Shown: positions 1-38,204 of the stretch, in pieces
Position numbering within the stretch: position 1 is the first letter of the stretch
How the letters are laid out: the number at the start of each line of letters is the position of its first letter
IMG/VR virus record: IMGVR_UViG_3300045988_097215
Coordinates: 1-38,204 of that record
From: a virus
Direction: 5' to 3' (one strand)
DNA: 38,204 nucleotides
Position numbers and translations under genes: made by a program
Notes under the pieces: generated by a model
What the model was told of the DNA's origin: nothing
Databases searched by the model: none
What the model saw: only the letters and a program-made list of their open reading frames with translations

Positions 1-99
1 CACATCTAGGGCATGGATGCATAGCCATAGCCGCACCTCCTTATACTTGCCCACCGTCCTCACCCGCCGGCCATTATGTAGTCCGGCACAGAAAAAAGA
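1..99. repeat. Terminal overlap copy 1, identical to 38106-38204
   Basis: Read directly. The repeat spans the HNH start codon (position 28 here, 38133 in the other copy) and its AAGGAGG SD. Confidence 0.95.
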
Positions 100-120
100 C
101 CGGGGCTTTCGTCCCGATCT
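91..120 (-). terminator. Rho-independent terminator-like hairpin about 60 nt upstream of the HNH/terminase operon
   Basis: Minus-strand RNA reads AGAUCGGG-ACGAAAGC-CCCGGUCU (8-bp stem with one G-U, 8-nt loop). A U-run follows (plus-strand A-run 92-97). Confidence 0.55.
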
Positions 121-130
121 CTTACGCTAT

Positions 131-320
131 CATTATACTACGGAATAGTGTGCCATACTATGCCGTCCTGGGCCTATGGGACAAACGGCACGGACAACCC
201 ATTAAAATCCTATAAAACCCTTAGATAAGGCTATACACCTATACTACCCTATACTATACCGCCTTATCTGATACTTTAATAAAACCATTGTTCCAGTTGT
301 TCCACTTGTCCTTATACTAT
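131..320. repeat. ATACTA (minus strand TAGTAT) short-repeat family
   Basis: Exact ATACTA at 135, 155, 241, 251 and 314; variants at 43, 231 and 271. Three tandem 10-bp units (231-260) lie inside an 8-bp inverted repeat, AGATAAGG 223-230 / CCTTATCT 262-269. Confidence 0.7.
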
Positions 321-491
321 AAAAAACTTAGATATTTAGGGATTTTTTAATAGGGATAAATGGGACAAAGCCCGGACAAGTGGCACAACTTTGAAAGTTT
401 GTCCCGAAAATGCGCGTACCTGGGCGCGCCCTCACCCCGCAGGTAGGGACAAAAAAAGGGACAAGATCGCTCTTGTCCCGAAAGTTGTCCC
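176..491. repeat. GGGACAA/TTGTCCC iteron-like array in the non-coding hub
   Basis: Exact GGGACAA at 178, 362, 446 and 458. Exact TTGTCCC at 399, 473 and 485. Variants: CGGACAA at 191 and 373, GGCACAA at 382, TTGTTCC at 288 and 297, TTGTCCT at 306, AGGGAT at 338 and 352. Confidence 0.75.
451..479 (-). terminator. Rho-independent terminator ending the early/regulatory transcript after the HIRAN gene
   Basis: Minus strand reads GGGACAAG-AGCGAT-CTTGTCCC (8-bp stem, 6-nt loop) followed by seven U. It lies 14 nt past the HIRAN stop codon. Confidence 0.75.
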
Positions 492-492
492 G

Positions 493-1158
493 CTATTTTT
501 CCTCAATTCTGAGGTGCACCCAGAAGGGTGGATCAGCCTGCTCCATCTCGTAGACCTCGTCGCCGTCCTCGGTGTAGCCCGTGCAGCTGACGTACTTGTA
601 CGGCCCGCCGCCCATGCCGGGCCTTATCCGGCCTATACGGTCCTCTTGGATGAGCCGCAGGAGGTGGGCGCAGGATCCGGCCTTAATGTATCCGACGTGC
701 ACCCCATCCACTAGGACCCGGATCGCGTTCTGGTCGTGAGGGTTGTCCGGCTCAGGGACTAGCTCCGCGGTCCGGGGGTAAAAATTGTACTTCCAGACGC
801 GCTCCTCGACTAGTTCCTCCTCAATTAGCCGCTTTTTCCCATAGCTGTACTCCTTGTTTATCTCGGCCAGTTCCAGGAGGTTGTTCAGCCGGTAGCCGAT
901 ACCGGTCACCTTGTAGGTCCTGTATGGGTGCTGTGCGTCCGGGAGCTGCATTTTGCCCGGAAGCGGCTCCTCCGCCTTCGGTTCAACAGGGGCAGCCGGG
1001 GCCTCTACCGGGACGGCTGGCGGCTCTTGCGCGGCCAGTCTCTTTATGCCTAGTACAATGGCCCGGGGCAGGTCCCACACCAGCGCCCGGCAGGGCCACC
1101 ACCACCAGCCGATAAACGTCCACCACAAAAAACCATGCTTTCCCTTACTCATGCGCAC
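493..1158 (-). CDS. Membrane-anchored HIRAN-domain protein
   Basis: 221 aa with ATG behind a GGGAGG SD. N-terminal Trp-rich hydrophobic segment (FLWWTFIGWWWWP) and a Pro/Ala/Glu linker. HIRAN-like signature: KVTGIGYR...EPDNPHDQNAIRVLVDGVHVGYI. Confidence 0.75.
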   Translation of the reverse strand: MRMSKGKHGFLWWTFIGWWWWPCRALVWDLPRAIVLGIKRLAAQEPPAVPVEAPAAPVEPKAEEPLPGKMQLPDAQHPYRTYKVTGIGYRLNNLLELAEINKEYSYGKKRLIEEELVEERVWKYNFYPRTAELVPEPDNPHDQNAIRVLVDGVHVGYIKAGSCAHLLRLIQEDRIGRIRPGMGGGPYKYVSCTGYTEDGDEVYEMEQADPPFWVHLRIEEK

Positions 1159-1204
1159 CTCCCATTTTTTTTGGAATTATATCAAGTTTGCAATTAAAGA
1201 GCAA

Positions 1205-1324
1205 TTATTTATTGCACCTGCTACAGGCCAGCAGCTTATAAATTAAATCCAGCAGGTCTGCGTCCTTGCAGAGGTCCACCGCGTCCTTTATCATCTCTTT
1301 CAGGGCTTCCAGCATCTCGTCCAT
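1205..1324 (-). CDS. Small acidic protein of 39 aa, absent from the ORF track
   Basis: ATG at 1324 lies 5 nt after AAGGAGG, and TAA is at 1205-1207. Sequence: MDEMLEALKEMIKDAVDLCKDADLLDLIYKLLACSRCNK. It sits immediately upstream of the HIRAN gene. Confidence 0.55.
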   Translation of the reverse strand: MDEMLEALKEMIKDAVDLCKDADLLDLIYKLLACSRCNK

Positions 1325-1394
1325 GGGTACCTCCTTGGTGGATTATATATTTTTCTGGGTTATGGATTTTTCTGTATATTAGGTTTACAATTAG

Positions 1395-1423
1395 ATTGTA
1401 GTTACACATTCGGCTCTCCGCAA
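1395..1423 (-). promoter_or_regulatory. Candidate promoter for the 39-aa/HIRAN operon
   Basis: Minus strand reads TTGCGG (1418-1423), 17-nt spacer, TACAAT (1395-1400), within the AT-rich divergent intergenic region 1325-1499. Confidence 0.3.
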
Positions 1424-1499
1424 TACTCAAATCTGATTATTCCTGTCCCATTTACGATAAAAACGCACCATTCTTGCGAAAAACGGAGAAAAACTGAAA

Positions 1500-1883
1500 A
1501 TGCTACACAAAAAACTCTCTCGACTGAAAACGCAGGCGGGTATGTCCGCCCAGCAGATCGCAGAAAAGGGGCACGTCCCGGCCAGTACCGTGAGCCGTGT
1601 CCTATCCGGTCAGACGCCGGACCCTTCTTTCCTTACTGTCTCCTCTATGGTGCAAGCTCTCGGCGGCTCCCTTGATGAGCTGGCGGGCCTGCCGCCTCCA
1701 GCGCCACCAGAGGCGGGGGAGGGGTCCTATACGCTCCTGCTGGCGGAAAAAGATGCCCGCCTGGCGGACAAGGACCGCACGATCCGCTGGCTGGTCGTGG
1801 CCTGCTTTGTCCTGGGCCTTGTTGCCTTCGGGTACATAATCTGGGACGCCGCCCACCCAGGCGCCGGACTGATACAATATTAA
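1500..1883 (+). CDS. Membrane-anchored XRE-family HTH protein
   Basis: 127 aa. N-terminal HTH (SAQQIAEKGHVPASTVSRVLSG), Pro-rich linker and C-terminal TM helix (WLVVACFVLGLVAFGYIIW). It is one of only three plus-strand genes. Confidence 0.8.
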   Translation: MLHKKLSRLKTQAGMSAQQIAEKGHVPASTVSRVLSGQTPDPSFLTVSSMVQALGGSLDELAGLPPPAPPEAGEGSYTLLLAEKDARLADKDRTIRWLVVACFVLGLVAFGYIIWDAAHPGAGLIQY

Positions 1884-1889
1884 ACAGAC

Positions 1890-1922
1890 AAAAAAGCCGG
1901 GGAGAAATCCCCGGCTATTTTT
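1890..1922. terminator. Bidirectional rho-independent terminator between convergent genes
   Basis: AGCCGGGGA-GAAA-TCCCCGGCT (9-bp stem, GNRA loop) flanked by an A-run upstream and a T-run downstream. Confidence 0.85.
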
Positions 1923-2319
1923 ATGCCAGCTGGCGGAGGGCCTGAGCGTGCAGGCGGTGGACCTGCCTCCAGCTGTAGTTCATGGCCACGCATATCTCTT
2001 CCCACGTCATACCCTCGATATATCGGTGCCGGAGCATTTGCCGCAGCGTCGGGTCCAGAGTCTCGATAGCCTCCTCCACGGCCAGCTGTTCGGCGGCCAG
2101 CTCTTGCAGCTGGGTCCAGTATTTTTCCCGGAGCTGCATGGTGCTGTCCGCTGCCCGCTCCTGGGCGCTGCTGCCTTGGGCCGTGTGCGCTCTGGGCATA
2201 TCGGATATCTCGGGGGATTGCAGCCCGTAGACCCTGGCCTCCAGTTCGGCCAGCAGGCCCTTGGTCTGTTCAATCTCCTTTTTAATGTGGCGGTACTGTT
2301 TCAGCCGCTCCTTGGTCAT
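1921..2319 (-). CDS. Sigma-70 region-4-like transcriptional regulator (RinA/DUF1492-like putative late-gene activator)
   Basis: 132 aa. N-terminal coiled coil and C-terminal LRQMLRHRYIEGMTWEEICVAMNYSWRQVHRLHAQALRQL, a region-4 HTH pattern. AGGAGG SD. It sits at the end of the replication module. Confidence 0.7.
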   Translation of the reverse strand: MTKERLKQYRHIKKEIEQTKGLLAELEARVYGLQSPEISDMPRAHTAQGSSAQERAADSTMQLREKYWTQLQELAAEQLAVEEAIETLDPTLRQMLRHRYIEGMTWEEICVAMNYSWRQVHRLHAQALRQLA

Positions 2320-2606
2320 GCGCTTTCCTCCTCTGCCAGATAGTACTCAGCGCCGGCCCCTTCATACATACGGACCGGGACGCCGTTGATGTTTAGCGCG
2401 TTAGCTTTCAGCTGCTGGATCAGCTCGTCCGGGTCCTCTGCGGCTATCCAGAGGGTGGTCCATGCGCCCCTGGAGAGCATGACCGCGTCGGGCCCTTTGC
2501 CGTCGTGCCTGTCTCGGTATCGCATTACGGCCGCGCAGACCGTCTTAATCAGTGCCCAGGCGGCCGCAGCCGCTTCCGGGTCTCTATTTGCTGATATGAT
2601 ATACAT
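2316..2606 (-). CDS. Hypothetical protein
   Basis: 96 aa, GGAGGAG SD, ATGA overlap with the downstream gene. Confidence 0.7.
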   Translation of the reverse strand: MYIISANRDPEAAAAAWALIKTVCAAVMRYRDRHDGKGPDAVMLSRGAWTTLWIAAEDPDELIQQLKANALNINGVPVRMYEGAGAEYYLAEEESA

Positions 2607-2608
2607 CT

Positions 2609-3976
2609 TTATACTCCTCCCGTGATTTCCAGCCGCAGGGCCTCAATGGCCGCCGCCTGGCCCTTGTCTTTATTGGTCAGTGCTTTCAGCACCCTCTCGT
2701 CATGGGTCCCCTTTAAGATCAGATGATATATCCGGCAGACGTGCTGCTGCCCCGGCCGGTTTAGCCGCTCGTTGGCCTGCTGGTAGAGCTCCAGGGACCA
2801 GGTGAGGCCAAACCAGACGATTATGTGCCCGCCTTCCTGGAGGTTGAGCCCGTGGCCGATGCTGGCGGGATGGGCCAGGGCCACCGGTATCTCGCCCCGG
2901 TTCCAGGCGTCAATGTCCTCCGGGCGGTCCAGGGAGCGGCAGGGGATCCGTTGCCGGATCCTCTCCGCGTCGTGCTTGTAGGCGTATAGCACCAGCACAT
3001 TTTCCCCGCCGGCCTCCTCCAGCAGCTCCTCCAGGGCGTCCAGCTTGATGTCGTGGAGCGGGTGCACCCCGCCGCCCGCGTCATAGATAGCCCCGTTGGC
3101 AAATTGCAGGAGTTTGTTGGTCAGGGCCGCCTCCGTGCCGGCCACGATCTGTCCCTCAGCGTCCAGGCACTCCAGCACCTTGTCCCGCTCAAATTGCTTG
3201 TATTTTTTCAGCAGAGACGGGGGAGGGGGGAGCTCTATGTCCTCGTAAATTTGCCCGGGGAGCCGTAGCACGTCCTCCTTGCGGATGCTCATGCAGATAT
3301 CGCTCAGCCGGTCGTAGACCTCCGCCTCGGCGCCGTCCTTGGGTCGGTAGCTGTAGACTATATGGCCGTTCATTTTCTCGGGTACCAGGTACTTGGAGCG
3401 GAAGGCGGTCAGCGTGCGGCCCAGCCGCTCGCCCTGGTCCAGGAGATAGATTTCCGGCCATAAGTCCTCCAGGCCGTTGGGCCGGGGGGTGCCAGTTAGG
3501 CCGATAATCCGGCGGATCCGGCCGCGCACCCGGCGGAGAGCCTTCCACCGCTTGGCGCTGGCGGCCTTGAAGCTGCTCAGCTCGTCGATCACCACAATAC
3601 CAAAGGGCCAGCCCCCGGGCCATTTTTGCATAAGCTCCACCAGCCAGACAACGTTCTCCCGGTTTATGACGTAGACGTCCGCCGGAGCCATGAGCGCCGC
3701 GTACCGCTGTTTGACGGTGCCCATCACCCGGGAGACGCGGAGGTGGCGCAGGTGCTCCCACTTGTCCGCCTCTTTGCTCCAGGTGTTTTCCGCCACTCGC
3801 TTGGGGGCGATCACCAGGACAGGGCCGTCCTCCAGGTAGTCGTTGAGCAGCCGGTCGACGGCGGTCAGCGTGGTCACGGTCTTGCCCGTCCCCATCCCCC
3901 AGAACAGGGCGCCCGCCGGGTGGCCGGTTATCCAGTCAATCCCAGCCTGCTGGTGCGGGTACGGGGAGAATTTCAT
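2609..3976 (-). CDS. SNF2-family helicase
   Basis: Motif I GMGTGKT, motif II VVIDELS, motif III LTGTP, and C-terminal helicase motifs (AHPASIGHGLNLQ). Confidence 0.9.
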   Translation of the reverse strand: MKFSPYPHQQAGIDWITGHPAGALFWGMGTGKTVTTLTAVDRLLNDYLEDGPVLVIAPKRVAENTWSKEADKWEHLRHLRVSRVMGTVKQRYAALMAPADVYVINRENVVWLVELMQKWPGGWPFGIVVIDELSSFKAASAKRWKALRRVRGRIRRIIGLTGTPRPNGLEDLWPEIYLLDQGERLGRTLTAFRSKYLVPEKMNGHIVYSYRPKDGAEAEVYDRLSDICMSIRKEDVLRLPGQIYEDIELPPPPSLLKKYKQFERDKVLECLDAEGQIVAGTEAALTNKLLQFANGAIYDAGGGVHPLHDIKLDALEELLEEAGGENVLVLYAYKHDAERIRQRIPCRSLDRPEDIDAWNRGEIPVALAHPASIGHGLNLQEGGHIIVWFGLTWSLELYQQANERLNRPGQQHVCRIYHLILKGTHDERVLKALTNKDKGQAAAIEALRLEITGGV

Positions 3977-3980
3977 GGGA

Positions 3981-4352
3981 TCACCGCCTTTCTATCGTCT
4001 GGGTCTTTGCGTCCTTATAGTAGGTGTCCGGGCTGCCCTTGGGTCTCAGTTCTACAGCCGTAACGCTAAAATCGGCCAGTTGCGCTATTGTCGTGATAAC
4101 GTTCAGCAGCTGCCGGGCCCTTTTCAGGGTCTCCTTGTCTTTTGCCTCCGCGGCGTCCCGCGCCGCTATCTGCGCCAGGTCCTGCATGGCCGTGGGCCTG
4201 TCCAGCTTCCGGAGATCCTGCTCTCGGAGCGTCGTCTTGTACGGCTTGGCGGAGATTTTCCGCTCGGGCGGACGGTCCAAATTGTGGACGGCCGTGTTTT
4301 CGGTGGGGCAGATGTAGCCGCTCCCGTTGGTGTAGTCGCGTCTTACTGTCAT
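3981..4352 (-). CDS. Hypothetical protein
   Basis: 123 aa, AGGAGG SD, ATGA overlap with the upstream methyltransferase. Confidence 0.7.
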   Translation of the reverse strand: MTVRRDYTNGSGYICPTENTAVHNLDRPPERKISAKPYKTTLREQDLRKLDRPTAMQDLAQIAARDAAEAKDKETLKRARQLLNVITTIAQLADFSVTAVELRPKGSPDTYYKDAKTQTIERR

Positions 4353-5134
4353 GGTGTCGCCTCCTTGATGCGCTGTTTTGCGGTCTTGTAGTATCCGGGG
4401 TCTTGCTCGATGCCTATAAAATGGCGGCCGGTACGCTTGCAGGCCACTCCCGTGGACCCGCTGCCCATGCAGCTGTCCAGTACCGTCTCGCCCTCGTTGG
4501 TGTAGGTCTTGACAAGATACTCTAAAAGTGGTACAGGCTTCTGGGTTGGATGGTGGCCGCGTTCGGTGCCAAATTGCAGCACGTTTTTGGGCCAGTTTTT
4601 ATACTTCGGTCGGTACTCCTCCAGCAGGGTGCTCATCTTATAGACGCTTTCCCCCTGCGGTGCCCGCTTGCGTCGGACCTTAGCGCCCACGATCTCCTGG
4701 AGGCCTTGGGGGTTATAGGTCCCGTGCTGGCGGTAAAATACGCATATATCCTCGACGCGCCTCATGGGCTGGTATCGTGCGTAGGTAAAGCCGGTTGGCT
4801 GGTTTTTCAGCCAATACCAGCAGTACCGGAAGGCTTTCGGGTTGCTGCCGATCAGCTGCGTAGTAAACGGCTGGGCGGCGAAAAGCACCGCGGCACCGTC
4901 GGGTTTCAGGACCCGGTTGTACTCCGCCCAAAGCTCGGGGAGCGGGAGCACGGTATCCCATGCGCAGTCCGTCGTGCCATACGGCGGGTCGCAGAGTATC
5001 AAGTCGACCGATCCGGCCGGAATGTCTTTCATCAGTTTCATGCAGTCACCTTGTAGTAGTTGCAGTGGTATCAGTCCTTTAGGATATTTCCCCTTTGTCC
5101 GTATAGGCTTTATCCTTGGTCCAGGATCGTCCAC
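4349..5134 (-). CDS. DNA methyltransferase, N6A/N4C type, beta-class motif order
   Basis: ILCDPPYG (motif IV) precedes DSCMGSGSTG (motif I). The start is uncertain: GTG at 5134 overlaps the VRR-NUC 3' end, while ATG at 5041 would remove the conserved LQGDC box. Confidence 0.85.
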   Translation of the reverse strand: MDDPGPRIKPIRTKGKYPKGLIPLQLLQGDCMKLMKDIPAGSVDLILCDPPYGTTDCAWDTVLPLPELWAEYNRVLKPDGAAVLFAAQPFTTQLIGSNPKAFRYCWYWLKNQPTGFTYARYQPMRRVEDICVFYRQHGTYNPQGLQEIVGAKVRRKRAPQGESVYKMSTLLEEYRPKYKNWPKNVLQFGTERGHHPTQKPVPLLEYLVKTYTNEGETVLDSCMGSGSTGVACKRTGRHFIGIEQDPGYYKTAKQRIKEATP

Positions 5135-5400
5135 ATGAGGGCCAGGTCGCTCTCATCCTTTACCCGGTAGTAGCAGCAGCCCAGGCCGTTGAGCACGTCG
5201 CGCCAGTAGTCCTGGAGCGGTGAGTACCTGCCGCCTTTCGGCCTTTTAACCTCCACAAAGGCTACCCGCCCCCCGGGGAGGATGAGCAGCCGGTCTGGGA
5301 CCCCGGCCCAGCCGGGGCACACCCATTTAAGGCAGCGCCCGCCTCGGGCCTCTGCGGTCGTCCGCAGCTTGCGCTCAATTTCGCGCTCTAGGGGCGTCAT
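5110..5400 (-). CDS. VRR-NUC domain nuclease
   Basis: 96 aa. GVPDRLLILPGGRVAFVEVKRP is a PD-(D/E)XK-type D...EVK pattern. AGGAGG SD. Confidence 0.8.
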   Translation of the reverse strand: MTPLEREIERKLRTTAEARGGRCLKWVCPGWAGVPDRLLILPGGRVAFVEVKRPKGGRYSPLQDYWRDVLNGLGCCYYRVKDESDLALMWTILDQG

Positions 5401-5621
5401 AGCACCGCGCCTCCTTTTTGCAGCAGCTGGATATACCTGTTAAGGTACCAGGCCGCTTTCTCCAGATCCTCCACTGTCCGGGAGGGGTCCTTTTTCCCGG
5501 CTCGGGCCACATACTTGACAACGTTGCCCAGGTGGTAGGGCAGCCGCTGGTCCTCGATAAAATCAATCACTTCAATGCGCCCGCTGGTGTAGTGCGCGGG
5601 GTGGTTTACTGCGTCGTCCAT
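5397..5621 (-). CDS. DUF3310-family protein
   Basis: 74 aa. HPAHYTSGRIEVIDFI...GNVVKYVARAGKK...EDLEKAAWYL matches the DUF3310 pattern. Confidence 0.75.
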   Translation of the reverse strand: MDDAVNHPAHYTSGRIEVIDFIEDQRLPYHLGNVVKYVARAGKKDPSRTVEDLEKAAWYLNRYIQLLQKGGAVL

Positions 5622-5622
5622 G

Positions 5623-7977
5623 CTAGTCTCTCCTTTCGTAGTACCGCTGGCGGCCGTATGGCCGTATCGTGATTCTGTCTTTTTTTGACCGGCGCCAGTC
5701 TTTCAGACCGGCCATGATGTCTCGGATTTCCTTGCCCGCGTACCGGTCGTACCGGTCCGGGTTGCCGCCTAGGGCCTCCGCCCATATCTCCATGGTGCAG
5801 ACGATCCGGCGCTTTACGGTGCCCTCGCCGCCTGTCTCCAGCCATGCCCGGCGGGCGTATAGGTCCATAGCGTCCCAGTCCTCCGGCAGCAGCCTGTCCA
5901 GGTAGTCGGCCACCAGGCCGGCCCGGGGGTTTTCCTCCTCGTATAGGTCCTGGATCTCTCGGGCCGCTTCCTCCAGCTCGCGGGGAAGAAATAGCTCCTC
6001 GCCTGCCTTGTATAGCTCCACGGCCTCGCCCCATATCTGCCGCACCGTCTCAGGGGTCAGCTCGTCCCAGATGCTATGGGTGGGTGTTCCGGGGGTGTCC
6101 ACTACCCAGAAGCGCCGGTTTCCGGTTGCGTCCCGGAGGAACTGGGTCTCGTTGGTCGTGGCCACAAAGATGCACTGCCGCGGGAACTCTTGCAGCCGGC
6201 GGCCATAAGCCGGCCGGAAGCGGTCCACCTGCTTGGATATGTACAGTTTGATGGTCTCGGCCTCCGCTTTGCGCATACCGGCCAGCTCGCCCACCTCCAT
6301 GATCCACACACCCATAACCTGCTCGTAGGCGTCCTTGCCCTGCATGGTCGTGAAGGTATCACTAAACCACTTTCCGCCCAGGCGGGCGATCAGGGCCGAC
6401 TTGCCCAGGCCTTGCCGGCCCCGGAGGGTCAGCATATAGTCAAATTTGCAGCCGGGGCGGTAGATCCTGGCCACCGCGGCGACCAGCGCCTTGCGGGTGA
6501 CTGCTCGGGTGTAGGGGCTGTCCTCGGCCCCCAGGTAGTCGATCAGCAGCGTCTCCACTCTGGGCACCCCGTCCCATGTGCAGCTGTCAAGGTACTCACG
6601 GACCGGGTGGAAGGACCCCTCCTGGGCGACTACGTTCACGGCGTCAAAAATGCGATCCTTGCCGCTGATGCCGTAAAAGCGCTCCAGGTAGTAGCGCAGG
6701 GCGGCGTCGTCGGCGTCCGTCCATTGGCTGGGGCTTTTGACCTGTCGCCAGGGTAGGCTTGACAGCGTGACGATGTTGTGCTCCATTTCGTTGATTGCAA
6801 TCCGGCCGGCCAGCTTGGGATCGTGCCGGAGGATGATCACCACGTTCTCAATGGTCTGAGCGATTCCGCCCTTTTCGGTGATTTTGAGCTGCTGCCTCCA
6901 GTCTGCATTTTCGACCGGCGCCGCGAAGTCCTCTGACGCCTCAGCCACTCGATCAGAGACCAGCTGGGCCTTGACCCGTTTGTCCTCTGCGGCCAGCTGG
7001 GCCATGGCCTTGTAGGACGGCCGGGAACTTGCCGGGGTGTCCGGAGCGGTGTCCGCGTCCAGGGCGCCGTACTTGTGCAGCCGGACCAGGTCCCAGGCGT
7101 TGCAGAGCTGCCCGCTGGCCGGATCCGTGGCATGGTGGGAAAATGAGAACTTATCCTCGTAGACCACCACGCCGGCGGCGGTGCTGCCCTCGGTGTAGGT
7201 GTACCGTCCGTCCTCGCAGGGCTGATAGGTGGGCACATACTCCGCGATAGCCTCCTGGACGGTGTAAGCTCGGCAGAAGGCGCCAACCAGGCCGCCCTTC
7301 TCCAGGGGGTCCTTTTGCTTGGCGGCGGTGCGTTTGACGATCTCGGCCACCCGGCTGCTCATGGGCCAGCTTGACACGTCTTGCCAGTTGTGGTATGTGG
7401 CCAGGACCGCGTCGGGGTCCAAAAAAGCCCCATCCAGGTGATGGTACACATAGGCCCCGTCCTGGGAGCAGCTAGGCCAGTACATGACCCGCTGGGGCTG
7501 GTAGGTGGTGTCGTCGAATTTGTCAATACCCAGGGTATTGGCCACCCTGCGGCCTATGGCCTGGTACTCGTCGGGCGTGACGTTGCGGGCCAGGGGCACC
7601 ACAAGACGCAGGCGGGGCTTCTCGGGGGTGTGCTTATGGGTGGAGTACACCGCCGCGGCGTTGCCGTAGAGGAGCCCCCAGTCGTCCCAGAGCGCCCCGT
7701 CCGCGTAGTCAGCGTCCAGGCAGAGCACGGACCGGAAGCGGATATCTGAGCGGTTGCCGTTGTTGCAGTAGCCGCCCACAAAGCCGCCCACGTCTTTGAT
7801 GTTGCTCTGCTGGTCTTTGGTCATGGCGCGATACTCAGCCAGGGTCTCAGACGTCCGGGTGGGTTGGGCCATACGGTCCAGCAGCTCGGACCAGAGGACC
7901 GGCTTGTTTTTCCAGGTCTTGGTCTTGCGGCTGTTGCCCAGGGCTATGTCCAGTTTTTTGTCGTTCAGGACGTCCAT
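5623..7977 (-). CDS. Primase/helicase, VirE (virulence-associated protein E) / P4-D5-like
   Basis: 784 aa. N-terminal primase-like region and C-terminal P-loop (LRGRQGLGKS) with Walker B-like VWIMEVGEL. AAGGAGG SD. Confidence 0.8.
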   Translation of the reverse strand: MDVLNDKKLDIALGNSRKTKTWKNKPVLWSELLDRMAQPTRTSETLAEYRAMTKDQQSNIKDVGGFVGGYCNNGNRSDIRFRSVLCLDADYADGALWDDWGLLYGNAAAVYSTHKHTPEKPRLRLVVPLARNVTPDEYQAIGRRVANTLGIDKFDDTTYQPQRVMYWPSCSQDGAYVYHHLDGAFLDPDAVLATYHNWQDVSSWPMSSRVAEIVKRTAAKQKDPLEKGGLVGAFCRAYTVQEAIAEYVPTYQPCEDGRYTYTEGSTAAGVVVYEDKFSFSHHATDPASGQLCNAWDLVRLHKYGALDADTAPDTPASSRPSYKAMAQLAAEDKRVKAQLVSDRVAEASEDFAAPVENADWRQQLKITEKGGIAQTIENVVIILRHDPKLAGRIAINEMEHNIVTLSSLPWRQVKSPSQWTDADDAALRYYLERFYGISGKDRIFDAVNVVAQEGSFHPVREYLDSCTWDGVPRVETLLIDYLGAEDSPYTRAVTRKALVAAVARIYRPGCKFDYMLTLRGRQGLGKSALIARLGGKWFSDTFTTMQGKDAYEQVMGVWIMEVGELAGMRKAEAETIKLYISKQVDRFRPAYGRRLQEFPRQCIFVATTNETQFLRDATGNRRFWVVDTPGTPTHSIWDELTPETVRQIWGEAVELYKAGEELFLPRELEEAAREIQDLYEEENPRAGLVADYLDRLLPEDWDAMDLYARRAWLETGGEGTVKRRIVCTMEIWAEALGGNPDRYDRYAGKEIRDIMAGLKDWRRSKKDRITIRPYGRQRYYERRD

Positions 7978-7996
7978 TGTCGCCCCTCCTTCTCGT

Positions 7997-8713
7997 TTAC
8001 TCAGTCAGCAGCGTGTCCAGGGTATCGGCTATGCGCTTCTCCGCGATTTCGTGGTACTCTCTGTTCAGCTCAAAGCCGATGTATCGCCGCCCGGTCTGCA
8101 AGCAGGCCACCGCGGTGGTGCCGCTGCCCATGAACGTGTCCAGGACAATGGCGCCGGGGTCAGAGCAGTCCTCGATCATTTTTTTGATCAGCGCCAGAGG
8201 CTTTTGCGTCGGATGGACTTTTTCGCCGTCTGTGCTTCTCGCGCCGGAGCAAAACGCTGCCTCGCGCCATACGTTTGTCCCGACCCCGCCCTTGGTCTTA
8301 GATAGGCGGGTCCCGAAAATAATCAGCTCATGGGCATAGCTGTAAAAGCTGCCGGGGCCGCTCTTTTTGTCCCAGACGATCAGATTGCGAACGGGAAGCG
8401 CGGCGTTGATCAGCGGGAAGTAGTAGGCATACCCGCGCCAGTCGGTAAAGAAGTAAAAGCTGCCGGTTTCTTTCAACACGCGGCTGTATTCCGCGAAAAG
8501 CTGACGGTAGAAAGGAGTACAGATCGCCAGGTCGTTGAAGGTCCGGTTACTGGTCAGCTGTGCCGACCTGGCGTTGTCTCGGGCGCCCGCGTGCCCCATG
8601 CTCAGGAAGTATGGAGGATCTGTTACTATCAGGTCCACGGAGGCGTCCGGAACTTGTTGCAGCCCTTCCAGGCAGTCCACGTTGTCGATGTAGTTTACTC
8701 GCAAAGGTCTCAC
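7997..8713 (-). CDS. DNA methyltransferase, N6A/N4C type, beta-class (second copy)
   Basis: IVTDPPYF precedes DTFMGSGTTAVA. GTG start directly behind an AAGGAGG SD. Confidence 0.85.
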   Translation of the reverse strand: MRPLRVNYIDNVDCLEGLQQVPDASVDLIVTDPPYFLSMGHAGARDNARSAQLTSNRTFNDLAICTPFYRQLFAEYSRVLKETGSFYFFTDWRGYAYYFPLINAALPVRNLIVWDKKSGPGSFYSYAHELIIFGTRLSKTKGGVGTNVWREAAFCSGARSTDGEKVHPTQKPLALIKKMIEDCSDPGAIVLDTFMGSGTTAVACLQTGRRYIGFELNREYHEIAEKRIADTLDTLLTE

Positions 8714-8717
8714 CTCC

Positions 8718-8897
8718 TTAGTCGTGCTTTCTCACTGCGTTACTTTGCCCCATGCTCAGGAGCTTCCGCAGCCCTTTGAGGGCGGCGTCTCCGTCACCTG
8801 CCAGGACCTGGCCCCGGAGGGTCCGGTATTGCTGGACCGTCAAACGGTCCCGGCAGGCTTTAATCTGGATGAGTGCTTTCACGTCGATGGGTTTCAT
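8718..8897 (-). CDS. Hypothetical small protein of 59 aa, just below the ORF-track cutoff
   Basis: ATG 8897 to TAA 8718. Sequence starts MKPIDVKALIQIKACRDRLTVQQYRTLRGQVLAGDGDAALKGLRKLL. It fills the only gap between the polymerase and methyltransferase genes. Confidence 0.55.
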   Translation of the reverse strand: MKPIDVKALIQIKACRDRLTVQQYRTLRGQVLAGDGDAALKGLRKLLSMGQSNAVRKHD

Positions 8898-8902
8898 ATG
8901 TA

Positions 8903-10867
8903 TCAGTCCTTTTTGTAAAATGGTGTGTCGTAGCCGTCGGCCGTCAGCAGCAGCCCGGGGGCCCAGCTAATTGGTCGGCCCATGATCTCGGCCATATCCT
9001 CCCAGCGGCTGCCCTGCGGCGCCTCGGCGATAATCTCGTCGTGCACGTGGAAAATGATCTGGTAGCCGGCGGCGTCCAGGCGTACCATGGCGGTGGCCAG
9101 GCAATCCCTAGCGTATGCCTGGACGATGTTCTCCACCAGCTTGCCGCCCCAGGTGGAGGTCTTTTCCCATTTCCGGGTGGTCTGATTCTGGCCCATAAAG
9201 CATATGGAGCCGTCGGTGTCAAGTCGGGCGCCCCAGTAGGATAGGACCCGGCCGCTGGGGAGAATGCAGCGCAGCGCGTCAGCGTCGGAGCGGTACTTTA
9301 TCCCGCAGCTTATGATTGCCATAGCTCGGCCCGGTGTGCCCAGTGCCAGCTTGGCGGCCTGCTCGGTTGCTCGCCAGAAGCGGGGGATGGTCGGAGACGC
9401 TTGCCGCCATTGGGTGACGATGTGCTGCATCTCGTCCTCGGTGAGGCCCATCTTGTCAGCCCCGAAGGCTTTCAGGGCTGCGACCCCGCCGCCGTACCCG
9501 CAGGCCAGCTCCGCGATCTTGCCCTTTTGCCTCAGATGGCCGTTGACCCCGTGCTTTTCTACCGGCACCTTGAACATGGCCGACGCGCTGCTGCAATAGA
9601 TGTCCCCGCCCCGGGCGAATACGTCCATGCGCCATTTTTCACCGGCCAGGTAGGCGATCACGCGGGCCTCAATGGCCGAATAGTCGGCCACCAGGAGGGT
9701 GTGCCCCGCCTTGGCGATCAGCGCCGTGCGGATTAGCTGAGACAGTACGTCGGGCACGTTGTCGTAGATCATTTCCAGGGATTCCAGGTCCCTGGCCCGG
9801 ACGATCTCCCGCACCGCCTCGATGTGGTCCAGGTGGTTCTGGGGGAGGTTCTGGGGCTGGACGATTCTCCCGGCCCAGCGTCCGGTCCGGCCGGCGCCGT
9901 AGTATTGCATGATCCCCCGGACCCGGTTGTCGGTGCAGGCGGCGGCCAGCATGGCCTGGTACTTTTTGGTGGACGTCTTGCCCAGCAGCTGCCTCAGCTC
10001 CAGCACCCGGCGGGTGGTAGGATCCGTGGCAGCGCCGCGGAGATCTTGCACCGCGGCCTTGTCCAGGCTGTCCACCTCCAGGCCCACGCCGGCCAGCCAG
10101 TCCTTGAGCTGGGCCACGCTGTTGGGGTTGTTCAGCCCGGTGAGGCGCTGCATCTCGGCGGCGTGGTCCGTGGTAAATGCCTCATCCACCGCGATAGCCG
10201 CCTCGGCCAGCTCCGTGTCGATCAGGACCCCCCTCTCGTTGATACGGGCGTCCAGGGCCCAGACGTGACGCTCGAAGGCCGTCACCGGATACCCTCGCAG
10301 CCGGTAGTAGATGGCCTGCTCGACCTCTACGTCGCGGCGGCAGTACTCCACAAAGCGCTCCCACTTGTCCGGGGCGTGGTCCGGTAGGTTCCGGGTCCGG
10401 CCGCCGTTGGCGATAGTCGGCCGGCAGGGCCGGCAGAAGTAGGAGATCAGGCTGGTGCCCTCTTTGATCTTCTGGTCCTTTAGCCGTAGGGCGGCCCCCG
10501 CGGCGTCCAGGCTCATGGGTAGGCCGTTCATGGCGGCCAGGATCATGGTATCCTCCCACTCCTCCGGCGGGAGGTCCTGCCCCAGCCACTCGCTGAGGCA
10601 GGCCCGCTCAAAGGCACTGTTGTGGGCGACCTTGACCACGTCGGGGTTGGTGATAGCCGCATAAATGGCGGACAGCTCGTCCAGATCCCCGTCTGGCGCT
10701 GTCAGGTCCAGCACCCGCACCGGCTCGTCGTCCCAGGCGTATGCCAGCAGCAGGATCTCAAAGTCCGGGGATTCGACATACTTATATACTCCGGTTTTGC
10801 TGATATCCGCGCTGCTGTACGTCTCTAGGTCGATAAGGAGCCGGCGGCGGTCACATGAGGAAGTCAT
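8903..10867 (-). CDS. Family A DNA polymerase with 3'-5' exonuclease domain
   Basis: Exo I LIDLETYS, Exo II HNSAFE, Pol motif A ADYSAIEARV, motif B RQKGKIAELACGYGG, motif C HVHDEI. Confidence 0.92.
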   Translation of the reverse strand: MTSSCDRRRLLIDLETYSSADISKTGVYKYVESPDFEILLLAYAWDDEPVRVLDLTAPDGDLDELSAIYAAITNPDVVKVAHNSAFERACLSEWLGQDLPPEEWEDTMILAAMNGLPMSLDAAGAALRLKDQKIKEGTSLISYFCRPCRPTIANGGRTRNLPDHAPDKWERFVEYCRRDVEVEQAIYYRLRGYPVTAFERHVWALDARINERGVLIDTELAEAAIAVDEAFTTDHAAEMQRLTGLNNPNSVAQLKDWLAGVGLEVDSLDKAAVQDLRGAATDPTTRRVLELRQLLGKTSTKKYQAMLAAACTDNRVRGIMQYYGAGRTGRWAGRIVQPQNLPQNHLDHIEAVREIVRARDLESLEMIYDNVPDVLSQLIRTALIAKAGHTLLVADYSAIEARVIAYLAGEKWRMDVFARGGDIYCSSASAMFKVPVEKHGVNGHLRQKGKIAELACGYGGGVAALKAFGADKMGLTEDEMQHIVTQWRQASPTIPRFWRATEQAAKLALGTPGRAMAIISCGIKYRSDADALRCILPSGRVLSYWGARLDTDGSICFMGQNQTTRKWEKTSTWGGKLVENIVQAYARDCLATAMVRLDAAGYQIIFHVHDEIIAEAPQGSRWEDMAEIMGRPISWAPGLLLTADGYDTPFYKKD

Positions 10868-11411
10868 CGGTGGCCCCGTCGCTGTAGCCGTCGTCGAAGT
10901 CGTCTGCGCTGCCCATATTGCCGCCCAGAGGATCGCCGTCGTGGAGCTTCTGCACGCTCAGGAGGCCGGCGCTGATGCCCTTCTTGCCGTTTTTGCTGTA
11001 GCCGTAGAAGTTGATGGAGGCCCGGCCATAGCAGCCGCTGTATACCTCCACTGGGCTGGTGATATCGTTCCGGAAGGCGTCCACGATAACGGGCTTTTGT
11101 TTGCTGCTCACGGTGATCACATAGCAGCCCTTACACTCGGGGCCGAACTCCTCGCCGCTGTCGCGCATACCGTCGCCGTCGTGCAGGGTATGGTTGGGCT
11201 TGGCGGGCAGAGCGTTGGCGCCGTTTCGGCTGCAAAAATTCTCACGCGCCTCGGCAATGGCGGTCTTGATCTTGCCCAGTGTCTGGGTGTCGCTTTTAGG
11301 TATCAGCAGGGTAACGCTGTACTTGGGGTCCCCGCCGCCCTGGGGCTCCTGGGGCTCGAAAATATGACAGTAGGAAAAACGTACTTTACCGGTTACTACT
11401 TTAGTGCTCAT
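10851..11411 (-). CDS. DUF2815-family protein (phage SSB-like)
   Basis: 186 aa. The N-terminus MSTKVVTGKVRFSY is typical of DUF2815, and the acidic C-terminal tip (DDFDDGYSDGATDDFLM) resembles SSB tails. It lies between DUF2800 and PolA, as in the conserved module. Confidence 0.75.
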   Translation of the reverse strand: MSTKVVTGKVRFSYCHIFEPQEPQGGGDPKYSVTLLIPKSDTQTLGKIKTAIAEARENFCSRNGANALPAKPNHTLHDGDGMRDSGEEFGPECKGCYVITVSSKQKPVIVDAFRNDITSPVEVYSGCYGRASINFYGYSKNGKKGISAGLLSVQKLHDGDPLGGNMGSADDFDDGYSDGATDDFLM

Positions 11412-11496
11412 ATTTTTTTATCTCCTTTACGTTTGTATATTGGTTCAATTTGCCACGGAGCCGCGCTTGGATTAGCTCGTACTCCTTGGGCGTCAT
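11401..11496 (-). CDS. Possible 31-aa ORF
   Basis: ATGA-coupled to the 51-aa ORF. Sequence MTPKEYELIQARLRGKLNQYTNVKEIKKYEH. It has no SD of its own and overlaps the DUF2815 start by 11 nt. Confidence 0.25.
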   Translation of the reverse strand: MTPKEYELIQARLRGKLNQYTNVKEIKKYEH

Positions 11497-11648
11497 GCTT
11501 GGGTGACTTTCCTCCAGTACTCGGCGAACTTGCTGGGGATTTTCAGGCCGTGCCGGTCTTTCCTCGGCTTGTTGAGATTGCCCATGCCGGCCTTTTCCAG
11601 GCGGGCGTGGAGGATGGAGCGTTTAAAGGTGCGTAGCATATTAGCCAT
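11493..11648 (-). CDS. Small basic protein of 51 aa, absent from the ORF track
   Basis: ATG 11648 immediately follows the TAA of the upstream gene, with AAGGAGG 5 nt upstream. Sequence MANMLRTFKRSILHARLEKAGMGNLNKPRKDRHGLKIPSKFAEYWRKVTQA. Confidence 0.5.
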   Translation of the reverse strand: MANMLRTFKRSILHARLEKAGMGNLNKPRKDRHGLKIPSKFAEYWRKVTQA

Positions 11649-11951
11649 TTAGGCCTCCTTGGTGTTTTTGATGATTTTCCCGCGGCAGTTGGCCGCGCTG
11701 GTGGATGATAAAAGTGCTTTCAGGCTCTCAATCTCGCCACGCTGGGCGGCAATGGTGCGCTCCTGCTCCTCCCGGCGGGTCTTTTCTACTTCGTAGTTAG
11801 TGAGGACACTGTCCAACACCTTGTTGTGGGTCGCCTCCATGCGCTGCTCGCGTCGGGCTGCGGCTTGGTCGCTCTTGTACTTCTCGACGACGCTCCATAC
11901 GGATATGGCCAGGGCCAGGAGCATAAAGAGGATTTCCCTAGTTGTCGGCAT
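11649..11951 (-). CDS. Hypothetical membrane-anchored coiled-coil protein
   Basis: 100 aa. N-terminal TM helix (ILFMLLALAISVWSVV) followed by a charged coiled coil. GAGGAGG SD. Confidence 0.7.
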   Translation of the reverse strand: MPTTREILFMLLALAISVWSVVEKYKSDQAAARREQRMEATHNKVLDSVLTNYEVEKTRREEQERTIAAQRGEIESLKALLSSTSAANCRGKIIKNTKEA

Positions 11952-13116
11952 TGGGCGCCTCCTCGAAGTCTTTCAGGGCCTCGGCTTTGCGGTCGTAGAC
12001 CGGCCGCTTGTCCGTCTCCGGGGCCAGTGTCGGCGCCCCGGCGCGCTTCTCGATCTGTTCAGCCAGCAGCTCGGCGGCCTTTTTCTTGCCGATGGCCTTC
12101 TCCATCTTGGCCACGGACAGGAGCGACGTCTCGGTGATGTCCTCCCGGCTGTACCCGGCCTCCTGGAGCAGCCTGGCCACCTGGAGCTCGTCCACCCAGG
12201 CGCGGGATCCGCGGCCCTCCACCACCTTGTAGCCGGGGACCTCGCCCCCGTCCAGGAGGGTGCTCAGGGCCTGGTCTCGGACCCGCTTGAGCCAAAGGGA
12301 GACAAGGGGCTCCATGCGCAGCACGTCGGCCACCTCGTAAGGCGCCAGTACCGGCACGGCCACCCGCAGCTGGTGGGTCTGGACGTACTCGGTGCAGGTC
12401 TTGGTCAGCTCCCGGCAGCGGCCGGCGTGGGGACAAAACTTACACCAGTCACCGGCGCAGTATTTTCCCTTGCCCTTGGCCGCCTGCTTGGCGACGGGCT
12501 TTACCGTTTTATCGCCCCAGGCCAGCAGCTCCTCGGCCGGCAGCGCGAAGGCGCTGACGTTGTTGATTCTCGGCTGGTAGATATGCAGGCGGACGTGCTT
12601 GACGTCATAGGCCAGGCCGTAGTCGTTCAGAGCGCCCAGACCGTAAAGCTGCTCCTGGGGGTTGTGCTCAGCGGAGACCGCCACACCCTGGCCGTACTTG
12701 TAGTCAATCACGTCCATGGTGTCGCCCTGGAGGATAATGCAGTCCGCCGTGCCAAAGCCGTCCGGCACCCAGGGGGAGAAGTCCACCCGCTGCTCCAGCA
12801 GCACCGTGGCCGCGTCGCTCTTGATCTGCTCCTGGATATAATCCGCATAGCCCTGAGCGCATTCCAGCATCTCATAGGCATAGAGCGGGTCGGCTGCGAA
12901 GGCTCTCACGTTCTCGGGTTTCCGGCCCTCCAGGGCGGCGCGGGCGTATGCCTCGGCGATCTCGTGGGCCAGGGTCCCCTCCCGGGTGTAGTCGGTGTCC
13001 TGGTTGGGATATGCCTCAGCGGCTACGGCGGAGGGGGGACAGGCCAGCCAGCGGTGGGCGCTGGACGCGCTCAGCAGCGCATGGGCCCGGCTGCTGTGGT
13101 CGTTTAGCTCAGTCAC
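11938..13116 (-). CDS. DUF2800-family PD-(D/E)XK (Cas4-like) nuclease
   Basis: SASSAHRWLACPPS at the N-terminus, DVIDYKYG, and a C-terminal Cys cluster CAGDWCKFCPHAGRC. GTG start behind AAAGGAGG. Confidence 0.8.
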   Translation of the reverse strand: MTELNDHSSRAHALLSASSAHRWLACPPSAVAAEAYPNQDTDYTREGTLAHEIAEAYARAALEGRKPENVRAFAADPLYAYEMLECAQGYADYIQEQIKSDAATVLLEQRVDFSPWVPDGFGTADCIILQGDTMDVIDYKYGQGVAVSAEHNPQEQLYGLGALNDYGLAYDVKHVRLHIYQPRINNVSAFALPAEELLAWGDKTVKPVAKQAAKGKGKYCAGDWCKFCPHAGRCRELTKTCTEYVQTHQLRVAVPVLAPYEVADVLRMEPLVSLWLKRVRDQALSTLLDGGEVPGYKVVEGRGSRAWVDELQVARLLQEAGYSREDITETSLLSVAKMEKAIGKKKAAELLAEQIEKRAGAPTLAPETDKRPVYDRKAEALKDFEEAPNADN

Positions 13117-13198
13117 GTTTGCCGCCTCCTTTCTTTGTCGTTATCAGGGTTAAGATGATCAGCGTCACGCAGATCACGCAGACAATCTCAAAGGCCAC
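13109..13198 (-). CDS. 29-aa hydrophobic peptide, absent from the ORF track
   Basis: GTG 13198 lies 5 nt after GAGGAGGG. Sequence MAFEIVCVICVTLIILTLITTKKGGGKRD, one TM helix plus a basic tail. Its stop overlaps the DUF2800 start (GTGACTGA). Confidence 0.45.
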   Translation of the reverse strand: MAFEIVCVICVTLIILTLITTKKGGGKRD

Positions 13199-13199
13199 G

Positions 13200-13610
13200 T
13201 TAGCCCTCCTCTCTCAGGGCGATCAGCTGCTCCTGGACCTCGGCCAGGCAGCTCTTGGGCAGGCCGCTGATGCTGTCGGCGTATCGGGTGATAATCTCCC
13301 GGGCCTGGGCCTTCTTGCCGGCGGCGATTGCCTGCGCGGTCAGGGCCTGGATCTCGGAGAGGGTGACCTCCTTCTGGGGCTTGGGCTGGGCCGGTTTCGG
13401 CTGCTCCGGGGCTTTGGCCTCCTGGGATGCCGGTGCGGGCTCTGCGGGTTTCTGGGCCGTGCCAGGGGCGCCGGCGAAGTCGCTTATGGCGTTGGCCACG
13501 GTGCTGGCGCAGCGCTCGCAGTTGCGGCTGGCCGTTAGGGCGTCGAGGATAGCGTCCAGACGCTTGCGGTCCTCAGTGCTCAGGTTGACGGTTACGTTAA
13601 TCTCGTTCAT
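13200..13610 (-). CDS. Hypothetical protein with Pro/Ala/Lys-rich linker
   Basis: 136 aa, GAGGAGG SD, ATGA coupling. Confidence 0.7.
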   Translation of the reverse strand: MNEINVTVNLSTEDRKRLDAILDALTASRNCERCASTVANAISDFAGAPGTAQKPAEPAPASQEAKAPEQPKPAQPKPQKEVTLSEIQALTAQAIAAGKKAQAREIITRYADSISGLPKSCLAEVQEQLIALREEG

Positions 13611-14092
13611 TCCTCGGTTTCCTCCTCATCTTTAATTCTTACGGGGCACGCCACGCCCACGATCTCAAGCTCCTCAGAAAAGGGTTTTTCCTCGGCCACC
13701 ACACACACGGCAATGGGGATCTGTTCCTCCCGCTGGGCGGTGGTGTAGAGGGTAGGCGCCTCAAAGTTTTTCAGGACGCTGGTCTTTATGTATACCGGCG
13801 TATCCGGCCAGCGGTCCGCGATATACTTCCGGGCCTGACCTCCCAGCCGGTACTCGTCTGTACCTGTCAGCTGGACGGACTGGAAAAGGTTGGTCAGGCT
13901 GTCCCCGAATACGTTCACGGCGTTCTGGGTTCCGGCCAGGCTGACGTGCAGCTGCTTGTCGGGGATGAGGTACCCCACCACCCCGTCAACGGTGATAAAG
14001 GTCTTTTCCGTTTCGGGCACCCGGAAGGCCGATATTTTCCGCTCGGCGCATAGGGCCTTTATGATCTCCTGCTGGATCTTGGTGTGGTTCAT
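13607..14092 (-). CDS. Hypothetical protein
   Basis: 161 aa, AGGAGG SD, ATGA coupling, acidic C-terminus. Confidence 0.7.
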   Translation of the reverse strand: MNHTKIQQEIIKALCAERKISAFRVPETEKTFITVDGVVGYLIPDKQLHVSLAGTQNAVNVFGDSLTNLFQSVQLTGTDEYRLGGQARKYIADRWPDTPVYIKTSVLKNFEAPTLYTTAQREEQIPIAVCVVAEEKPFSEELEIVGVACPVRIKDEEETEE

Positions 14093-14337
14093 TTCGATTC
14101 CTCCTGTAAGCAGTGGGTAACGATCTGGGTCAGCGCCTCGCGCCGCACATGGGGGCGATCCTTAGTCGCTACCAGGAACAGGTCGGTCAGGTCCACCGCC
14201 ATGCGGTCGGGGGTAGTGCAGCCTTGGGCCAATACCCAGTGACAGTCCCCGTCATTGGATACCAGCATGACGTGCTCCGCCGTGAGCTCCTGGTCCGGTC
14301 GGTCGATGATGTTGGGGAGGTTAATAATAATTTTCAT
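14089..14337 (-). CDS. Hypothetical protein
   Basis: 82 aa, AAGGAG SD, ATGA coupling. Confidence 0.7.
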   Translation of the reverse strand: MKIIINLPNIIDRPDQELTAEHVMLVSNDGDCHWVLAQGCTTPDRMAVDLTDLFLVATKDRPHVRREALTQIVTHCLQEESK

Positions 14338-14531
14338 TTCTGCTCCTTTCGTTGTTGGGTTCTGTAGTAATCCCGCATGATGGGCTCAAGAGCCTCCCGG
14401 GTGTACTTCTCCCGGCGGGCCCGCTCCTCTTTGCTTAGCTCCGGCCGGTGGAGCACCAGGGTACAGGCGCCGGCCTGCACGACCTTGGTCACATAGCCGG
14501 GGCGCGCTGCCGATGCCGTCCAGCCGTCCAT
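14334..14531 (-). CDS. Hypothetical protein
   Basis: 65 aa, AAGGAGGG SD. First gene after the Cro-like gene. Confidence 0.65.
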   Translation of the reverse strand: MDGWTASAARPGYVTKVVQAGACTLVLHRPELSKEERARREKYTREALEPIMRDYYRTQQRKEQK

Positions 14532-14552
14532 TCTGTTTCCCTCCTTTCTCTC

Positions 14553-14576
14553 GTTTGTTGCAAGATTGCAACAAAC
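14553..14576. promoter_or_regulatory. Palindromic operator-like site O-B
   Basis: GTTTGTTGCAA-GA-TTGCAACAAAC has 11-bp perfect arms. The 2-nt centre and absent U-run argue against a terminator. It lies between the Cro-like stop and the next gene. Confidence 0.55.
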
Positions 14577-14579
14577 AAG

Positions 14580-14777
14580 TTAAAAAAAATACGCAGGAAC
14601 TCCCTCGATAGGGATATCAAGCAGCCCGCAGGCTTTCACGATCTCCGCACGGGTCCAGTCTCTGCGGCCGCAGAGCTTAAGGCTCAACGTCCCTCTGCTC
14701 ATTTCCATTTTTTCGGCAAAATCCTCTTGTCGGCCATACTTCTCTTTGATTCGGCCTCTCAGTTTTGCGTACTTCAT
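14580..14777 (-). CDS. Cro-like / DUF739-type HTH regulator (short form, 65 aa)
   Basis: ATG 14777 lies 8 nt after AAGGAGG. Sequence MKYAKLRGRIKEKYGRQEDFAEKMEMSRGTLSLKL...IPIEGVPAYFF. The 108-aa form in the ORF track would run through the promoter and operator. Confidence 0.75.
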   Translation of the reverse strand: MKYAKLRGRIKEKYGRQEDFAEKMEMSRGTLSLKLCGRRDWTRAEIVKACGLLDIPIEGVPAYFF

Positions 14778-14797
14778 GCCATGCTCCTCCTTTCTAT

Positions 14798-14817
14798 AGG
14801 TTGCAATCTTGCAACCT
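14798..14817. promoter_or_regulatory. Palindromic operator-like site O-A
   Basis: AGGTTGCAA-TC-TTGCAACCT has 9-bp perfect arms and the same GTTGCAA-N2-TTGCAAC core as O-B. It lies just downstream of the early promoter -10. Confidence 0.6.
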
Positions 14818-14826
14818 TGTGGCATT

Positions 14827-14855
14827 ACTATATCAATATAATGTTTAATTGTCAA
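14827..14855 (-). promoter_or_regulatory. Early (Cro-side) sigma-70-type promoter
   Basis: Minus strand reads TTGACA (14850-14855), 17-nt spacer, TATAGT (14827-14832). Confidence 0.7.
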
Positions 14856-14896
14856 TACGCTTTTTTGCTTTCTTGCAACATTTTTTCTCTTTTTTG

Positions 14897-14925
14897 TTGC
14901 GCCCATGCAAGCCGGATGGTATAAT
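14897..14925 (+). promoter_or_regulatory. Repressor-side promoter with extended -10
   Basis: TTGCGC (14897-14902), 17-nt spacer, TATAAT (14920-14925) preceded by TGG (TGnTATAAT). AGGAGG lies 7 nt before ATG 14954. Operator half-sites TTGCAACA (14873) and TGTTGCG (14895) flank or overlap the -35. Confidence 0.6.
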
Positions 14926-14953
14926 ATAGTAGACTTAAAAAGGAGGTGAAAAT

Positions 14954-15340
14954 ATGGCAGGATTTAACAGAGTGGCCACAACGGCGGAGCGGATCCAGGA
15001 AGCCATGCGCATCACCGGAAAAACCCAGGCGGACTTGGTACGAGACACGGGGCTCAATAAAGGAACCATTTCCCGGTATATATCCGGAGCGGTGGAACCT
15101 AGACAGGAAGCGGCCATAAAGTTGGCAAAAGCTCTGGACGTGTCGGAGATGTGGCTGTGGGGGTACGATACCCAAAGCACCCGTACCGCGGAGCAAAAAA
15201 AGAACGACGTCCTGGCGTCGGTCGTCGTTAAAATGAGAAAAGATCCAGATTTTTTGGATGTGGTGGAGCAGCTCGCAGAGCTGCCGAAGGAGCAATATGA
15301 GGCAGTTAAAAACCTTTTAAGTGCCCTCGTGCAAAAGTAA
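14954..15340 (+). CDS. CI-like repressor (XRE HTH, no S24 peptidase domain)
   Basis: 128 aa. HTH KTQADLVRDTGLNKGTISRYISG. Divergent from the Cro-like gene across the promoter/operator region. Confidence 0.85.
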   Translation: MAGFNRVATTAERIQEAMRITGKTQADLVRDTGLNKGTISRYISGAVEPRQEAAIKLAKALDVSEMWLWGYDTQSTRTAEQKKNDVLASVVVKMRKDPDFLDVVEQLAELPKEQYEAVKNLLSALVQK

Positions 15341-15545
15341 TTTTAGTATAAAATCCAGTAAATCCTGGTCAGTCGTCTTGCAGACTATATCTACAATTGC
15401 GGATTGCAAGGGATTCAATGGGTTCACGCCCTTTCGATGGAAACATATGTACGCTTTCACGATAGGGTCATAGTAGCACAAACAATCAAAATTGACAATA
15501 CAGTCAGAAAAATACAGAAGAATCAGACAAAAGGGGTAGAGGAGT

Positions 15546-17108
15546 ATGTATCAAACGGGCAGCACGCTATTAGCGGATACATGGATTATATATTTAAGAA
15601 AGAGCCGCCAGGACGACCCGCGGGAGACTGTGGAGGAGGTGCTGGAGAAGCACGAGACCATGCTCCAGGAGTACGCGCAGCGGGAGCTGGGTGGCCGGAT
15701 ACCGGAGGATAATATATACCGGGAGGTCGTCTCCGGGGAAAGCATCGACGACCGGGTCGAGATTAAAAAGGTACTGAGCCGCCTGGAGGACCCAGCAGTC
15801 AAGGGCGTGCTGGTGGTGGAGCCTCAGCGTCTCAGCCGCGGCGACTTGGAGGACTGCGGCCGGCTGATAAACTCCTTCCGGTTCACTCACACCCAGGTGG
15901 TCACCCCTTACATGACCTACGACCTGGAAAACAAAATGGAAAGAAAGTTTTTCCAGGACGAACTTCTACGCGGCCGGGACTATCTTGAATACACGAAGGA
16001 GATCCTTTTCCGCGGCCGGGTCGCAGCCGTAAAGCGTGGGTGCTATATCGGCAATTATGCCCCATACGGATATAAAAAAATCAAGATAGGCAAGGACCAC
16101 ACCCTGGAGATCATAGAGGAACAGGCCGAAGTGGTCCGCCTGGTATTTGACTGGTACACCAAAGAGCAGCTATCCCCCTACCGTATAGCTGAGCGGATCA
16201 ATAAAATGGGCGTGCCGGCGCCTCGTGGGAAGAAGTGGGTCAAGGATACGATCCGGGTCATGCTGCGGAATGAGCACTACGTCGGGATGGTTGTATTTAA
16301 TAAGCATAAAACCACTCAGGTGATGGAGGGCGGGGAAATCGTCACTAAATGCCTCTCCCAGCCAGAGGATGAGGTGATTATCGCGGAGGGCAAGCAGCCC
16401 GCTATTATCAGCAGGGAGACCTGGGACGCGGCCCAGAAGCTCGTCGCCCGGAACCCTCGGGAGCGGCATACCTATGCGCTGAAAAATCCATACAGCACTA
16501 TCCTGGTATGCGGGAAATGCGGCAAGGCATTATACCAGCACCCATACAAGCACGCGGAGGACCGCTATGAGTGCCGAACACGGCCGCGCTGCTATAAGTC
16601 GGTGCCCGTCTCCTTGATCGACGACGCCGTCCTCACGTCCCTGGAGCAAGCAGAGCTGCCCGCGCTAAAGCTAAAAGTCAAAAACGGCGACGGGAACGCG
16701 GCGAAGATCCAGCAGCGGCTCCTGGATAAACTGCAAAAGCAAATGGAAGAATACCGGGCCCAGGAGGACAAGCAGTATGAGCTGCTGGAGACCGGCCGGT
16801 ATACGCAGGACCTTTTTGACCGACGGAACGCAGCCCTCCGGGCAAAAATTGAAGATTGTCAAGCGGCGATATATAAGGCAAAAGCGGAGATGCCGGCGAC
16901 CGTGGACTATGCGGAGAGGGTCACCTCTTTGGAAGCGGCCATTGCGATCCTAAAGGATCCAGACGCCACGCCGGAACAGAAGAATAAACTGTTAAAAGTG
17001 ATTGTGGACCGGATAGAGTATACCGGGAAGGCCAGCCTGCACACGAACCGAAAAGGCAAGCCGAAGGGTGATAATTCCTTTACTTTGGAGGTTTTTCTGC
17101 GGCTATAA
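15546..17108 (+). CDS. int: Large serine recombinase (integrase)
   Basis: 520 aa. Resolvase-type N-terminus with catalytic-Ser context IYLRKSRQDD, recombinase domain (APYGYKK), zinc ribbon (CGKCGKAL...YECRTRPRC) and C-terminal coiled coil. Confidence 0.9.
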   Translation: MYQTGSTLLADTWIIYLRKSRQDDPRETVEEVLEKHETMLQEYAQRELGGRIPEDNIYREVVSGESIDDRVEIKKVLSRLEDPAVKGVLVVEPQRLSRGDLEDCGRLINSFRFTHTQVVTPYMTYDLENKMERKFFQDELLRGRDYLEYTKEILFRGRVAAVKRGCYIGNYAPYGYKKIKIGKDHTLEIIEEQAEVVRLVFDWYTKEQLSPYRIAERINKMGVPAPRGKKWVKDTIRVMLRNEHYVGMVVFNKHKTTQVMEGGEIVTKCLSQPEDEVIIAEGKQPAIISRETWDAAQKLVARNPRERHTYALKNPYSTILVCGKCGKALYQHPYKHAEDRYECRTRPRCYKSVPVSLIDDAVLTSLEQAELPALKLKVKNGDGNAAKIQQRLLDKLQKQMEEYRAQEDKQYELLETGRYTQDLFDRRNAALRAKIEDCQAAIYKAKAEMPATVDYAERVTSLEAAIAILKDPDATPEQKNKLLKVIVDRIEYTGKASLHTNRKGKPKGDNSFTLEVFLRL

Positions 17109-17240
17109 TTTTTTATGCCGCATATGTACATGATGGGTACGCCAGTTCACCCGCATACACTTGATGTACACATCCTTTCAGGTCAGTAATAGCAAGGGTT
17201 TACAGCATTATAGCCGGGCGGCCAGGCGGTCGTCAAGCAC

Positions 17241-17272
17241 AAAAAAAGAGGGCACCCAGCGGGTGCCCTTTT
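17241..17272. terminator. Bidirectional rho-independent terminator between the integrase and the end of the late operon
   Basis: AGGGCACCC-AGC-GGGTGCCCT (9-bp stem) flanked by A7 upstream and a T-run downstream. Confidence 0.85.
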
Positions 17273-17277
17273 GCGTT

Positions 17278-18087
17278 TTACCAGATTGTGCGTATGTATT
17301 TTTTCCGCGTGCCGCTGAGCTGCAAGAGCAAAGGCTCGTCCGCGGAGGAGTTTGCCCGGGGCTGTAGCATCTTCTGGGCGGCGTAGCCCCCGAAGCGCTG
17401 CCAGGAGGTGGTGGCCACCACGACGATATCCCGCTGGAGCACTCGGTCCGTCCGGGCGTCCATGACCAGCTGGGACGGGCGGCTTATCATGCCATTATGA
17501 GAGTGCCCGACGATCAGCGCGTCCACCCCGCAAATGGACCGGGCGAAGCGCTCGTTACGGTTAATTACCCCACCGGATAGAGCCCCGCCGCCGGCGCCGT
17601 GGGTGATGCAGAGGCTATAGGCGGCCATGCTGTCCTCTCGGCCGCGGCCGTGGGAGCGTGTGCCGATGGTCAGATACAAAAAGGCCATACTCTCCCGGTA
17701 GCGGTCCTCCAGGTCCAGCTTGCACATGATGTCATAGGTGGGATCCTGGTCCGCGTCTTTCAGGCTGCGCCGCTCATGGTTGCCGGAGACGCAGCAGAGG
17801 ATCCGGTCCCGCAGCGGCTCCAGGTGCTCAGCCATGCGGCGCTTCTGTTCCCGGGGACGGAGCATATCGGCATAAGGCGACCCCACGCTGCTGCGGGTGT
17901 TGTTGTTGATCAGGTCCCCGTGGAGGATCAGGTATGCATCCTTTTCCCCCAGGACCCGGCGCCGGAAGGCGTCCCACTCCTGCTCATGGCACTCAGCCGC
18001 GCCCAGATGCACGTCGGCCACCGGGTAGACGGTCACGGTCCGAGCGCGGGGCAGAGGGACGCGCAGGATCTCAAAGTCGTCCCGCAT
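17278..18087 (-). CDS. Calcineurin-like metallophosphoesterase
   Basis: 269 aa with the motif series DVHLG, GDLINN, GNHE, THG and GHSH. Last gene of the late transcript, 7 nt after the holin-like gene, with no SD of its own. Confidence 0.85.
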   Translation of the reverse strand: MRDDFEILRVPLPRARTVTVYPVADVHLGAAECHEQEWDAFRRRVLGEKDAYLILHGDLINNNTRSSVGSPYADMLRPREQKRRMAEHLEPLRDRILCCVSGNHERRSLKDADQDPTYDIMCKLDLEDRYRESMAFLYLTIGTRSHGRGREDSMAAYSLCITHGAGGGALSGGVINRNERFARSICGVDALIVGHSHNGMISRPSQLVMDARTDRVLQRDIVVVATTSWQRFGGYAAQKMLQPRANSSADEPLLLQLSGTRKKYIRTIW

Positions 18088-18094
18088 AAGCGGT

Positions 18095-18481
18095 TCACTG
18101 TTTCAGCTTCTGGATCCAGTCCTCGCCGGCGCCCTTGATCAGAGCGGTGATATCCACGGCGGCGGCGTTGAGGACCCCGATGGCGGAGACGCTCATTTTT
18201 TTCAGTGCATTGTCAACCAGCATCTTACCCAGGGCCTCGATCTCCTCTTTAGTCAGTTTGCCGTCCTCGTGGCCGGCTTTCAGCCCCTCGACCAGTGTCT
18301 GTTGCAGCTCGCCCACGGTAATCTGGGCGGCCTTAATGGCCTCCTGCTGGGCGGCGTTGATGTTGGTCAGTTCCTCCCGCTTGGCCAGCTTGGCGGTGAG
18401 CCAGGTGCCCAGCACGCCGATCAGGGTCATGAGCAGCGTGGCGACGATGGCCACGGCGTTCTCGATAATAACGTCCATCAT
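18095..18481 (-). CDS. Holin-like protein (LL-H-type: one N-terminal TM helix plus a long hydrophilic tail)
   Basis: 128 aa. TM helix AVAIVATLLMTLIGVLGTWL. GGAGG SD. Lies in the lysis cassette. Confidence 0.6.
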   Translation of the reverse strand: MMDVIIENAVAIVATLLMTLIGVLGTWLTAKLAKREELTNINAAQQEAIKAAQITVGELQQTLVEGLKAGHEDGKLTKEEIEALGKMLVDNALKKMSVSAIGVLNAAAVDITALIKGAGEDWIQKLKQ

Positions 18482-18499
18482 TTTTTGTTTTCCTCCTTT

Positions 18500-18814
18500 T
18501 TATTGTTCGGTCATATGCTCGGCGGCCTGCTCATGCAAAAAGGCTTGATATTCGCCCATTGCTGCCTCGTAGGCCTCCACGCCCTCCTCCACCTCGCCGT
18601 TAGCCTTGCCCCGTTTGATGGCCATAGCCACGGCGTAGGACAGCTTGGCGTTGGCGGTCAAAAGATTAAACGTTAGCAGCTCCTCCCGCTTCCGGGCGGC
18701 GGTCCTCGCCTCTTGCTGCTGGTCGCGTTTCTTCTGCCCGCGCTGCCAGTAAAAAAGCACTGCCCCCGTAACGATTGACGGGAGCAGTTTCCAGAGTACC
18801 TCTCCAAATTCCAT
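18500..18814 (-). CDS. Lysis-cassette membrane protein (possible holin or holin partner)
   Basis: ATG 18814 lies 8 nt after GAGGGG, which I prefer to the track's GTG at 18823. N-terminal TM helix LWKLLPSIVTGAVLFYW followed by a charged region. Confidence 0.6.
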   Translation of the reverse strand: MEFGEVLWKLLPSIVTGAVLFYWQRGQKKRDQQQEARTAARKREELLTFNLLTANAKLSYAVAMAIKRGKANGEVEEGVEAYEAAMGEYQAFLHEQAAEHMTEQ

Positions 18815-18826
18815 CCGGCTCACCCC

Positions 18827-19675
18827 TCAGCTCTGCCAGGCGCCTCCCAGGGCGCGGATGGTGTTGGGGCCGGCGATACCGTCCACCGTGAGGCCGCTGT
18901 CACGCTGGAAGGCCTTGACCTGCGTCCGGGTGGACCCGTAGTAATTGCGGCTGCTGGACGTGCTGACCGTGATCCCCTTGTCATATCCTGCCTTGATGAG
19001 CAGGCGCTTGAGCTCGATCACGTCGTCGCCCCTGCTGCCATACCGCAGCTGTCGCTGGAAGGCGTAGCCCTCCGGGGTGGCGGGCTGGGGGGCCGTGGCG
19101 TCATAGCTAAATTTTTTAGTCATGAGGCCCCGGTATTTCCACTTGCGCTTGCTCATGCGGGTGATTACGCAGCCGTAGGCCAGGCCGCGCTCCTCCACCA
19201 CCAGCACGTCGCCGTCAGGCATAAAACCGCAGACCCATCCGACGTGGGTCTTTTTCCGATCGGTGCCGTTAAAGACTGCCTCCCCGATCACATACGGCCG
19301 GGAGATAGCAGCGCAGAGGCCCCGGTCGGTGCAGTACCGCTGGTAGTTGCCGTTTGCGTTGGTGTCGTTGCCCAGGTACCAGTCCAGGAGCCCCTGGCAG
19401 TCTGCCACCCTTTTCCGGGCGGAGACCCAGCCCCGGGTGACCTCGTCGTACTCGTCCCGGGTCCAGCCGTTGGGGCTATAGTAGGACCTATACCGGGCGT
19501 CCAGCAGCGTCTGGTTCACCACCCGGCCGCTGGTGCCCCAGAGATATTCCGCCTCGCCCTCAGAGCCCACCAGGCTCCGGTCGATGGGCAGGACGGCGTT
19601 GGCCGGGACGGTGTCCCGCTTGGCCCGTTTCAGGGCCCAGATCACAAAATTAGTTACCTTTTCCGTTGTCCTCAC
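18827..19675 (-). CDS. Endolysin: NlpC/P60-like cysteine peptidase domain plus C-terminal PG_binding_1 domain
   Basis: Cys context VADCQGLLDWY and His context KTHVGWV. The C-terminus YGSRGDDVIELKRLL...VKAFQRDSGLTVDGIAGPNTIRALG is a classic peptidoglycan-binding repeat. The exact start (GTG 19675) is uncertain. Confidence 0.8.
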   Translation of the reverse strand: MRTTEKVTNFVIWALKRAKRDTVPANAVLPIDRSLVGSEGEAEYLWGTSGRVVNQTLLDARYRSYYSPNGWTRDEYDEVTRGWVSARKRVADCQGLLDWYLGNDTNANGNYQRYCTDRGLCAAISRPYVIGEAVFNGTDRKKTHVGWVCGFMPDGDVLVVEERGLAYGCVITRMSKRKWKYRGLMTKKFSYDATAPQPATPEGYAFQRQLRYGSRGDDVIELKRLLIKAGYDKGITVSTSSSRNYYGSTRTQVKAFQRDSGLTVDGIAGPNTIRALGGAWQS

Positions 19676-19683
19676 CTCCTTTA

Positions 19684-20994
19684 TTATCCGTTTACGTGGA
19701 GCGCACCGTCAGCGTCGGCGGCGTAGACTATACCGACGTGCAGGGTGCCGGCCGCGTCCGTGACGTACAGGATCCCGTCGTGCAGCGTGCCCGCGGCGTC
19801 CATGACGTGGACGATGGACTGCACCGTCCAGTGCGCATATAGCGTCTGGGCGTCGGTGATACTCACCGGGGTGCTCTCCAGGACCTGCTCGCCACCGTCC
19901 GGGTCGGTATGCCAGCCGTCGAAGCGGTACCCGGCCCGCGTAGGGGTCGGCAGCTCGCCGTAGGTGTCGTCATAGGTGACGGTCTTGGAGCCTGTGGTCA
20001 CCTCGCCGCCGTTGGCGTCAAAGGTGACGGTGTAGGTGTTAGCCGTCCAGGCCGGGTACAGGGTCACGGCCGCGTCGGTCGTGTAGCTGCCTCCCAGGTC
20101 GTAGGCCTTAGCCCCTCCGTCCGATGTGGCCCAGCCCGTCTGGGTGTAGCCCGTCCGGGCGAACAGGGCCCCCTCCAGGGTCAGGGCGGTGCCGTGGGTC
20201 TTGGTGGCGGTGGCGTTGTCGCCGGTGCCGTTGGCGCCCTTGTTGTAGGTGACGGTATAGGTCAGCAGCTCCCAGACAGCATACAGAGTGGTGTCGCCGC
20301 TGATGGTGATGCTTTCCCCGGGCTGATAGGCCGCGGCGCTGCCGGCTGTCGTCGCCCAGCCCTTGAAGGTGTACCCGTCCCGCGTGGGCGCGGTGCTGGA
20401 GAGCGTGGCCTTGTACCCGTCGGCGCTGATGGACACAGTCTGAGCGCTGGGGGCGCCGGTGCCCTCGTTGGGGTGGTAGGTGATGGTATAATCAGTCACC
20501 ACTACGGTCAGGACCGGGTTGGACAGGGCGCAGTAGGTGATCTTGTCAAAGCCGCCAAAGACGTATGCAAGGCTCTCCGGGATTGCGTTCCCCAGGGTTA
20601 GCGTGGACCTTGTACCGGCCGTCCGCCAGGCCTCCGCGTCCCACTCTTGGTCGTTGTCATACGAAAAGTTTGTGGGAGTGGTATTCTTTTTCGCGCCGTA
20701 GTATAGCGTTGGATGATAGGACACGCCGGAGCTGGTCACCGCTATGCTGACGGAGGTCTGGTGCCCTCGGCAAAGGGAGAGCGGTACCCCGTCGGCGCTT
20801 TCGTTGAAAAACAAAGATTCGGCGTAACAGACCGCGTTGCTGCTGGAGCCAGTGGCCCCGATGCGGCTTGCTTGCTCCGTCCAGAGGGTCATATCCCCAG
20901 GCGCTTGCGCTTGATACAAGAAGCCGTTGTTATCCGTTCGGGTTTTCTTGCCCACATAGGTAGCGGTGGGTGTGAAGGTGAGCGTCTTGGCCAT
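19684..20994 (-). CDS. Tail fibre / adhesin-like protein with three Listeria-Bacteroides (Flg_new / InlB B-type) repeats
   Basis: Three ~70-aa repeats, each with Y-T-[IV]-T-[YF]...GY.F.GW...LYA.W (aa 169-390). They are followed by three 14-aa repeats, DAAGTLH.GI.YV (aa 398-436). Confidence 0.8.
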   Translation of the reverse strand: MAKTLTFTPTATYVGKKTRTDNNGFLYQAQAPGDMTLWTEQASRIGATGSSSNAVCYAESLFFNESADGVPLSLCRGHQTSVSIAVTSSGVSYHPTLYYGAKKNTTPTNFSYDNDQEWDAEAWRTAGTRSTLTLGNAIPESLAYVFGGFDKITYCALSNPVLTVVVTDYTITYHPNEGTGAPSAQTVSISADGYKATLSSTAPTRDGYTFKGWATTAGSAAAYQPGESITISGDTTLYAVWELLTYTVTYNKGANGTGDNATATKTHGTALTLEGALFARTGYTQTGWATSDGGAKAYDLGGSYTTDAAVTLYPAWTANTYTVTFDANGGEVTTGSKTVTYDDTYGELPTPTRAGYRFDGWHTDPDGGEQVLESTPVSITDAQTLYAHWTVQSIVHVMDAAGTLHDGILYVTDAAGTLHVGIVYAADADGALHVNG

Positions 20995-20999
20995 TTATA

Positions 21000-21800
21000 T
21001 CACTCCCCCATAGTCGGGCAGTAGATATAGATATCTCCCTCAACCAGTCCGGTCATAGCGTCCGGATCGGTGGACCCGATAAGGATCTTTTTCTGCTTTG
21101 CGTTCCAGGCCTCCCGCTCGGCGGCCGTGATGTGCACCGTGGTGTTATTTTTGTGCGCCGTCAGGTCGGAGGCTGCCGCCTTTTTGCCTATCAGTGTGGT
21201 GATGGTGGTGGCAAAATTGGGATCGTTGCCCAGAGCTGCGGCCAGCTCCTCCAGGGTGTCCAAAGTCTCCGGCGCGCTATCCACCAGGGCGGCAAGGGCA
21301 GCGGCCACGAAGGCCGTCGTTGCAAGCTGCGTCGTGGACGTGCCCGCCGGTGCAGTAGGCGCCGTGGGCGTACCCGTAAAGGTCGGGCTGGCTACCGGCG
21401 CCTTACTGGCCACCAGCTCCGTGATCTGTTCCAGGATGGTCTGGGTGGCGGGTGTGGAGTTTTTCAACCCGCTGGTGATAGCGCCGTCCTGGATAGTGTA
21501 GTCCACAATCTCGGACGTGCGGGTGGCACCGTCCTTGGTCCCGTATACGGCAAAGTGCAGCACGCCAGGCGTGGCCAGCACCTCGTGGGGGATCTCGCAC
21601 TCCCCGGCGCTGTCCAGTACCATGCCGTAGACCTCCTCCCGGCTCCGGAAGAAAATGGCCGTCTTGGCGTAGCCGTCCCACTTATCGCAAAAGGTCACCC
21701 GCAGGTAGTCCTCCTTTACGCCGCCGGAGGCGATTCGGGGCGTGCCCGTGAGGCGGATAGCTTGGTCAACGCAGCTCAGCTCTAGCCAGGTTTTTCCCAT
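21000..21800 (-). CDS. Tail fibre protein (BppU-like N-terminus plus tail-fibre repeat motifs)
   Basis: SPTFTGTPTAPTAPAGTSTTQLATTAFV and LDTLEELAAALGNDPNFA are typical phage tail-fibre motifs. Confidence 0.7.
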   Translation of the reverse strand: MGKTWLELSCVDQAIRLTGTPRIASGGVKEDYLRVTFCDKWDGYAKTAIFFRSREEVYGMVLDSAGECEIPHEVLATPGVLHFAVYGTKDGATRTSEIVDYTIQDGAITSGLKNSTPATQTILEQITELVASKAPVASPTFTGTPTAPTAPAGTSTTQLATTAFVAAALAALVDSAPETLDTLEELAAALGNDPNFATTITTLIGKKAAASDLTAHKNNTTVHITAAEREAWNAKQKKILIGSTDPDAMTGLVEGDIYIYCPTMGE

Positions 21801-21816
21801 AGTTCAGGCTCCTTTC

Positions 21817-23562
21817 TTACGCCGGCCCGATGGCCAGCCAGTTTATGACCGTTGTCGTCAAATTGTCGCTCCGGGCCAGCTGCACCGTGATCCCGGTATT
21901 CGTCCGGCCGGTCACGCCCAGGCTCACGTTCTGCGGTACGCTGGTGACCGGAGTTAAAAAGACGTTCGGCAGCGCGGTGTAGGCCTCGCCGAAGGTCACC
22001 GTTCCCGCCGTGGGGGTATTGACCGCGGAGGGCGTGATCTCCAGCTTGCCCCACTGGATGAGGGGCCCGCCGGGGAACTGCCACCGCCCGGTCTGGGTCC
22101 CCATGGAGGACGTATACCCGGCGATCTTTGGCCCGAAGTCCACGCCGGCCTGGTCCGCTGTCTTGAAGAACGCCACGCCGGTACCGTCAGCCTTGAAGTC
22201 CATTATCACCGCGCCGCTGGGCAGCGTTGTGGTATAGCTCCGGGAGGTGCCGAACCAGTCTTTCAGGGTCAGCCGCACGTCGTACTGATAGTCGATACTA
22301 AACGTCGGAGCCGCCGGCTTGTATGTGGTGTTACCGCTGAGGGCCGTGAGCGTGGTCAGCGTCGTCCAGCTGGTGTCCACGGACCGCTTATACTCGATCT
22401 TGGCCTCGGCCGTGTTTTTGCTGCCCAGGGAGGTCACGCTGTACTTATAGACCAGGGACAGGTAGGTGCCCTCCTCGTCGGCCGCGCCTGCGGCGTTTAC
22501 CCGGCGGGCCAGCAGCGCCTGGATCTGCGGGGTGGTGTAGGCTTGCACCGTGATGGACATGGTCCGCGCGGCGCTCCAGCGGCCCCGGCTGTCCTTGACC
22601 TTGGTCGTCAGGATCACCGTGCCCTTGCCTGTCAGTACCCCGGTGGTGAAGGAGCTGCCGGTGTAGGTTTTGCCCTCCACCGTGGTCTGGTAGGCCTTGA
22701 TGGTGCTGCCCTTTATGCCCGTGGCCGCCACGCTCACGGCCAGCTTGCTCTTGCCTTGGACGTAGGCCCCGAACCGGGCTGCCAGGCCTGCGGTGGCCTC
22801 GGCTATGGCCAGAGTGGGCAGGGGAGGGATAAGAGCCGCCGGGACCTTGACCGTCAGCCGCACGGTCTTGGTGCCCACCGTCTTGGTGCCGGACTTGGTC
22901 GCGCAGGTGATGAGCGCGGTCGCCTGGGTGTCATTGGGCAGATAGCTGGCCAGGTCGGGTACCGTCCAGGTGTAGGACGTGCCCACGTTGCTGGCTATGC
23001 TGCCGCTGGTCAGCAGCTCCACCCCGCCGGACCCGGTGATATCGCCCTTGATGAGCTCATAGGTCAGGGTATGGGTCAGGGAGGACGCCGCCCGGGGCGT
23101 GGAGATTTTCACCTCGGCCCCCATGTTGGCGCTGCTGACAGACAGCGACGGCTGCGTCGCGCGCGGTATGTCGTTTAGGTTGACGGTCGCGCTGGCCGTG
23201 ATGGTGCCGCGGTAGGCGCCGGAGATCGTCGCCCGCAGCTGGAAGGTGGCGGAGATTGTGACGCTCTTGGACCCGTCCGCATTGTGGGCGATATTGCCGG
23301 ACGTAACGGTGGCCAGCTTGGTGGTCTTGCCGCCGTTGTTGTTGATAGCAGGAGAGGTCCAGGCGATATCCACGCCGTTGATGGTGGTCTTGTTATCGGA
23401 CCGGCTGGCGATATTCAGCCCCCAGCTGCTGGCCTGCACCAGGTACATGGCCGCGGTGATCTTGGAGGTGTTGGCCCCGATATTCTGGGTGGCGGTCCAC
23501 TCGACCCGCAGCTTGTAATTGCCGTTTAGGATGGACCCGGTAAATGCACCGCTGAGTGCCAT
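21817..23562 (-). CDS. Siphovirus DUF859-type tail/baseplate protein with gp53-like C-terminal domain
   Basis: ATG 23562 lies 9 nt after AAGGTGG and gives the MALSGAFTGS... DUF859-type N-terminus. The C-terminus is GRWQFPGGPLIQWG...INWLAIGPA. Confidence 0.7.
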   Translation of the reverse strand: MALSGAFTGSILNGNYKLRVEWTATQNIGANTSKITAAMYLVQASSWGLNIASRSDNKTTINGVDIAWTSPAINNNGGKTTKLATVTSGNIAHNADGSKSVTISATFQLRATISGAYRGTITASATVNLNDIPRATQPSLSVSSANMGAEVKISTPRAASSLTHTLTYELIKGDITGSGGVELLTSGSIASNVGTSYTWTVPDLASYLPNDTQATALITCATKSGTKTVGTKTVRLTVKVPAALIPPLPTLAIAEATAGLAARFGAYVQGKSKLAVSVAATGIKGSTIKAYQTTVEGKTYTGSSFTTGVLTGKGTVILTTKVKDSRGRWSAARTMSITVQAYTTPQIQALLARRVNAAGAADEEGTYLSLVYKYSVTSLGSKNTAEAKIEYKRSVDTSWTTLTTLTALSGNTTYKPAAPTFSIDYQYDVRLTLKDWFGTSRSYTTTLPSGAVIMDFKADGTGVAFFKTADQAGVDFGPKIAGYTSSMGTQTGRWQFPGGPLIQWGKLEITPSAVNTPTAGTVTFGEAYTALPNVFLTPVTSVPQNVSLGVTGRTNTGITVQLARSDNLTTTVINWLAIGPA

Positions 23563-23563
23563 T

Positions 23564-25165
23564 TTAATCACCCACCTTTACAAGAGATAGATTGCCGTTG
23601 GCGCGGGGCACAAAGGCGAAGGCCCCGATCTGCAAAGACTGGAGGAACTTGCCGTCCGTTACCACCAGCCGCTTATTGGACAGATAGGCCACCTCGGCGC
23701 CGTCGTCAAGAAAAGAAATACGGTCCGGCTGCTGCACCAGCTCCAGCTCGCTGCCTTCCTCGCCCAGGTAGATATGGCCGTCGATAAACCGGATATAACT
23801 TGATATCCGGGTGAACTGCTCCCGGGCGTCGGCGTCGTTGGCGTCGACAAAGGATTGCAAGGTATCAAACTGGAAGGTAAAGCTGTCCGCCAGCTGAGAA
23901 AACCGGGTGGCCACCAGGCTCTCCAGGTTGGTCTCGGTGGCGTAAGTCTCGGAGACCTCCAGCCGGATCTCGTCCGCAAATTGCTGGATGAGAGACGTCA
24001 GGGTCAGCCGCGCCTCCTCGATCATGGCGGCGGCGTCCGTGGTGTAGTCAGCGCGGATATTACGGGTCACCTGCTGGAGGTCCGTCGTGCCCCGACGGTC
24101 GCCGGCCGCGTCCGCCCCGGTCAGGGTGGCTATAGACTTGCCCAGGGTCACCTTGCCGTTGGCAGGGTTTAGCAGGTCATAGGTCCGCTCCTCCAGCCTG
24201 AAAAGATCGTCCACCCCGTGGGGCTTGGACCGTACCCGGACGTAGTCGCCCACCGTGAAGGTGTCGATATCCTTGTCCATATCGTGGAGGTCCACGGCGG
24301 ACAGCTCCAGGGACGTGATTATATTTTTACTGTTGGCCAGGTACTGCTGCGCTTTCCGCAGCAGGTTCTCGGGCAGGGTTACGTCGTCCCAGTATACCGG
24401 CCGGGCCACGACGCCCCGCAGCGCCACGGCGTCAAGATCTTGGATAAAATCGCTGCCGTCGTTGACGCTCTCAATGGTGACGCGCTGGCCGGTTTCCTCG
24501 TTCTTGGCCCCGTAAGGGATAATGACAGTCGCCAGGTCCGTGTTTTCTGACGTTCGGGCGAAGTCCAGCAGGTTCTCGCCGAACTCGATCACCTGGCCAC
24601 TCTGATAGCCTGGATCCTCCAGCCAGTTGATCACACGGTCGCCGGCGGCGTTGGTGGTAAATACGATATATCCGCCGCAGCGCTCCACCAGTTTGTCGAT
24701 GGTATCGGAGACCTGCTCCGCGGATTCATGCTCTATGCGCACGTAGTTGTTGGCGTCGGTCACAGTGATGGTGCCGACCGTGAACTGTTTGAAGGGCTCC
24801 ACCTGGGCGTTATACAGCCCGATAACATGGGTAAAAATGGCGTCCGGTGCGTCCTGGTAAACGTATGGACGCATGACTGCGTCCCGGAGAAAACCGCGCT
24901 CGCCCTCGCAGGTGATCGTCCGCCGGTTGTAAAAATCGTCGGACGGGTACAGAGCCCGCCCGCGGAAGATCAGCTCGGCGTCCCGGTATATTGTGACCAC
25001 CGTCCGGTAGGAGACAAACCGGTTATAGGCCGGGTGCCCCGCCGGCATTTTTATGGACGCCGTGCCGCTGATGCTGGTGCCGGTCTGGGCCGTCAGCTCC
25101 AGCAGGCCGTAGTCCTCCAGCCGGCTATCATAGACCAGGGTCTCGTCCGCGTATACTTGTATCAT
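23564..25165 (-). CDS. Tail-associated protein (Tal / prophage tail endopeptidase-like)
   Basis: 533 aa, positioned after Dit. AGGAGG SD and ATGA coupling. Confidence 0.7.
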   Translation of the reverse strand: MIQVYADETLVYDSRLEDYGLLELTAQTGTSISGTASIKMPAGHPAYNRFVSYRTVVTIYRDAELIFRGRALYPSDDFYNRRTITCEGERGFLRDAVMRPYVYQDAPDAIFTHVIGLYNAQVEPFKQFTVGTITVTDANNYVRIEHESAEQVSDTIDKLVERCGGYIVFTTNAAGDRVINWLEDPGYQSGQVIEFGENLLDFARTSENTDLATVIIPYGAKNEETGQRVTIESVNDGSDFIQDLDAVALRGVVARPVYWDDVTLPENLLRKAQQYLANSKNIITSLELSAVDLHDMDKDIDTFTVGDYVRVRSKPHGVDDLFRLEERTYDLLNPANGKVTLGKSIATLTGADAAGDRRGTTDLQQVTRNIRADYTTDAAAMIEEARLTLTSLIQQFADEIRLEVSETYATETNLESLVATRFSQLADSFTFQFDTLQSFVDANDADAREQFTRISSYIRFIDGHIYLGEEGSELELVQQPDRISFLDDGAEVAYLSNKRLVVTDGKFLQSLQIGAFAFVPRANGNLSLVKVGD

Positions 25166-25830
25166 AGGACCGCCTCCTGGTAGGTAAATTGCAGCGTGCC
25201 GGTGCCGCTATAGGAGATAACCGCGCCGCCCTGGTTGAGCACCAGGTCCGGCAGCTGGTAGGCTCCAGCGGTCAGCACCCAGGACGCCGTCCCCACTTTC
25301 AGGGTGACGGAGGCGCTCTCTCCCTCGATCAGGAGCTTGGGGACCACCGTCCGGCGGCCGTCGTTGCTCAGCAGCGCCTCTTGCTCGGTGGCGCCGGCGG
25401 TCAGCTTGACAGCGGTCTCGTAGGCATTGTACCGCCAGGGGTCGCAGACCGCCGTCACGGTCACCCGGGCGTGGGCCAGGTCGTTGTAGTCCTTGGCGAC
25501 GTGGACGCGGCCGGTCAGGTAGTGGTCCGGATCGTCCGGCAGCACGATGTTCAGCCGCCAGCCGTCCAGCCAGTTGACCATGGTATTTATAAGGGTCTCC
25601 CGGTGGAGCCGGTCACCCTCGGAGCACTCGAAGGTGGCGGTCAGGGTACGGTTGCCGTACCTGGGCACGCCGTCCGTCAGCGCCGTGGAGAGGTCCAGGT
25701 CGCCGTCGCGGCCTGGAACCTCCACATAATTGGCCCGGATTGATACCGGGTCCAGCGTCCACCCCGTAAGCGTCCAGGGGCCCTGGAGGGCGGTGTCGTA
25801 GGTGCCGTATATGATCTTGCGCTTGTCCAT
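25162..25830 (-). CDS. Distal tail protein (Dit)
   Basis: 222 aa, immediately after the tape measure gene (TAATG overlap), the canonical position. Confidence 0.7.
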   Translation of the reverse strand: MDKRKIIYGTYDTALQGPWTLTGWTLDPVSIRANYVEVPGRDGDLDLSTALTDGVPRYGNRTLTATFECSEGDRLHRETLINTMVNWLDGWRLNIVLPDDPDHYLTGRVHVAKDYNDLAHARVTVTAVCDPWRYNAYETAVKLTAGATEQEALLSNDGRRTVVPKLLIEGESASVTLKVGTASWVLTAGAYQLPDLVLNQGGAVISYSGTGTLQFTYQEAVL

Positions 25831-28736
25831 TACATTGCCCCCCTTGCAGCCAAAGCCCGGCGCTGGCCCAGCCGGCTGTCGTATTTATCGACGGTCGCGC
25901 CCACCAGGGCGTCACCGTCCAGCATGAGCACCTGCCCGCGCTCGATGGCGGCCAGGATCTTGTCCAGCTTTGCCCCCAGGCCGCCCTCAGTGCCCGCTCC
26001 TGCCGTTCCAGCGGCGGGGGCGGTAGATAGTTGCCTGCTTAGGGAAAGGCCGTTAATTTCGCCCGCTGCGGCGTCCAGGACGCCACCGGAGACGCGGGCC
26101 ATAGCCTTGATGGGGCTGTCCATGTTTTTCAGGACGCCACCGGCCAGACCCTCGTCCAGCATTTTGCCTATCCAGGCGGTCTCCTTAGAGGGAGAGTGCA
26201 CGCCGAAAAAGCTCTTAATGCTGCCCAGCACGGAATCGGCGAAGCCGCTTATCTTGCTCTTTAGCCAGCTGATTTTGTCGTTTATGCCGTTCCAAAGGCC
26301 GGAGACCAGATCCGCGCCGATGCTCAGCACCTTACCGGGGAGCTCTTTGAGGGTGGTCGTCACGCTGGTGACCACATTGCTCATGCCCGCCTTGGCCTTG
26401 TTGACCATGTTGGTGCCCCAGGTGCCCACCCTATCGACGGCGGAGGAGATAGCGCTCGCGACCTTGCTGGGGAGCTCTTTCAGCTTGTTGCCGACAGTGC
26501 TCAAAAAGTTGGAGGCGGCGGTCCTGGCATTGCTCACCAGGTTAGCGGCCCAGTTTATGACCTTGGCGATTATGTCCCCCAGCCATTGGCCGAAGTCCCT
26601 ATCCAGATTGCGCAGTGCGTTGACCACGGTGGTGAGCACGTTGCTCATACCCTCGCCGATGCTGCCCAGCAGCTCGCCCAGGAACCGGAAAACCGCCTCC
26701 AGTATGGACGGCAGCGCCTTAACCAGGGCGACGACGATCTGCGGGATGGCCTGCACAATGGCCATAAATACCTGCACGGACGCGGACAGGAGCAGCGGAA
26801 TATTGGACAGCAGCCCGTCGGTCACCGCGTTGATGATCGTGGGCAGCTCGGCCAGCAGCTGCGGGATGATCAGCGGGATGGCCTGCACAATGGCCAATAA
26901 AAAGGCAAGCGCGCCCTCAATCAGCTGCGGAATGGCGGTTACAAGGGCCTGCACCACGGCCATAACGATCTGAGGGATGGCCGCCACCAGGGGCGGGATT
27001 ATCTGCGGGATGGCTTGCACGATGGCCAGGAGCAGCTGCACCGCGCCGTTGATGATCTGCGGGATACCATTCACCAGCGCCTGGACCAGCTGCGGGATCA
27101 TAGCGGCAATGGCCGCATAAATCTGCGGGATGGCAGAGGTCAACCCGTCCAGGATGGTGGTTATAAGCTGCACGCCCGTGGTGACCAGCTGCGGGAGCAT
27201 GGATATAATCGTCGTCACCAGTGTGGTGATCAGGGAGATACCTACCTGGACCAGAGTGGGGGCCAGCTCTGTCACTTTGGACAGCAGGGTGGTGATTATA
27301 TCGCTAAAGGCCGCGCCCACGGCGTCGGCCCCGCCCTCACCGCTCAGGAGCTCCCGGAAGGCGCCGGCCAGGGCCTGCACGCCGGGGACCATATCGGAGA
27401 CCAGCGCGGCGCCCATGAGCTTGACGTCCGTCAGGATAGGCTCGATGGCACCGCCCACGCCCGCCAGGGACGCGGTCCAGGCCTCGTTGGCCTCATTGGC
27501 CCGGATAACTTCGGCGTTGGTCTCCTTATAGGCGGCCGCGGCGTCTTTGTACAGGCCGGACAGGGTCTCCGTGATAAGGGCCTGCCGCTCCTGCTCGGTA
27601 GTGCAGGCCGCCAGGCTCTCGTTGAAGGCGTCCTCGGAGACGCCTGCCCAGTTGAGCGCGTCAGCCAGCGGGCCGGTCACCTGGCCCACCTTGGCGGTCT
27701 CATTGGCCGCCTCGGTCAGTCCCTCGATGGGGAGGGAATCGCCGAAGGTGGCGAAAACGCCGGGGAGGATGTCGCCCGTCCAGGCGGCCAGGTCCTTCTC
27801 GTTTTCCGTCAGCTTGGCCAGGTGGTTAGCCGTCTCCACGGCCTGGTCGCTATCCCCTAGGACGCCTTGCAGCTCCTTATAGGCTGCGGTCGCCTGCTCA
27901 GTGGTGTAGCCGTTGTCGGTGAAGGCTACGTCCAGCTTGCCCATGGCCGTGCGGTACTCGCGGGTGGATTCGGCCGCGGCCACAAGGCCGGTAACTGCGG
28001 CGACTGCTGCGGCGGCTACGGCAGCGAAGCCGGCTTTGGCCACGCTCGCCAGGGACGCGCCCATGCTGCCGGTGTTTTTCTCGACGTCCTTGGACGTATC
28101 TGCCACGTCCTTTAGGGTGTCGTCGTACTCGTCCGCAGACTTCTCCGCGGTGGATAGGTCTTTTTTATTTTTGCTCAGGCTCCCGGACAGGGTTTTTATC
28201 TCCTTGGCCAGGGCCTTGGCCTCTTTGCTGTTTTTTCCCTGAGAGGCTGCGACGTCGGCGTATTTTTGTTTCAGCGCGCTCAGCTTGGTCTCCTGGTCGC
28301 TTATGGTGTCCCGGAGGCTCTTGCTGTCTTTGGAGGCGCTTTTAGATTTATCGCCGATGTCCTGCACCGCCTTGGCGGTCTGTTTGGCCGCACCCTCGTA
28401 CTGCTTGAGCTTTTGCTCAGTGGCGGCGATCTCCCGGCCCAGTTCGCGGACCTGCTCCTCGGAGACCTCGCCCCGCTTGAACTGCTCCTGGACCTGCTTT
28501 TCGGCCTGTTTCAGGGTGTCCAGCTTCTCCCGGGTGTTGGCTATCGCCTCAGAGAGGATCTGCTGCTTCTGGGCCAGCAGGTCAGCGTTGCCGGGGTCAA
28601 ATTTGAGCAGCTTGTTGACCTGGCCCAGCTCCTTGGACAGGCTGCTGGATTTTTTGTTTACATTCTCCAGCGCCTTGTCCAGTTTTGTGGTGTCGCCGCC
28701 TATCTCGACGGTCAAACCTTTCAGCTTACCGGCCAT
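25830..28736 (-). CDS. Tape measure protein
   Basis: 968 aa. N-terminal coiled coil and a central hydrophobic AIPQI-type repeat region. Sits after the G/GT chaperones. Confidence 0.92.
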   Translation of the reverse strand: MAGKLKGLTVEIGGDTTKLDKALENVNKKSSSLSKELGQVNKLLKFDPGNADLLAQKQQILSEAIANTREKLDTLKQAEKQVQEQFKRGEVSEEQVRELGREIAATEQKLKQYEGAAKQTAKAVQDIGDKSKSASKDSKSLRDTISDQETKLSALKQKYADVAASQGKNSKEAKALAKEIKTLSGSLSKNKKDLSTAEKSADEYDDTLKDVADTSKDVEKNTGSMGASLASVAKAGFAAVAAAAVAAVTGLVAAAESTREYRTAMGKLDVAFTDNGYTTEQATAAYKELQGVLGDSDQAVETANHLAKLTENEKDLAAWTGDILPGVFATFGDSLPIEGLTEAANETAKVGQVTGPLADALNWAGVSEDAFNESLAACTTEQERQALITETLSGLYKDAAAAYKETNAEVIRANEANEAWTASLAGVGGAIEPILTDVKLMGAALVSDMVPGVQALAGAFRELLSGEGGADAVGAAFSDIITTLLSKVTELAPTLVQVGISLITTLVTTIISMLPQLVTTGVQLITTILDGLTSAIPQIYAAIAAMIPQLVQALVNGIPQIINGAVQLLLAIVQAIPQIIPPLVAAIPQIVMAVVQALVTAIPQLIEGALAFLLAIVQAIPLIIPQLLAELPTIINAVTDGLLSNIPLLLSASVQVFMAIVQAIPQIVVALVKALPSILEAVFRFLGELLGSIGEGMSNVLTTVVNALRNLDRDFGQWLGDIIAKVINWAANLVSNARTAASNFLSTVGNKLKELPSKVASAISSAVDRVGTWGTNMVNKAKAGMSNVVTSVTTTLKELPGKVLSIGADLVSGLWNGINDKISWLKSKISGFADSVLGSIKSFFGVHSPSKETAWIGKMLDEGLAGGVLKNMDSPIKAMARVSGGVLDAAAGEINGLSLSRQLSTAPAAGTAGAGTEGGLGAKLDKILAAIERGQVLMLDGDALVGATVDKYDSRLGQRRALAARGAM
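26741..27134. repeat. Internal ~132-bp (44-aa) tandem repeats in the tape measure gene
   Basis: GCGGGATGGCCTGCACAATGGCCA occurs exactly at 26741 and 26873, with 2 mismatches at 27005, and as a partial copy at 27125. Confidence 0.8.
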
Positions 28737-29365
28737 TTATTTTCCCTCCTCTCGGCCAAATTTCTCCCGGAGCTTGGCCCTGTCGGGCTTGGTCTGCTCC
28801 ATCCTCCAGGCATTATCCAGATACTCCTGCCCGGCCTCGGTGCGGCTGAGCATATGGATATAGGCGTCCCGACGCCAGACCAGATACTGGATATAATCCA
28901 GCTCCCGCACGGCGGGGAGGCTTATGCCTGCGTACTCCGCCACCAGGTGCTGCCACCAGGAGGTGGTTGTATAGTCATGGTGCCCCGCACTACCCTCCGT
29001 GTATGGGTAGTACGGGATCCTCAGTTTTTTGCGTTGGTGACCTCAGAGATAAAATCCATATAGGCGTTGAAAAAGATGATCAGGGCCGCCAGATCCAGCC
29101 GGTACTTGGTGCGCAGGTCCTCCCCGGTCACGCGGAGAAAACTGCGGTTGCAGCTGATTAGCTTGGCCGCCAGGTCGTAAATGGCGGAGATAGCCGCCTT
29201 GTCACCGGTGGAGAGCACGGGTTCCAGCTCCGGCAGCGTGGCCTGGAGCTCCTCGATCAGCCCCTCGCTGGGGGTGCTGACCTTGATCTCGGTGCGGTCG
29301 TCGTCCATCATGACCAGCGACAGCACCGGGCGGTTAACAGTGTTAAAATTTAGTGTTTCAGCCAT
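28737..29365 (-). CDS. Tail assembly chaperone GT fusion, made by -1 programmed frameshift at 29024-29030
   Basis: The -1 frame is open from the slippery site through the track's 68-aa ORF to TAA 28737. Predicted fusion is about 209 aa. Confidence 0.75.
28984..29030 (-). promoter_or_regulatory. -1 frameshift signal: slippery heptamer plus stem-loop
   Basis: A_AAA_AAC (plus 29024-29030) lies in the zero frame GCA AAA AAC TGA. A 7-nt spacer is followed by a 12-bp stem (29005-29016 / 28984-28995, one G-U) with a 9-nt loop. Confidence 0.75.
29021..29365 (-). CDS. Tail assembly chaperone G
   Basis: 114 aa, located between the major tail and tape measure genes. AGGAGG SD. Confidence 0.8.
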   Translation of the reverse strand: MAETLNFNTVNRPVLSLVMMDDDRTEIKVSTPSEGLIEELQATLPELEPVLSTGDKAAISAIYDLAAKLISCNRSFLRVTGEDLRTKYRLDLAALIIFFNAYMDFISEVTNAKN

Positions 29366-29376
29366 GGCGTCCTCCT

Positions 29377-29412
29377 AAAAAAATGCAGCGGGGCCGTGGT
29401 AGGCTCCGCTGC
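29377..29412 (-). terminator. Intra-operon terminator/attenuator after the major tail gene
   Basis: Minus strand reads GCAGCGG...CCGCTGC (7-bp stem, 14-nt loop) followed by A and seven U. Confidence 0.55.
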
Positions 29413-29428
29413 GTAGTGAAGTATTGGG

Positions 29429-29974
29429 TTAGGCGGTGGGAATTTCCTCGATCAGCTGCACCAGGGTCCCGTCGTCGTCCTGGGGCATAGCCTTAAATTC
29501 AGGCTCCAGCACCGTGCCCTCCTCCTTGTTGAAGGTGATGGTGATGCCGGCGGTGTTTTTGCCCTTGATAAGGATCCAGAGATTGCCGTCGGTGGCGTCC
29601 TCGTGCTTGAAGCCGATAGCATAGTACCCGCCCTGGGCGTTGCCGGCGCCGCCGATCTTGACGGTGCGCTTGCCGCTTGCCTCGGTGACATTGCAGCGGT
29701 CAATCAGGCTTTTCAGGGTGGTGCCGTTCCAGGTCAGCAGGCCGGCCTTGAGCAGGACCTCCTCGCTGGTGGTGATGATCTTGGAGACATAGCCCAGGTC
29801 GTCCTTCTCCTCGTAGGTCTCCTGGGTGTACTCCAGAGACGCGCCGCCCTTGATATAGCCCAGCAGGTTAGCGTCCACGCAGAGCGTAGCCTCCGTGGGC
29901 ATACTCTCGCTAAAGGCTTGCAGGTAGATCTTCCCGGAGCCCAGGGTGATAACGTTTTTGTCGCGTTTGGCCAT
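29429..29974 (-). CDS. Major tail protein
   Basis: 181 aa, upstream of the chaperones. AAGGAGGGG SD. Followed by an attenuator hairpin. Confidence 0.8.
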   Translation of the reverse strand: MAKRDKNVITLGSGKIYLQAFSESMPTEATLCVDANLLGYIKGGASLEYTQETYEEKDDLGYVSKIITTSEEVLLKAGLLTWNGTTLKSLIDRCNVTEASGKRTVKIGGAGNAQGGYYAIGFKHEDATDGNLWILIKGKNTAGITITFNKEEGTVLEPEFKAMPQDDDGTLVQLIEEIPTA

Positions 29975-29977
29975 TTG

Positions 29978-30298
29978 TTAGCCCCTCCTTTTCTCGTAGT
30001 AGGTAAATTCGTATACGATTTGGTAAAGCTGTTCGCTGTCCAGCCAGTACCGGTCCTGTTTTGTCCAGAGCAGCCCCGCAGCGGTGATAGCCTCCTCAAT
30101 GGCGGCCTCCGTCTTGTCGTCCGGCAGGGGCTCGTATAGCTCCACAGTGACGTCGTGGGTCACCACAAGCGCCTCAGCGCCGTCGGAGCCGTCGGTGCTC
30201 TTATCGTCCGTATAGACGGCATAGGTGCCCTTGGGAGGGCGGGGGAAGCGGCCACGGCGGTACTGCACGCCGGCGGCGGTCAAAATTGTGTCAACCAT
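29978..30298 (-). CDS. Tail terminator / tail completion-like protein
   Basis: 106 aa. The call rests on position, directly before the major tail gene. Confidence 0.55.
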   Translation of the reverse strand: MVDTILTAAGVQYRRGRFPRPPKGTYAVYTDDKSTDGSDGAEALVVTHDVTVELYEPLPDDKTEAAIEEAITAAGLLWTKQDRYWLDSEQLYQIVYEFTYYEKRRG

Positions 30299-30683
30299 GC
30301 TCGATGATCCTCCTCACGCCGGCCTCGAACTCCTTCTCGGCCTCGGCCAGCAGCGACGCCAGGGGCAGCTTGCTCCCCACACGTCCGCCGTCGCGGGTGG
30401 CGTGCCCATGCACCAGAAGGTGGACCAGCCGGTGCTCCGGCGCTTTAGCGCCCCAGACATAGGACGGGGACCGGACGCCGCCGCTGCCCTTGACGTAGGT
30501 GATAGCTCGCTTGAATTTGCCGCGGTGGCCCACTGGGGCCGCGGCCTTGGTGTCGGAGACCAGTTTTTTTATGGCCTTCCCGGCCTCCTTGTCCACGCCG
30601 TCCCGGATGCTGTCACCGTACACACCCAGCTCCTCCTGAATAGCCGCGCTCAGCTGCTCCGGGGATATGATCGTGCTACTCAT
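30291..30683 (-). CDS. HK97 gp10-family tail component
   Basis: The VGHRGKFKRAI...WGAKAPEHRLVHLLVHGH pattern. I prefer the start at ATG 30683 (MSSTII...) over GTG 30692. Confidence 0.7.
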   Translation of the reverse strand: MSSTIISPEQLSAAIQEELGVYGDSIRDGVDKEAGKAIKKLVSDTKAAAPVGHRGKFKRAITYVKGSGGVRSPSYVWGAKAPEHRLVHLLVHGHATRDGGRVGSKLPLASLLAEAEKEFEAGVRRIIEHG

Positions 30684-30981
30684 AGGCCTCACCTACCAGG
30701 GTGACGGTCAGGTGCTGCTCCATGTAGTCGTCATAGTCTACAAGGTTAAAAGCGTGGCCGCGGTACAGGATACGGTGGGTCTGGGGCGCATAGGCCACGG
30801 CCTCCAGCGCCTTACACCACCGGAGGACAAAAGTCAAGCGGGGGTGGTACTGCCCCGCTCCGGCGTTGTAGCTCTCCCCGCCGCCGGTCTTGTTGACCTG
30901 TAGCGCGTGGAGATGCAGCAGGTCGCTCCACTCCTCCGTGGTGCTGTCCTGCTGCTGGATGGTTATGGGGTAGTAGCTCAT
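30676..30981 (-). CDS. Head closure / head-tail adaptor protein (SPP1 gp16-like)
   Basis: Starts MSYYPITIQQQ... at ATG 30981 (ATGA overlap). The longer track form has an implausible Gly/Ala-rich leader. Confidence 0.7.
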   Translation of the reverse strand: MSYYPITIQQQDSTTEEWSDLLHLHALQVNKTGGGESYNAGAGQYHPRLTFVLRWCKALEAVAYAPQTHRILYRGHAFNLVDYDDYMEQHLTVTLVGEAYE

Positions 30982-31292
30982 GCGCCCGCCTCCTTGGCCC
31001 TGGCCTGAATAAGCTCCAGGCGCAGCTGCCACTCCATATCCTGCACCAGGCGCCGGGTGGCCCCGGATACCTTAGCGGAGAGCCCCCGCTGACTGTACAG
31101 GTCGTCCGTGTAGATGAGCACCAGCTCCTTTACCCGGCTGTCGTCGGCCATGTAGGTCTCCACGTCCTCACCCACCGCGCCCCGCAGGACCGCGTGGGCG
31201 GTAGTCAGGGCTCGGGTAGCATTGGCCGACACCACGGCGTCGGGATAGTCTTGGCCCAGATAGGTCAGGGCCTCGTCAAGTGTTACTACCAT
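30978..31292 (-). CDS. Head-tail connector (gp6-like)
   Basis: ATG 31292 lies 7 nt after AAGGGGG. The MVVTLDEALTYLG... N-terminus is typical of the family. Confidence 0.7.
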   Translation of the reverse strand: MVVTLDEALTYLGQDYPDAVVSANATRALTTAHAVLRGAVGEDVETYMADDSRVKELVLIYTDDLYSQRGLSAKVSGATRRLVQDMEWQLRLELIQARAKEAGA

Positions 31293-31318
31293 GCTGCGAC
31301 CCCCTTTCAAAGTAATGC

Positions 31319-31379
31319 CCCCGCAGGGTAGCGCCTGCGGGGCTTGTAAGTTATTCGGTTACCTCCAGATTTAATCTGG
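31319..31379 (-). other. Two stem-loops after the decoration-like gene
   Basis: CCCCGCAGG-GTAGCG-CCTGCGGGG (31319-31342, 9-bp GC stem) and CCAGAT-TTA-ATCTGG (31365-31379). Neither has a clear U-run. Confidence 0.5.
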
Positions 31380-31396
31380 TTGGCGGTAATTAAACA

Positions 31397-32053
31397 TCAC
31401 CCGATATTGTTCGAACCAACAGTGCCCGAAGTCTGGTTCCCCAACACTGCAAAGTAACCTTGTTTCAGACTATACCCGCTGCTACTACCGACAGTATCAA
31501 AGTAATTGACCATTAACCTGTCGCCGATGTCTTTTATGCTGAACGGATAAAAGAAAGACGTGCCAGAGGCAATCACTACGTTGATATTCTTAAGTATGTC
31601 ATTCCCGTATTCAGCTTTTAGCTGGTTATATGTTTTCGGGAATGTCACGGTTGTACCGCTCAAAGTAATTATAAAATCCTCTTTTCCGCCACCACCAACA
31701 CCCGCGCGGGCGCCGTCGCCGGTGAAGGTGATATTTATCAGGGCCGCCTTGGCCTCGTCGCTGATGGTAACGCCGGAGTAGTCTTTGGCTACGTCCTGCT
31801 TTATGCGGCCGGAGATAACCACCAGACCGCGACAGGTGCCCAGGCAAGCGTGGCAGTCCTGGAGCAGGATGCCGATGGCGGTCTCGTCGTTGGCCACTTT
31901 GCCGTCCGCGCTGATAGGCGTGCCGGCTTTAATAACCGTTTTGCCGGTCATGTCTAGGACCACCGTCTTGGTCGTGTAGTCGGGCGTGTCCATGATGTTG
32001 GGCGCGCAGATATAAGGGCAATCAGTAATAATACTCGTTGACTTCTTTTTCAT
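31397..32053 (-). CDS. Head decoration-like protein with an extra C-terminal domain
   Basis: 218 aa, directly after the capsid gene. The N-terminal half resembles decoration-protein patterns (AIGILLQDC...GLVVISGRIK). A Gly-rich linker (GVGGGG) follows. The C-terminal ~95 aa are encoded by visibly AT-rich DNA (31397 to about 31681). Confidence 0.6.
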   Translation of the reverse strand: MKKKSTSIITDCPYICAPNIMDTPDYTTKTVVLDMTGKTVIKAGTPISADGKVANDETAIGILLQDCHACLGTCRGLVVISGRIKQDVAKDYSGVTISDEAKAALINITFTGDGARAGVGGGGKEDFIITLSGTTVTFPKTYNQLKAEYGNDILKNINVVIASGTSFFYPFSIKDIGDRLMVNYFDTVGSSSGYSLKQGYFAVLGNQTSGTVGSNNIG

Positions 32054-32078
32054 TATCTTGCCTCCTTTCTAACAGTCA

Positions 32079-32103
32079 GCCGGGCGGGGGTTACCCGCCC
32101 GGC
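32079..32103 (-). other. 10-bp GC stem-loop immediately after the major capsid gene
   Basis: GCCGGGCGGG-GGTTA-CCCGCCCGGC, with no U-run. Confidence 0.55.
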
Positions 32104-32115
32104 CGTTGGCCTTTA

Positions 32116-33252
32116 TCAGGAGCCGGTAGACGCAGGAGTGGCGGAGAACTTGCCGTAGATGTAGGCGCCGGTATCGGTGCTCATAACGTCAAAGCCCTCG
32201 ATCACGCGGAGGCAGTTCTGGTTTTTATTAAACAGATAGGAGCCGTCCAGAGTGAACTCCAGGCCGTCATACTCCACGAACGTGCAGCCGGCCTTCACGC
32301 TGCCATAGATCAGCGGGAAGTTGGTCGTGTCGATGTTAGGCAGCTGGGCGTCAGGGAATACGTGGATAGGCAGACCCTGGAAGAGCTTCTCGGTGCGGTT
32401 GGCAGGGTTTTCCTGGAGCACGGGACGGCCGTCCTTGTCCTCCTCGGCGTCCAGGCAAGCAAAGCCGCTCTGGTTGGTGATGATCACGCCGTCAAGCAGG
32501 CAGCTGGGGTCCAGGTCCACGGCGATGGACTTTTTCAGGGCCTTCCAGCCGGCGATAGCCTTGGGAGCGCCGCTGGCGTAACCGGACTTGAGCTTGGCAA
32601 AAATGGCGGAGTTTTCGGTCAGCACCGCGTTCTTGACAAACCAGCGGTTCAGGTAGCCCATGAGGCCGGCCTTCTCGGCACCCAGCAGAATGCGGGATAT
32701 GGGGATCAGCTTGCCGCGCCAGCCGATGGTGAACGTCTTTTTCACGAAGGTGGGGTTAGTCTCCTCGGTGATGGCGTCGCCGTCGTCAAAGGCAGTCAGG
32801 CCCGCGGGGGTGCCGCTCTCGTAGTTGACGGAGCCGGCCAGGGCGTCGGTCGTCTCGACGCTTACCAGGTTTTTAGCGGAGACGTAGGTCTTGCGGAGCT
32901 CGTTGATCTCGGCACGGACGTCGTCAGGCACAAGATAGTTCTCACCGCTTGCGGCGTCGGTGCCGGAGATGAGCGCCTTCTCGTTCTCGTCGAGAGGCTT
33001 ACCGGCCACCACTTTGGCCAGGGTCTTGAAGCCGTCGGCCTTGTCTGCGGGCGTGAACTCCTGGGGCACGTCAGCCTTTTTCTGGGCCTCGCGGCGCGCC
33101 TCCAGGTCGTACTCCTTCTGGAGCTGGTCGATCTCGTTCAGGGTAATTTCGGCCTTGTCCAGGTCGCGGCCCTCGCCGGGAGCCAGGAAGCCGTCCACGG
33201 CCGCGGTTTTCTTTACGATCTCGGCCTGGATCTCTCTCATGCGCTTATTCAT
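32116..33252 (-). CDS. Major capsid protein, HK97 fold, with N-terminal scaffold-like coiled coil
   Basis: 378 aa, located after the protease. There is no separate scaffold gene. AAGGAGG SD. Confidence 0.9.
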   Translation of the reverse strand: MNKRMREIQAEIVKKTAAVDGFLAPGEGRDLDKAEITLNEIDQLQKEYDLEARREAQKKADVPQEFTPADKADGFKTLAKVVAGKPLDENEKALISGTDAASGENYLVPDDVRAEINELRKTYVSAKNLVSVETTDALAGSVNYESGTPAGLTAFDDGDAITEETNPTFVKKTFTIGWRGKLIPISRILLGAEKAGLMGYLNRWFVKNAVLTENSAIFAKLKSGYASGAPKAIAGWKALKKSIAVDLDPSCLLDGVIITNQSGFACLDAEEDKDGRPVLQENPANRTEKLFQGLPIHVFPDAQLPNIDTTNFPLIYGSVKAGCTFVEYDGLEFTLDGSYLFNKNQNCLRVIEGFDVMSTDTGAYIYGKFSATPASTGS

Positions 33253-34013
33253 ACAGTTATGTCCTCCTTTGATGTCAATATATAGTGTTTGTTACGACGG
33301 GCGCGCAGCGTCACAGCGCGCTCGCGGTCGTCGGTGCTGGGCTCCTCCGCGGGAGCGTATACCGTCTCGCCGGTGTAGCTCTTACTCACGCCGGCCTGCC
33401 GCTGAGCGGGCACGGCCACAAGAGAAAACTCGTAGGCCTCCTTGGCACCGTCCAGCAGGAAGGTACAGGTCTGGGGGCCGCCCTCCTTGGCGTAGGCCCT
33501 GCCGGGCCAGTGGGGGCAGTAGCTTTTCGTGTTGTCCGTGCCGCAGATGCTGCAAATGCTGGACGCGGCCCGGAAGCCCACGCTGCCCTCCTTCTTGATG
33601 CCGGCGCGGATCTCGGCGATCAGGTCCTTGTTGCCCTCGGTGCGCAGCATATAGATGTGCGCTTTCAGTTGCACATAAGCCTGGCCGTCGCTCATGGCCT
33701 TGTCGGTGGTCACCAGCTCGGTGGCATAGATACGGGCCACCTGGTTGTCCGCGCGGGGGTCGTGGTCCTTGATCACCGTCCGGCCGACAAAGAGCTTTTG
33801 CAGGTCTTTCAGCGCTTTCAGGCTGAACCGCTCATATTGCCGGTCCAGTTCGTTGTCGCAGAGGATCGCGGAGAAAGTAAAAACGTCCTCGGCGGTCAGG
33901 GGCTCCAGCGCGTACTTGTTGATCTGTTTCAGCTCGGCCTCGGTGACTTCCTGGGCCTCCAGCCGTGCCGCCTTGTAGGTTGCGCCGGGGCTGGTTTTAG
34001 TTGCTGTTTCCAT
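33249..34013 (-). CDS. Prohead serine protease (HK97 S78 / XkdF-like)
   Basis: IKDHD and KEGSVGF contexts (His and Ser), plus EFSLVAVPAQ. Located between the portal and capsid genes. Confidence 0.8.
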   Translation of the reverse strand: METATKTSPGATYKAARLEAQEVTEAELKQINKYALEPLTAEDVFTFSAILCDNELDRQYERFSLKALKDLQKLFVGRTVIKDHDPRADNQVARIYATELVTTDKAMSDGQAYVQLKAHIYMLRTEGNKDLIAEIRAGIKKEGSVGFRAASSICSICGTDNTKSYCPHWPGRAYAKEGGPQTCTFLLDGAKEAYEFSLVAVPAQRQAGVSKSYTGETVYAPAEEPSTDDRERAVTLRARRNKHYILTSKEDITV

Positions 34014-35298
34014 CTTCGTCCTCCTCTCCGTTGGTATTGTCCGCGGGGGCCTCGTCGGGGGAGGCCGCTCCGCGGGTGTATTGCTGCCCTATCAGGGTGA
34101 TAGGGATAGCTGCGCCGTTGCCCAGCAGCTGGTCGCCGCCTTCCCTCCAGGGGAGATCCAGGAGGGCGCGGGCCTCGTTGGGGGTGTAAATAAAGTTATT
34201 CACCGCGTTAGCCAGGGTCTCGATCTGGGTCTTGTGGTCCGCCCGGAGCAGCACCGCGGTGTTAAACTTGGCGTGATAGCCCGCCTTTTCCTCCGCGTCG
34301 CTCAGCAGCTTCCAGCCGATCTCCTCCTCGTAGCCCTTAAGGATAAATAGCAGGGTGTCGATCAGGAAGGACAGCTGCTGAGCCTCGGCGGAGGCGTAGC
34401 TGCTCTTGGTGTAGTCGCCCACCTGGTAGGGCTTGACGCCGAAGGCGCTGGCAATCTGTAAAGCGCCGTACTGCCGGAGCTCTAAAAATTGGCTATCCGC
34501 CAGCTTGAGGTTGAGCGGGGTGAGATTAAAGCCCAGGGGCAGGGGCACCACGTTCCCGGTGTTTTTGCTTTGGGTATACCGGACCACCTCGGCCAGCAGC
34601 GTTTTAACGTTGGCGTCGTTGAGGCTGCCGGTATACTGTAGGACGGCTTTGGCCGTCATGCCCTGCTCCATCATGGAGTTGAGCATGGCCTGGGCGGTGG
34701 TGCCGCCCTTGATGGAGCTGGCTAGCTGCTCCCGCACGCTGATACCCACAAGCCCGTCCAGGGTGTGGTGGCTCTTAAAGTGCAGGACCTCCTCGGACCC
34801 CAGCACCACCACGCCCTGGGGCGTGCTCCAGCGATAGTACACGTCGGGGGTGTCGGCCAGGAGCTTGGCGTTGTCGTAGTACACCTGGACCTGAGCGGGG
34901 TCCATGGGCCAGAGCTGAGGCTTGGCGGGGTCCCTGCTGTCTATCCAGGCGTATGCGTTGCCGTAGTGGTTCCGGCAGAGCTCCATAGTCGCCCAGAATA
35001 CGCTCGCGGCCATGAAGCGGTTGGGCCGCTCGTTGAGCATCCGGTAGTAGGGATGGCCGCGGACCACCTGCACCCCGTGGTCCGGGGTGGTCTGCTGGAC
35101 CTTGAGCGGCAGCTTGCCGATGCTCTCACTCAGCACCTTGAGGCAAGCAAAATAGGTCGCCTCGGACAGGGCCCCCTGGTCACGTTGGGCCACGCCCAGA
35201 AAGTCCAGCAGCTGGTTGAGCGTCAGCTGCTCCTCAGTGCTCACGCTTTTCGTGCGGAAGGCGGTCGCCGCCGCCTTTATTCGGTCTCTAATTTTCAA
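33997..35298 (-). CDS. Portal protein (HK97 family)
   Basis: 433 aa, located after terL. TTG start 8 nt after GAGGAGG. Confidence 0.88.
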   Translation of the reverse strand: MKIRDRIKAAATAFRTKSVSTEEQLTLNQLLDFLGVAQRDQGALSEATYFACLKVLSESIGKLPLKVQQTTPDHGVQVVRGHPYYRMLNERPNRFMAASVFWATMELCRNHYGNAYAWIDSRDPAKPQLWPMDPAQVQVYYDNAKLLADTPDVYYRWSTPQGVVVLGSEEVLHFKSHHTLDGLVGISVREQLASSIKGGTTAQAMLNSMMEQGMTAKAVLQYTGSLNDANVKTLLAEVVRYTQSKNTGNVVPLPLGFNLTPLNLKLADSQFLELRQYGALQIASAFGVKPYQVGDYTKSSYASAEAQQLSFLIDTLLFILKGYEEEIGWKLLSDAEEKAGYHAKFNTAVLLRADHKTQIETLANAVNNFIYTPNEARALLDLPWREGGDQLLGNGAAIPITLIGQQYTRGAASPDEAPADNTNGEEDEDGNSN

Positions 35299-35311
35299 GA
35301 GCTAGTCCTCC

Positions 35312-37045
35312 TCACTTCCAGCCCATCATGGCCAGGTAGTCGTCCAGGGCGCTGCTTACGTCCACGCCGTCGTCTCCGCCGTTGGTGATCAGCATGAGCG
35401 CGTGGGCGTCGATCAGCGCGTCGCAGGGGTCTATCCGCTTAAACCGGGCCCCGGGCTTTTTGTCCAGTTTGATCTCGTCAAAAGAGTTTTTAACCAGCGC
35501 GGCGTTGAGCATGGACCAGGTCAGCAGCTCGTTGCGCCGGTCGTACTCCACCCGGCCGCCCTTGATGAGCAGCTGCATGGCCACGGTGGCATCGTTGAGA
35601 CTGCGCGCGCTCTGGGTGATCGTGACGACCGGGCAGCCGAAGGCCTCCAGGTCCTGCATGACGCCGGCGGCGTTGTGGGGGTCGATGCCGATCCCTAAAA
35701 ACCGCAGCCCCAGCCGCTCCCGCAGCTCCGCCAGGTGGGACACGATAAATTTATAGTCGTTCATGTAGTCGGTGTCCCCACCGGTGACAGTGATCAGGCC
35801 CGCCTGCTCCCACACGTCGTAGGGCGCCAGGTCCGTCTCGACGTGCTCCTGAATCCGGCCGCGGGGCATAAAGCTATGGCTGTACACATAGTACCGGCCG
35901 TCGCCCAGAGGCAGCTCCAGGGACAGGGTGGTCAGGTCGCCGCCGCTGGACAGGTCCAGCCCCACCCAGGCGTCGGTGTGACCGTCGGCCACGACCTCCA
36001 GGAGGGTCCTATCGGATCCGCAGGCGGTCCACTTGTCAGGGTCAAAAGCCTGCATATCCGTATTCTTGACCCACATATTGAGGGACTTGCAGAGAAAGTC
36101 CCGCAGCTCCATACCGCCCATATCTTTGGCGGTCTTGGCGTCCTGCCGCAGGGTATCCATGCGCTCCTCATCCAGGCACAAAAAAGGATTAGCCTTGATC
36201 CAGTTGCGCTCGTCCCAGATGTCGTCCCCATCGTCCAGGCAATAGATATCAACAAAAAAGTCCGGCGCGGTTGTGGCGCCGCGCAGGACCTTAATGGCGT
36301 AGTCGTCCATCTCCTTGCAAAAACTTTGCAGCTGGTCGCCCCGGGTGGTAATCATGGAGATAAGCGTCTCCGGCAGCGACCTGGTGCCGTTGTACAGGGC
36401 TTTATAAACTTTGTTGTCCTTGTGCTGGTGGATCTCGTCCACGGAGCAGAAAATACTTCTAAAGCCGTCGTCCAGTCCGGCCTCACGGCTCAGGGCCTCG
36501 ATGGTGCAGCCCGTGTCCAGCGCCTCAATGGTACTTTTATAGTCCTTTACCTTGAAAAGCTCGCCCAGGTCGGGGTCTACCGTGATAAATTTGCTCATTT
36601 CCTCCCAGGCCAGTCGGGCCTGGCGCTTCTTGGTGGCGACGGTAAAGAGCTTCCCGAACTTATAGCCGGAAAAGCCGGCTATATATGTGCCCATGATACC
36701 ATTTTCAAAGGTTTTACCGTTCTGCCGGGCCATGGACTTGTAGCGGCGCCGGAAACGTCGGCAGCCGTTTGAGACCTTCCGCCACCCGAAGGTGCAGCCG
36801 ATGTCGAATACCTGGGAAGGAATAAGCAGGACCGGCTTCGGCTGCGCGCCCTCGGCGATTGTCAGCGTCTCGGCATACTGTAGAACCCGTTCAGCCGCCT
36901 CGACGTCCCAGTAGTACGGGAAGGCCTCCGTCCGCTGGCAGCTCAAGTCGTGTAAATGCCGCTGACACGCCAGGCGGTGGAGGTTCCCGCAAGTCACGCG
37001 ACCGGCCACGACCTCCCGGGCGTATGCGGTCACTCTATCAATCAT
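35312..37045 (-). CDS. terL: Terminase large subunit
   Basis: 577 aa. Walker A-like MARQNGKT. Located between terS and the portal gene (TAAATG junction with terS). Confidence 0.92.
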   Translation of the reverse strand: MIDRVTAYAREVVAGRVTCGNLHRLACQRHLHDLSCQRTEAFPYYWDVEAAERVLQYAETLTIAEGAQPKPVLLIPSQVFDIGCTFGWRKVSNGCRRFRRRYKSMARQNGKTFENGIMGTYIAGFSGYKFGKLFTVATKKRQARLAWEEMSKFITVDPDLGELFKVKDYKSTIEALDTGCTIEALSREAGLDDGFRSIFCSVDEIHQHKDNKVYKALYNGTRSLPETLISMITTRGDQLQSFCKEMDDYAIKVLRGATTAPDFFVDIYCLDDGDDIWDERNWIKANPFLCLDEERMDTLRQDAKTAKDMGGMELRDFLCKSLNMWVKNTDMQAFDPDKWTACGSDRTLLEVVADGHTDAWVGLDLSSGGDLTTLSLELPLGDGRYYVYSHSFMPRGRIQEHVETDLAPYDVWEQAGLITVTGGDTDYMNDYKFIVSHLAELRERLGLRFLGIGIDPHNAAGVMQDLEAFGCPVVTITQSARSLNDATVAMQLLIKGGRVEYDRRNELLTWSMLNAALVKNSFDEIKLDKKPGARFKRIDPCDALIDAHALMLITNGGDDGVDVSSALDDYLAMMGWK

Positions 37046-37567
37046 TTATCTTCCGCCGCCTTCCATGACGGTGAATTTGCCGAACTTGTTTACCTTGGGC
37101 TCCTCGTCCTTGACCGGCACCTGGAGCTTGCAGCGGCTGGAGATAGTCAGCCCCAGATCCCGGGCGGCCGCCTGGGCCTGCTTGAAGTACCGGTCCTGGA
37201 GCCGGGAGGCGGTATCCTGGGCGGTATACCATAGGTCCAGCAGGGTGTAGTAGTCCTCGGCCTCCTCGTCGGGGCGCTTTTTCATCAGCGTCCTGAGCTC
37301 TTTGGTGGCCTGCTCGTACTGGGTTTGGGCCTGGACGTATCGGGCCAGGGCCTCCACGTCTGTCTCGCCCAGGATCTTTATCTTGAGCAGCTGACCGGCC
37401 AGCCGGTCGAAGTGTTTCCGCTGGGTCGCCGTCAGGAATCGGGGCGCCGTGATATCGTCCGTGGCCGGGGCCACTTCGGCCGCACGCTCGGCAGCTATTT
37501 CCGCTTTGGTCAGATGGGATTTACCCTTTGCGATTTTCAGGTCAATGGGCTCCTTGGGTCTTGCCAT
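37046..37567 (-). CDS. terS: Terminase small subunit (P27 family-like)
   Basis: 173 aa. N-terminus MARPKEPIDLKIAKGKSHLTKAEI.. with a coiled middle region. AAGGAGGAGGG SD. Confidence 0.8.
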   Translation of the reverse strand: MARPKEPIDLKIAKGKSHLTKAEIAAERAAEVAPATDDITAPRFLTATQRKHFDRLAGQLLKIKILGETDVEALARYVQAQTQYEQATKELRTLMKKRPDEEAEDYYTLLDLWYTAQDTASRLQDRYFKQAQAAARDLGLTISSRCKLQVPVKDEEPKVNKFGKFTVMEGGGR

Positions 37568-37585
37568 GCGCCCTCCTCCTTTCTA

Positions 37586-37680
37586 GGGGGTCAGGGGTCC
37601 GGTTTTCGGACTTTTTGCCGCAAAAGCCTCCCTCTGTGGCCGTTTTCTCCCGAAAACTCTATACTTTTTGACCCACCCCC
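37586..37680. promoter_or_regulatory. Candidate cos / terminase recognition region
   Basis: Lies in the 122-bp HNH-terS gap. Outer imperfect inverted repeat: GGGGGTCAGGGGTC 37586-37599 / GACCCACCCCC 37670-37680. Three inner dyads: 37597-37611, 37613-37625 and 37642-37657. Confidence 0.35.
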
Positions 37681-37689
37681 TGGGTGCTG

Positions 37690-38133
37690 TTAAATCTTCC
37701 GCAGGTCGATCACTCCGGGCTCTGCGGATTTCTTGAATTTTTCTGGGTGTCGCTTGTTGTGGCAGGAGGTACAAACGGCCTCAAGGTTTTCCCAGTCCAG
37801 CCGGGCCCCCCAGCCTTTTGCGGTCTGTATCGGATCCTTGTGATGCACCTCGACCGCTAGGCCTGTGCATCCCTCCAGCTTTGCCTGGCACTTGTAGCCA
37901 GCGCGCTGGAGATAGGTCCGCGACAAAAGGCGCCACTCCTTTGACCTGTAAAATGCTAGGTACTTAGGGTCGCGCCTGCGATTATATATACTGTTATACT
38001 TCTGCCTCTTGTAGGCTCGCCGGCGCTCCATAGCCTCAGCGGCTTGAGCCTCTGCGGCTGGCCGGCACCCCTCGCAGTAGGTAACGCCTACGGGGATAAG
38101 CTGCCCACATCTAGGGCATGGATGCATAGCCAT
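37690..38133 (-). CDS. HNH endonuclease (terminase-associated)
   Basis: 147 aa. N-terminal Cys pairs CPRCGQ...CEGC, then EVHHKDPI and NLEAVCTSCHNKRH. AAGGAGG SD. Confidence 0.9.
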   Translation of the reverse strand: MAMHPCPRCGQLIPVGVTYCEGCRPAAEAQAAEAMERRRAYKRQKYNSIYNRRRDPKYLAFYRSKEWRLLSRTYLQRAGYKCQAKLEGCTGLAVEVHHKDPIQTAKGWGARLDWENLEAVCTSCHNKRHPEKFKKSAEPGVIDLRKI

Positions 38134-38204
38134 AGCCGCACCTCCTTATACTTGCCCACCGTCCTCACCCGCCGGCCATTATGTAGTCCGGCACAGAAAA
38201 AAGA
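38106..38204. repeat. Terminal overlap copy 2, identical to 1-99
   Basis: Exact 99-nt identity with the window start. Confidence 0.95.

Follow-up and report, generated by a model that had tools for sequence, protein, structure and literature searches.

A three-gene accessory cassette of a temperate phage of gut Clostridia combines a putative membrane-tethered HIRAN protein with a tail-anchored XRE regulator

The window analysed here is the whole 38,204-nucleotide virus record IMGVR_UViG_3300045988_097215, a temperate, serine-integrase, siphophage-like genome of gut Clostridia. A three-gene add-on occupies a variable slot of this genome, between the gene of an ArpU/RinA-like (sigma-like) late regulator (1921-2319, minus strand) and the HNH-terS-terL late operon, and encodes a ThaL-like HIRAN protein (493..1152, minus strand), an acidic helical protein of 39 aa, pep39 (1205..1324, minus strand), and a tail-anchored XRE regulator, XRE-TM (1500..1883, plus strand). 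The best explanation, to which slightly less than an even chance can be given, is that the cassette is a prophage-expressed moron whose HIRAN protein would be a superinfection-exclusion or defence factor acting on the 3' ends of entering DNA. A lysogen-expressed protection module is regarded as most likely because many prophages carry a relative of the HIRAN gene in their immunity region.

The window was assembled as a circle, with an overlap of 99 nt between its ends. The 5' end of the HNH gene occupies positions 1-28, which places the cassette immediately before the HNH-terS-terL operon, on its upstream side. XRE-TM is the only plus-strand gene of this region, convergent with the late regulator gene, and the minus strand carries every flanking early and late gene. 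The positions given in the initial annotation hold for the three ORFs, for the two hairpin terminators, and for the AT-rich divergent region. A non-coding stretch (29..445) that separates the cassette from the late operon contains a 7-mer array and a second hairpin (95-120), and borders the cassette without necessarily belonging to it. Searches of GenBank phage DNA and proteins did not reveal a cultured relative: positions 1-2400 gave zero DNA matches, the HIRAN protein matched eight Streptococcus records in the HIRAN core alone, and XRE-TM matched one unannotated gut metagenome phage. Neither Rfam families nor tRNA genes were detected in scans of the window.

The HIRAN gene was first read as an ORF of 221 aa (493-1158, minus strand); its probable start is the ATG at 1152, giving 219 aa, because of the ribosome binding site GGGAGG at 1163-1158 and the starts chosen by gene callers in relatives. 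The protein is composed of a putative Trp-rich N-terminal anchor, a Pro/Ala/Glu linker, and a HIRAN domain of ~143 aa that carries an insertion and a C-terminal beta extension. Pfam HIRAN (PF08797) matches aa 132-172 with E=1.1e-7 (32 bits, cut-off 24.7), the AF2 model has a pLDDT of ~97 for aa 79-221, and HLTF HIRAN and Lp_0118 account for all of the 16 best Foldseek matches in the PDB (prob 1.00, E 2e-3 to 2e-2); the BFVD matches of the model are phage HIRAN proteins. The HIRAN and XRE assignments of the initial annotation are, therefore, supported by profile, fold, and family searches, both exceeding the Pfam cut-offs and the HIRAN fold being backed by AF2 and Foldseek. For the HIRAN protein, the NCBIfam search was empty and the PADLOC matches, to the candidate PDC-M03B, were no more than weak and domain-level (aa 132-173, E=1.2e-3 to 4e-3), and the scans with Pfam, PHROGs, NCBIfam, and PADLOC recovered no characterised Sie or defence family.

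The HIRAN family profile matches HLTF with E=1.8e-4, and the NPxD and GY/HxK motifs are conserved ('PEPdNphDpnAikV...vgYIKaG' against 'RDPNNPYDKNAIKV...VGHLKKE' of HLTF). The family-invariant residues N139, D142, Y157, and K159 align to N91, D94, H110, and K112 of HLTF, in our numbering of the alignment; the residues of the HLTF 3'-end pocket (N91, Y93, D94, and H110) are conserved, except that the counterpart of Y93 is His in the window protein, and either Tyr or His among its relatives. In HLTF, D94 contacts the 3'-OH. The HIRAN domains of HLTF/Rad5 (PDB 4S0N, 4XZF, 6KCS) and Lp_0118 (3K2Y) are the only convincing fold matches; compared with HLTF/Rad5, the window protein has no SNF2 or RING partner, is predicted to be membrane-tethered rather than nuclear, and displays a ~30-aa insertion after strand 1 and extra C-terminal strands, with target-normalised TM-scores of only 0.42-0.51. 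In the crystallised HLTF domain a single-stranded dinucleotide occupies the pocket that Y72 and Y93 flank (PMC4666394).

The putative N-terminal anchor (FLWWTFIGWWWWPC...) is predicted to form a Trp-rich helix (residues 10-42 in the AF2 model), whose segment aa 10-38 receives no TM call in a Kyte-Doolittle scan; it is not a canonical single-pass TM. In total 364 homologues of the HIRAN protein were found; among the best 120 of them a precomputed PF08797 match is present in 91, and the N-termini include Trp-rich segments (40), hydrophobic regions (27), and also amphipathic stretches of the MGIFSKLF type; against the preferred explanation, the membrane anchor is replaced by a zinc ribbon in ~8. 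In some related HIRAN loci C-terminal TMs substitute for the N-terminal anchor. Clear two-helix hairpins are also present: the hydrophobic span of the relatives has a median of 41 aa, which is the length of a hairpin, and carries net-positive charge on both flanks in 29/49 of them, two features that fit a HIRAN domain in the cytoplasm. Judging from these comparisons, the membrane tethering of HIRAN proteins is a selected trait, reached through non-homologous anchors.

The genomic position of the relatives speaks for a role in the lysogen. In the majority of 45 other Clostridia prophage loci the HIRAN gene is located between a CI-type repressor and the integrase; its upstream neighbour, usually of XRE/CI, S24, or ImmA type, is co-stranded in 39/44 non-redundant loci with a median gap of 32 nt, and an integrase follows in 21/39 loci. 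The same layout, with repressor and integrase on either side, is found in pneumococcal phages. Beyond the phage group of the window the HIRAN gene follows ordinary soluble XRE/CI repressors; the HIRAN-TM and HTH-TM genes do not form the conserved neighbourhood initially considered, their pairing being confined to this group. The position between repressor and integrase is the classic superinfection-exclusion slot, and a membrane-associated exclusion role fits the placement of the relatives in an operon with a CI-type repressor, upstream of the integrase.

Sie2009 of the lactococcal P335 phages is a small membrane-tethered protein whose gene occupies the repressor-integrase slot and is transcribed in the prophage. 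The same description applies to Ltp of the S. thermophilus phage TP-J34 (PMC3952083). Both genes are dispensable and allelically variable, and the relatives of the window gene occupy the same slot; neither protein has a sequence or fold relationship to the HIRAN protein, and, whereas the target of Ltp is the tape-measure protein, on the outer side of the membrane, DNA in the cytoplasm would be the target of the HIRAN domain.

The statement of the initial annotation that no system with such composition had been described needs correction, since transmembrane HIRAN proteins have been annotated in the lysogeny modules of pneumococcal prophages and received the name thaL in 2025 (PMC12637031). [quoted passage not shown] The alignment of family profile A1 with IPP45_00002 by hhalign (probability 97.7%, E=1.6e-12, 95 aligned columns) extends the homology over the HIRAN core and the GGGPYK/beta extension, and the tblastn identity to pneumococcal HIRAN is confined to ~40 residues. 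In the pneumococcal protein (304 aa) two TM helices form a hairpin in the middle of the chain, and the gene lies between repressor and integrase, whereas the window protein is characterised by the putative Trp-rich N-terminal anchor, the location at the early/late boundary, a promoter of its own, and a dedicated putative switch of XRE and small protein.

In the window, the CI gene (14954-15340) and the integrase gene (15546-17108) are separated by a gap (15341-15545) with no gene inside, and the HIRAN gene lies ~14 kb away, so that the order repressor-gene-integrase does not apply to it. This location outside the lysogeny module counts against the best explanation. The HIRAN gene is co-stranded with the lytic genes and, therefore, its expression by lytic read-through is possible despite the terminator at 1890-1922.

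The same genomic associations can be read as pointing to the maintenance of lysogeny, or to the lysogeny decision, rather than to defence. The HIRAN protein would then be a membrane-tethered sensor of DNA 3' ends, responding to damage or to incoming transforming single strands, which enter 3' end first, and would feed prophage induction or block 'chromosomal curing' by transformation. Such a role is improbable, even if most relatives share an operon with CI/ImmA-type regulators and the integrase and the cassette has its own XRE switch: adjacency is the only visible link to repressors, and the window gene is detached from the real CI/Cro/int module. The hosts are Oscillospiraceae and Lachnospiraceae, in which natural competence is, to our knowledge, not established. 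The naming of thaL in a study on the conflict between prophages and transformation goes in favour of this role; however, thaL is there a name only (PMC12637031).

The accessory nature of the cassette emerges from the comparison with sister phages. The cassette is conserved as a unit in two phage lineages; in L163 the HIRAN gene is deleted, with its last 11 codons remaining, and its promoter is lost along with it, in L167 a lipoprotein gene takes its place after the XRE-TM/pep39 pair, and in L175 other genes are found instead. On this genomic evidence the cassette is dispensable, and the autonomous accessory module proposed initially is supported by its retention in two lineages, its loss or replacement in the others, and the promoter and terminator of the HIRAN gene. 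Morons are promoter-gene-terminator insertions defined for HK97/lambda-like phages. Similarly, the HIRAN gene is located between two conserved phage genes, which in close relatives can also lack it, is flanked by a promoter and a terminator of its own, and has been swapped as one block, all of which are sequence-level features of a moron; unlike plain morons, it is accompanied by a dedicated divergent regulator pair and, therefore, is not a bare constitutive gene. The sole difference between the window and the phages L002/L003 is a swapped block covering 200-1000. The swapped HIRAN allele shows a dS of 1.3-1.5 and a dN/dS of 0.16, values that led to the rejection of positive selection and, dS being saturated, indicate old alleles exchanged by recombination.

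The HIRAN gene is preceded by an extended -10 promoter, TTGCTC(1204-1199)-17-TG(1184-1183)n-TATAAT(1181-1176), on the minus strand (1176..1204), in the 46-nt spacer, and then by the ribosome binding site. Although the flanks diverge between the two phage lineages, the extended -10 TGATATAAT does not vary, and a scan of L157 calls the equivalent promoter at 4697-4669 (TTGCCT-17-TATAAT, TG present); the sigma-70 promoter scan of the window gave no call in 1-3000. Directly past the stop codon, a nested hairpin with a T-run (446..491, minus strand; -26.7 kcal/mol, z -5.9) constitutes the terminator of the gene, placed by the terminator scan at 458-479 on the minus strand, and contains four GGGACAA/TTGTCCC repeats. 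The 7-mer GGGACAA is clustered in 178-491, with copies at 178, 362, and 399 in the non-coding stretch; because the terminator at 451-479 is made of four copies, it may double as a protein-binding array. The hypothesis that the HIRAN protein reads the adjacent repeats as a general rule was rejected, since HIRAN-less phages also have them and the repeat of L157 is the same although its HIRAN protein is only 53% identical.

These repeats also bear on a role of the HIRAN protein, encoded beside the cos/late-operon region, towards the phage's own genome, whose 3' ends it would bind at the membrane for protection after injection, as an aid to circularisation, or by tethering replication or packaging intermediates. 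HIRAN domains do bind DNA ends (PMC8262856), the gene is immediately upstream of the repeat array and of HNH-terS-terL, and the block swapped in L002/L003 spans the HIRAN domain together with the repeats, which change from GGGACAA to TAGACAA. Against this role, which is a little less probable still than one in lysogeny, L157 combines a divergent HIRAN protein with unchanged GGGACAA repeats, L163, L167, and L175 keep a repeat array and an intact packaging module without the gene, and in the 45 other loci the gene adjoins the repressor and integrase in the lysogeny module and not the packaging genes; moreover, a protein made only post-infection cannot shield DNA ends at entry.

The regulatory part of the cassette is centred on the AT-rich divergent region (1325..1499; GC 38-42% against ~60% around), where candidate promoters can be placed for XRE-TM on the plus strand, TGGATT(1363-1368)-17-TACAAT(1386-1391), and for pep39 on the minus strand, TTGCGG(1423-1418)-17-TACAAT(1400-1395). 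The -10 boxes of both form a perfect palindrome, TACAAT-TAG-ATTGTA (1386-1400), which is single-copy in the window, yet occurs at least once in 15/100 shuffles; this 6+6 palindrome, noticed by eye, is statistically weak, and a search for inverted repeats in five XRE/pep39 intergenic regions found none of operator size. The window and the L157 lineage have the arrangement T[GT]GATT-17/18-TACAAT in common, and in L157 the scan calls it at 4840-4869; from these sequences promoter and operator roles can be proposed, with weak -35 boxes. At the other end, a bidirectional intrinsic terminator (1890..1922; stem 1895-1916, T-runs on both strands) is common to XRE-TM and the ArpU/RinA-like gene (-20.2 and -22.3 kcal/mol, z -5.4 and -4.6), and an equivalent bidirectional hairpin is present 3' of the XRE-TM gene in L157.

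XRE-TM (127 aa) consists of an HTH (aa 6-62), a Pro/Ala linker, a helix 'LLAEKDARLADKDR', a TM (W97-W115, nt 1788-1844), and a conserved 12-aa tail, DAAHPGAGLIQY, which is extracytoplasmic in the predicted topology. HTH_3 matches with E=1.1e-8 (35.4 bits, cut-off 23), HTH_31 with a score of 33.3 against a cut-off of 27, and PHROG repressor families at 4e-6. The tail-anchored XRE subfamily is defined here by a collinear HTH, linker, KDKWI helix, single C-terminal TM, and tail D-x6-G-x-(I/F)-R-Y, all present in the window protein; the family comprises 122 clusters at E<=1e-10, mostly with residues 1-127 matched in proteins 117-145 aa long. The family shows no variation at D116 and G123, and conserves (I/F)RY as the end of the tail. 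In 25/39 IMG/VR loci the scan finds a TM at the corresponding position, the dN/dS against L157 is 0.25, and the integrase lies just downstream in 20/26 loci. Most members occupy the repressor position of prophage lysogeny modules and, from their sequences, the tail-anchored XRE regulators represent a large, so far undescribed family, encoded for the most part beside integrases. BcrR of E. faecalis is an XRE HTH protein with 4 TM, ToxR and CadC are membrane-bound one-component regulators, and SinR/SinI are a repressor-antagonist pair. As in BcrR, ToxR, and CadC, the cytoplasmic HTH of XRE-TM is tethered, in this case by a predicted C-terminal TM, and, as in SinR/SinI, an XRE-type regulator is found beside a small helical protein that is a possible antagonist; the HTH is the only homology to BcrR, SinI, and SinR. 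Having a single TM and only a 12-residue conserved tail outside, XRE-TM is without a sensor domain.

The small protein pep39 displays the family motif C-x-D-x-x-LLDLIYKLL; its ORF is retained in all relatives (dN/dS 0.17-0.20), and pep39-like and XRE-TM genes are divergent neighbours in five lineages. It has no match in Pfam, PHROGs, or NCBIfam, twelve pep39-like proteins gave no consistent family with Pfam and PHROGs, and its assignment as Spo0E-like or SinI-like was dropped since no profile matched.

In tripartite toxin-antitoxin (TA) and abortive-infection (Abi) loci an XRE regulator and a small acidic protein accompany a larger effector, a layout that the cassette resembles; the Trp-rich HIRAN protein could then be a membrane-active, toxic effector triggered by DNA ends, with pep39, XRE-TM, or both as antidote or regulator. 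This is quite improbable: the cassette has no kinase, nuclease, or pore-forming domain, the HIRAN domain has no known enzymatic activity, pep39 adjoins XRE-TM without any HIRAN gene in L163 and L169, and most HIRAN relatives have no pep39 neighbour. HicB-like and TacA-like antitoxin-type genes are among the insertions of sister phages nearby, and HIRAN domains are known in HipA-type modules and in the PADLOC candidate PDC-M03, the matches to which are domain-level only (E ~1e-3). HipN/HipL and PDC-M03 (HipA + HIRAN) are soluble and chromosomal, unlike the window protein, and membership in PDC-M03 does not apply, as neither the cassette nor its surroundings encode a HipA-like kinase, and a HipS domain and a full-length PDC-M03B match are lacking as well.

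It is very improbable that XRE-TM controls the late regulator, as an anti-sigma-like tether or late repressor, with the HIRAN gene as an incidental passenger: the initial annotation had considered this control, and the two genes are convergent on a common terminator and retained in all members of the phage group, but 2-3 inserted genes break their adjacency in L001 and the L157 lineage, most XRE family members lie beside integrases with no sigma-like gene nearby, the Pfam search found no anti-sigma domain, the HTH is a normal DNA-binding one, and the palindrome by the XRE promoter is absent elsewhere in the window.

The prophage-expressed exclusion module, the preferred explanation, would operate as follows. 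Transcription of the HIRAN gene would start at its private extended -10 promoter and stop at its own terminator, and the ThaL-like protein would be made in the lysogen, where the Trp-rich anchor and the flexible Pro/Ala linker would hold the HIRAN domain at the cytoplasmic face of the membrane. During entry of linear DNA the domain would capture the free 3' end, namely the cos ends of a superinfecting phage and possibly transforming single strands; the capture would block circularisation or replication of the incoming DNA, and for this reason the protein would act as a superinfection-exclusion or defence factor. In favour of such a mechanism, recognition of the DNA ends of phage invaders has already been suggested for the HIRAN domains of bacterial Hip modules (PMC8262856). 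XRE-TM and pep39, a divergent pair that other phages combine with other cargo, would act as a local switch of two genes: at the palindrome over the -10 boxes the XRE protein is the probable repressor of the divergent promoters, pep39 may antagonise it, and the membrane anchoring may offer a route by which envelope signals, for example through regulated proteolysis, reach the switch.

A bolder formulation, which is rather unlikely, sees in the ThaL-like proteins a mechanistically new class of prophage-encoded exclusion based on 3'-end capping at the entry channel, from the cytoplasmic side of the membrane, in the XRE-TM proteins a new class of membrane-coupled prophage repressors, and in the LLDLIYKLL proteins their antagonists. 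The targets of capping would be phage cos ends or the leading 3' end of transforming single strands, and the release or destruction of the XRE protein at the membrane would link envelope events to gene switching.

No protein module that recognises a free DNA 3' end is better understood than HIRAN, and the several hundred membrane-tethered HIRAN proteins that prophages of pneumococci and of the dominant Clostridia of the human gut encode in their exclusion/immunity slot point to a possible way of halting incoming DNA from inside the membrane. The cassette of the window is compact (~1.5 kb) and self-regulated, and comes with natural controls consisting of a deletion variant, swapped alleles, and alternative cargo. 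Moreover, two uncharacterised families, the tail-anchored XRE regulators and the small proteins of 35-45 aa, resemble parts of prophage switches; if the membrane anchoring of the repressor carries information, it would bear on the induction decision of gut prophages.

The window amounts to an almost complete genome of a temperate phage, and the exact 99-nt direct overlap of its two ends (1-99 and 38106-38204) makes it a circular assembly. The early region, with SNF2 helicase and VapE-like primase genes, and the terS, terL and HNH (37690-38133) genes are encoded on the minus strand, the serine integrase gene (15546-17108) on the plus strand, and an ArpU/RinA-like sigma-r4 late regulator at 1921-2319. 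The first codons of the HNH gene occupy positions 1-28 and, given the circular assembly, the cassette physically adjoins the late operon and is located exactly between this and the late regulator, at the early/late boundary where the initial annotation had placed it. The three ORFs are present as claimed and encode proteins of 127 aa (1500-1883, plus strand), 39 aa (1205-1324, minus strand) and 221 aa (493-1158, minus strand), the first being alone on the opposite strand. Pfam assigns the 127-aa product to XRE-type HTH regulators (HTH_3, E = 1.1e-8, 35.4 bits) and the 221-aa product to the HIRAN domain (E = 1.1e-7, 32 bits with the cut-off at 24.7), in agreement with the earlier reading; the 175-bp spacer (1325-1499) is in fact AT-rich, with a GC content of 38-42% versus ~60% of the genome. 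A terminator scan also found the bracketing terminators, hairpins with a T-run at 1895-1916 (both strands) and 458-479 (minus strand), whose folding energies of -20 to -27 kcal/mol are 4.6-5.9 sd better than those of shuffled sequences; the 451-479 hairpin is composed of a clustered 7-mer repeat.

The HIRAN ORF stands, but its most likely start is, instead of 1158, the ATG at 1152, which lies behind GGGAGG and corresponds to the start chosen by gene callers in relatives. A database search gave 364 homologues, and their alignment shows that the conserved portion of the family is the C-terminal ~140 residues. The AlphaFold model obtained from this alignment has a pLDDT of ~97 for aa 79-221, and its best PDB matches are solely HIRAN domains, those of HLTF (several crystal forms) and of Lp_0118, with a probability of 1.00 and TM-scores of 0.42-0.51, which are modest because of an insertion and extra strands. 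HLTF is also found by sequence with the family profile (E = 1.8e-4); the profile alignment places PEPDNPxDxNAIKV on HLTF DPNNPYDKNAIKV and GYIK on GHLK, so that the residues invariant in the family (N139, D142, Y157 and K159) fall on the 3'-end pocket of HLTF. In this pocket D94 contacts the 3'-OH. A single-stranded dinucleotide is sandwiched there between Y72 and Y93 (PMC4666394).

The single hydrophobic anchor attributed to the HIRAN protein corresponds to a putative N-terminal anchor, a Trp-rich helix and not a textbook transmembrane one. The N-terminal part is variable, yet it has the look of a membrane tether in nearly all of these proteins: in the 120 best of the 364 homologues, the Trp-rich segment HGxLWWLFIGWWWxP is found in 40 and a hydrophobic region preceding the domain in 27, many more begin with an amphipathic helix of the MGIFSKLFKK type, and a zinc ribbon replaces the anchor in ~8; in some related loci a hydrophobic hairpin is C-terminal. 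The scored hydrophobic regions have a median length of 41 residues, and 29 of 49 carry net positive charge on both sides, which fits a hairpin that would keep the HIRAN domain in the cytoplasm. The Pro/Ala linker varies by tandem PVEAQAV units, with about three copies in the related locus L003 (6001-6675) versus one in L002 (6001-6642).

In the XRE protein, the HTH is N-terminal and is followed by a Pro/Ala linker, a charged helix, a transmembrane segment of 19 residues (W97-W115) and a tail of 12. An exhaustive search identified 907 relatives at E<=1e-3; at E<=1e-10 there are 122 clusters, whose members are mostly of 117-145 aa and collinear along all 127 residues. The extracytoplasmic tail shows conservation of D116, of G123 and of the final (I/F)RY, in the pattern D-x6-G-x-(I/F)-R-Y. 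Most genes of this family lie directly upstream of prophage integrases and, since an integrase is the next large gene in 20 of the 26 non-redundant IMG/VR loci (10 serine, 10 tyrosine), the family is usually found where lysogeny modules have their repressor; the same next gene is found for the homologue P0126. No characterised member of the family was found, and the tail-anchored XRE proteins (homologues P0131-P0278 and those of loci L167-L205) appear to be a class of membrane-anchored prophage repressors. The XRE query matched 18 separate stretches of one very large protein, P0130 (2565 aa), and 10 of another, P0251 (1462 aa), both of which therefore contain many tandem XRE-like HTH units.

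The 39-aa ORF (pep39) is a real gene, as indicated by its dN/dS of 0.17-0.20 and by homologues sharing the motif C-x-D-x-x-LLDLIYKLL. The ORF belongs to no known family, and its homologues match none in Pfam or PHROG; they adjoin XRE-TM genes in five lineages, once without any cargo (L169). Small proteins of 34-55 aa with the full motif are recurrent in the regulatory regions of these Clostridia phages, sometimes two per locus (L169 869-988 and 3393-3503; L095 5447-5575 and 2907-3011; L175 3693-3824; L170 1748-1888; L018 4207-4320).

The 46-nt spacer between the 39-aa and HIRAN genes contains a candidate promoter, a TG-preceded TTGCTC-17-TATAAT; TGATATAAT of this spacer is invariant in both lineages described below while the surrounding bases diverge, and the scan tool called the site also in L157, a locus of the second lineage. 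With this putative promoter and a terminator, the HIRAN gene can be classed by sequence as a moron, an accessory phage gene with its own promoter and terminator. Between the XRE and 39-aa genes, the lineages share T[GT]GATT-17/18-TACAAT, and the window has a perfect palindrome, TACAAT-TAG-ATTGTA, at 1386-1400. One arm is the -10 box of the candidate XRE promoter and the other could be that of the opposite promoter; such an arrangement would suggest mutually exclusive promoters and autoregulation, the palindrome itself being statistically weak (a comparable one occurs in 15 of 100 shuffles).

The earlier proposal of an autonomous accessory (moron-like) module is borne out both by these control elements and by the loss or exchange of the HIRAN gene in related phages. 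The near-identical phages L001-L003 keep all three cassette genes next to proteins 97-100% identical to those of the window, yet their HIRAN proteins are just 95, 71 and 67% identical; contigs of 245 kb and 69 kb carry the L001-type prophage and point to a host. At the DNA level, identity falls only within window positions 200-1000, a segment comprising the linker and HIRAN domain together with the non-coding 3' flank; the XRE gene, the 39-aa gene and the part encoding the anchor are 94-100% identical. With dS of 1.3-1.5 and dN/dS of 0.16, the HIRAN alleles are, by these estimates, old, under purifying selection and exchanged by recombination. A second lineage (L157-L162) carries the cassette in an equivalent place, with identities of 70% for the XRE protein, ~53-61% for a 36-aa protein and 53% for the HIRAN protein. 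In L163 (4189-4697), a member of this lineage, the HIRAN gene and its promoter are deleted, only the last 11 codons remain (PYYVRLEVEEK), and the XRE-TM and 36-aa genes are intact. In the distant group members L167 and L175 (SNF2 ~83%), an XRE-TM gene and a pep39-like gene in the equivalent slot are followed by other cargo, respectively a lipoprotein of phage families without known function and small HTH genes. Extra small genes separate the XRE-TM gene from the late regulator in L001 (4536-5205; a CI-like HTH gene and one of 72 aa) and in the L157 lineage (L157 5425-6245; HicB-like, HTH_26 and 51-aa genes). This slot is a hot spot for insertions, with the HIRAN gene as one among several exchangeable cargoes. 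Elsewhere, L158 has a GIY-YIG ORF (1599-2330, 243 aa, weak Pfam match) between terS and terL, absent in its sister phage L157 and probably a homing endonuclease.

Between the cassette and the HNH gene there is an array of 7-mers in both orientations (29-492, repeats at 178-491), which includes 7 of the 11 GGGACAA copies of the window. Equivalent arrays are present in L002 (6643-7101), L163 (4189-4697) and L175 (1826-2400), the 7-mer being TAGACAA in L002/L003, GGAACAA in L163 and GGTGACA in L175; the HNH, terS and late regulator products of L002 are 98-100% identical to those of the window despite the changed 7-mer. Cos/terS sites, late-promoter sites and iterons are candidate roles. A second GC-rich hairpin with a T-run (95-120, minus strand; -15.4 kcal/mol, z -3.05), ~70 nt upstream of the HNH start codon, could be a terminator/attenuator before the late operon or part of a cos region.

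The context of the relatives was derived from 80 viral and 71 genomic loci, 45 of which are non-redundant with a full-length domain; the hosts are Faecousia, Faecalibacterium, Gemmiger, Lachnospiraceae and other gut Clostridia. The HIRAN gene has a same-strand upstream neighbour in 39 of 44 loci (median distance 32 nt). At least 19 of these neighbours encode XRE/Cro-CI HTH proteins; an S24 LexA-like domain is present in 5, and 5 are ImmA-type M78 peptidases. An integrase is the next sizeable downstream gene in 21 of 39 (12 tyrosine, 9 serine), and the loci without it often have a lysin at the other prophage end. The same order is found in pneumococcal phages, where a repressor gene is followed by that of a HIRAN protein of 304 aa, which has its two-helix hairpin in the middle and is homologous to the window family (hhalign 97.7%, E = 1.6e-12), and then by an integrase gene; this gene was named thaL and left uncharacterised by Kwun et al. 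(PMC12637031). The kind of gene was thus already known by name and position, which does not support the claim that none was described; the variant architecture is new. In contrast to the thaL-type gene, located between repressor and integrase, the HIRAN gene of the window lies elsewhere with private control elements; its lysogeny module comprises a Cro-like HTH gene (14580-14906, minus strand), a CI-like XRE gene (14954-15340, plus strand) and the serine integrase gene, and the 205-bp gap between CI and integrase, the HIRAN slot of the relatives, is empty.

Overall, the features described in the initial annotation are confirmed, and their interpretation receives partial support. The best-supported reading of these sequences is that the cassette would be a prophage-expressed accessory module, and the most economical function of its HIRAN cargo would be to exclude incoming linear DNA or to defend against it. 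The cargo would tether a domain binding DNA 3' ends to the inner membrane face, where foreign DNA arrives; DNA-end sensing of phages was proposed for HIRAN domains in bacterial Hip modules (PMC8262856). This reading is weakened by the location of the HIRAN gene of the window, which shares the strand of the lytic genes and is not part of the lysogeny module, and by the absence of the membrane anchor in a minority of relatives. The rivals are that the HIRAN protein acts in the phage's own end protection or packaging, that it has a role in lysogeny, induction or anti-transformation, and that the cassette is a TA/Abi module. Membrane-tethered control of the adjacent late regulator, also put forward in the initial annotation, ranks as the least supported. 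For the XRE-TM/pep39 pair, the preferred view is that of a portable switch that may drive different cargo. The new elements are the Trp-rich anchor, a putative promoter of its own, the early/late location and the putative dedicated switch of a tail-anchored XRE and a small protein, together with the breadth of the HIRAN family in gut Clostridia and the identification of both companion families.
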